IMG/VR virus record: IMGVR_UViG_3300028599_000010
Coordinates: 1-40,941 of that record
From: a virus
Taxonomy: Duplodnaviria; Caudoviricetes
Length of the DNA: 40,941 nt
Direction: 5' to 3' (one strand)
The notes under the pieces are model-generated. The model ran no database searches, was not told where the DNA came from, and worked only from the letters and a program-made list of their open reading frames with translations. The position numbers and the translations under genes were made by a program. Shown piece by piece: positions 1-40,941 of the stretch (position 1 is the stretch's first letter; every line of letters begins with the position of its first letter).

Positions 1-124
1 TTCCGCGCCATTTTTATGTCAGCAGAAATAATCTGTCCGACTTCACGCCGGTCAATATATTTCTTAGTATCATCGTCATGTGGAATTAATGACTTATTGG
101 GCAGGACTCTAAAGAATGCTTTCA
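1..124. repeat. 124-bp direct repeat, copy 1 (identical to 40570-40693); terminal overlap indicating a circular or permuted genome
   Basis: Base-by-base identity from ttccgcgcca to aatgctttca; diverges at 125 vs 40694. Confidence 0.97.
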
Positions 125-772
125 AAATAATGACTCCTGCCTAGTTTCATTATTAAACCGTTCTTTTGCTGCGTTGTAATAATCTGTGTCTAGCTCACAA
201 CCTACAAAGTCACAGCCGAAATAATGCGCGGCTATTGCGCTAGAGCCTGAACCTAAATGAGTGTCGATTATTCTTTGGCCTGATTCAGCATAGTTTTTTA
301 ATAGCCATTGATATAATTTAACGGGTTTTTGTGTTGGGTGTATGCGCTTTTCTTTGTTTTTCATATCGCCCTGCAGCATTCCTGACCATTGAAAAGAGAA
401 TTTTCTGACTGCAGTCTTAAATGATGTATAAGCAAGCTCACAGTCGGCAAAATCACTTCCTCCGGTTAGCTTATCCCATACAATCCAGCAACTAGAGCCT
501 AAACCTATGTTTTGCATAAAATGATTAGCCCCCCAAATTATCTGATTCTTGCTGATTCTCTGTAATTCAATAAAATATTCTGGATCTGCGGGTTTCAAGT
601 CGTCACCATGAAATGATTTATAATCTTGAGCAATCGCTAATTTCCCCCGACTTGCATTTGTTTTACCGCTTTCTCCAATACCATAAGGAGGATCAACAAT
701 CGCTAAATCAAACTCATTATCCTTGCAGGTTTTCATATACGACATGCAGTCAATATTTAATAGCTCTATCAT
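122..772 (-). CDS. DNA N6-adenine/N4-cytosine methyltransferase (beta class)
   Basis: DPPY catalytic motif precedes HPTQKP and the DTHLGSGS SAM-binding motif. Confidence 0.93.
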   Translation of the reverse strand: MIELLNIDCMSYMKTCKDNEFDLAIVDPPYGIGESGKTNASRGKLAIAQDYKSFHGDDLKPADPEYFIELQRISKNQIIWGANHFMQNIGLGSSCWIVWDKLTGGSDFADCELAYTSFKTAVRKFSFQWSGMLQGDMKNKEKRIHPTQKPVKLYQWLLKNYAESGQRIIDTHLGSGSSAIAAHYFGCDFVGCELDTDYYNAAKERFNNETRQESLF

Positions 773-918
773 AATATCTCCATCTGATTATCATTATTGA
801 TAAACTCTATGACTCTTTCCTGTAGATATTCTAAATCACAAATCACGCCAGCCAGATCAGCTTTAGCGGCCAGCTTTGCAGCATCTTCTTTGCTTAATGT
901 GATTATGTATTCAATCAT
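769..918 (-). CDS. 49-aa hypothetical protein (MIEYIITLSKEDAAK...)
   Basis: Hand translation; ATGA overlaps with both neighbours. Confidence 0.7.
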   Translation of the reverse strand: MIEYIITLSKEDAAKLAAKADLAGVICDLEYLQERVIEFINNDNQMEIL

Positions 919-1055
919 ACTAGCGTCTCATCATTCAGGCTGGTTAATTTCTTGACGCGCTTCCTGACGCGTCTTGTCCAATCTCGATATACGATGTCTT
1001 TCTCTTTATCTTGAAGGATCTGATCAATCATTGTCTTGTCATGGTCGGTTAGCAT
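915..1055 (-). CDS. 46-aa hypothetical protein; short allele of the gene whose long C-terminus lies at 40691-40941
   Basis: Ends KLTSLNDETLV*, whereas the window end reads (K)LTSLDDEELNGH... in the same frame. Confidence 0.7.
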   Translation of the reverse strand: MLTDHDKTMIDQILQDKEKDIVYRDWTRRVRKRVKKLTSLNDETLV

Positions 1056-1057
1056 AA

Positions 1058-1273
1058 TTACCCCCAAGTATATAATTCGTCTTTCCAGTTTTTAGGTGGC
1101 TTACCCATGTAAAGACGCACAAACTCAAGACTAATATTTCCATAGTCTCCCCATTCGTTGGACGCATCGATATTATTTGGTTTCATATTAAAGCCGTAAC
1201 AGTCACCATTCTTATCAACCGCTATCCAATTAACCCAATCAGGTACTACTATATTAACGTTCATTGTATTCAT
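1058..1273 (-). CDS. hypothetical phage protein
   Basis: GGAGG RBS; PDWVNWIAVDKNG motif typical of small phage ORFs. Confidence 0.75.
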   Translation of the reverse strand: MNTMNVNIVVPDWVNWIAVDKNGDCYGFNMKPNNIDASNEWGDYGNISLEFVRLYMGKPPKNWKDELYTWG

Positions 1274-1287
1274 AAGTCCTCCAAAGA

Positions 1288-1482
1288 TTATTCAGCTTTA
1301 TAAACATGTAACTTGCCAATGTCACCAAGTTCTAACTCATGAGAGCATTGATGGCAAAGGGACGGATACCAATTTGCTTCTGTATCGTTGCTTGCCATTT
1401 CTTCTGCTTCCTCCTCGCTATCGGCTTCATAATCACCAATATGAACTGATACACCAACCTCTCCGTAAACGCTATATTTCAT
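1288..1482 (-). CDS. small acidic protein with CxxC
   Basis: ATGA overlap with upstream gene; CHQC. Confidence 0.7.
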   Translation of the reverse strand: MKYSVYGEVGVSVHIGDYEADSEEEAEEMASNDTEANWYPSLCHQCSHELELGDIGKLHVYKAE

Positions 1483-1757
1483 AATCTAACCCTCTTCTTT
1501 TTAATCTCTTTATTTTTATCTCTCAACCATGCTTTACCATTAGCAGTCAAAAAATAAACCGTCGGCACTCGTCCGCCAGCTCCCTCCGTTGGGAATTTTT
1601 TAGAATTAATTAACTTAGCCTTCATGTTCTCCGCGATAAGCTTGTTAAGCTCAACCATCTTTATTCTGAGCTGACTCAAGCCTCTACGGGTTAAGTCCCC
1701 CTTTTTTATCGGCGCGTGATTTTTCATCATTCTTATAAAGCGATATTTTAAACTCAT
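1479..1757 (-). CDS. winged-helix-like DNA-binding protein (start revised to MSLKYRF)
   Basis: GAGG RBS before ATG 1757; basic; VYFLTANGK wing motif resembling PadR/MarR-type wHTH. Confidence 0.6.
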   Translation of the reverse strand: MSLKYRFIRMMKNHAPIKKGDLTRRGLSQLRIKMVELNKLIAENMKAKLINSKKFPTEGAGGRVPTVYFLTANGKAWLRDKNKEIKKKRVRL

Positions 1758-1770
1758 TTTTAATTGCCTC

Positions 1771-1823
1771 TTGATTCTGCTGTTTGTTTGCACTATCATA
1801 TACCAAAAGCAAACGATAAACAA
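1771..1823. promoter_or_regulatory. overlapping divergent sigma70 promoters
   Basis: + strand TTGATT-N17-TATCAT (1771-1799); - strand TTGTTT-N17-TATGAT (1823-1795); imperfect inverted repeat tgtttgtttg/caaaagcaaac as a candidate operator. Confidence 0.65.
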
Positions 1824-1841
1824 GAAAAGGAAGGCGAATAA

Positions 1842-2075
1842 ATGAGTAACTTGAAGCAATTTAGGAAAGATGCCGGATTAACTTTGCAGGAGCTTAGTGA
1901 TATGTGCGGAAAATCAAAAGCGCACACATGGGAGCTTGAAAAAGAAACCGCAAACCCAACTTTAAAGACTGCTTATGCAATTGCTAAGATTTTAAATAAA
2001 ACTGTTTATGAATTATGGCCGGACACCACAGAAATTATAGAAGAAACAGTAATCATAAGAAGAGTTAAGAAATAA
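1842..2075 (+). CDS. XRE/Cro-family HTH regulator
   Basis: LKQFRKDAGLTLQELS...WELEKETANPTL HTH_3 pattern. Confidence 0.92.
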   Translation: MSNLKQFRKDAGLTLQELSDMCGKSKAHTWELEKETANPTLKTAYAIAKILNKTVYELWPDTTEIIEETVIIRRVKK

Positions 2076-2112
2076 TTATACAGACAAGAAATAATATATA
2101 GGAGAAGTAAAA

Positions 2113-2448
2113 ATGAATGATTTGAGCTTTGAGCAACAAATGATACAAGCCATACGAAACAAAGTTATATCAGAAATACATAAAACAGACTTTACAAGGC
2201 TTGAGTATGGTCAAAAAAAGGTGCTGCCAGATAGCTTTATAAATAAAGTGTGGGATGGTATTGACTGGGAAAAGGTAATCAAAGATACAAAGGAGGAAAT
2301 GCACAAGCGTATTTGTAATGCGGTAATTGGCAACATGGAGACTGAAATTAAAACAGACGTGAAAAGCATTCTTTCTATTGATGGGGTTCGCCAAAAATTA
2401 AGGGTTGAAGTTTATCCGGCAATTATGAAAATTCTGGATAATAAATAA
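2113..2448 (+). CDS. hypothetical protein
   Basis: AGGAG RBS, 111-aa ORF. Confidence 0.8.
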   Translation: MNDLSFEQQMIQAIRNKVISEIHKTDFTRLEYGQKKVLPDSFINKVWDGIDWEKVIKDTKEEMHKRICNAVIGNMETEIKTDVKSILSIDGVRQKLRVEVYPAIMKILDNK

Positions 2449-2487
2449 GAATCACACAGACAAGAAATAATATAGAGGAGAAGTAAA

Positions 2488-2757
2488 ATGAAATTAGTAT
2501 TATTAAAGAATATCAAGCATGGCTTTGAGTCAGTCATAATTGTTGATGATGATGATGATGACACCTATGGTATGGGTGATGATTACCTACAGATTAGCGA
2601 GGTAATTGACGCAGAGTTTCCAATGATTGAATTCGATATTAACGCCGCAAAAGTCAAGGCGATTGATAAAGAAATATCAAAGGCAGAAGCGGGTATTCAT
2701 TTGCTTAAGCGAACAAAAGCGGAGTTGCTATCTATTCCTGACATGAGTGACGAATGA
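2488..2757 (+). CDS. hypothetical acidic protein
   Basis: GAGGAG RBS, 89-aa ORF. Confidence 0.8.
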   Translation: MKLVLLKNIKHGFESVIIVDDDDDDTYGMGDDYLQISEVIDAEFPMIEFDINAAKVKAIDKEISKAEAGIHLLKRTKAELLSIPDMSDE

Positions 2758-2797
2758 GCCCTACAAATAACTAAGAATCACACATAGGAGAAGTAAA

Positions 2798-3493
2798 ATG
2801 ACACAAGATAAGATTATCAAGGTTCAGCCACAGTCACAGGGCGAATTAGTCAAGATTGATTATGTCGCGCTGGCAATTGAAAAAGGCGCAGACCTAGCAA
2901 CAATTGAAAAGTTCATGGATTTAAAAGAACGACAAGAAGCATCTGAGGCAAAGAAAGCCTATGTTGTGGCAATGGGTAAATTCAGAGCATCAGTACCAAC
3001 GATTGAGAGAACCAAAAAAGCGCACAATTCAAACTATGCAGGATTAGCGGAAACCATCGCGGAAATATCTGATTCAATGGTTCAATGTGGATTAAGCCAT
3101 TCATGGAAAACAGCACAGGATGAAACAAGTATTTCGGTGACTTGCTGTGTGACCCATATTTTAGGGCATCAAGAATGTACGACCCTGAGAGAGTTCCCTG
3201 ATAAGTCCGGCAGTAAAAATGCTATTCAGGCCATTGGGTCAACAGTGTCTTATCTTCAGAGATATACGTTATTCAGTATATTAGGTTTAGCTTCTAAAGA
3301 GGCTGACAATGACGGAAATGATCGCGTTTCATTTGAGCAAGCCGAAGAACTTGAAAAGCTCGCAGATGAAGCCGGAGTGGATAAGCCTAAATTCTTAGTC
3401 TACTTCCAAGCTGGCAGCTTTAACCATATTCCAGCAAAACAATATAAAAACGCATTGGCGGCAATTAAGGCAAAAACTAAGGTGAAAAAATGA
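2798..3493 (+). CDS. erf: ERF-family single-strand annealing protein
   Basis: YAGLAE motif, H..G, and QAIGSTVSYLQRYTLFSILGLAS...D.DGN signature. Confidence 0.92.
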   Translation: MTQDKIIKVQPQSQGELVKIDYVALAIEKGADLATIEKFMDLKERQEASEAKKAYVVAMGKFRASVPTIERTKKAHNSNYAGLAETIAEISDSMVQCGLSHSWKTAQDETSISVTCCVTHILGHQECTTLREFPDKSGSKNAIQAIGSTVSYLQRYTLFSILGLASKEADNDGNDRVSFEQAEELEKLADEAGVDKPKFLVYFQAGSFNHIPAKQYKNALAAIKAKTKVKK

Positions 3494-4122
3494 TTTATTC
3501 AGAAGAAGATTACCCGCAAGGTTCTGACGAATGGCAGGCAATACGAGCTGGCAAGGTCACAGCCTCAAAAATCACGGACATCATGGCGAAGCTGAAATCA
3601 GGTGCGCCTAGTGCGGGTCGGAAAACATACATGGGTCAATTGATAGCTGAGAGGCTCACAGGCGTTAAATCAGACAGCTTTAGCAACGCTGCCATGCAAT
3701 GGGGTGTAGAGACTGAGCCACAGGCTAGAGCGGCTTACGAATTTATTAACGATGTTGAGGTTAAGCGGTTCGCGTTTGTTGATCATTCGGTTATTGAGTG
3801 GGCTGGCATGTCCCCAGATGGAGAGGTTTGTGATGATGGCGGCCTTGAGATTAAATGCCCTAACACTGCGACACACATTGATTTCCTGATTACAAAGAAG
3901 ATACCTAAAAAATATATAGATCAAATGCAGTGGCAAATGGCCTGTAGACCGCAATGGAAGTGGGTTGATTATATGAGCTTTGACCCACGTATGCCCGAAC
4001 ACCTAAACAAATTAATTATCCGCGTTGATCGAGATAACGATTATATTAATGAAATGGAAATGGCGGTGGTTAGATTTAATAATGAAATTAACGAAAAATT
4101 AACAACACTGGAGAAGATGTAG
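3490..4122 (+). CDS. YqaJ/lambda-exonuclease family protein
   Basis: QGSDEW..R.GKVTAS, WG..EP.AR, SPDG, LEIKCP, QMQWQM motifs. Confidence 0.93.
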   Translation: MIYSEEDYPQGSDEWQAIRAGKVTASKITDIMAKLKSGAPSAGRKTYMGQLIAERLTGVKSDSFSNAAMQWGVETEPQARAAYEFINDVEVKRFAFVDHSVIEWAGMSPDGEVCDDGGLEIKCPNTATHIDFLITKKIPKKYIDQMQWQMACRPQWKWVDYMSFDPRMPEHLNKLIIRVDRDNDYINEMEMAVVRFNNEINEKLTTLEKM

Positions 4123-4153
4123 TATCGATGCATCTTAGATTAATTACTTAGGA

Positions 4154-4375
4154 ATGGAGAATAAAATGAAAAACACTCAACAAGAAATAGACCGCTTATT
4201 TAAAATCGCAGGCCATACAGTTCCAGGTTATCGCCAAATCATGAAGACCCTTAACGACATGATGGACAATGATGATTATGACCGCAGCTTAATTATTGAG
4301 GCTAATCACGAAGCGTATAGAAAGTGTCTTGCTTTGCGGTTCCGTCAGACAGATATGGCGTGGGGTGGGTTATGA
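4154..4375 (+). CDS. hypothetical protein
   Basis: RBS; coupled to next gene. Confidence 0.7.
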   Translation: MENKMKNTQQEIDRLFKIAGHTVPGYRQIMKTLNDMMDNDDYDRSLIIEANHEAYRKCLALRFRQTDMAWGGL

Positions 4376-4683
4376 AGCATACAGAATTACCTTGGCACGT
4401 AAGCCTTGGAAATAACAATTATGTTTGGGCTAAAGATTGCATTATAGCTAAATGTAACCCAGAGCAAGCGGAGATGTACAGGGAGAAATCTATTAAAGAG
4501 GACGAAGCAAACGCCGCCTTTATCGTTAAAGCAGTGAATAATCATTATCAATTAATTGAAACATTGCAGAATATCATTGCTGAAGGTGAAAATCATAGCG
4601 CCACTTCGGACACAATGAGTGATGCAATTATGGAAATGCGGCGAGCAGCAGCAGAAGCCATTAAACAAGCGGAGGAGTCATGA
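4372..4683 (+). CDS. hypothetical phage protein (start revised to MKHTELPW)
   Basis: MKHT..PW...EANAAFIVKAVN pattern common in phage early genes; ATGA overlap. Confidence 0.8.
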   Translation: MKHTELPWHVSLGNNNYVWAKDCIIAKCNPEQAEMYREKSIKEDEANAAFIVKAVNNHYQLIETLQNIIAEGENHSATSDTMSDAIMEMRRAAAEAIKQAEES

Positions 4684-4811
4684 AAGTTGAAACAACAGAA
4701 GAAGCAATCAAAAGATTGAACGACGCTATAAGAATATTAAACAAGGCTGGCAATCATTTTTTAGCAGACCAATTGGATGATGTAAGACAGTTTTTAGGGA
4801 AGGAGTTATGA
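4680..4811 (+). CDS. 43-aa hypothetical protein
   Basis: Hand translation; GGAGGAG RBS; ATGA overlaps. Confidence 0.65.
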   Translation: MKVETTEEAIKRLNDAIRILNKAGNHFLADQLDDVRQFLGKEL

Positions 4812-4975
4812 GATTCTGGAAAAAGAAACTCGTTAGTTATTTTTACTCGGGTGTAGACAGACACGGCAATCTATTCGAGGGGATAATCCATGATACCGAT
4901 GCTGAGCCTAAAGTATTAATGGATAACATTCTTAAAGACACTGGCGGTCATTTAACCGCGTTTAATCCGGTTTAG
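4808..4975 (+). CDS. 55-aa hypothetical protein
   Basis: Hand translation; AAGGAG RBS. Confidence 0.65.
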   Translation: MRFWKKKLVSYFYSGVDRHGNLFEGIIHDTDAEPKVLMDNILKDTGGHLTAFNPV

Positions 4976-4983
4976 GAGGAAGT

Positions 4984-5286
4984 ATGAAAACACTTAAAGA
5001 AAGAATAGCGATTGAGCAAGCAAAGCTCGACGGTGCAAATATTGAATGGATACAGCTTAATGGTTTATATAATGGATGGCGTGATTTTAACCCTGATCCT
5101 GATGCTATTTTTGCTTGGCATGACTGTGACTATCGCATAAAGCCAAAGCTTATGGAGTTCTGGGTGAATGTTTGGTCTGACAGGGAAACAAACTTATGCT
5201 GGGAATCTAAAGAGAATGCAGAAGCGGCCGCGCATGGTGTCCCTGGGTATATTAAATCAGTAAAATTCCGTGAGGTGATAGAATGA
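4984..5286 (+). CDS. hypothetical phage protein
   Basis: AGGAGG RBS; W...DYRIKP motif common in phage ORFs. Confidence 0.8.
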   Translation: MKTLKERIAIEQAKLDGANIEWIQLNGLYNGWRDFNPDPDAIFAWHDCDYRIKPKLMEFWVNVWSDRETNLCWESKENAEAAAHGVPGYIKSVKFREVIE

Positions 5287-5468
5287 GTGTATATCAATGT
5301 TCATACTGTAAAGAAATGAAAGACTCAGATCGTGACGGCTGCGAATACGATCCGACAAATCCAAGTAAGTTAGTCGATGCTGAATGTGCGCAAGAAATAA
5401 CGGAAAGGATGGAAGAGATAGAAAAACCGATGAAAGCGGCTGGATTGAAAGGGGGGGATTTCTTGTGA
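5283..5468 (+). CDS. small Cys-containing protein
   Basis: GAGG RBS, ATGA overlap. Confidence 0.65.
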   Translation: MSVYQCSYCKEMKDSDRDGCEYDPTNPSKLVDAECAQEITERMEEIEKPMKAAGLKGGDFL

Positions 5469-5672
5469 GTGAAAAGAGGGGGATTTTTTATGAGTGAAGA
5501 GACGGCAGCATTTTTAGCTAAGCACAGAAGCAGGATGGGTAAGCATTATCAGAATTTAGGTAATTTCCTTGTTCATAAGTTTTATACAAATAAAGCAGAT
5601 GAGTTTGATTTTGAAATAATGGAAATATTAAAACAGAAGATTGAGTCTCAAATAAAGAAGGTGAATAATTAA
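5469..5672 (+). CDS. hypothetical protein
   Basis: ORF within operon. Confidence 0.6.
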   Translation: MKRGGFFMSEETAAFLAKHRSRMGKHYQNLGNFLVHKFYTNKADEFDFEIMEILKQKIESQIKKVNN

Positions 5673-5682
5673 CGGAGGACGT

Positions 5683-5913
5683 ATGAGTGAATTAAACGCA
5701 CAAGAACTAATTGACCTAACTAATTACAGAATAAAGAATCTTAAGAAAATTGAGCATCGAGAATTTTTAGAAGCGCTGGCATCTGATTCAAAGATGGAAG
5801 AAGTCATAATTGACGCCGCAAGGAATGGCACTGATGAATCTTATGGTGTGCTAATGAAAAAGTGGATGTATAAATACTTTGAAGTTGATATTGAAACTCA
5901 TGGGGGGTTGTGA
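5683..5913 (+). CDS. hypothetical protein
   Basis: GGAGG RBS. Confidence 0.75.
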   Translation: MSELNAQELIDLTNYRIKNLKKIEHREFLEALASDSKMEEVIIDAARNGTDESYGVLMKKWMYKYFEVDIETHGGL

Positions 5914-5986
5914 TGGCTAAGTTTGAGATAGGTGAAGTTGTTGTAATTAAATCAATTAACTGTCCTGCTCTAAAAAGAGGTGATTC

Positions 5987-6181
5987 ATGACTTTTGAAGA
6001 GTGGTACAGCAACGCATATAGCCTTAAGGCTCGTATGGATAATTCTGAAAATAAAGAGTGGGAAATAGCAGCATGGAACGCCGCACTTGATGAGGCCGTG
6101 AAGGTTGTTAATTCTTGGAGATACGAGGTTGAAGATGTTGTTGAAGTAACTAGAGCAATCAAGGAGCTAAAGGATGACTGA
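5987..6181 (+). CDS. hypothetical protein
   Basis: GAGG RBS; MTFEEW...AAWNAAL pattern. Confidence 0.75.
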   Translation: MTFEEWYSNAYSLKARMDNSENKEWEIAAWNAALDEAVKVVNSWRYEVEDVVEVTRAIKELKDD

Positions 6182-6293
6182 AGAATTAAAGCCGTGTCCG
6201 TTTTGTGGTGGTGAGGCCGAATTAACTTTTGCCCTCGTGTTCCATACTTTGATTGCTTGCAGAATTACCTTGGCCGCTAAGGCGACAAGCTGA
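6174..6293 (+). pseudogene. Lar-family restriction-alleviation gene remnant
   Basis: MTEELKPCPFCGGEA N-terminus; second CxxC missing; Lar-like C-terminus QAIKVWNTRA lies on the opposite strand. Confidence 0.65.
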
Positions 6294-6297
6294 TTAA

Positions 6298-6540
6298 ATG
6301 AAAACCTGCAAAAAATGTAAGGTAGAAATGCCCCCTATCCGTGGTTATACAGGGTATGCAAAGGAAGGATATTGTATGTCCTGTTTGAAGGTCCACAACA
6401 AGGAGAAGCGGGACGCACCAGAACGTAAATGTAAAGGAAAATGTGGGCAGGTTAAAAAAGCAGAAGAGTTTCATTGGAAGTATAAAGATTATTCCAGGCA
6501 GGCTATTTGTATTCTGTGTAAAAGAGAAGCGAGGAAATAA
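6298..6540 (+). CDS. Cys-rich zinc-finger-like protein
   Basis: CKKC, CMSC, CKGKC, CILC; basic. Confidence 0.65.
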   Translation: MKTCKKCKVEMPPIRGYTGYAKEGYCMSCLKVHNKEKRDAPERKCKGKCGQVKKAEEFHWKYKDYSRQAICILCKREARK

Positions 6541-6572
6541 AAAAGCCGGTACAGACTGGAGGCCATACCGGC
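6536..6572 (-). terminator. intrinsic terminator downstream of the tRNA
   Basis: GCCGGTA/TACCGGC stem followed by a T-tract on the - strand. Confidence 0.7.
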
Positions 6573-6591
6573 AAGGTCCAACTATAGGAGT

Positions 6592-6668
6592 TGGAAGCAA
6601 TCGGTGAGAATCGAACTCACATTGTCAGGTTATGAGCCTGAGCTGGGGCCACTCCAGTCCACGTTGCT
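6592..6668 (-). tRNA. tRNA-Met(CAT)-like, encoded CCA, atypical D-arm and bulged acceptor stem
   Basis: Anticodon arm TCAGG-CTCATAA-CCTGA; T-arm GTGAG-TTCGATT-CTCAC; acceptor AGCAACG/CG(A)TTGCT-T-CCA. Confidence 0.88.
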
Positions 6669-6695
6669 GAATACAAATATAGCATAGAGAACGCA

Positions 6696-6800
6696 AATAA
6701 AAAACCCCCAATGAAGGGGGTTGCTATCTTAATTGTTATTGAAAACAATATAGGATAAGATAGATTTATCTAGTGGAAGCTGTGCGAGGCGGACTAGATG
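6696..6800 (-). ncRNA. putative ~100-nt sRNA (two hairpins plus terminator)
   Basis: Upstream promoter; stems ATCTAGT/ACTAGAT and CTATCTTA..ATTGTT/AACAAT..TAAGATAG; AACCCCC/GGGGGTT followed by a T-tract. Confidence 0.7.
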
Positions 6801-6805
6801 GGAAG

Positions 6806-6836
6806 ATTATAACATAATACTTTCTATCAATGTCAA
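6806..6836 (-). promoter_or_regulatory. sigma70 promoter for the sRNA/tRNA
   Basis: TTGACA-N19-TATAAT with extended -10 TG. Confidence 0.7.
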
Positions 6837-6865
6837 TACTTTTTACTCCCTCAATACTTTTTACT
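6833..6865 (+). repeat. 15-bp direct repeat TCAATACTTTTTACT x2 (period 18)
   Basis: Copies at 6833-6847 and 6851-6865; partial AATACTTT at 6816. Confidence 0.85.
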
Positions 6866-6925
6866 AGATCGTGATTATCGCGTGTATTTGTGCGCGCTGA
6901 ATAAATTAAATTTGAGGAGAAGATT

Positions 6926-7210
6926 GTGAGTGACGAAAAAGAGATTCAAGATATTATAGATAAATTTGGTGTTAACCCTAATTCTGTCGGCAATAGGCCG
7001 CGTAGTTTTTGGATTATAGATAAAATTGAAGATGAAGAAGAGTATGGAAATGCTCAAATAGGAGATTTATGCGTAAAAACTCGTGATGGTGCAAGCAATC
7101 CAATAGATCCAGAGGCTTTTAAAATCGGAAATTGTGTCGGCAGCTCAGAAGATGGCTTTGATTGCACATATAGATATTATTATTACAAAGCTTTGGATAA
7201 AGCTGAATGA
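6926..7210 (+). CDS. hypothetical acidic protein
   Basis: GAGGAG RBS before GTG. Confidence 0.75.
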   Translation: MSDEKEIQDIIDKFGVNPNSVGNRPRSFWIIDKIEDEEEYGNAQIGDLCVKTRDGASNPIDPEAFKIGNCVGSSEDGFDCTYRYYYYKALDKAE

Positions 7211-7218
7211 TAGCTTAT

Positions 7219-7541
7219 TTCCAACCTTAAGATTGTAATCCCCGAAAGGGCGTTACGGTCTGCAACTGGTTACGATAATACGAAGCGCATAATAATAAAG
7301 ATGGGGCCAACACCGACCCGACCCAACTCTGTTGTAAGAGCGGTCATAAACAGACATCGAAGCACGTAAGGATTATGGCGTTCTGAGCCAATGGATAAAT
7401 CAGAAGTGAAGCGGTTGGTCTCCGATAAAAGACAGTCTGTGATACATCAGCAACATACTTGTAACCTCCCTGTGGTGGTGAAGTACGGTGGACGGTCTAT
7501 GGTTTAAAGATATATTGAATGGTTGAGGTTAATGGGTGGAA
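7219..7541 (+). ncRNA. putative large structured RNA (family unknown)
   Basis: Intergenic; nested stems with G-U pairs, a GAAA tetraloop and an end-to-end closing stem. Confidence 0.6.
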
Positions 7542-7554
7542 TGCGAGGTGAATT

Positions 7555-7734
7555 ATGCTTGATAGAGAAAAAATAAACATGTTAGTACGTCAATTATGGA
7601 TCGAGTTCAACAAAGGAGAGCTTAGCGATTTTTCTGATGATGCTGATTTAGATTTATGGACAAAAGTTACAGAACATCCAGCTATTCAAGACAGATTAAC
7701 CAAGCAGACTACAGACCAAGGCCGGATAAGTTAA
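7555..7734 (+). CDS. 59-aa hypothetical protein (MLDREKINML...)
   Basis: Hand translation; GAGGTG RBS. Confidence 0.7.
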   Translation: MLDREKINMLVRQLWIEFNKGELSDFSDDADLDLWTKVTEHPAIQDRLTKQTTDQGRIS

Positions 7735-7754
7735 CGCTACTATGGAGAAAAGTT

Positions 7755-7922
7755 ATGAATATTATTGAAGATGCTAAGAAAATTGCTAAATTGATTGCTG
7801 AAACTCAGACTGAGAAAAAAGGCGATCTTTTAATAGAGGTCGCTAATCAATTAGCAAAAAGAACTCAGCATTATACGTCATCTATAATTTATAGAGCTGG
7901 CGAGATTTATAACCAAGAGTAA
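7755..7922 (+). CDS. 55-aa hypothetical protein (start revised to MNIIEDAKK)
   Basis: GGAG RBS. Confidence 0.7.
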   Translation: MNIIEDAKKIAKLIAETQTEKKGDLLIEVANQLAKRTQHYTSSIIYRAGEIYNQE

Positions 7923-7944
7923 CCATAATAAATAGAGGTGAAAT

Positions 7945-8091
7945 ATGAATATAACGTCAACATGGGAATTTAGGTGTTTCTATTTTCCTGATGCTGCATT
8001 AAAGGAATTTAAGGATAGCTTAACTTCTTCTGGGCTGGCTGTTTTTCTGCTTGCCGAATCTCTTAATGAAATCAAAAGAAAGAATAAATAA
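7945..8091 (+). CDS. 48-aa hypothetical protein
   Basis: Hand translation; GAGGTG RBS. Confidence 0.55.
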   Translation: MNITSTWEFRCFYFPDAALKEFKDSLTSSGLAVFLLAESLNEIKRKNK

Positions 8092-8121
8092 AACTTGAAT
8101 TATTGTGTAATGAGTATTTAC

Positions 8122-8208
8122 AGATTAAATAAAAAACAAGCTTTACTTTCTAAAAGATTGTGCTATCATGAGTAATAGTTAATGAGGTTAGGAGGAGATG
8201 AAATGAAA
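8122..8208 (+). promoter_or_regulatory. repeated promoter module, copy 1
   Basis: A-rich UP element, TTTACT-N16-TATCAT with TGTG extension; near-identical to 9117-9199 and 12573-12660. Confidence 0.8.
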
Positions 8209-8373
8209 CTTAGTATTAAAATCTTTGGCAGATACTTTACTGCGTGCATAGGTAGGGAGACGCCTTGGTTCCGGCAGTTAGATTTTTTCTCTGTAACAGA
8301 AGAATTTTATGAAGACAATAAAATTTGTTATGCAGTTAGTATAATTTCTTTTTGGAGGAAATATGGAACCTGA
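8203..8373 (+). CDS. hypothetical protein (start revised to MKLSIK)
   Basis: AGGAGG RBS. Confidence 0.6.
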   Translation: MKLSIKIFGRYFTACIGRETPWFRQLDFFSVTEEFYEDNKICYAVSIISFWRKYGT

Positions 8374-8773
8374 AACATTAAAAAAAGAGCCTGAAATACT
8401 TGAAAAGTTTGCAGAAACGAGTAAATCACAACATAAAAGAATATGTATTCAATCTAAATGCGCTGTCCGTGATGAACTACAGGAACAGCTTGAGCAGAAA
8501 AATAAACAATTAGACAGGCAGGAAGCTGCAATATTTCGCTTAAAAGAGCATGACAGCTACCAGCGAGCAAGAATTAACAGGCTGGAGCAAAAGATTGAGA
8601 AAGGTAATAAATTAAAAGCCAGAAACGAGAAGTTGATAAATTTATCTAGCGATCTTGTCAGGTCTATCAACTGTGCCTTTAAAATCAATGAGCCTTATGG
8701 TCAAGAATGGCAATCAGTAGATGATGATGCCAACCTGTTAAATGAAGCCCTTAAATTAAACGAGGTGAAGTGA
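8363..8773 (+). CDS. mosaic coiled-coil protein (paralogous blocks with 11509 and 11891 genes)
   Basis: QEQLEQK, RNEKL and LNEVK blocks. Confidence 0.8.
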   Translation: MEPETLKKEPEILEKFAETSKSQHKRICIQSKCAVRDELQEQLEQKNKQLDRQEAAIFRLKEHDSYQRARINRLEQKIEKGNKLKARNEKLINLSSDLVRSINCAFKINEPYGQEWQSVDDDANLLNEALKLNEVK

Positions 8774-8812
8774 TGGCTGAAGCTCAAATTCAAGGCGGTA
8801 TCATGGATTTAT
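8755..8812 (+). repeat. 58-bp perfect direct repeat with 12220-12277
   Basis: attaaacgaggtgaagtgatggctgaagctcaaattcaaggcggtatcatggatttat. Confidence 0.95.
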
Positions 8813-9117
8813 TGCTCGTTCACAAAGATGTTGCCTGGGCAATGGTGATCACTACTGGGGTATTTAAAGTAAAAGGCGGGTACGTCACGGTAGGTCATTA
8901 CCTGGAGGATGAGCAGAAAAGTAAAACGGGAATGTCCGACATTATCGGACAATTGCGTGATGGTCGTATGCTGGCTATTGAAACTAAAGATATCGGGGAA
9001 AAACCTACTGGGGAACAGTACGCATTTATGGCGTTAGTGCGTACTAACGGCGGGGTGGCTTTTTGGTGCGACTCCATAACTGACTGTAATACCCACTTAC
9101 GGAAGTTCTTAGTGTGA
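8770..9117 (+). CDS. VRR-NUC domain nuclease
   Basis: GMSDIIG...AIETK...PT.EQ..F......GG PD-(D/E)xK pattern. Confidence 0.88.
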   Translation: MMAEAQIQGGIMDLLLVHKDVAWAMVITTGVFKVKGGYVTVGHYLEDEQKSKTGMSDIIGQLRDGRMLAIETKDIGEKPTGEQYAFMALVRTNGGVAFWCDSITDCNTHLRKFLV

Positions 9118-9199
9118 GAGATTAAATAAAACTATATCTTTACTTTAAGATTGTGCTATCATGAGTAGTAGTTAATGAGGAGAAGATGAAATGAAATTG
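9117..9199 (+). promoter_or_regulatory. repeated promoter module, copy 2 (spacer shortened to 12 nt)
   Basis: Same sequence with a 4-nt spacer deletion; extended -10 retained. Confidence 0.75.
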
Positions 9200-9763
9200 A
9201 ATATACAAGTAGAGCTGGAATGGTTAGATGAAGAAGGAAATATTGATGAAGAAGTTCAACACCAAATTATATCTGGCGTAAAGCAGGCAATAAGTAAAGA
9301 CTGCTTAAATCTAGTTGAGAAAAAAACACAAAAAGCGATAGATGATGGGATGAACTCAGCTATTAAGATTATGCAAGATAAGGTGTCTGAATTTTTCGAT
9401 AACTGGTTAAAAACTGAGGCAACTATTACTGATAAATATGGGGATAAGGTAGAGGAGGGATCTTTGAAGGATATTATCAAGCGTCAATTTAATAATGCTA
9501 TGAATGAAAAGGTCGATCAAAATGGAAGTCCTTCTAGCTACGGTTCAAGATATACTCGATTAGAGTTTGTGACCGGAAAGAAAGTTAAGGAAGTTGTTAG
9601 TGATTACTTATCAAGCTACGGAAAAGATATTGATAAAACAATAAAAACAAATATAGAGCAAGGAATTAAGTCTAGGGTTTCTGATAAATTTGCTGAAATG
9701 GTTATTGGTTACGCCAAACAAGATCACCTTAATCAAAAAGCAATTGAAAACAATAAAAATTAG
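9191..9763 (+). CDS. hypothetical protein
   Basis: GAGGAG RBS, 190 aa. Confidence 0.85.
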   Translation: MKLNIQVELEWLDEEGNIDEEVQHQIISGVKQAISKDCLNLVEKKTQKAIDDGMNSAIKIMQDKVSEFFDNWLKTEATITDKYGDKVEEGSLKDIIKRQFNNAMNEKVDQNGSPSSYGSRYTRLEFVTGKKVKEVVSDYLSSYGKDIDKTIKTNIEQGIKSRVSDKFAEMVIGYAKQDHLNQKAIENNKN

Positions 9764-9776
9764 GGTTAATTACTAT

Positions 9777-9995
9777 ATGACACCACCTAATGAAATAAAG
9801 CTCGGTATCGGTTTGTGGGCAGTCGGGATAATTGGCTGCGTTCTAACAGTGCTCTACGCCACTGAGCATGAAGAAGTACTTTATTTGATTTCTGGTAGCG
9901 TCTTAGCAATAGGAACCGTATTTAAATGGTGCGGAGCTTTTGACCTTTTGTGTGATGATTTTGACGAAGAAATAAAAGATAGTTATACAGAGTAG
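9777..9995 (+). CDS. small membrane protein (2 predicted TM; start revised)
   Basis: Two hydrophobic segments. Confidence 0.55.
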   Translation: MTPPNEIKLGIGLWAVGIIGCVLTVLYATEHEEVLYLISGSVLAIGTVFKWCGAFDLLCDDFDEEIKDSYTE

Positions 9996-10007
9996 AGGAG
10001 AAGAATA

Positions 10008-10265
10008 ATGACAAAATTTACAGTAACAGTATCGCACTTAGTTGAAGTTGATTTAGATGAGTCTAAATTTACACCTGAATTTATGAATGAATTTAGAGAA
10101 AACTTTTACCCGTTTCTGTCAGTAGAAGATCATGCAAACCATATAGCTCAACTGAAAGTAAGGGAGTTATTAATGCCATTTATTGAAGGGTATGGGCCAG
10201 CATCAGATTTTGGTATTTCTGCCGAAGTTGTTGACGTATCAATGGACACCATCCTTAAAGAGTAA
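10008..10265 (+). CDS. hypothetical acidic protein
   Basis: GAGGAG RBS. Confidence 0.8.
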   Translation: MTKFTVTVSHLVEVDLDESKFTPEFMNEFRENFYPFLSVEDHANHIAQLKVRELLMPFIEGYGPASDFGISAEVVDVSMDTILKE

Positions 10266-10284
10266 TGATTGATTAGGAGGAGAT

Positions 10285-10494
10285 ATGAGAACGGTTATCC
10301 CAGAAGTTATACAGGTAGATTGCGATTTTTGCGGCGCTTCTGTCGGAGTGGAAGAAAATAAGATAAAGCTATCTGGAAGCTCTCTTGATAGAGGCGTCCC
10401 AGTTGGTCCAGCTTACATGAGTGGTGATTTTGATTGCTGTTTTGATTGCTATTCAACGTTTACCAAGCTTATTAAAAGCCTGCGCGGGGACTAA
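10285..10494 (+). CDS. small zinc-binding protein
   Basis: CDFC...CFDC; AGGAGG RBS. Confidence 0.75.
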   Translation: MRTVIPEVIQVDCDFCGASVGVEENKIKLSGSSLDRGVPVGPAYMSGDFDCCFDCYSTFTKLIKSLRGD

Positions 10495-10568
10495 GCCGCC
10501 TTATCCTGCATAACCGAGCAATATTATGAGTCATAAGATAAATATGACCAACGTATAAAGGAGAGTGA

Positions 10569-11063
10569 GTGATGATTATAAAAAACAAATGGAATGGCCA
10601 AGTAATATTTGATGGCGATAAAGCTGACCTTCGCGGAGCCGATTTGCGCGGAGCCAATTTGCGCGGAGCTGATTTGCGTGAAGTTGATCTTCGCGAAGCC
10701 AATTTGCGTGAAGTTGATTTGTACGGAGTTGATTTGCGCGGAGCTGACCTTCACGGAGCTGACCTTCGCGGAGTCGATTTGTACGAAGTTGATTTGCGCG
10801 GAGCCAATTTGCGCAAAGCTGATTTACGCGGAGCCGATTTGCGCGGAGCCGATTTGTACGGAGCTGGATTAGTTATTCAAGGCCTTCTCTGGTATGTACA
10901 AATAACCAAAAATCACATGTGGATAGGGTGTGAATCTCACGATATAACAGAGTGGGAAAAGTTCACTGATGCAGAAATTGAAGCAATGGATGAGGATGCC
11001 TTGGGTTTCTGGCTAGAAAATAAAGACATGCTTTTAAAGGCGTGTGAGAAGTTTAAGGAGTAA
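10569..11063 (+). CDS. pentapeptide-repeat protein
   Basis: Tandem A(D/N)LRG-type repeats; C-terminal IGCESH..EW..F domain. Confidence 0.95.
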   Translation: MMIIKNKWNGQVIFDGDKADLRGADLRGANLRGADLREVDLREANLREVDLYGVDLRGADLHGADLRGVDLYEVDLRGANLRKADLRGADLRGADLYGAGLVIQGLLWYVQITKNHMWIGCESHDITEWEKFTDAEIEAMDEDALGFWLENKDMLLKACEKFKE

Positions 11064-11066
11064 GAA

Positions 11067-11144
11067 ATGAAAAGCCAAGAGATACAGAGTGATGAATACA
11101 CCAAAGACCAACATATAAAGGAGAGTGGTTGTGATGATATTTGA
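11067..11144 (+). CDS. 25-aa micro-ORF ending in the junction peptide DQHIKES
   Basis: AAGGAG RBS; hand translation. Confidence 0.45.
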   Translation: MKSQEIQSDEYTKDQHIKESGCDDI

Positions 11145-11424
11145 ATTTATGTTCACTACCGAAGAGGGTAAAGCTGTGTTAATGATTCTTAGTTGGTTGT
11201 GTGGTTTCTTTACTATGGCTCTATTGCGACCATCGAGGGTAAGCGATAAAAAGAAAGCAAACATTGAACTGGTTAAGGCCGTGAGAGAATTAGCTGATGA
11301 TATGGAGTTATCACTTGCCTATATGAGTGACGTAAGCAGAGCACACATGCGTGAAGACATTAAGAAATACCGCGCTATTGCTGATAAATACGACCAACGT
11401 ATAAAGGAGAGTGATTGTGAGTGA
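11125..11424 (+). CDS. membrane-anchored hypothetical protein
   Basis: N-terminal hydrophobic segment; ends DQRIKESDCE. Confidence 0.75.
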   Translation: MVVMIFEFMFTTEEGKAVLMILSWLCGFFTMALLRPSRVSDKKKANIELVKAVRELADDMELSLAYMSDVSRAHMREDIKKYRAIADKYDQRIKESDCE

Positions 11425-11512
11425 ATTACTAATTAGTTTAATTGTTATTCCGTATATTATTTTAATGATTGAGCATCGAGTAATCTTTGGCGTATGGGAG
11501 TTATTGTTATGA
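11417..11512 (+). CDS. 31-aa hydrophobic peptide
   Basis: GTG start after the repeat RBS; ATGA overlap with next gene. Confidence 0.55.
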   Translation: MSELLISLIVIPYIILMIEHRVIFGVWELLL

Positions 11513-11904
11513 ATAGAATTAAAAAAGCCTTTGATGTGTTGAGGTCTGATTGTAATAACAAGTTAATAATAAATGACATGCTCGGCGTGTTAGAAGAAGA
11601 AATCAGACAGTTAAATGAAGGTATAGCGCATATCAATGAAGCTGGTTGGCAATGTGAAGCAAGGCTTGAGCAGAAGGATAAAGAGATTGAATCCTTAAAA
11701 GGCTTAGAAGACCATCTAAACAAAAGGGATAAAATAAACAGGGAGGAAATCGAGAAGCTTGAGCGGGTTGTTAAACAGATAGCTAGAGGCGAATACAGGC
11801 AAGGCGTAAATTTTCCCCAGTTTGATTTTGCCAATAGGATTGCCAAAGAAGCCCTTAACCAATTAAACGATGGCCAACGTATAAAGGAGAATGATGATGA
11901 GTGA
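11509..11904 (+). CDS. mosaic coiled-coil protein (start revised to MNRIKK)
   Basis: LEQKDKEIE and EKLE blocks; ends GQRIKENDDE. Confidence 0.8.
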   Translation: MNRIKKAFDVLRSDCNNKLIINDMLGVLEEEIRQLNEGIAHINEAGWQCEARLEQKDKEIESLKGLEDHLNKRDKINREEIEKLERVVKQIARGEYRQGVNFPQFDFANRIAKEALNQLNDGQRIKENDDE

Positions 11905-12238
11905 TTGCTGGCCAGAACAGGAAGCGATTGAGAAGTGGTTTGATGAGTATGTTCGAGAGAAATACGGCATACATCATTCAAATCAAAACTTAATGGAATT
12001 AAAAAAGGCTGTGACTAAGCCACGTCTTGACCTGCAGGAACAGCTTGAGCAGAAAGATAAAGAGATTGAGCTATCAGAGCAATTTATAGAAGGTTTATCC
12101 GGTGCAGCTTCAAGACTGAAAACCAGAAACGAGAAGCTTGAGCAAGCAATTCAAAAAGCTATAGATGATGATGATTCATGGGGTGCTGATGTAACTATGC
12201 AGCTTATGTTAGATGATGTATTAAACGAGGTGAAGTGA
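11891..12238 (+). CDS. mosaic coiled-coil protein
   Basis: QEQLEQKDKEIE, RNEKLE and LNEVK blocks. Confidence 0.8.
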   Translation: MMMSDCWPEQEAIEKWFDEYVREKYGIHHSNQNLMELKKAVTKPRLDLQEQLEQKDKEIELSEQFIEGLSGAASRLKTRNEKLEQAIQKAIDDDDSWGADVTMQLMLDDVLNEVK

Positions 12239-12279
12239 TGGCTGAAGCTCAAATTCAAGGCGGTATCATGGATTTATGA
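12235..12279 (+). pseudogene. 14-codon copy of the VRR-NUC N-terminus (MMAEAQIQGGIMDL*)
   Basis: Lies within the 58-bp repeat; stop overlaps ATG 12276. Confidence 0.8.
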
Positions 12280-12581
12280 ATGATAAAAATAAAACTTCCC
12301 TACCCGCTGCCAACCTGGAACAGGATATTAGCCATGCACCCTTGGGAGAGAAAGAAACTAAGGGATTGGATACACGCGTCAATATCCACGTTATCAGTTA
12401 CAGGTCAAGAAACCACGATCCTGACGGTATATCAGCCAAAGCCGCGATTGATGGAATTGTACGGCTCGGAATACTATCAGATGATTCGGCCAAAGAAGTC
12501 AAAAAAGTTAGCTTCGAAAGCTTCATTTGCAAAAAAGGCGAAGAAGAAAGGACGGAAATATTAATTGATACAAGAGATTAA
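12276..12581 (+). CDS. RusA-like Holliday junction resolvase, catalytic-half frame
   Basis: R.HDPDG...K..IDGIVRLGILSDD..KEV matches the RusA acidic motif spacing. Confidence 0.75.
   Translation: MNDKNKTSLPAANLEQDISHAPLGEKETKGLDTRVNIHVISYRSRNHDPDGISAKAAIDGIVRLGILSDDSAKEVKKVSFESFICKKGEEERTEILIDTRD
12280..12564 (+). CDS. overlapping-frame ORF with a RusA-like N-terminus and basic tail
   Basis: IKLPYPLPTWN...HPWERKKLRD resembles the RusA LPxPPSxN start. Confidence 0.55.
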   Translation: MIKIKLPYPLPTWNRILAMHPWERKKLRDWIHASISTLSVTGQETTILTVYQPKPRLMELYGSEYYQMIRPKKSKKLASKASFAKKAKKKGRKY

Positions 12582-12660
12582 ATAAAAGTATATCTTTACT
12601 TTATAAAAGATTGTGCTATCATGAGTAATAGTTACTTACTTAGGAGAATAAAATGAAATG
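12573..12660 (+). promoter_or_regulatory. repeated promoter module, copy 3
   Basis: TTTACT(12595)-N16-TATCAT(12617). Confidence 0.8.
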
Positions 12661-13306
12661 GGCAGCATTTACACTAACAATAGCTTTATTAATTACGCTT
12701 AACGCAAAGGCTGATGTCGAGGTGAACTTAAAGCAGTTCTCTGACACGTCAGGCGATGAGTATTTTAAATTTGGTTCTTGGCGTGGGATTGAAGTTAAAT
12801 ATCAAGAAGATCCGGAAAGTTTATTTTATTTTATCTCGTATGACACCGCTAGTGTGTCCCTAGCTTTTGATATTAATTTTTTAGGGATGGGTGCAGGCTT
12901 TAAGAACCCCTTGACAAGCTCAACTAATATCTATGGCCAGCTAGGGTATTACTTTGTAGAAACCTCATTAGAAGGGCGCTTTGACTGCCCACTCCCGTGC
13001 GGTGAAGGCCTGCATTATTTACTTAATCGCAAATGGGAGCCGCTTCACAATAGGGGGTTACTAAAGTTTGAAGAATACGAAATTGAGTCTGAGGGTGGAC
13101 TTGGTATTACGTTTGGCATCGAGACAACTCACAAACTGACTAAAGATACCAGTTTAGTCTTTGGTCTTGAGTTCCGCGCGCTGGATTTTACATTAGGCGT
13201 GCACGGTATGGCTCCCGAGCAGAATTATAATAAAACAGGGGCAAGATGGGAAACTCAGTTTAAAAGTGCGAGCAGTACCGCTTTTAAGGTGAGCTATTTA
13301 TTTTAA
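12653..13306 (+). CDS. outer-membrane beta-barrel protein
   Basis: Signal peptide ending AKA; alternating beta-strand pattern; C-terminal FKVSYLF beta-signal. Confidence 0.8.
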   Translation: MKWAAFTLTIALLITLNAKADVEVNLKQFSDTSGDEYFKFGSWRGIEVKYQEDPESLFYFISYDTASVSLAFDINFLGMGAGFKNPLTSSTNIYGQLGYYFVETSLEGRFDCPLPCGEGLHYLLNRKWEPLHNRGLLKFEEYEIESEGGLGITFGIETTHKLTKDTSLVFGLEFRALDFTLGVHGMAPEQNYNKTGARWETQFKSASSTAFKVSYLF

Positions 13307-13311
13307 TTAGA

Positions 13312-13340
13312 GTGTATTTGATTGTACAATGTGTTATACT
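13312..13340 (+). promoter_or_regulatory. extended -10 sigma70 promoter
   Basis: GTGTAT-N17-TATACT with TG extension. Confidence 0.6.
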
Positions 13341-13383
13341 GAATAGGAAGGTAATACATTTAATGAGCATTAAATAATTTTAA

Positions 13384-13564
13384 GGGTGGTAACTGGTAAG
13401 CTCTTAAATGAGCACCTCCATTGTTCTACACAAACCTAGTGAATCGGTAAGACTTGGTACTCCGACCGATTAAAAGGGTGACAGCTCGGAGAGACGGCAC
13501 ATAATGGGTATGAAGCTGGAATCGTCCGTGTCAATGTCGTTATCGGCCAGCGGATTGCCCACCA
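13384..13564 (+). ncRNA. cluster of three small structured RNAs; the middle one is C4/CI-antisense-RNA-like
   Basis: Hairpins ending in CCA at 13420 and 13564; GTGACAGCTCGGAGAGACGGCAC motif at 13478-13500. Confidence 0.6.
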
Positions 13565-13659
13565 TATTCAAGAACTCGGGGGATAGTGGTTAATAATAAC
13601 ATGCTCAGCAATAATCGTATTTTACTGCATAAGAGCTTATTTGAGGCCGAAGGTGTGAT

Positions 13660-13965
13660 ATGAGTACATTAACAAAAGAGATGATTAGAGAAGCGATAAA
13701 GCTTTTACCAGAAAAAGAGCCTGGCAATATGTGTGATAGTAATCTTTATGGGATACCGATTATACCTGATCCATATATTCCAGACTTAGTGCCGGTTATA
13801 GAGCTGAGTAAGGATTTGATGGTAACTGACGAATTTAGAAAAAAGGCTAATCAGTTTTACATTGACTTATTCGGATATAAAAGCCCTATAGTTTTGAAAA
13901 CTCATTATGGTTACTTTATGGGGCCTAATCTTTATAATGTATTAGCGACGAATTGCACAGTATGA
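13660..13965 (+). CDS. hypothetical protein
   Basis: AAGGTG RBS; 101 aa. Confidence 0.75.
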   Translation: MSTLTKEMIREAIKLLPEKEPGNMCDSNLYGIPIIPDPYIPDLVPVIELSKDLMVTDEFRKKANQFYIDLFGYKSPIVLKTHYGYFMGPNLYNVLATNCTV

Positions 13966-14022
13966 ACGAACCCACAAAGAAATCATTGAGTGACGCATTA
14001 GACAGGTTTTTACTGGCTTGTA

Positions 14023-14038
14023 GGCCTCCGAAGAGGCC
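14023..14038. terminator. hairpin between convergent genes
   Basis: GGCCTC-CGAA-GAGGCC; weak T-tract. Confidence 0.5.
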
Positions 14039-14046
14039 ATTAAACC

Positions 14047-14238
14047 CTAAAGCTTAAGTTTCAGGAGCTCCAATAATTGATCTGGTATGTTTGGACGATT
14101 AGCTGACATCCACTCATAAACGGTACGGCGCGACCTAGAGACAAGCTTAGCAATATATCTAACAGCCTGGTCATTCGAGCACCGCTGACTATCCATAATA
14201 CCTTGTTTAATTTCCTGCATCTCTTTTGTTTTGCTCAT
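14047..14238 (-). CDS. small HTH protein (start revised to MSKTKEMQ)
   Basis: GGAGG RBS; IAKLVSRSRRTVYEW...IP..LLELL. Confidence 0.75.
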   Translation of the reverse strand: MSKTKEMQEIKQGIMDSQRCSNDQAVRYIAKLVSRSRRTVYEWMSANRPNIPDQLLELLKLKL

Positions 14239-14290
14239 AGCATCACCTCCGAAGCGCCAAGGATAAAGAATACTATTAGTATTAAATGTT

Positions 14291-14617
14291 TCATGTTGCA
14301 TCCTCCATTTCATCGATATCGAATTGATTAGCCCATAATTCAACAGCATAAGACAAAAAGAATACTGCAATACCAGCCCATGACTCACCTTCAGGGACGC
14401 TAGGTAATTCACCTAGATTGTCCGCGATATACTGCAAAACATCATCGCCGTGGTCATTCATAGTCACTTTAGCCGTGAAATATGTCACTGCTGGCATATA
14501 TGCGCCACTTGCACAGCCACCTTGCTGAATTGATTCAATATCATAAAATTCAAGCCCATCTTCAATCCAAGCGGGTGTCGCTTCTGCTACCATTTCATTA
14601 AATTCAGTAATATTCAT
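14291..14617 (-). CDS. highly acidic protein, candidate Ocr-like DNA mimic
   Basis: 21 D/E versus 1 K and 0 R in 108 aa; GCASG motif; early-cluster location. Confidence 0.55.
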   Translation of the reverse strand: MNITEFNEMVAEATPAWIEDGLEFYDIESIQQGGCASGAYMPAVTYFTAKVTMNDHGDDVLQYIADNLGELPSVPEGESWAGIAVFFLSYAVELWANQFDIDEMEDAT

Positions 14618-14643
14618 AATAGTCTCTCCAGTTATGTTATAAT

Positions 14644-14820
14644 TTAAGCCGCTAACGGCATGTTAAAAGATACGTTTTGCGGGTCAATATTCTCTATCTC
14701 TGATAGTTGAGTCATAAGTGTAGAAACCCTGTGATAAAGCTGTATATTTGTAGAGTGTTCAATACGATAATCAAACACCTGGCCCGTCATTGAGTTAGTA
14801 AGTTGAATGTGTGTGATCAT
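14644..14820 (-). CDS. 58-aa protein ending in LAA
   Basis: Hand translation; GGGAG RBS. Confidence 0.65.
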   Translation of the reverse strand: MITHIQLTNSMTGQVFDYRIEHSTNIQLYHRVSTLMTQLSEIENIDPQNVSFNMPLAA

Positions 14821-14821
14821 T

Positions 14822-14902
14822 TCAAATACTCCCTAATAAGATAAGCACGGAACACATCAGCCCCGTGATTATGATTAGAATGTTAAAAATTAGGTCTTTC
14901 AT
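14822..14902 (-). CDS. 26-aa single-TM peptide
   Basis: MKDLIFNILIIITGLMCSVLILLGSI. Confidence 0.4.
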   Translation of the reverse strand: MKDLIFNILIIITGLMCSVLILLGSI

Positions 14903-14908
14903 TTTGCT

Positions 14909-15109
14909 TCATAAAACCTCTGTCCATTTTCCGTTTTCATCTGTAAATGCGACTGTTTTACCGTAAAGTGTTAAATCTAAAACCGTGCCTTGAAAAACTT
15001 GCATTTTTTCAGCTATTTTTTTAGCTTCTTTTAAATTGACAGCTTCGAAATCTTCACCGTCACGAGTTGAGTTTATATTTTGCTTTTCTTGCAAATTGTA
15101 AATTTCCAT
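14909..15109 (-). CDS. hypothetical protein (start revised to MEIYNL)
   Basis: GAGG RBS. Confidence 0.75.
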   Translation of the reverse strand: MEIYNLQEKQNINSTRDGEDFEAVNLKEAKKIAEKMQVFQGTVLDLTLYGKTVAFTDENGKWTEVL

Positions 15110-15218
15110 AATTGTAAAACCTCTCTTAATTTGATGCTTCTTGTAACTCTTTTTGACCAAGAGCGGCCCTTCGTTTTCGCAAAGCCGCTTGTTTTTCTTT
15201 GTTTGTTAGCGGCATTAT

Positions 15219-15488
15219 TTACACAAACCAATCTTGCTTCGTGCTGAAAAATTTAATAATTGCAGTGCCGTTTACCGTGTCTGAGTGAGTCCAAGCTTTT
15301 GCAGGAAATGACGTTTCTCCGTCATCACTTAAAACGATTTCTTTTTCTTCCATAGCCCAAAAATACTCTTCATTTTTTGGTAAATCATTAATCGGCATAG
15401 CAAGTATTAATAATTCTGAATTTCTATGTATTATTTCAGCATTAAAAAGATCAGTACCGCTATTTGAGTTCATTACATGTATAAACAT
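15219..15488 (-). CDS. hypothetical protein
   Basis: AAGGA RBS. Confidence 0.75.
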   Translation of the reverse strand: MFIHVMNSNSGTDLFNAEIIHRNSELLILAMPINDLPKNEEYFWAMEEKEIVLSDDGETSFPAKAWTHSDTVNGTAIIKFFSTKQDWFV

Positions 15489-15524
15489 TTTATTATTCCT
15501 TACTGTTAAAGATTAAGTCTTTCA

Positions 15525-15716
15525 TTATCTTGATACTTTTCTAAAGTAAGACTTGGCTAAATCAAGAGCCACTTCTGGCTGATTTAATTCATTAGTGAAG
15601 TAATCGAGCACGTCCGCAGCTTCATCTAACCCCATCGTAATTAGTTGCTCAACAGCTTGGCTTCGTTGACCGTTAATCATTGAGTTGTAAATCTCGTCAT
15701 ATTGTTCGCGTATCAT
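15525..15716 (-). CDS. hypothetical protein
   Basis: GAGGTG RBS. Confidence 0.75.
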   Translation of the reverse strand: MIREQYDEIYNSMINGQRSQAVEQLITMGLDEAADVLDYFTNELNQPEVALDLAKSYFRKVSR

Positions 15717-15792
15717 GTTGCACCTCGTTTATATAATGTTTATATTTATGCTATACTTAGTTATAGTTAATGTTTATCTGTTGTGTAATGTA

Positions 15793-15820
15793 ACGATAGC
15801 ACAATGATATCAATACGCAA
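15793..15820 (-). promoter_or_regulatory. promoter for the leftward early cluster
   Basis: TTGCGT-N16-TATCGT; shares ATTGTGCTATC with the repeated promoter family. Confidence 0.6.
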
Positions 15821-15867
15821 GACTACGAATAGAAATAAATGTAAATTAAATGTAAGGACTCACCAAC

Positions 15868-16053
15868 ATGGCTGCATTAAACTATAAAGGCGAAGAGTCA
15901 GAACAGAGCAAGGAACGGCGTAAGCGCAAGGCTGATATGTTAGCTGGCAAAGGATCAGTAGCGGATAAGGTAAAAGTACAGCGCAAAGCTAAACAGAAGA
16001 GATTACAGGGTATAATGGATGAGTCAGTCGGAATGTACTTTAAGAGTAAATAA
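15868..16053 (+). CDS. small basic protein
   Basis: AAGGA RBS. Confidence 0.65.
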   Translation: MAALNYKGEESEQSKERRKRKADMLAGKGSVADKVKVQRKAKQKRLQGIMDESVGMYFKSK

Positions 16054-16128
16054 TTATGAATGGATTATTAATTAGCGTTGAGTTAATACTAGCTATTATA
16101 GCCTTGAATATCTTAATAGGGACTATTT

Positions 16129-16572
16129 ATGCCTAGTTCTGATTATTATATGCCCACCCTCAACAGGGAACTAATTACAAAGCATCCTGGTGGAAGACCT
16201 ACTTTATATAACCAAGCAATCCTTGATAAGACCAATCAATACATAGATAACCTGAAAGACTCTGATACTATTATCCCCTCGCTTGTTGGCTTATCTTTAT
16301 ACTTAGGTATTAATGAAGATACCGTTCAAGACTGGAAAGGACAGAAAGAGAAAAAAGAGTTTTCCGTATTGTGCAAGCTTATATTGGCTTTACAGCATGA
16401 ATCATTAATTTCCAACGGCCTAACTGGTGCCTTCAATGCTCACATCACAAAAGCCATGCTAACAAAACACGGTTATGCCGATAATGCCAACAATAACAAC
16501 AACATACAGATAGTTGTCAGCCGTGACGGTGTCGAGATTAACCAGGAAAAGGTCATCGATCATGAAGAATAG
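16129..16572 (+). CDS. terS: terminase small subunit
   Basis: HPGGRPTLY, PSLVGLSLYLGI..TVQDW and GLTGAFN..I.K..L motifs; upstream of terL. Confidence 0.85.
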   Translation: MPSSDYYMPTLNRELITKHPGGRPTLYNQAILDKTNQYIDNLKDSDTIIPSLVGLSLYLGINEDTVQDWKGQKEKKEFSVLCKLILALQHESLISNGLTGAFNAHITKAMLTKHGYADNANNNNNIQIVVSRDGVEINQEKVIDHEE

Positions 16573-16927
16573 CAAGGTTTATCAGGGCTTAGAGCCCGTT
16601 AGCCAGTTCTTCAGCTATCCGCCGTTACACAAACAAGTAAGCAAACCTGTAGCCCCTCCGATACGCCAACAATCCCTTGAGATACAACGACTTAAGCGCG
16701 AATCAGGACTTGTGAGCGACCACTAACACGAACGGCATAATATCCATTATGTTAAATTAGTACGCACTAACCCATTGTTTCACCCCTATTCACCCTCGTA
16801 TCAGCACACTATGTCCCAACTAACCGCATTGTAACGCCACCTAAGCTGCGTTCTCTGGTCGCTGGTTCACTTGTATATGGTCGCGTCTTTAAACGGCTTA
16901 AATCAGATATGTGGATAAATAAAGAGT

Positions 16928-16956
16928 GGGGGGGGTGGGTTAAGGGCAGGCGGGGG
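16928..16956 (+). other. G-quadruplex-forming motif in the terS-terL intergenic region
   Basis: G8-T-G3-TTAA-G3-CAGGC-G5. Confidence 0.6.
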
Positions 16957-17015
16957 TGGCGGTATGTGGTGAGGCCCCCACACAAGCAACTACCCCATTT
17001 ACTCTATAAAACGGC

Positions 17016-17044
17016 TTGTTTATACAACTACGTCCCTATATACT
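17016..17044 (+). promoter_or_regulatory. sigma70 promoter
   Basis: TTGTTT-N17-TATACT. Confidence 0.6.
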
Positions 17045-17073
17045 GAAAAGTATCACCTCTGTAGGAGTTAAAA

Positions 17074-17268
17074 GTGCTTTCTATACAACTTAAGGCCGCT
17101 GGAATGACAAAATCACAGCTTGCCGATAATCTTGGAATATCTGCCAATGCGGTGAGCAAGTGGAAAGATGTCGCACCTAAATACGTCTATGCTTATCTTG
17201 AGCAGTACATCGAGAATCGAGAATTAAAGCAGGGTAAAGCATGGCTCAAGAAATGGCTGGAATCATGA
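17074..17268 (+). CDS. small Cro-like HTH protein
   Basis: GMTKSQLADNLGISANAVSKW. Confidence 0.85.
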   Translation: MLSIQLKAAGMTKSQLADNLGISANAVSKWKDVAPKYVYAYLEQYIENRELKQGKAWLKKWLES

Positions 17269-17314
17269 AAATAAAAAATCGAGCTTCGCCATTAAAAACT
17301 GCTAGTATGAGTTT

Positions 17315-18721
17315 ATGTCGAAGATAACGCTCCCTCATAATTGGAAACCGCGAGACTACCAAAAACCCTTATGGGAGCATTTGGCCTCGGGGGGTAAAAG
17401 GGCGGCGGTGGCATGGCCACGACGCCATGGTAAAGATGATGTTATGTTGCACCACAATGCCTGCTCTGTTTTTGAACGAGTCGGTAATTATTGGTATATG
17501 TTGCCCGAATACAACCAATGTCGAAAAGCGATATGGGATGCGGTTAATCCGCATTCAGGTAAAAAACGAATTGATGAAGCCTTCCCCCCTGAGATTAGGT
17601 CGAATACATTAAATCAGGAAATGAAAATCATGTTTCCTAATGGGTCAACGTGGCAGTTGATGGGAAGTGATAACTATAATGCCTTGGTCGGTTCTCCTCC
17701 GATTGGTTTAACCTATTCTGAATACGCTCTTTCAAACCCCTCCTCATGGTCATATTTAAGGCCTATTTTATTGGAAAACGGGGGTTGGGCAGTATTTAAC
17801 TCCACGCCGCGCGGTAAGAATCATTTTTATAAATTGATCAAGATGGCTGAGAAGTCAAAAGAATGGTTTTCTGAAACCCTGACCTCTGATATTACGCAAC
17901 TCTTTACTGATGAACAGCTTGCTGAAGAATTAATGGAAATGCAGGCGGAGCATGGTGAAGTCTTTGGTAGGGCGATTTGGCTTCAGGAATACTTTTGTAG
18001 TTTCGAGGCGGCTATTCCGGGGTCGATCTGGGGTGAGCAGATTGCCAAAATCTCCGCATTAAATCAAATTACCGACGTCCCTCATAACGAAGAATTACCC
18101 GTCTTTACGGCATGGGATTTGGGGCGTGATGATTATACTTCCGTATTTTTCTATCAAATGGTGGGTTCTGAGATTCACATCATCGACTTTTGGGAGGATA
18201 ATTTCAAAGAAGTGCCTGAAATGTGTCAAATGTTGCGCGATAAAAAGACCGAATACGGCTATGTGTATGGTACCCATTGGCTCCCGCATGATGCCAAACC
18301 TACGAGGTTAGGCATGGGCGGTAAATCTATTATCCAGCAATTTCAGGACGAGAACATTGGTAAACTGCGTCTAACCCCGAATATGGGACGCGATAAAGGG
18401 ATTCAGGCAGGACGTGTGACACTCGCACGATGTTATTTTGACAAAACCCGTTGTGATGAGGCGGTTGAGCATTTAAAGTCCTATCATCGGCGTTATGACG
18501 AGGTTTTAAAGAAGTTTTCAGACGAGCCAGTCCATGATGAACATTCCCATGCGGCGGATGCGTTTCGCTATTTGGCAATATCATGGAAAATATCTGCTAA
18601 TATAGAAGCAGAAGATACATTGATACAAAGACTGCACAAAGGTAATATCATCGGGATAGACTACGGAACATTGAAGCAAGCCCATTTTGATAAGAAAAGG
18701 AGAGAACGAGAATATGGCTAA
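17315..18721 (+). CDS. terL: terminase large subunit
   Basis: WPRRHGKD Walker A, STPRGKNHF, WDLG nuclease, LPHD, SHAADAFRY. Confidence 0.96.
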   Translation: MSKITLPHNWKPRDYQKPLWEHLASGGKRAAVAWPRRHGKDDVMLHHNACSVFERVGNYWYMLPEYNQCRKAIWDAVNPHSGKKRIDEAFPPEIRSNTLNQEMKIMFPNGSTWQLMGSDNYNALVGSPPIGLTYSEYALSNPSSWSYLRPILLENGGWAVFNSTPRGKNHFYKLIKMAEKSKEWFSETLTSDITQLFTDEQLAEELMEMQAEHGEVFGRAIWLQEYFCSFEAAIPGSIWGEQIAKISALNQITDVPHNEELPVFTAWDLGRDDYTSVFFYQMVGSEIHIIDFWEDNFKEVPEMCQMLRDKKTEYGYVYGTHWLPHDAKPTRLGMGGKSIIQQFQDENIGKLRLTPNMGRDKGIQAGRVTLARCYFDKTRCDEAVEHLKSYHRRYDEVLKKFSDEPVHDEHSHAADAFRYLAISWKISANIEAEDTLIQRLHKGNIIGIDYGTLKQAHFDKKRREREYG

Positions 18722-19097
18722 CATACACAACCCCGCCTCTATTTTAGGCGAAGATTCGGCATCGGGGAACGCGGAGGCTGTCAAGATCACCGATGGTGCA
18801 ATTCACACTGTTCGATCTCTTGACTCATTTTCAGCGACCCGAACCACCACTGATGTGCCTATCGGAGCGACCGGAGCCGCAGGCGATTATTTACACCGTG
18901 TTCTTGTTACCTCTGTAGTAGGCGCGGCAGATTTAACCGTATCGGACGGGGCGGGAGTAATTGTGGCGATTTTCCCCTCGGCCTCTGCTGCGGGTACTTT
19001 TGTCGATGTGGGTGTTACTGCTGCTACAGGCGGATTTGTGGTTGATTCCCATGCCACAGCCGTAGGAACCGTTACCTGTATTGGACGATTCACCTAA
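18714..19097 (+). CDS. probable virion structural protein (start revised to MANIHN)
   Basis: Ala/Thr/Gly/Val-rich; GGAG RBS. Confidence 0.65.
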   Translation: MANIHNPASILGEDSASGNAEAVKITDGAIHTVRSLDSFSATRTTTDVPIGATGAAGDYLHRVLVTSVVGAADLTVSDGAGVIVAIFPSASAAGTFVDVGVTAATGGFVVDSHATAVGTVTCIGRFT

Positions 19098-21316
19098 TGG
19101 AAGAAATTAATAATTGGATTGAAGAAATCAAGGACTCGAAGAAACGGGAAAAGGATTACTTTAAAAAAGGCGTTGAAATCAATGAAATCTATGAAGGTGA
19201 GAAAAGCACCCCTTTCAATATTCTGTATTCTAATACTGAGACTATGATCCCCGCGTTGTTTTCTAATGTACCTCGTCCGATTATTCAGCGAAGATTTAAA
19301 GATGAAGATCCATTGGGTAAATATGCATCTCAAGCTGCGCAACGTATTCTCGAATACTTAATTGATACCGATATTGATGGAGAGGACAAATTTGAACGCT
19401 CCATGTTGGATGCGACTCAAGACGGACTCTTACCGGGTCGGGGTATTACTTCTGTAAAATACGATGATGAGACAGAAGAATTTGAAGTAGAAGACGGTGA
19501 AGATCCAATTCCCCCACAAATATCCAATCAAACAATTTCAGCCGATTCTCGCTCATGGGATAAAGTTTATTTTGGTTATGCGAAGAAGTGGTCAAAAATG
19601 CCTTGGATCGCCTACGAAGAATATATTGATGAAGACGAAGCCAAAGAAATGTTTGGTAATGAGGCCGAAAAACTCACGTTTACGGAAGGTTTCGATGAAG
19701 AAGACGATGAAAAGGGTGAGGCTGACAAGCATACGGGCAAAGCGAAGACGACTATTATCTATCAAATATGGGATAAGTCAGACCGAAAAGTTAAGTACGT
19801 ATCACCTGGCTACCTTGATGCGTACCTTAGAGTCGATGACGATCCATTAGAATTAACCGGCTTTTTTAACTGCCCAAAACCCCTTACTTTTGTCAGAAAA
19901 TCAAACAAACTCACCCCCACGGCACCCTATACCTTATATGAACAACAAGCCTCTGAACTCAATGAAATCCAACGCCGATTAACCCGCGTTATTCAGGCGA
20001 TTAAGGTACGGGGTGTTTACGATCCAGCGATGGGTGACGACATCGGTAAGATTTTACAGGGTACCGATAATGAGCTTATTCCGTCAGATAAGGGCTCTAT
20101 TCTTGCAGAGGGTGGCTTTGATAAATCTATCTGGTTACTCCCAATCGAAAAACTTGTGGGGGTAGCCCAACAACTTTATCAAGCGCGAGAGTCCTGTAAA
20201 CAGGTAATTTACGAGATAACCGGCCTTTCAGACATCATACGCGGTCAATCTATGGCCTCTGAAACCTTGGGCGCACAGAAAATCAAAGAATCATGGGGTA
20301 CGATGCGCCTCAAGCGACTACAAAAACGTGTCCAGCATTATGCCCTCGATACGATGCGTATGATGTTGGAAGTCGCTGTCCTGAAGTTTGACGCTAAAAC
20401 GTGGAAACAAATCACGGGTATGCCGCTTCCGATGAAGGAAGAAAAAGAACAGGCGATGCAATTTCTTCAAATCGCAAAACAGCGAAAAATGCCTGAAGAC
20501 AATAAGGACGTACAACGCGCCACTGAGATTATGAAACTCCCCTCTTGGGATGATGTTTTAGACTTACTCAAAAATGATTATTGGCGCTCATACCGGCTAG
20601 ATATTGAGACTAATTCGACTTTGGACGTAGAAGCGACTGAAGATAAGCAAAATGTGGCTGAATTTATGAACGCCTTTGCTCAACTTATGAATGGTATGTT
20701 CCCGATGGTAGAAAAGGGCGTTATGCCGTTTGATGCCGCGAAATCAATGATGCTGGCCATTGTTAAACGCTTCCGATTTGGCCGTGAAGTTGAAGAACAG
20801 TTAAAGGAAATGACACAACCTAAGCCCCCTTCAGATCCAAAACAAGAAGCAGAGGTCAAGAAATTCCAAGCTGAACAGCAAAAGTTTGGCGAGAAGCAAA
20901 AACAGTTCGAAGAACAGCAAAAAATGGCCGGTGACAAACTCGATGAAGAGTTTAGAAAACTTCAGTTTGAAAAGCTCCAGTTTGATTTTGAGAAGAAGTT
21001 GGCTATTGAACAACAGAAATTACGAGAAAAGCTGGCCGAATCTAATCAGCAAATATCCGAAGAAGAGGCTAAATCCGATCTCAAAGAAATGATTAAAGAT
21101 GCCGAACGGATGCACCAGTCCATGCTCGATAAGCATAAAGCCAATCTTGATAAAAGTATGACCGAGCGACAAATAGATAAGCCGGTCGAAAAGTCTGAAC
21201 CTTCCGTTATTAATGTGGCGATTGACAATACGAAAGGCGCTATGAAAAAAACGATTAACATTGCTAAAGATGGCGAAGGCTATAAGGCTGAAGTCGAGGA
21301 GATTGAAAATGAATGA
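19097..21316 (+). CDS. portal protein
   Basis: 739 aa after terL; FNILYSN..PALF motif, EITGLSDI.RG; coiled-coil C-terminus. Confidence 0.88.
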   Translation: MEEINNWIEEIKDSKKREKDYFKKGVEINEIYEGEKSTPFNILYSNTETMIPALFSNVPRPIIQRRFKDEDPLGKYASQAAQRILEYLIDTDIDGEDKFERSMLDATQDGLLPGRGITSVKYDDETEEFEVEDGEDPIPPQISNQTISADSRSWDKVYFGYAKKWSKMPWIAYEEYIDEDEAKEMFGNEAEKLTFTEGFDEEDDEKGEADKHTGKAKTTIIYQIWDKSDRKVKYVSPGYLDAYLRVDDDPLELTGFFNCPKPLTFVRKSNKLTPTAPYTLYEQQASELNEIQRRLTRVIQAIKVRGVYDPAMGDDIGKILQGTDNELIPSDKGSILAEGGFDKSIWLLPIEKLVGVAQQLYQARESCKQVIYEITGLSDIIRGQSMASETLGAQKIKESWGTMRLKRLQKRVQHYALDTMRMMLEVAVLKFDAKTWKQITGMPLPMKEEKEQAMQFLQIAKQRKMPEDNKDVQRATEIMKLPSWDDVLDLLKNDYWRSYRLDIETNSTLDVEATEDKQNVAEFMNAFAQLMNGMFPMVEKGVMPFDAAKSMMLAIVKRFRFGREVEEQLKEMTQPKPPSDPKQEAEVKKFQAEQQKFGEKQKQFEEQQKMAGDKLDEEFRKLQFEKLQFDFEKKLAIEQQKLREKLAESNQQISEEEAKSDLKEMIKDAERMHQSMLDKHKANLDKSMTERQIDKPVEKSEPSVINVAIDNTKGAMKKTINIAKDGEGYKAEVEEIENE

Positions 21317-21455
21317 ATTACAGGCAGGTGAAGGCAGGCTAGAAATGGCCATCCAAATCACGCGCAAAGAGACTGGCAAGGTCGAAGAATACACTTTAAT
21401 ATCAGAACCGGGTGATCATGAAGTAATTGAAAAGCCTGAAAAACAAGAGGATTAG
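21309..21455 (+). CDS. 48-aa hypothetical protein (start revised)
   Basis: GAGGAG RBS. Confidence 0.6.
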   Translation: MNELQAGEGRLEMAIQITRKETGKVEEYTLISEPGDHEVIEKPEKQED

Positions 21456-21458
21456 ATC

Positions 21459-21839
21459 ATGGCTACAACACACACCACAACTTTTAGAAACTTGGTTGCT
21501 GATTTAATTGGCGATACAGTTGATGCCGGTAAACTGGTTTTTCGTATTACCGGCTCAACGGCTGATGTACCAACAACGGCAGTGGCAACGCTTACTCTGA
21601 ACGCGGCGGCTTTCCCTGCTGCATCGGGTGGTGTTATTACAGCAGCAGCAATTACATCAGATACTAATGCGGCGGGCGGAACGGTTGCCTTTGCCACGAT
21701 TGAAACATCCACCTCAGTCGTTAAAGCTCACTGCGCGGTTGCAGCGTCAGGCAGCGATATTGACTTAACTAATGGTTTAACGGTTACCGCGGGCGATACG
21801 GTCAGCTGTAGCGCATTAACCTATACAGCAATGCCTTAA
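21459..21839 (+). CDS. probable virion structural protein
   Basis: Ala/Thr-rich beta composition. Confidence 0.7.
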   Translation: MATTHTTTFRNLVADLIGDTVDAGKLVFRITGSTADVPTTAVATLTLNAAAFPAASGGVITAAAITSDTNAAGGTVAFATIETSTSVVKAHCAVAASGSDIDLTNGLTVTAGDTVSCSALTYTAMP

Positions 21840-21853
21840 AAAGGAGAATTATC

Positions 21854-22399
21854 ATGGCATACCGAGGAACATTAACCCGAGCAGACGTAAACCGCATTTT
21901 AACTCAGCGGTCGAAAGTCTTAATGCGTGAAATAAAAGCAGGATTAGAAGATTATAAAACTTTACTGGATGCTCAAAACAGTCAGTCAGTGGCAGACTGG
22001 ACGCGTGATCTGGAAGGACTAGCAGACACAAAAAGCGCGTCATTAACCATTGTTGCTGCAACCGGTGTTATCTCCTGTATTTCAGGCGCTAACCTGTTTG
22101 CAGGTTTTCGGATTGGTCGTGACGTTCAAACAAGCAGTTTTACCAATGCTGGAAATAATATTCTTGAGACGGAAATCCTTGCTCAGACACCGGACAGTAT
22201 TACAATCGCAACCACAGGGCTGGTTGATGAAACAGACACAAATGCGCGCTGTCAGGAAGTCCCGATCCAGGCTGAGAAAGACGAAACCAACGCGGCTATT
22301 GCGACAGCTTTAGCATTTAAAAAGTTCGATGATTTAGGCACTGGCGCTACTGTAACAGCAGAAGACCTTTACGCATTGCTTCGTGATTATAATTTATAA
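21854..22399 (+). CDS. probable virion protein
   Basis: AAGGAG RBS; late operon. Confidence 0.65.
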   Translation: MAYRGTLTRADVNRILTQRSKVLMREIKAGLEDYKTLLDAQNSQSVADWTRDLEGLADTKSASLTIVAATGVISCISGANLFAGFRIGRDVQTSSFTNAGNNILETEILAQTPDSITIATTGLVDETDTNARCQEVPIQAEKDETNAAIATALAFKKFDDLGTGATVTAEDLYALLRDYNL

Positions 22400-22725
22400 T
22401 GGCCCGTTTTCGTATTTACTACGGGGATGGATCGACATTTACAGACGGCGATAAGGGAGAACCCGCCTCATTTGGTGTGATTTGCATTCTCCAAAGACGC
22501 GGTGACAGCCCTCGATATCATGTAGTAAGCGGGACGCCTTATTATATTTTTGTTGATGGTGAATGGCTCCCTGCATGGCAGAACGATGTTTTTTATAGGT
22601 TGCTGGTATTAAAAGGCACGATGACAAATATCCTTGAGGGACTATTAACGACAAAATCCCAATTTACTGAAGTATACGAGCAAGCAAAGGCAGACCGTGA
22701 AAAAGAATGTCTACATAACGACTAA
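22399..22725 (+). CDS. hypothetical protein
   Basis: TAATG coupling. Confidence 0.7.
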   Translation: MARFRIYYGDGSTFTDGDKGEPASFGVICILQRRGDSPRYHVVSGTPYYIFVDGEWLPAWQNDVFYRLLVLKGTMTNILEGLLTTKSQFTEVYEQAKADREKECLHND

Positions 22726-23824
22726 AGCTCATCTAGAATGGGATGAAGAAAAGCGACAATACATTGCCATTACTGATGAGGGTTATTGGTATAGCGGCCC
22801 TTTAGCATTAGCAACAACCCCTCCAGTATTAGAGGTCACAGACTGGGCATTTTTTGATGATGGAACCGAGTCCGGATCTTCCATCATTGGGACTAAAAAC
22901 ACTAATCCCACGCTTGATGTTGATACGCTTTATCAATTCAGGACGGGGCTTGAAGAAACAGGCGGTAATTTAGGTAAAAATCAAACGCCTCAATTACAAT
23001 ATAACCATAATGCCGGTGGCTGGAATAATGTTACCGGTTCCAGTTTGGTTATTCAGGCAGTTGCTTCTGCGAACTTAACGGACGGCGGTGATACGACACA
23101 ACGGCTAACTGCCTTTACTTATGATTCCTCTAACGAGGGTATTGATGAGGTAGACGGGTTAGCGGGTGGCGCTACTGCTGATTTAATTAGCAACGGTTTT
23201 GAGGCGTTGTTCTCGTTTCAGATCATTGGCGCTGATGTTGCCAACAACGACACGATACAGTTAAAGATCGTAAACGGTGCTGACGCTGATGCCGATTATA
23301 CGACTTATAATCAAACAGACGCCACAATAACAGCAAATGTAGGTGTTGTTGACCATGTCGCTACCGGCGCATTATTAGCCCAGTCAGCTACCATAGCCGG
23401 AACAGCTTTACGCGACCAAACTCACGACGCCACCGGAACGCTTCTTGCTCAAAGTGCTGTTATTGCAGGAACAGCGGATAGGGCGACTGTTCACGAGGCT
23501 ACCGGTGCACTAACCGCACAAGACGCGGTCATTGCGGGTACGGCATTAAGAGACCAGACCCATGACGCAACCGGCGCCCTGGATGCTCAAAGCGCTGTAA
23601 TTGCTGGGACAGCCGCGAGAGTCGGGGCACCTATTGACCATGTTGCCACGGGTGACCTGACTGCTGATCCGGCGGTTATCGCGGGTACTGCGTTACGCGA
23701 TCAGACGCACGATGCTACAGGGGCTTTAACAGCTCAATCTGCTACAATAACTGGAACAGCAGCACGATCAACACCAGGTGGATTTGTTTCTGCTTGGGCT
23801 AATGGAGCGAATCAAATATTATGA
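22697..23824 (+). CDS. fibre-like virion protein with ~23-aa repeats
   Basis: Six H.ATG.L.A..A.I.GTA.R repeats. Confidence 0.75.
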   Translation: MKKNVYITTKAHLEWDEEKRQYIAITDEGYWYSGPLALATTPPVLEVTDWAFFDDGTESGSSIIGTKNTNPTLDVDTLYQFRTGLEETGGNLGKNQTPQLQYNHNAGGWNNVTGSSLVIQAVASANLTDGGDTTQRLTAFTYDSSNEGIDEVDGLAGGATADLISNGFEALFSFQIIGADVANNDTIQLKIVNGADADADYTTYNQTDATITANVGVVDHVATGALLAQSATIAGTALRDQTHDATGTLLAQSAVIAGTADRATVHEATGALTAQDAVIAGTALRDQTHDATGALDAQSAVIAGTAARVGAPIDHVATGDLTADPAVIAGTALRDQTHDATGALTAQSATITGTAARSTPGGFVSAWANGANQIL

Positions 23825-24507
23825 GTATATTCAAAAAAAATACGGCTGTTACAGGATTTCCTTTCACGCTTATCTCGGCCACGGATGGGAGTGCTATTAC
23901 TACGGGAACTCCGGTAGGTTATGTCACGTTAGATGGTGGGGCTCAAACCGCAATCGGAGATGTAACCCCTGTACATGAAGGCAATGGGCAATGGACGTTT
24001 GATTTAACTGGCGCAGAAATGAACGGTGATGTGGTTGGGTTCCTAATTACCCATGTAAGCGCAATTAACGTGCATTTTACCATTAAAACAGATACTAAAA
24101 TTGTATCTGAAGTATCTACTGAATTAGCTACTGCTCAAGCCGATTTAGACATAATTACGGGCGCAGACGGCGTTAATTTACTCTCCGCGACACAAGCGAG
24201 TATTGATGCGATAGAAATCGACACCGCATCAATGGGTATCACTAAAAACGCAACCTTTAGTAATTTTGAATTTCCCATGGTGTTGACTTCAGATCACTAT
24301 ACAGCCGCAACAGGATTAACGGTAACAGGTGAGAAAAGTATAGATGGTGGTGCTTTCGCTGCGGTTAGTGGGGCGATTGCCGAAGTGGGCAGCGGCGTTT
24401 ATCAATGTGATTTACTTGCAGCCGACACTAACGGAGATGTTATTACTTATAAATTCTCATCAGCAACCGCAGATGACACAATTATCACGGTGACAACTCG
24501 CGCATGA
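23821..24507 (+). CDS. virion protein with duplicated beta domain
   Basis: N- and C-terminal halves share DGGA..A..E.G.G...DL..A..NGDV. Confidence 0.75.
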   Translation: MSIFKKNTAVTGFPFTLISATDGSAITTGTPVGYVTLDGGAQTAIGDVTPVHEGNGQWTFDLTGAEMNGDVVGFLITHVSAINVHFTIKTDTKIVSEVSTELATAQADLDIITGADGVNLLSATQASIDAIEIDTASMGITKNATFSNFEFPMVLTSDHYTAATGLTVTGEKSIDGGAFAAVSGAIAEVGSGVYQCDLLAADTNGDVITYKFSSATADDTIITVTTRA

Positions 24508-25163
24508 TTGTTCGCTGGGGCAGAAAAGGACTGATAGCCGGCGCTTATGCGGTTACGTTTGTTACTGCTGTTAGCTCAGTTAGCTATATTAACGAAGTTC
24601 AAGCAAGACCCAGCTTTAAACAAGAAGTTAAATTTGTTACGCCCGTTAGCGCATCGGTTAATACGATTAATCGGGTTCAAATACGTCCTGATATTAAGTT
24701 TGAATTCAGACATTTAACCCCTGTTAGCGCATCGGTTAATACGGTTAATCGCGTTCAAATACGTCCTGATGTTAAGTTTGAGTTTAGACATTTAACGCCA
24801 GTAGAAACGATCGATATTATTGAAACAGCAGGCGGAAGCGGATACCCAGCATGGGTAAAAGTACAGAATAAAGAAGTTTTTAGTGAGAAAGAAGCGTATG
24901 CCACGTTACGAAAAATGCGGGAAAGGGTGGAACAACGGGGTATTTCGGCAAGAGTTTTAAAGAAGCGAGAAAAAGAACTAAACATAGCCGAAAGTGAGGT
25001 TGTAAAGCGTTTAGGTCGCCGATATGCCGAGATAATAGGCGAAAAGTACGATAACTTGACTGGATTCGTAGATGCACTAAGATTTAGTGAGTCTTTAGGT
25101 GAAATGTCAGAAGAAGATATGGAACAAATATTATTAATCTTATTAATAGATGAGGTCACTTAA
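24504..25163 (+). CDS. hypothetical protein with 26-aa (78-bp) repeats
   Basis: VSASVNT.NRVQIRPD.KFEFRHLTP x2 plus a diverged copy. Confidence 0.7.
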   Translation: MIVRWGRKGLIAGAYAVTFVTAVSSVSYINEVQARPSFKQEVKFVTPVSASVNTINRVQIRPDIKFEFRHLTPVSASVNTVNRVQIRPDVKFEFRHLTPVETIDIIETAGGSGYPAWVKVQNKEVFSEKEAYATLRKMRERVEQRGISARVLKKREKELNIAESEVVKRLGRRYAEIIGEKYDNLTGFVDALRFSESLGEMSEEDMEQILLILLIDEVT

Positions 25164-25573
25164 TGCCGTTATACAAATACAGATGCCCAAATGACCACGA
25201 ATTTGAGCGATTCCTAAAACTCGATGATTGGATGGAGAAACAATATTGCGAGTGCGGCAATAAAGGCAAGCGTATTATCGGCACCCCAATGATTCTCTCT
25301 AAAAAGTTTGAGAGCTATGAATCACCGATAGATGGCACCCCTATCACTAGCGCGAAAATGCGAAAGGAAGAAATGGCAAGGCATGATTGCGTAGATTACG
25401 AGCCAACAATGAAAGAAGAGTCCACAAGAATAATGAAAGCAGGAGAAGCCGCCTTAGATAAAGAGGTGGATAAGACTGTTGATAAGTTTTGGGATGGATT
25501 ATCGTCCGACAAAAGAGAAGACTTTGCAAAAGAAGTGTCAACCACAGATATAAATTACTCAAGAGGAAGTTAA
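25163..25573 (+). CDS. FmdB-like zinc-ribbon protein
   Basis: MPLYKYRCPNDHEFE...CECG. Confidence 0.8.
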   Translation: MPLYKYRCPNDHEFERFLKLDDWMEKQYCECGNKGKRIIGTPMILSKKFESYESPIDGTPITSAKMRKEEMARHDCVDYEPTMKEESTRIMKAGEAALDKEVDKTVDKFWDGLSSDKREDFAKEVSTTDINYSRGS

Positions 25574-25574
25574 A

Positions 25575-26588
25575 ATGGATCCAGAAATCGCAGACAGCGT
25601 AGAAACAGAAGTAGTCGATGCAGGCCCAACAGTCGAGCCGGTAGAAGATACGGGCTTTGATATGAAATCAGCCACAGAAAGCATTGCTAATGACCTTTTT
25701 GATCGTGGTGAAAAAAAAGAAGTTGATGAAGAAGAAACAGAGGAAATAACAGAAGAAACAGAGGAAATTGAGGCTAAAGAGCCTGAAGAAGAAACAGAAG
25801 AAGTTGAGAAAAAAGCCGCACCCGCTTCGTGGAAGAAAGATATGCACGAAACTTGGGATAAACTAGATCCGGCAGCACAAGAATATATTGAAATACGCGA
25901 ATCACAAATGCGTGAAGGGTTAGAAACAGACCGCAATGATGCTAATTTAGGCCGTACCATGCGCGATACGATGGCCCCTTTCCACGATTTTTTACAGAAG
26001 AAGGGCATGGATGAGCCTACAGCCGTTAGAAACCTGATGAATATCCATTATCAGATGGACAATGCGCCAAATGAGCATAAGATACAGTTATTGCACCAAC
26101 TAGCTTCCAGTTATGGTCTAAACTTAACGGGAGAACAGCAAGAAGTCGATCCAAACATCAAAACCCTACAGGAAGAGATGCAAGGAATGAGGAGTATTTT
26201 AAATGAACGTAACCAAGCTGACCTACAAGTTGCTCGGGAACGTGTAGTAAAAGAAGTAGAGGAATTTGCTTCTAAACCAGAACATTCTTATTTTGAGGAA
26301 ATCGAGGGAGATATTGCGCAATTTATCTCGTCCGGTATGTCTCTTGAGGATGCTTACGAAAAAGCAGTATGGGCTAACCCAATTACTCGCCAAAAAGAGA
26401 TTAATCGCATCAATGAAGAAAAAGGTGCGACCCAACTCGAAGAAGCGCGTAAAAAGGCTGAAGCTCTGAAAAAGGCGAAAGCAACTAACGTCAAAAGTCG
26501 AGACACTCAATATTCTCCTACAGAGAAAACAGGAACGATGGAAGACACAATAAAGGCCACGATGAAAGAAATTAGAAGTCGTGGTTAA
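25575..26588 (+). CDS. capsid scaffolding protein
   Basis: Acidic, helical, directly upstream of the major capsid gene; APASW and AYEKAVWANP motifs. Confidence 0.8.
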   Translation: MDPEIADSVETEVVDAGPTVEPVEDTGFDMKSATESIANDLFDRGEKKEVDEEETEEITEETEEIEAKEPEEETEEVEKKAAPASWKKDMHETWDKLDPAAQEYIEIRESQMREGLETDRNDANLGRTMRDTMAPFHDFLQKKGMDEPTAVRNLMNIHYQMDNAPNEHKIQLLHQLASSYGLNLTGEQQEVDPNIKTLQEEMQGMRSILNERNQADLQVARERVVKEVEEFASKPEHSYFEEIEGDIAQFISSGMSLEDAYEKAVWANPITRQKEINRINEEKGATQLEEARKKAEALKKAKATNVKSRDTQYSPTEKTGTMEDTIKATMKEIRSRG

Positions 26589-26615
26589 ACCGTAAACTAA
26601 ATAAGGAGAAGCCTC

Positions 26616-27578
26616 ATGGCATCACCAAATAGCACTTTTACGGAATTGGTATCCACCACGTTCCGTAAGCACCGTAAAGAGATCAAAGATAACGTATCTA
26701 ACCGTAACGCTTTGCTCAAGTATTTAATGAAGAAAGGTAATTATACGAAAGAAGATGGCGGTCTAACGATTGCTACCCCTCTTGATTACGCTGAAAACAG
26801 CACTTATCAACGCTTCAGTGATTGGGATACATTAAATATCTCAGCCTCAGACGTTATTTCAAGTGCTGAATACCAGTGGCGACAAATTGCGATCAATGTT
26901 GTAGCAAGTGGTCGTGAATTACGTATTAACTCAGGCGATTCAAAGATCGTAAGTTTGGCAAAAAGCCGTATCAAGAATGCGTTGCGTACATTTAACAACA
27001 ATTTCTCAACAGATATTTATTCTGATGGTACCGCGACTAACCAGATAAACGGCTTGCAAGCTCTGGTAGCTGATGCAGGAACAGGTACAGTGGGTGGGAT
27101 TGATTCTACTGCTTATCCTTTCTGGCAAAATCAGATATTTGATTGTAGTGCCGAAACTGTAACCTCAAGCGCGACAACCATTGAAAACTCAATGATGCTG
27201 CCGTTATGGTTAAACTTAGATCGTGGCCCTGATGACCAACCTGATCTCATTGTTATGGATAATATCTATTACCAATACTTTGAAGCATCACAAACATCAC
27301 TAAAACGCTATATGTCTTCTTCTAAAGCTGACGCGGGTATTGTCTCGTTAAAGTATAAGAGCGCAGACGTATTATTCGATGGCAACTCTGGTATCCCTAC
27401 TGAACACGCTTATATGCTTAACACAGAATACTTCGGTTTATGTGTGCATAAAGACGCTGATTTAGAGATTATGGACGAGCAGCGTCCTATCAACCAGGAT
27501 GGTGTGGTTATTCCGATTCTTTGGATGGGTAACTTAACGCTTTCAAATCGTAACCAGCAAGGCGTTATCGTAGAATAG
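26616..27578 (+). CDS. major capsid protein
   Basis: 320 aa; AAGGAG RBS; position after scaffold; INGLQALV, PDLIV motifs. Confidence 0.88.
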   Translation: MASPNSTFTELVSTTFRKHRKEIKDNVSNRNALLKYLMKKGNYTKEDGGLTIATPLDYAENSTYQRFSDWDTLNISASDVISSAEYQWRQIAINVVASGRELRINSGDSKIVSLAKSRIKNALRTFNNNFSTDIYSDGTATNQINGLQALVADAGTGTVGGIDSTAYPFWQNQIFDCSAETVTSSATTIENSMMLPLWLNLDRGPDDQPDLIVMDNIYYQYFEASQTSLKRYMSSSKADAGIVSLKYKSADVLFDGNSGIPTEHAYMLNTEYFGLCVHKDADLEIMDEQRPINQDGVVIPILWMGNLTLSNRNQQGVIVE

Positions 27579-27588
27579 GAGAAATAAA

Positions 27589-28080
27589 ATGACTTTTCAC
27601 ATTACTGACACGGTTGCAGGTTCTCAGGCTATTGCTGATACCTCAACCACACAAAAGCACCCTTTGGGTACGATTGTCCGAGCTTACGATCCAACGTATG
27701 GCGAAGGCGAATTTATCTATTGTTCAGGTGTTGCTTCAACCGTTGTAGGCTCCTTTGCTACTATCCATGAAGATGGGTTTACAACAACTTTGCTTGCTGC
27801 CAATGATATTGGCCGTGTAGGTCTTGCTATGAGTATTAACGTAGCAAGCCAATGGGGTTGGTATCAAATCAGCGGTAAGGGCGTAGGCAAAGTTGCAGCA
27901 GGTTTTGCTGATAACGGTCTTGTTTATGCAACCGCTACGGCTGGAACGGCTGATGATGCTGTTGTTGCAGGAGATCGCGTTAAGAATTGTATTGGCGCAT
28001 CTGCGGTTGACACCCCATCAACCGGATTGGCTGAAATGGAGTTAGATCGTCCTTACATGGATGATGCTTCGGCGGCGTGA
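27589..28080 (+). CDS. capsid decoration/cement-like protein
   Basis: Follows major capsid gene before a terminator; GEFIY..G, WGWYQISG. Confidence 0.7.
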   Translation: MTFHITDTVAGSQAIADTSTTQKHPLGTIVRAYDPTYGEGEFIYCSGVASTVVGSFATIHEDGFTTTLLAANDIGRVGLAMSINVASQWGWYQISGKGVGKVAAGFADNGLVYATATAGTADDAVVAGDRVKNCIGASAVDTPSTGLAEMELDRPYMDDASAA

Positions 28081-28086
28081 TAAATT

Positions 28087-28110
28087 GGGGGCGTAAAAGC
28101 CCCCTTTCTT
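28087..28110 (+). terminator. intrinsic terminator
   Basis: GGGGGC-GTAAAA-GCCCCC-TTTCTT. Confidence 0.85.
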
Positions 28111-28133
28111 AAATTCCAGACAGGAGAATATTT

Positions 28134-28916
28134 ATGAGTATGAACGATTTAGCAGAAAGAGAAGAAAGACCGGCTTATGTTGAGTTTGAGGCACGTCCAG
28201 TAACCGATAAAGCTGCTTCTTTAGCGGCAGGTATGAATGTGTCTGTTGATGAACATTGGGCGTTAGTTACCCCCCCGTACTCGAAAGATCGAGTCGAACA
28301 GAAAGTAACAACGTGGTTTAAGAATTTAGAATTTAATGCTAAAAACAACAGAATACCGCAAGCATGGGTCAAAATGTACCATGATGCGTATGAAGCATGG
28401 AAAACAGGGCAAGAAATCCCTTTAGATGGTACACCCATTAGAAACTGGGCAATCCCTTCTCCGTCACAAGTTAAAAATTTACTTGGTGCCGGAATGAAGA
28501 CCGTTGAAGACCTCGCATTATGTAATGATGAAGGTTTGCGCCGTTTAGGTATGGGTGGTATGGACTTGAGAAATAAGGCAAAAGCCTATCTTGCAAGCGC
28601 AAGCTCTGTTGTAACTGAAAATGCGGCATTAAAGAATGAAATATCACAGCTACAAGGCTCTTTAGAGTCCATGCAACAACAAATAAATATCATGGTCAAT
28701 CAGGGTGCGAGAGTGGTAGAAGTGCCCGAGGTTCCACGTGAAACAATATCCGCTTCTGATATTATGGATGAAGCTCCTAAAAAAGCCGTACCTAAAGGGT
28801 TTGGCGTTCCAGCAGTACAAGACCCTACGTTAGTGGCCGCTTACATTGATAAATTTGGCAAAAAACCTAATCATTTAGCTAAAGATGCGACAATACGTAA
28901 AAAGTTAGAGGAGTAA
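28134..28916 (+). CDS. hypothetical late protein with HhH-like and coiled-coil segments
   Basis: GMKTVEDLA..D..L..LGMG. Confidence 0.75.
   Translation: MSMNDLAEREERPAYVEFEARPVTDKAASLAAGMNVSVDEHWALVTPPYSKDRVEQKVTTWFKNLEFNAKNNRIPQAWVKMYHDAYEAWKTGQEIPLDGTPIRNWAIPSPSQVKNLLGAGMKTVEDLALCNDEGLRRLGMGGMDLRNKAKAYLASASSVVTENAALKNEISQLQGSLESMQQQINIMVNQGARVVEVPEVPRETISASDIMDEAPKKAVPKGFGVPAVQDPTLVAAYIDKFGKKPNHLAKDATIRKKLEE
28730..28745. promoter_or_regulatory. parS-like site
   Basis: GGTTCCACGTGAAACA, 15/16 match to TGTTCCACGTGAAACA. Confidence 0.65.
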
Positions 28917-28919
28917 ATT

Positions 28920-29624
28920 ATGACCATGCTCTCTGTTGTTCAGCGCCATTGCAGGCGTTCAAATATTCCTGCGCCTACTACAGCCATGGGGTCAACAGAT
29001 GATCAAGTTTTACAGGTTGTCGCCCTTCTTGAAGAAGAGGGTAACGACCTGGCAAGTCGTGGAGATTGGCAAGCCTTAACCAGAGAAGCAACGCATACAA
29101 CAGTGGCTACGGAGTCTCAAGGCGCAATAAACGCCATTGCTGCCAACGGTTATGATCACATTAAAAACAATACAATATGGGACAGGACTGAGACTTTACC
29201 CGTTTATGTTATTGATGGCGTGGATTGGCAAACTGAGAAAGGCTTTGCTATCACCTCGCCTCATTATCAAGCGCGTATTCGGGGTAATGAATTATTAGCC
29301 ATTCCTACGCCTGTTGCGGGTAATACGTGGGCGTTTGAGTATATTAGTAAAAACTGGATTGTTGGTGCTGACACAATAACCTACTCACAATATTTCAATA
29401 TTGATACAGATACCTTTTTGCTACCTGAAGAAATCTTATTAAAAGGACTTCGATGGAGGTGGAAAAAAGAAAAAGGGCTCGAATATGCTGAAGACTTCAC
29501 TTCTTATGAATTTATGGTTAAAGATGCACTGTCAAGACAAGGTATGCACAAGCCACTTAATATGAGTGACGGCAGATCGTCACGAAATCCCCACGTTATT
29601 GTGAATGACACCTTTCCATTATGA
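28920..29624 (+). CDS. head-tail adaptor
   Basis: Position and size; inferred. Confidence 0.65.
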   Translation: MTMLSVVQRHCRRSNIPAPTTAMGSTDDQVLQVVALLEEEGNDLASRGDWQALTREATHTTVATESQGAINAIAANGYDHIKNNTIWDRTETLPVYVIDGVDWQTEKGFAITSPHYQARIRGNELLAIPTPVAGNTWAFEYISKNWIVGADTITYSQYFNIDTDTFLLPEEILLKGLRWRWKKEKGLEYAEDFTSYEFMVKDALSRQGMHKPLNMSDGRSSRNPHVIVNDTFPL

Positions 29625-31183
29625 GAAGACCCTCTAAAAATAGAAATCCTGTAAAACAGCAAACATCAACTGTTTTTAGTATTTCATCTCCAACAGGTGG
29701 ATGGAACGCAAGAGACTCTGTTGCAAATATGGCCCCTAATGATGCAATACGGCTTAAAAACTGGTTTCCTACTACGACAGATTGTGAAATAAGGGGCGGT
29801 AATACCTCTCACGCAACGGGTGTCACAGGTACGGTTGAGTCTTTAATGACGTATAACGCTATGAATGGCACAAATAAGATGTATGCGGCAAGCGACAGCG
29901 ATATATGGGACGTGACAAGTGCCGGTGCAGCAGTTGCTAAGTCAGCAACAGTAACAAATGGTCGGTTTCAAAATATTAATTTCGGTGATGGCACAAGTAA
30001 TTATTTAATCATGGTAAACGGGGTAGATGCTCCAATTTACTTCGATGGAACAACCTTCCTTACGATTACGGGTGTAACCTCACCTTTATTAAGCGGTGTT
30101 ACTTTAACTTCCCTCATTCACGTTAATGAGTACAAAGGTCGCTTATTTTTTATAGAAAAAGACACATTATCATTTTGGTATCTTGCGGCAGGCGCGGCAG
30201 GTGGAGCCTTAACTGAGTTTGACTTATCGTCCTTTTGTGTTCATGGCGGTTATTTGATGTGGATGGCCACATGGTCATTTGACTCCGGTGATGGCCCTGA
30301 TGATGCCGCTGTCTTTATGACATCCGAAGGTGAAGTTATTGTTTACAGAGGCACGAACCCTTCTGCCGCAGCCGATTGGGTTTTAACCGGCACTTTCTAT
30401 GTTGGGAAGCCTTTAGGAAGACGCTCATTTGTTAAGTTTGGCGGCGATTTAATCGCGATTACTCAAGATGGCGCTTTTCCTTTGTCAAAAGCCCTTCAAA
30501 CCGCACAAATTAGCAATGATTTTGCTGTAACGAATAAAATTGAGGCTGCCTTTACTGATTCCGCTAGTAATTATGGATCTAATTTTGGATGGGAGGCGAT
30601 ACTTCATCCCCTCAAGACAGCGTTAATTTTTAACATTCCTATTGCTGAAGGTGGAGAACATAAACAGTACGTAATGAACACTATTACAACGTCATGGTGC
30701 GAGTTTGATATGTGGAACGCAGAGTGTTTTGCCGAACATAATGATGAAATTTATTTTGGTAGCGGAACAGCCGTTTACAAGGCATGGTCAGGAACAGCCG
30801 ATGATGGAAGCAATATTATTGCCGAAGGAAAAACCGCCTTTAATTATCTAGGCGAAAGCACTCAACAAAAGAAATTCAATATGTTTCGGCCTATGTTGAA
30901 TGTAAATGGCGATATTTCATTTTTATCAGATTTAGATACCGACTTCAGGGACGATCCCATAAACGGAGCAGCCTCTTATTCAGCAACATCATCTGCTATA
31001 TGGGACACCGCTGTATGGGACGCAGCCTTTTGGACTTCAGGACTCACCGTTGCTCGCAAGTGGTCATCGCCAAGCAGTTATGTTGGCTTTAATGTTGCCG
31101 GTAAATTAAAGGTTGAAACAAACTCCTTAGAGGTTCATTGGATAGCTAATGACTACGTTTATGAGCATGGTGGTGTTTTATGA
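29621..31183 (+). CDS. tail nozzle/head-stabilising protein
   Basis: 520 aa, beta-rich; GGWNARD start, W-D repeat near the C-terminus. Confidence 0.7.
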   Translation: MRRPSKNRNPVKQQTSTVFSISSPTGGWNARDSVANMAPNDAIRLKNWFPTTTDCEIRGGNTSHATGVTGTVESLMTYNAMNGTNKMYAASDSDIWDVTSAGAAVAKSATVTNGRFQNINFGDGTSNYLIMVNGVDAPIYFDGTTFLTITGVTSPLLSGVTLTSLIHVNEYKGRLFFIEKDTLSFWYLAAGAAGGALTEFDLSSFCVHGGYLMWMATWSFDSGDGPDDAAVFMTSEGEVIVYRGTNPSAAADWVLTGTFYVGKPLGRRSFVKFGGDLIAITQDGAFPLSKALQTAQISNDFAVTNKIEAAFTDSASNYGSNFGWEAILHPLKTALIFNIPIAEGGEHKQYVMNTITTSWCEFDMWNAECFAEHNDEIYFGSGTAVYKAWSGTADDGSNIIAEGKTAFNYLGESTQQKKFNMFRPMLNVNGDISFLSDLDTDFRDDPINGAASYSATSSAIWDTAVWDAAFWTSGLTVARKWSSPSSYVGFNVAGKLKVETNSLEVHWIANDYVYEHGGVL

Positions 31184-31632
31184 TATTTCAGATTGAAAAA
31201 ATTGAAGATATTTGGGATGAATTACAAGTCAACTATGAAGCCCATTGGCATGAAACTGAAGAATACCGCCACAATCAAAAATTGAACATGGATAAAGCCC
31301 GCTATATTCAATATGAGAATATGGGGCTATACTTCATGTATACAGTAAGGGATGGTGATAAATTAGCTGGCAACTTAGGCATTTATGTTATGCCATCCAT
31401 GCACACAGGATGTTTGGTAGCAAGTGAAGACACTCTTTTCATTCTACCTGAATACAGACGAACTGGTACTGCTAATAAATTTACGAGACACGTTGAAGCA
31501 GAGCTAAAGAAAATGGGCGTTATTGAAGTCGTTATGGACGTTAAGGTAACGAATAAAGCCTATAAGCTACTTGAGAGACAAGGCTTTGAAAGAATAGGCT
31601 ATAAATACTCAAAACAAATCAACGAGGTTTAA
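31180..31632 (+). CDS. GNAT-family acetyltransferase
   Basis: LFILPEYRRTGTA and KLLERQGF acetyl-CoA motifs. Confidence 0.88.
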   Translation: MIFQIEKIEDIWDELQVNYEAHWHETEEYRHNQKLNMDKARYIQYENMGLYFMYTVRDGDKLAGNLGIYVMPSMHTGCLVASEDTLFILPEYRRTGTANKFTRHVEAELKKMGVIEVVMDVKVTNKAYKLLERQGFERIGYKYSKQINEV

Positions 31633-31635
31633 ATT

Positions 31636-32616
31636 ATGTGCAGTCCATCCCCACCTCCAGCCCCCGATTATACAGGCGCAGCCGAAGCGACCGCAGCCGG
31701 TAACTTAGAAGCTGCCCAATATGCAACGCAAGCTAATCGCCCTGACGAATACACGCCTTACGGCTCAAGAACATGGACTAAAGAAGATGTCTTTGATCAA
31801 GCGGGTTATGATGAAGCCTTAGCAGCATGGAATACAGCTCTTAGTCAAGCCCCGAGCGGCAGCTATGGAGAAGGCCCGAGAAAGTCACAATTTACAACAG
31901 ACAAATGGAGCTCTAATATAAATATGACCCCAGAGGGTCAAGCCTTATTTGATGCTGAGAATCGCAACAAAGCAGGAATATCGCAATTAAGTGAACAAGG
32001 AATGGCGCAATTAGGTGATGTTTTTGGTAATAAGTTCGAGTTAGACCAAAATAGACCGACTTATGAGGGGCCGGGAACGTATGGTGAAAATCGTCAAAAA
32101 ACGATGGACGCTATGCTTGCAAGGGTTAATGAGCAAACTGAACAAGACCGAGACAATAAACGCTCACAGCTTATTGCTCAGGGCATTCCACCAGGTAGCG
32201 AAGCGTGGAAGCGGGAAATGGATCAAATTAATGAGAATTTGACTGATGCACGTCAACAAGCCGAAATAGCCGCAACCGACCAAGCAGGTCGTGAATATCA
32301 ATCTTCATTAGCGGGCGCAGAGCAACAATATGGCGCTCAGACTGATGAACGAAGCCGTATGATTCAAGAATTACTCATGAATCGCCAAACACCACTGAAT
32401 GAATACAATGCTTTCCAAACTGGATCTCAGGTCAATATGCCTCAATTCGGCGCTTATGGACAACAACAGACAACGGCTGGCCCCGATTATACCGGAGCAG
32501 CCGCGGCTCAATCAGCTTATGATATGGGTGGTTATAATGCCGGTGTTGCGGGTAATAATGCGCTGCTTAACACAGCAGGTATGTTAGGCGGATCTTACTT
32601 GATGAGTGGAAGATAA
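31636..32616 (+). CDS. internal virion/DNA ejection protein
   Basis: PPPAPDY..AA motif; Q/A/G-rich. Confidence 0.7.
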   Translation: MCSPSPPPAPDYTGAAEATAAGNLEAAQYATQANRPDEYTPYGSRTWTKEDVFDQAGYDEALAAWNTALSQAPSGSYGEGPRKSQFTTDKWSSNINMTPEGQALFDAENRNKAGISQLSEQGMAQLGDVFGNKFELDQNRPTYEGPGTYGENRQKTMDAMLARVNEQTEQDRDNKRSQLIAQGIPPGSEAWKREMDQINENLTDARQQAEIAATDQAGREYQSSLAGAEQQYGAQTDERSRMIQELLMNRQTPLNEYNAFQTGSQVNMPQFGAYGQQQTTAGPDYTGAAAAQSAYDMGGYNAGVAGNNALLNTAGMLGGSYLMSGR

Positions 32617-33725
32617 TGTATAGCGCAGAGAGAGAGCAGCTAGCCAGACGACAAAAAATGCTGGACATGCTAACACAGCAATCCATGACGCCAAAGCAAA
32701 CCCAAATGGTCAGTGGTCGCGCAGTTCCGCAAGGACTATTAGAAGGAATATCCCCTATTATTCAGGCTATGATGGCGAAGAAAGGGGGTGCTGATATTAC
32801 GAGCCGCACGAAAGAATTGGATACTCAGGAAGCTCAAGGTGTAAAAGACGCCATGAGCGATATAATGACTCAGTACAAAGGTGCGCCACAGCGCCCTTAT
32901 GAAATGTCACCAGAAGAACAATTCCCCGATGAGCCACAAATTCAGGGATTAAAGTCTGCCGCCATTCCTGCCGATCCAACCGGCGCAGCCATGAATGTTG
33001 CGACCGATCCCTTTTTATCCAAAAGTAAACCTGCTCAAGCCATGATGATGCAATTAATGAAGAATAAAAGCTCTGCATCCAGAAGTGGCGGAAACCCATA
33101 TTTTAGCTTCTTACCAACTGAGGGCGGCTATGCTATAGGCGATAATAGAAAAGGCACAATAAGCGATCCAGCTAACCCTAAGTATCGGGGTGTTTTGAAA
33201 GGATCGGATAGCCCAACAATAAAAGGTGATCAAAGACAAGCTATCTCTGATGTTGATTTAAAAATGAAGCCCAAGATTGAATCCGCTGTGATTACTGCCA
33301 AGAAAGGCGCGGAACGCGAACACAGCATGGATAATATTACCTCAATCATAGATCAAGCTGATGCAATTATGGATAAAGGAGTAGCAACAGGAAGTGGTAT
33401 TGGCTCATGGGTGGATGCAGGCGGAAGACTTATTGGACAAACCAGCGAGTCTGCCCAAGCAGCAGCCGAACTAGAAGCTATTGGTGGCGCATTAACAGGC
33501 AAGATGCCTAGATTTGAAGGGCCGCAGTCTGATTATGATAGAGAGTATTATCAGCAAATGGCTGGACGAGTTGGTAATAGAGATGTTCCTTTAGCCGAAA
33601 GAAAAGCTGCTCTGAAGCAAGTAAGAGAGCTATGGGCTAAATACGACAAAAGCGCCAAACAATCAGGAACTTTTGATGGAGAAAAAGAAAAACGCTATCA
33701 AGAGTGGAAGGCTAAACAGCAGTGA
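32616..33725 (+). CDS. internal virion/DNA ejection protein
   Basis: Q/M-rich; GPQSD.D motif; position. Confidence 0.65.
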   Translation: MYSAEREQLARRQKMLDMLTQQSMTPKQTQMVSGRAVPQGLLEGISPIIQAMMAKKGGADITSRTKELDTQEAQGVKDAMSDIMTQYKGAPQRPYEMSPEEQFPDEPQIQGLKSAAIPADPTGAAMNVATDPFLSKSKPAQAMMMQLMKNKSSASRSGGNPYFSFLPTEGGYAIGDNRKGTISDPANPKYRGVLKGSDSPTIKGDQRQAISDVDLKMKPKIESAVITAKKGAEREHSMDNITSIIDQADAIMDKGVATGSGIGSWVDAGGRLIGQTSESAQAAAELEAIGGALTGKMPRFEGPQSDYDREYYQQMAGRVGNRDVPLAERKAALKQVRELWAKYDKSAKQSGTFDGEKEKRYQEWKAKQQ

Positions 33726-35515
33726 GCGAGCAGGAAGACTTTGAATTTAGATTAAGGTTTGAGCAAGAGCAGGCTTCTCCTGAAAAACTGACGCTTGGAA
33801 CTTTACCACCAGAGCAACCACTTGAAAAAAGCCCAATTCCTATCTTTAATCAAGCGCGTGAAAGCGGATTAGTAAAAGGCTATTTAGATCCGGCTGAGGG
33901 TGCTAATCAGCTTATACAGCATACTCTACCACCTTCTTTATCTAATCCAGCCGTTAAAGAAATGATGGATACGCGCATTAAGCGCGAAGAAGATGTTTAC
34001 CAAAAAAATCGCGTTAAGCAAGGCGACGAAGGTTTTGATTGGACGCGCATGGTTGGTCAAATGACTTCTCCGACAACCGTTGCCGCTGGAGGCGTTAAAT
34101 TGCCAGCAACATTAGGCAAGAAAGTCTTGCAATCCATTCCTATGGCCGCGACTTTTGGCGCAATACAACCTGTAACGGGTGATAACTTTGCGGCTGAAAA
34201 AGGGCTTCAAATTGGCGCTTCGGCTGCACTCGCTCCTTTATTCCCTTTATTGATTGCCGGAGGGAAATGGTCGTCTACTAAAATTTCCGACGCCTTTAGA
34301 AATAAAGACTCGGTAGCCTTTAGAGAGCTATCAAAAGACATTAATGAGCTTTTAGGTAAGTCAAAAGGCAAGGTAGAAGATGCACTATTGAATTATAAAA
34401 CCCGCATCAGCAAACCAAACTCACCGCAAGCAATCGCTCAATCTATCCGTGAAACGAACAAAACAGGTGTTGCGGATGAATATGGCGGATGGGTAGCTAA
34501 GCTTCATAAAGAGGTTAGCCGTCATCCTTCTGTTGGAGACAGGCTAAAAACAACTTTGTCGCAGCAAGAATTAAATCGTGGAAAGGTCGTAGGAGCCATT
34601 GCAGGCACAGACGATCAATTAGCTGACAAAGTATCTGCTAGAGCAAGTAACGCCCTTAAAAACTACGGTAAGGCGTATGATAAACAGATTAGAGCTAATC
34701 CAGAGCTTGCTCAAATATTTGATGATCCATTTGTTGCTAAAGCTAATGCTGCGGCTCAAGATACTGCAAGATCATTAGGTATCGATCCAAAAGCAAATCT
34801 TACTGAGTATCTTCATGTTGTCAAAGTGGCAATGGATAAAATGCTTGATAAGAATGCTGAAAAACCCCTTGATTCAATGGGTAAAAAAGCGGTAATGGGT
34901 GCAAAAACTAAACTCGTTGGATGGCTAAAGAAAAAGAACCCGCTTTATGATGAAGCGAGATCCGCATATTCAAAAGAGTCTGTCCCGATCAATCGAATGA
35001 AAGTGGGGAAAGTGGTTGAAGATGCTCTCGTTAATGTAAGAGAAGGCGAGTCTCCTAATACTTACTTGGGCGCAATGAAAAACGCACCTCGCACTATCAA
35101 GAAAGGTGGAGGAAGTCGTTTTCAGACCATGAAAGAGGTTTATCCTGCTTCTACGATTAAAAAATTAAAGTCTGTTGGAGAGGAATTATTAGATCAACAA
35201 AAAGTGACTAAGATGGTATCAGGCACAAATTCACCTTTGGAGGCTTTGTTGGCAAAAGAAACTATCCAAGCACCTAAGATTTTAAAGCGTGAAGTCGTTA
35301 TCTTTAACCATATTATGAGCAAGCTAAGCAAAGGCAAAAACCCAGAATACCAGAAAGTATTAGGCGATATGCTGGATAATCCAGATGAATTACTAAGGGC
35401 ACTCAAATCAACTGACGGGATAAAAACTCAAGTTGCTAAAGATATTATGCAGCAAATGAGTATTATCGGAGCAAGTCAGCAGACTTCAGGCAATATAGGA
35501 AGGGTAAATAAATGA
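33722..35515 (+). CDS. large internal virion/DNA ejection protein
   Basis: Helical, hydrophobic Ala/Gly segment; position. Confidence 0.65.
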   Translation: MSEQEDFEFRLRFEQEQASPEKLTLGTLPPEQPLEKSPIPIFNQARESGLVKGYLDPAEGANQLIQHTLPPSLSNPAVKEMMDTRIKREEDVYQKNRVKQGDEGFDWTRMVGQMTSPTTVAAGGVKLPATLGKKVLQSIPMAATFGAIQPVTGDNFAAEKGLQIGASAALAPLFPLLIAGGKWSSTKISDAFRNKDSVAFRELSKDINELLGKSKGKVEDALLNYKTRISKPNSPQAIAQSIRETNKTGVADEYGGWVAKLHKEVSRHPSVGDRLKTTLSQQELNRGKVVGAIAGTDDQLADKVSARASNALKNYGKAYDKQIRANPELAQIFDDPFVAKANAAAQDTARSLGIDPKANLTEYLHVVKVAMDKMLDKNAEKPLDSMGKKAVMGAKTKLVGWLKKKNPLYDEARSAYSKESVPINRMKVGKVVEDALVNVREGESPNTYLGAMKNAPRTIKKGGGSRFQTMKEVYPASTIKKLKSVGEELLDQQKVTKMVSGTNSPLEALLAKETIQAPKILKREVVIFNHIMSKLSKGKNPEYQKVLGDMLDNPDELLRALKSTDGIKTQVAKDIMQQMSIIGASQQTSGNIGRVNK

Positions 35516-35536
35516 AACAGATAATGGAGGTGTATA

Positions 35537-37018
35537 ATGCCTTATAATGGTAGTGGAGTTTGGACTGCGCCAGCCGCATCATTCCCTGCCGTATCAGGTA
35601 CGGTAATTGATAGCGCGAAATACAATGCAGTCGTTAATGACATCGCTTCGGCCTTAACTTCAGTTATTACTAAAGACGGTCAAACGACTGTTACAGCAAA
35701 TCTTCCAATGGCAACCTATCGTCATACAGGTGTGAGTGATGGCGCTAGTTTAACTGATTATACCTCCGTTAATCAGGTCGTTGATAACACATTAGCCTAT
35801 GGTGGTGCGAGTGCGGTAGGTACAGATGCGTATGCGGTTAATCTTCCTATTTCCCCCGGTGCTTATGTTCCTGGAAATAGGTATCAATTCAAAACAGATG
35901 TGGCTAATACCGGCGCATGTACTATTGATTTTAGCTCATTGGGTGCGAAACCTATAAAACTGTCCGATGGATCAGATCCTCATGATGGCGCTATCCAAAT
36001 AGGGATGGTTGATGTTATTTATGATGGCACTAACTTTGTCTTATTAAACCCTTATTTCACCGGATTAAAGTCTCTAGTTACGAAAACAGAATTAGATATT
36101 TTAGATGGCGCAACGGTTACTACAAGCGAACTAAATATTTTAGATGGCGCAACGGTTACTACAAGCGAACTAAATATTTTAGATGGCGCAACGGTTACTA
36201 CAAGCGAACTAAATTATGTTGATGGCGTTACTTCTGATATTCAAACTCAACTAAACGCAGGTACTCAACAATCAATACTCAATAATAGCAATCATATCTC
36301 CGGCCTTATCTTGTCAAATGATACCGATACAGCCCATGATATAAATATCACAGCAGGAAACGCAAACGACTCAACTAACACCTATTCAATGAACCTTGCA
36401 ACAGAAATAACAAAAAAGATTGATGCTACATGGGCTGCGGGTGATGATTTAGGTGGGCTTTTCACTGGCACTGTCGCAATAGATACGTGTTATCACGTTT
36501 TCTTAATTAGAAAAGATTCAGATGGAACTATTGACGCTGGGTTCGATACATCAGTAACAGCGGCCAATATTCCGGTTGGATATACGGCCAATAAATGGAT
36601 AGGAGCTATATTAACAGATGGATCGGCAAATATATTAAGTTTTACGCATGACGGCGATCGATTCTTTTTCAATACTCTTATAGCAGAATATGGTACTTCA
36701 GCAGAAACAGGGTCGGCAGTCACCAGAACATTGTCAACCCCTTTAGGCATTAGAGTTAATGCTCTATTGATAATAGGGTTTAGAGAAACTGTATCGGCTC
36801 CGGCGTGGCTTTACGTTTCAGATCTATCGAGAACAGATGAAGCAGCTACATCAGGATTAGCTAATATCAATAGTCCATCTGCCCTTAATGAGGACAACTG
36901 GACAACTATGGAGGTAATGACAAACACATCATCTCAAATAAGAACTAGAGCCGACTCTTCTGGCGGCGCTACATCAATATTAACTTATGGATGGGAAGTG
37001 GATAGGGGTTCGGTATAA
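35537..37018 (+). CDS. tail fibre protein
   Basis: MPYNGSG anchor; ANTGACT domain; ELNILDG repeats. Confidence 0.82.
   Translation: MPYNGSGVWTAPAASFPAVSGTVIDSAKYNAVVNDIASALTSVITKDGQTTVTANLPMATYRHTGVSDGASLTDYTSVNQVVDNTLAYGGASAVGTDAYAVNLPISPGAYVPGNRYQFKTDVANTGACTIDFSSLGAKPIKLSDGSDPHDGAIQIGMVDVIYDGTNFVLLNPYFTGLKSLVTKTELDILDGATVTTSELNILDGATVTTSELNILDGATVTTSELNYVDGVTSDIQTQLNAGTQQSILNNSNHISGLILSNDTDTAHDINITAGNANDSTNTYSMNLATEITKKIDATWAAGDDLGGLFTGTVAIDTCYHVFLIRKDSDGTIDAGFDTSVTAANIPVGYTANKWIGAILTDGSANILSFTHDGDRFFFNTLIAEYGTSAETGSAVTRTLSTPLGIRVNALLIIGFRETVSAPAWLYVSDLSRTDEAATSGLANINSPSALNEDNWTTMEVMTNTSSQIRTRADSSGGATSILTYGWEVDRGSV
36089..36214 (+). repeat. 39-bp tandem repeat x3 plus partial (ELNILDGATVTTS)
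   Basis: Units begin at 36089, 36128, 36167 and 36206. Confidence 0.95.
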
Positions 37019-37371
37019 TGAAAGTATTATGTAATTTAATCACTAAGAAAATAGAAAGCTTCTCTCGTCGGGATGAGATACCTCATGATCCTAATCTCTG
37101 TATCGCGATTGATATAAGTTATGTACCTGATATGGAGCAGGAAATGCTTAACGATACGAATGACGGACTTCGCGCAATCACACAAGCGGAAATTGATGCA
37201 GATATTGAAATGGAAAAAACAATAGAAGCAAGCAACCTAACTAATGTAAAAACCGCATTTATTGTTTTCATCACAATTCTTTGGGAAAACAGCGCAGAAT
37301 TAAGAGCAGCGTATGCAACGGCTGCGGATATGGCATCTGATGCAGTGGCGCGATATAGGGCCGAGTTATGA
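37018..37371 (+). CDS. possible tail-fibre chaperone
   Basis: Coupled to the fibre gene; function inferred from position. Confidence 0.55.
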   Translation: MKVLCNLITKKIESFSRRDEIPHDPNLCIAIDISYVPDMEQEMLNDTNDGLRAITQAEIDADIEMEKTIEASNLTNVKTAFIVFITILWENSAELRAAYATAADMASDAVARYRAEL

Positions 37372-37414
37372 AAGAAGCCCTAAAAGAAATGTTAATTCAG
37401 TATGAGGCTGACTA

Positions 37415-37957
37415 ATGATAGAAAGCTTCCTACCTGCTAATTGTTACTCTAAAAACAGGATGAAGTCTGTTGATGGTGCGGTGGTTCATTTTATTAGTGC
37501 GCGATATACAATGCCTAAAAACCCGTTTAACACAAAGGAAATTATTAACATATTAAAAGAATATGGTTTTTCGTATAAGTATATTATTGACCGAGAAGGG
37601 TCTGTGATCGAATTAGTCCCTGAAAACTTTAAACAGTACCACGCCGGATATTCAATAATGAATGGACGTGAAGACTGTAATAGCTTTACAAATGGTATCG
37701 CTTTGTTTGGTGGGTCAATATGGCCTTATGATGACAGACAAATATTGTCATTGGCTGAACTCTTAGGGCAAGACATGACTAAGAATAAGTACACGCTTGA
37801 CTCAATAAAGGGGCACGATGAAGTAAGGGCAGATTGGAATAAAGCTCACCCAGACAAGAAAGCTGATATAAAACATGATCCAGGTGAACATTTTAAATGG
37901 GAAATATTAAATGACATGCTTTACGGCGTGTCTTTCGCAAATAGTGGTCGAATATAA
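37415..37957 (+). CDS. N-acetylmuramoyl-L-alanine amidase endolysin (Amidase_2-like)
   Basis: VVHF, YHAG.S, GH..V, K.DPG..F.W. Confidence 0.88.
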   Translation: MIESFLPANCYSKNRMKSVDGAVVHFISARYTMPKNPFNTKEIINILKEYGFSYKYIIDREGSVIELVPENFKQYHAGYSIMNGREDCNSFTNGIALFGGSIWPYDDRQILSLAELLGQDMTKNKYTLDSIKGHDEVRADWNKAHPDKKADIKHDPGEHFKWEILNDMLYGVSFANSGRI

Positions 37958-38069
37958 TGACGCATAGTGGGATGAGGTAAAGATTTAACAATAGTTTACA
38001 TTTGTATGTGGGAAAACTCACAAAGAGATGAATATCCGCCTTGCTACACTAACTTATAATAGGTCTTAA

Positions 38070-38441
38070 ATGAACATGAAAAAAGCGTTTAAAGCGTTAA
38101 AAACTGATGAGGTTGAAAGCAAGCGCGTGAATGACCCATTTATGAGAAAGATATTGTGGTACCTTGGCGGTCTAGTTTTAGCATCAGCCGGCGCAATTCT
38201 GGTCATGCAAGTTCAAATATCAAATAATACTAAGGCTAATGAAATACTCGGTAAAATAAGTATTTCTATCCAAACCCTAATTGATAGCGGAGCCCATCGT
38301 AATGACTTGCTCTCAGCGCTAACAAAAAAGACTGAGCAAGTTGAAGACAGATTACTTAAAGTTTATGGCGAGCAACAACGTAGAGGCCCACGTATTACCC
38401 GCCTTGAGAAAGATGTTGATCAACTAAGGAGAAAGAAATGA
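38070..38441 (+). CDS. single-TM coiled-coil protein in the lysis module
   Basis: Hydrophobic segment followed by heptads. Confidence 0.65.
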   Translation: MNMKKAFKALKTDEVESKRVNDPFMRKILWYLGGLVLASAGAILVMQVQISNNTKANEILGKISISIQTLIDSGAHRNDLLSALTKKTEQVEDRLLKVYGEQQRRGPRITRLEKDVDQLRRKK

Positions 38442-38632
38442 TTAAGAAAGCGTTAAAATCAAAAACAATGCGATACGCGCTCATTATTGATTGTTTAGCG
38501 ATTATCCAGATAAATGCTGAAGAACTCAGGGCAGCAATACCGGCTGAGTATTACGGGTATTTCCTGATCGCTGTAGGTATCGGCATAAAATATTACCGTT
38601 ATAAAACAAGTGAGCCATTAGATGCTAAGTAA
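38438..38632 (+). CDS. holin
   Basis: 64 aa, two hydrophobic segments, KSKT start, in lysis cluster. Confidence 0.7.
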   Translation: MIKKALKSKTMRYALIIDCLAIIQINAEELRAAIPAEYYGYFLIAVGIGIKYYRYKTSEPLDAK

Positions 38633-38855
38633 GATTAAAGGCTATTTGATTGCTGCTGGGCTCGCCATCATGGCCTTTGTTGGGGTTTATCTAAAAGGCT
38701 CTAGCGACCAAAAGAACAAGGCTAAGGTCAAGCAGAAGGATATTGAATTAGACGCTTACAAAGCTTCTGTGGAAGCGGTAAGAAAAGGTGACAAAACAAC
38801 AGGAGAGAACAATGAAAAAGCTGATAATGGTGATTTCTCTGGTTTCAATCGTTAG
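38622..38855 (+). CDS. inner-membrane spanin (Rz-like)
   Basis: N-terminal TM plus charged helix; overlaps the lipoprotein gene. Confidence 0.7.
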   Translation: MLSKIKGYLIAAGLAIMAFVGVYLKGSSDQKNKAKVKQKDIELDAYKASVEAVRKGDKTTGENNEKADNGDFSGFNR

Positions 38856-39069
38856 CTGCGCAACACCTACGACTCCGGCATTCCCTGAGATTAACTGTAT
38901 TCCTACAGATAAACTGTCTGATAAACAACTGTCAGAATTATCAGAATGCAAAAAAGACATGGATAAATGTATTGTTCCACGTGGAACACTCCTACAAATA
39001 CTCAACAACCATCAAAATAAATCTACCTGCTTAGAGGCTTATAAGGCGGCAGCAGGAAAATATAATTAA
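38812..39069 (+). CDS. outer-membrane lipoprotein spanin (Rz1-like; start revised)
   Basis: MKKLIMVISLVSIVS-C lipobox; Pro and Cys residues. Confidence 0.75.
   Translation: MKKLIMVISLVSIVSCATPTTPAFPEINCIPTDKLSDKQLSELSECKKDMDKCIVPRGTLLQILNNHQNKSTCLEAYKAAAGKYN
38973..38988. promoter_or_regulatory. parS site (perfect palindrome)
   Basis: TGTTCCACGTGGAACA. Confidence 0.75.
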
Positions 39070-39076
39070 AGTCTAT

Positions 39077-39277
39077 TTAATGAGTGCCACGCAACCGGCG
39101 CTCAAGATTGTCATAACCCTGCTTTAGGTTTTCATTAAGATTGTTAATGTGAGCAGGCTCATTTGATCGCGATAACTCAAAATCTTTTAAAACGTCCACG
39201 AGATCGCCTTCACCTCTTAAGTGAGCGATTGCTCGTATTTTGTCAATTTTGTCACACATATCCGAAATATAGTGCAT
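39077..39277 (-). CDS. hypothetical protein
   Basis: Last ORF of the leftward arm. Confidence 0.55.
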   Translation of the reverse strand: MHYISDMCDKIDKIRAIAHLRGEGDLVDVLKDFELSRSNEPAHINNLNENLKQGYDNLERRLRGTH

Positions 39278-39298
39278 TTTGCACGAAAATCAAGCAAT

Positions 39299-39628
39299 TT
39301 ACAGGATACCCTTATCAATTATCCGCCTAGTTGTCAGCACAACGGCACGTAAAACATAAAAATATTCTTGCTCGATATAAAACGCCTCGGCCTTTGTCGG
39401 CGTCCTTCGCCGATCATATAAATCATGGCAAGCAGAACACCCGTAAAATCCAGCGCAATCATCCGCTTTTTGGCTTGTCCCTTTACCTGCGAAATGCTCG
39501 TTTAAATGACAGAATACCGTTGTCGATTTATCGTAATTACAGATTGGGCTATTAATCGTGCATTCTTCATTCTTAGCAGAATCAAGAATTTTTTTGTTTC
39601 GGTAAGGTATGCGTTTTTCTAAGTTCAT
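39299..39628 (-). CDS. DUF1364/YbcO-like Zn-binding nuclease-like protein
   Basis: C...P.C...TTV.CH...GKG...KADD..G.YGCSACHD. Confidence 0.85.
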   Translation of the reverse strand: MNLEKRIPYRNKKILDSAKNEECTINSPICNYDKSTTVFCHLNEHFAGKGTSQKADDCAGFYGCSACHDLYDRRRTPTKAEAFYIEQEYFYVLRAVVLTTRRIIDKGIL

Positions 39629-39629
39629 A

Positions 39630-40268
39630 TCATCCCCATTGATCGGCTATTGCAGTTGCAATACCTTGAAACGTAGTTGATCTTAATTTCCATCTATCCG
39701 GCCCGGGTGACGCCCTATGTATTGCAGACCATCTTTTGTGTTCATCTGTGCCAGGCTTCGGCGGATTTAATTTATCTGTTGGCACTAATTCTGGCAATCC
39801 AATTAATTCAAACCCGGTTGCTTTAAAAGCTTCATCACCAAACCACCAAGGCTGTACGACCTGTCGTTTACCCGGGTTAATTCTTTCTTTTGCATATTTG
39901 TGCATGATTGGATTTTCAATTGCTTTCTTAGGTATTGGCGCATCACGCAATAATTTATAAAATTCAGCGCCTTCATCTAGTTCTTGCCACATTTCTTCCA
40001 AAGTTCTGCCTTTTGGAGGATTATGCAACCATCTCACGCCGCTATTTGTTAGCCTTGTGCATGGCGGATGCGCAATCATTAAGTCAAAACCATGCGGCGC
40101 TATCATTGCAGCCGTTCGTCCATCTCGAAGCAAATCCATAACATCACCCTGATAATGCGGCCCCGGGCTTTCTGTAGGTAGCAAGTCGCAGCTTATCGCG
40201 TCATGGCCCTGCTTAATAAATGCGTCCCTAACGGTTCCAGAATATTCACATGCAATCAATATTTTCAT
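39630..40268 (-). CDS. phage DNA cytosine-methyltransferase-like protein
   Basis: LIACEYSG, HPPCT (PC motif), IENP, RSTTFQGIA.AIA.QW. Confidence 0.8.
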   Translation of the reverse strand: MKILIACEYSGTVRDAFIKQGHDAISCDLLPTESPGPHYQGDVMDLLRDGRTAAMIAPHGFDLMIAHPPCTRLTNSGVRWLHNPPKGRTLEEMWQELDEGAEFYKLLRDAPIPKKAIENPIMHKYAKERINPGKRQVVQPWWFGDEAFKATGFELIGLPELVPTDKLNPPKPGTDEHKRWSAIHRASPGPDRWKLRSTTFQGIATAIADQWG

Positions 40269-40277
40269 TATCTCACC

Positions 40278-40694
40278 TCAGCTAAAAGAAACTGCCTGAA
40301 GCACGTCATTCTCCGTCAACCCATTACCGAAGCTTTCAAGAAAAACGTCAATAGCGGCACTAAAAAGCGCCTTAAACTCGTCCTCTTCCATCGTCTCGAA
40401 CGAGATTGATCGAGGCTTGAACATCGTTGTCCCGTTGGGAGCGACAACCGTGTCAAAAAATCCGCACTTCATTGTTAGCCAGTAACGGTACGCCTCAAGC
40501 TCTGTAAAATGGTCTTGCATGCCGAACGTCTGAGTTACGAAAACAAAAAAACGCTTATGGTTCTCATAGTTCCGCGCCATTTTTATGTCAGCAGAAATAA
40601 TCTGTCCGACTTCACGCCGGTCAATATATTTCTTAGTATCATCGTCATGTGGAATTAATGACTTATTGGGCAGGACTCTAAAGAATGCTTTCAT
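40278..40694 (-). CDS. DUF1367/NinB-like protein (start revised to MKAFFRV)
   Basis: RNY..HKRFF and PRSISF..M.E.EF motifs; ATGA overlap. Confidence 0.8.
   Translation of the reverse strand: MKAFFRVLPNKSLIPHDDDTKKYIDRREVGQIISADIKMARNYENHKRFFVFVTQTFGMQDHFTELEAYRYWLTMKCGFFDTVVAPNGTTMFKPRSISFETMEEDEFKALFSAAIDVFLESFGNGLTENDVLQAVSFS
40570..40693. repeat. 124-bp direct repeat, copy 2
   Basis: Identical to 1-124. Confidence 0.97.
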
Positions 40695-40941
40695 CCGTAC
40701 TGATCCAGATAAACCGTTAAGTCGCATATCTTGGCATAATCAATATTATGTTCTGCCGTTTTGCGTGTACTTCTAAGGTTTATCGACCTTATAGTGCTCG
40801 GTGCGACATCAAACTTTTTAGCCAGTTTTGGTAATGATGCGGCCATGATTCTTTTCGTGTAAAGCTTATCCAGGTACAGTAGGCGCTTATTCAGCATGTA
40901 AATATGGCCGTTTAACTCTTCATCATCCAAGCTGGTTAATT
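40691..40941 (-). CDS. 3' part of an HTH-containing gene; long allele of 915-1055, cut by the window end
   Basis: LPKLAKKFDVAPSTIRSI HTH-like; frame open to the window end. Confidence 0.7.
   Translation of the reverse strand, partial: LTSLDDEELNGHIYMLNKRLLYLDKLYTKRIMAASLPKLAKKFDVAPSTIRSINLRSTRKTAEHNIDYAKICDLTVYLDQYG

What the first reader, a model, noticed from the sequence alone, without database searches (positions are those of the whole stretch)
6696..6836. Stand-alone ~100-nt sRNA whose first loop is antisense to a site ~750 bp away
Seen: a consensus promoter, two hairpins and an intrinsic terminator with no ORF. Its first loop (5'-CGCCUCGCA-CAGC-UUCCAC-3', from 6791-6773) can pair with 5'-GUGGAA-UGCGAGGUG-3' at 7536-7550, giving 15 bp with one G-U pair and a 4-nt bulge. 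That target is both the RBS of the 7555 gene and the 3' closing strand of the large structured RNA. Inference: a trans-acting antisense regulator, analogous in logic to P1 C4, P22 sar or ColE1 RNA I, but with no similarity to them that I can see.
Basis: partly seen in the sequence, partly recalled or inferred. Interest (0 to 1): 0.78.

Follow-up and report, generated by a model that had tools for sequence, protein, structure and literature searches.

The report
Phage sRNA paired with divergent leader
An uncultured phage carries a predicted 104-base small-RNA gene whose first hairpin is conserved in a related genome, and its exposed loop likely blocks the ribosome-binding site of a small unknown-function gene at the end of a long neighbouring leader, a probable RNA off-switch that no experiment has yet shown.

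Summary
The small RNA gene is very likely real. It has perfect promoter hexamers (19-nt spacer, extended -10), a predicted start at 6799, two hairpins and a terminator, fold z = -6. A second genome in the same sequencing run shares the promoter and keeps hairpin 1 with a compensatory change and the loop core CCUCG (30-nt glimpses).

The pairing to 7535-7550 exists and is the best of 76 start regions, but is only moderately above chance: 8 of 472 shuffled loops match that site as well, 37 of 79 match some site in the genome as well, and its genome-wide rank is 1-3 by method.

The 'large RNA closing stem' is not supported (z = 0.16, pair probability about 0). In the relative, the promoter region appears to run straight into leader-like sequence, so sRNA and leader look like one divergent module into which gene 6926 was likely inserted.

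Best reading: a loop-initiated antisense repressor of gene 7555, a real but uncharacterised soluble protein family. Covariation of the target and expression could not be tested.

The parts
6806..6836 (-). sRNA promoter: TTGACA (6836-6831), 19-nt spacer, extended -10 TG-n-TATAAT (6814-6806)
   Evidence: 6810-6845 is identical in a second genome of run X1 (record 3)
6696..6799 (-). Predicted 104-nt sRNA; start inferred 7 nt below the -10, exactly at the first base of hairpin 1
6768..6799 (-). Hairpin 1: 7-bp stem, 18-nt C-rich loop (6792-6775)
   Evidence: stem kept with one compensatory pair in the relative (loose end at 6796)
6785..6789 (-). Conserved loop core CCUCG: anti-Shine-Dalgarno seed containing a YUNR (U-turn) motif
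   Evidence: unpaired probability about 1 for nt 12-19; kept in relative; YUNR role from PMC4152353 passage
6724..6763 (-). Hairpin 2, AU-rich, with internal loop
   Evidence: no strong target found for it
6696..6722 (-). Intrinsic terminator and U-tract
6830..6858 (+). Candidate weak rightward promoter overlapping the sRNA -35 (ATGTCA, 17 nt, AATACT; 8 of 12 consensus), start near 6866
   Evidence: inference from sequence and from where the relative's similarity ends (6871); below the scan threshold
6833..6865 (+). Perfect 15-bp direct repeat, period 18 (6833-6847, 6851-6865), possible protein-binding site
   Evidence: no other close copy in the window
6866..7240 (+). Cassette with gene 6926-7210 (94 aa, mobile phage cargo) flanked by an 8-of-11 direct repeat (6866-6876, 7230-7240); likely inserted into the 5' end of the leader
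   Evidence: (homologues in unrelated contexts); insertion is inferred
7211..7554 (+). 344-nt ORF-poor leader before gene 7555; one firm hairpin (7230-7261), overall fold not significant
7535..7555 (+). Predicted target: Shine-Dalgarno region up to the A of the start codon
7555..7734 (+). 59-aa acidic, non-hydrophobic, predicted three-helix protein of a small unnamed family
6592..6668 (-). tRNA with CAU anticodon and encoded CCA; separate unit with its own extended -10 (6681-6676) and terminator (6572-6545)
   Evidence: missed by ARAGORN

Best explanation
The locus is a predicted 104-nt phage sRNA that likely represses translation of gene 7555 by pairing its first loop with that gene's ribosome-binding site. 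Shown in sequence: promoter boxes, fold, terminator, a 16-20-bp bulged complement to 7535-7555, and a related genome that keeps the stem and the CCUCG core. Inferred: the sRNA and the long leader are one divergent module driven by overlapping promoters at 6806-6858, with gene 6926 inserted later. The U-turn core CUCG would kiss CGAGG in the Shine-Dalgarno; pairing would then extend to the UUCCAC half across the 4-nt bulge and open the stem towards the start codon, blocking 30S entry and possibly triggering decay. The strong sRNA promoter against a weak rightward promoter would keep the small protein off until rightward transcription outruns the sRNA. The flanks of the loop would set specificity, so related phages would carry non-cross-reacting pairs.
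For: Fold z -6.0. Best promoter of the window. Relative in run X1: same promoter, 7-bp stem with an A-U to G-C double change, CCUCG at the same loop position. The relative's sequence right of 6871 matches window 7263-7281 in 17 of 19 columns; a 14-mer of it matches 7268-7281 with one mismatch (my estimate p about 0.001 for landing in the 344-nt leader, about 0.2 for anywhere). 7555 ranks first of 76 start regions, -17.5 against -12.9 kcal/mol, and first of the 75 non-overlapping ones by cofolding, -11.7 against -10.2. 8 of 472 shuffled loops reach -17.5 at this site. It ranks first among trans sites genome-wide with local accessibility. TGCGAGG occurs only at the sRNA gene and the target on the plus strand. 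Gene 7555 is a real family (18 other proteins; 28 with the profile).
Against: Genome-wide the energy is ordinary: 37 of 79 shuffled loops find a site as good, 7 of 79 at a start region, and in 5 of 79 the best site is a start region within 1 kb. Rank falls to 2-3 without accessibility or with a coarser grid and to 3 with 350-nt context (-12.6). One of 203 genome tiles cofolds better and one ties. The relative has lost the UUCC half and changed the flanking bases, so the extended duplex survives only if its unseen target changed too. The same 14-mer also matches 25272-25285, inside a coding region. The one lineage of 7555 homologues with upstream DNA (L032, L033) has no leader and no visible sRNA. 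The 7555 start region is not among the 10 most closed of 76. All conservation rests on one relative seen through two 30-nt loose ends from a run that may be the window's source.
Confidence: 0.5

Rival explanations
1. A multi-target anti-Shine-Dalgarno sRNA: only the short core matters, and it dampens several phage early genes or host mRNAs that carry CGAGG(UG); the longer match at 7555 is incidental or one target among several.
For: Only CCUCG (plus the bulge bases) is kept in the relative. CGAGG lies in 4 of 76 listed start regions (7555, 8770, 15716, 31636) and before the duplicate at 12234. C-rich loops that bind ribosome-binding sites are known (RsaE, RNAIII, FsrA; PMC4152353 passages). 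Unchecked AI notes describe such multi-target phage RNAs.
Against: The other sites give only 6-7 bp (-9.8 to -12.6 hybrid energy against -19.0). C before GAGGTG is not clearly enriched (3 of 8). The phage's repeated start tags (D7, D11/12/19) are not complementary to the loop. The host is unknown, so host targets were not testable.
Confidence: 0.2
2. The RNA is real but works without this pairing, for example as a protein-binding or chaperone-sponge RNA, or as a by-product of a strong promoter insulated from the tRNA gene; the match to 7535-7550 is chance in a G/U-rich stretch.
For: Chance levels of 2-47% depending on the null. Loop bases A19 and G20, which the duplex leaves bulged, are kept in the relative. 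VpdS acts partly by competing for Hfq (PMC12197685 passage).
Against: The conserved core is exactly the anti-Shine-Dalgarno part. The best start-region target is the gene at the end of the leader that appears linked to the sRNA in the relative.
Confidence: 0.15
3. The sRNA binds the same site but switches the leader's fold rather than blocking ribosomes: freeing 7445-7468 lets alternative helices form (for example 7268-7275 with 7459-7466), changing processing or read-through into 7555-8091.
For: The target strand is predicted to be paired with 7445-7468, and several mutually exclusive helices exist in the leader. Cofolding displaces that helix with about -11 kcal/mol net.
Against: The leader's fold is not significant. 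No terminator is predicted in it on the plus strand. The duplex covers the Shine-Dalgarno directly.
Confidence: 0.08
4. It acts in cis: it pairs perfectly with, or collides with, the plus-strand early transcript that reads through 6540-6926, lowering expression of downstream genes.
For: No plus-strand terminator is predicted between gene 6298-6540 and 6866. The perfect cis duplex is by far the strongest.
Against: The overlapped stretch holds no gene or ribosome-binding site. A cis antisense RNA needs no conserved loop core, yet the relative keeps it.
Confidence: 0.07

Closest known systems
tisB/IstR-1 (divergently encoded type I toxin-antitoxin pair; PMC4147584 passages)
   Same: sRNA encoded divergently from an mRNA with a long 5' leader and a small ORF; about 20 nt of complementarity in trans.
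   Different: IstR-1 has 21 nt of complementarity to a ribosome standby site far from the start, and TisB is a 29-aa hydrophobic peptide. Here the match is bulged, covers the Shine-Dalgarno itself, the protein is acidic and soluble, toxicity is untested, and a gene lies between the two.
C4 antisense RNA of phage P1 immI (PMC8198154 passages)
   Same: Phage antisense RNA that keeps small early genes (icd, ant) off. Two-part pairing and P1/P7 specificity are recalled, not read.
   Different: c4 lies in the same operon as icd and ant; here the RNA is on the opposite strand with its own promoter. No Rfam C4-type hit; no antirepressor recognised.
P22 sar and lambda OOP (PMC12197685 passages)
   Same: Short phage antisense RNAs with their own promoter; sar blocks translation initiation of ant.
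   Different: OOP is cis-encoded; sar overlaps its target by my recall, although the review's table lists it as trans. Here the target is 750 bp away and imperfect. No sequence family match.
C-rich-loop sRNAs RsaE, RNAIII, FsrA (PMC4152353 passages)
   Same: Unpaired C-rich loop aimed at Shine-Dalgarno sequences.
   Different: Those are chromosomal, multi-target, with a UCCC motif. This one is phage-borne with a CCUCG core and one standout cognate site.
ColE1 RNA I (recalled; Rfam RF00106)
   Same: About 105 nt, three stem-loops ending in a terminator, loop-initiated pairing.
   Different: RNA I is cis-encoded against a replication primer. The Rfam score here is 15.2 bits against a cut-off of 47 and covers the terminator side only.

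Membership tests
Any Rfam sRNA family (C4, sar, RNAI, IstR and others) | Covariance-model score above the gathering threshold | tested here: not met
   Only tRNA passes in the window; best others E 0.9-8, far below cut-off
Divergent type I toxin-antitoxin (tisB/IstR-1 kind) | sRNA divergent from an mRNA with a long 5' leader | tested here: inconclusive
   Layout fits, but the rightward promoter is weak (8 of 12) and the link rests on one 30-nt loose end
Divergent type I toxin-antitoxin (tisB/IstR-1 kind) | About 20 nt of continuous complementarity to the leader | tested here: not met
   9+7 bp split by a 4-nt bulge, plus 4 bp after a mismatch
Divergent type I toxin-antitoxin (tisB/IstR-1 kind) | Small hydrophobic membrane toxin | tested here: not met
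   GRAVY -0.74, pI 4.7, best 19-residue hydropathy -0.06
Divergent type I toxin-antitoxin (tisB/IstR-1 kind) | Protein is toxic and neutralised by the RNA | not testable with these tools
   Needs expression in a laboratory strain
P1 C4 / P4 CI immunity RNAs | Encoded in the same operon and strand as its targets | tested here: not met
   sRNA on the minus strand with own promoter and terminator; target on the plus strand
P1 C4 / P4 CI immunity RNAs | Controls an antirepressor or Icd/Kil-type gene | tested here: inconclusive
   7555 has no PHROG or Pfam hit; fold searches gave nothing clear
Cis-encoded antisense (ColE1 RNA I, OOP) | Overlaps its functional target with perfect complementarity | tested here: not met
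   The opposite strand at 6696-6799 has no gene or start site
Loop-initiated (kissing) antisense RNA, as a mechanism | Exposed YUNR motif at the pairing seed | tested here: met
   CUCG at nt 12-15, unpaired, kept in the relative; a 4-nt degenerate motif, weak on its own
Loop-initiated (kissing) antisense RNA, as a mechanism | Loop and target covary across relatives | not testable with these tools
   The relative's target region could not be retrieved; no other homologue found
Loop-initiated (kissing) antisense RNA, as a mechanism | RNA is expressed | not testable with these tools
   Only DNA contig runs were available

The most novel reading that the evidence does not exclude
A mobile phage module of a new type I toxin-antitoxin-like or immunity kind: overlapping divergent promoters drive an sRNA and a long leader ending in a soluble acidic effector. 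The sRNA loop keeps an invariant anti-Shine-Dalgarno U-turn core while its flanks are rewritten together with the target, so that co-occurring phages hold orthogonal RNA locks on a host-acting gene.
Probability: 0.15. Interest if true: 0.72.

Novelty: new variant of a known kind. Interest (0 to 1): 0.46.

Why it matters
Few trans-acting phage sRNAs with a cognate phage target have been characterised, and this one matches no Rfam family. If true, it marks an unnamed small-protein family as needing tight control (a lead for a host-acting phage protein) and gives a compact, possibly reprogrammable antisense pair. It also fits a pattern that unchecked notes of this scan report in other phages: loops aimed at the phage's own ribosome-binding sites. 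The mechanism itself is an established one, which caps the interest.

Tried and rejected
Homologue searches that found no sRNA or leader relative: blastn against phages and plasmids (only short tRNA, promoter or terminator matches); exact loop 18-mer in viral contigs (1 hit, coding, chance); target 17-mer (6 hits, all without further similarity); promoter-plus-stem pattern (9 hits, none with the loop core, -35 or terminator); loop-core motif in 52 loci and 5 records (control level). Neighbour proteins as bait: 6926 homologues (10 loci; flanks of 8 printed, output partly cut; no DNA similarity to the RNAs); 9191 homologues (4 records); 7755 protein in metagenomes (the window's own record L030 and one weak hit); 7555 family. 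No 7555 homologue was listed on a 1037-nt contig, the length of the relative's record; those searches are lossy. No RNA holder listed. Run X2's 36-nt promoter match and X1 record 1's terminator match have unrelated flanks and were not used. Fold searches for 7555: best Z 4.6, best E 2.1, uninformative; ESM Atlas blank. Ideas for the leader recalled from memory (HEARO/omega RNA, group I intron, T-box, tmRNA, solitary CRISPR repeat) had no Rfam support and were dropped. Homology between leader 7211 and leader 13345 was rejected (130 of 300 shuffles score as well). No earlier notes on this genome or look-alike sequences. My interaction scan is a home-made accessibility-corrected duplex search, not IntaRNA; gene starts were my own list of 75-76.

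Full report
Setting. The window is a 40.9-kb virus record with terminase, portal, Erf-like and exonuclease genes. Its capsid protein is 36% identical to that of Myxococcus phage Mx8 and 65% to an uncultured spring phage. The best-holding run is a marine sediment metagenome that may be its source. The host is unknown. The finding lies inside the plus-strand early region, between a minus-strand tRNA gene and gene 6926.

The sRNA gene. On the minus strand TTGACA (6836-6831) and TG-n-TATAAT (6814-6806) are 19 nt apart. Of 16 extended -10 sites in the window, only this one has a 6/6 -35 box. A start 7 nt below the -10 falls on 6799, the first base of hairpin 1. The 105-nt stretch folds into hairpin 1, hairpin 2 and a terminator at z -6.0, with 0 of 200 shuffles as stable, and is the lowest-z 100-nt window of the first 17.4 kb. 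The tRNA below it (CAU anticodon, CCA encoded, 6668-6592) has its own extended -10 placed to start at its first base and its own terminator, so the terminator at 6722-6703 does not cut a tRNA leader. No Rfam family matches the sRNA.

A relative. Laying contigs on 6540-6960 gave 6 records, 5 from X1 and 1 from X2. Besides the window's own (depth 13.9), X1 holds record 2 (6796-6839, depth 4.26, 2 differences), record 5 (6816-6871, depth 4.36, 5 differences) and a 36-nt identical piece (6810-6845) at depth 18.8, about the sum. I infer one second genome that shares the promoter region. Its loose end beyond 6796, read by eye on the minus strand, continues hairpin 1: a 7-bp stem with pair 5 changed from A-U to G-C, a 17-nt loop, CCUCG at nt 11-15, and A17, A19, G20, U22, U23 kept. 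C9, G10, C16, C18, C21 and the CC of UUCC differ. The first four stem bases come from the aligned part, where the positions of the 2 differences are not given. This is good evidence that the hairpin is a selected RNA structure. It is one relative, from a run that may be the window's source.

The relative's other loose end, right of 6871, matches window 7263-7281 in 17 of 19 columns. A 14-mer from it has two one-mismatch matches in the window, 7268 and 25272, against 0.00 expected in 100 shuffles; only the first extends upstream. My estimate for a 30-nt piece is about 0.2 for a match anywhere and about 0.001 inside the 344-nt leader. Window 6866-6876 and 7230-7240 are an 8-of-11 direct repeat around gene 6926, whose homologues sit in unrelated contexts in other phages. 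By eye the relative could keep 7 of 9 pairs of helix 7232-7240/7268-7276, but its 5' strand is partly inferred. The simplest reading is that sRNA and leader form a divergent module and that gene 6926 was inserted at the leader's 5' end. A weak rightward promoter (ATGTCA, 17 nt, AATACT) overlapping the sRNA's -35 would start near 6866. This is inference; plus-strand read-through from upstream is also possible.

The pairing. Its rank among trans sites depends on method: 2nd or 3rd by hybrid energy and outside the top 11 with the strict 18-nt loop; 1st with local accessibility, -17.5 against -15.7; 2nd on a coarse grid; 3rd when 30 top sites are re-scored with 350-nt context. Among 76 start regions it is 1st by 4.6 kcal/mol (Gumbel tail 0.002 per region, about 0.14 over all 76) and 1st by 1.5 kcal/mol in cofolding once the overlapping 6926 context is set aside. 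Loop shuffles that keep composition reach -17.5 at this site in 8 of 472, at any start region in 7 of 79, within about 1 kb in 7 of 79 and anywhere in 37 of 79. The match is therefore suggestive, not compelling. What lifts it is that the best start-region target is the gene at the end of the leader tied to the sRNA in the relative, and that the conserved loop core is the part that pairs with the Shine-Dalgarno and holds a YUNR motif, described as a scaffold for the first loop contact in bsrG/SR4 (PMC4152353, passages). What lowers it is that the relative's UUCC half differs, so the long duplex is either lineage-specific by covariation or accidental.

The 'large structured RNA'. 7210-7560 folds no better than shuffles. 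Only the GAAA hairpin 7230-7261 is firm. The target strand is predicted to pair with 7445-7468, which raises its opening cost from 2 to 5-9 kcal/mol with longer context, but the 7555 start is not among the 10 most closed of 76. I treat the region as a long leader of uncertain structure.

The target gene. 7555 encodes 59 aa with 18 other hits in 1.84 billion representatives (2 long repetitive proteins were left out of the alignment) and 28 hits with the profile. It has no Pfam or PHROG family, a three-helix model at pLDDT 72, no clear fold match, and is acidic and not hydrophobic. In the one lineage with upstream DNA (L032, L033) the homologue is a tightly packed early gene without a leader, so the RNA control is not a family-wide trait.

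Comparison. In layout it works like tisB/IstR-1 (PMC4147584, passages) but fails the hydrophobic-toxin and continuous-complement tests. In logic it resembles P1 C4 (PMC8198154, passages) and P22 sar (PMC12197685, passages) but is on the opposite strand and distant from its target. PMC11897509 was seen as a search listing and one reference-list passage only. ColE1 RNA I and P4 CI details are recalled. Searches showed no paper on this RNA; the library lacks most subscription papers and no supplements were read, so ncRNA motif lists in supplements could bear on novelty. Unchecked notes of this scan describe similar anti-RBS phage RNAs; they prompted the multi-target test, which gave only 6-7-bp secondary sites.

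Verdict. Real sRNA gene: about 0.9. Cognate repressor of 7555: about 0.5. New variant of a known kind; interest 0.46.

Noticed in passing
window 6592-6668 (-): Atypical tRNA with CAU anticodon: bulged acceptor stem, U discriminator, encoded CCA, missed by ARAGORN. Its CCA end is predicted to be sequestered in a 7-bp trailer hairpin (6595-6575) before the terminator. Its 3' end shares GCUUCCA with the sRNA loop.
   Followed up: partly
window 13335-13659 (+): A second long ORF-free leader behind an extended -10 promoter, with a convergent extended -10 at 13598; fold z -0.13, no Rfam hit. It holds a 23-nt hairpin motif found exactly in an intergenic gap of an unrelated phage (L036 1501-1523).
   Followed up: partly
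window 7770-7870 (+): Strong multibranch hairpin with G-U pairs inside the 55-aa ORF 7755-7922 (z -4.0, 0 of 200 shuffles); the ORF has one 75% identical homologue.
   Followed up: partly
window 8130-8204, 9123-9197, 12583-12657: Three copies of a 75-nt promoter cassette (TTTACT and TG-c-TATCAT) inside the early operon (family D6).
   Followed up: no
window 10537, 11097, 11383, 11863 and 2064, 2440, 2766: Two families of repeated start-associated tags before early genes (D7 and D11/D12/D19); the sRNA loop 1 is not complementary to them.
   Followed up: partly
window 1751-1850: Strongly folding divergent control region (z -6.7) between the leftward gene ending its start at 1763 and the HTH regulator at 1842.
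   Followed up: no
window 8755-8812 and 12220-12277: Perfect 58-bp duplication covering the start of the endonuclease gene 8770 and a stub before the RusA-like gene (D13).
   Followed up: no
window 1-124 and 40570-40693: 124-bp exact repeat that does not sit at the right end of the contig, possibly an assembly overlap (D5).
   Followed up: no
L032 762-780 and window 6806-6824: A 19-nt exact match covering the promoter spacer and -10, placed before a portal-like gene in a phage that also carries a 7555 homologue; may reflect a similar host promoter type.
   Followed up: partly
whole window: No integrase or replication initiator was recognised among the 73 proteins scanned with PHROGs, so the lifestyle of the phage is open.
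   Followed up: no
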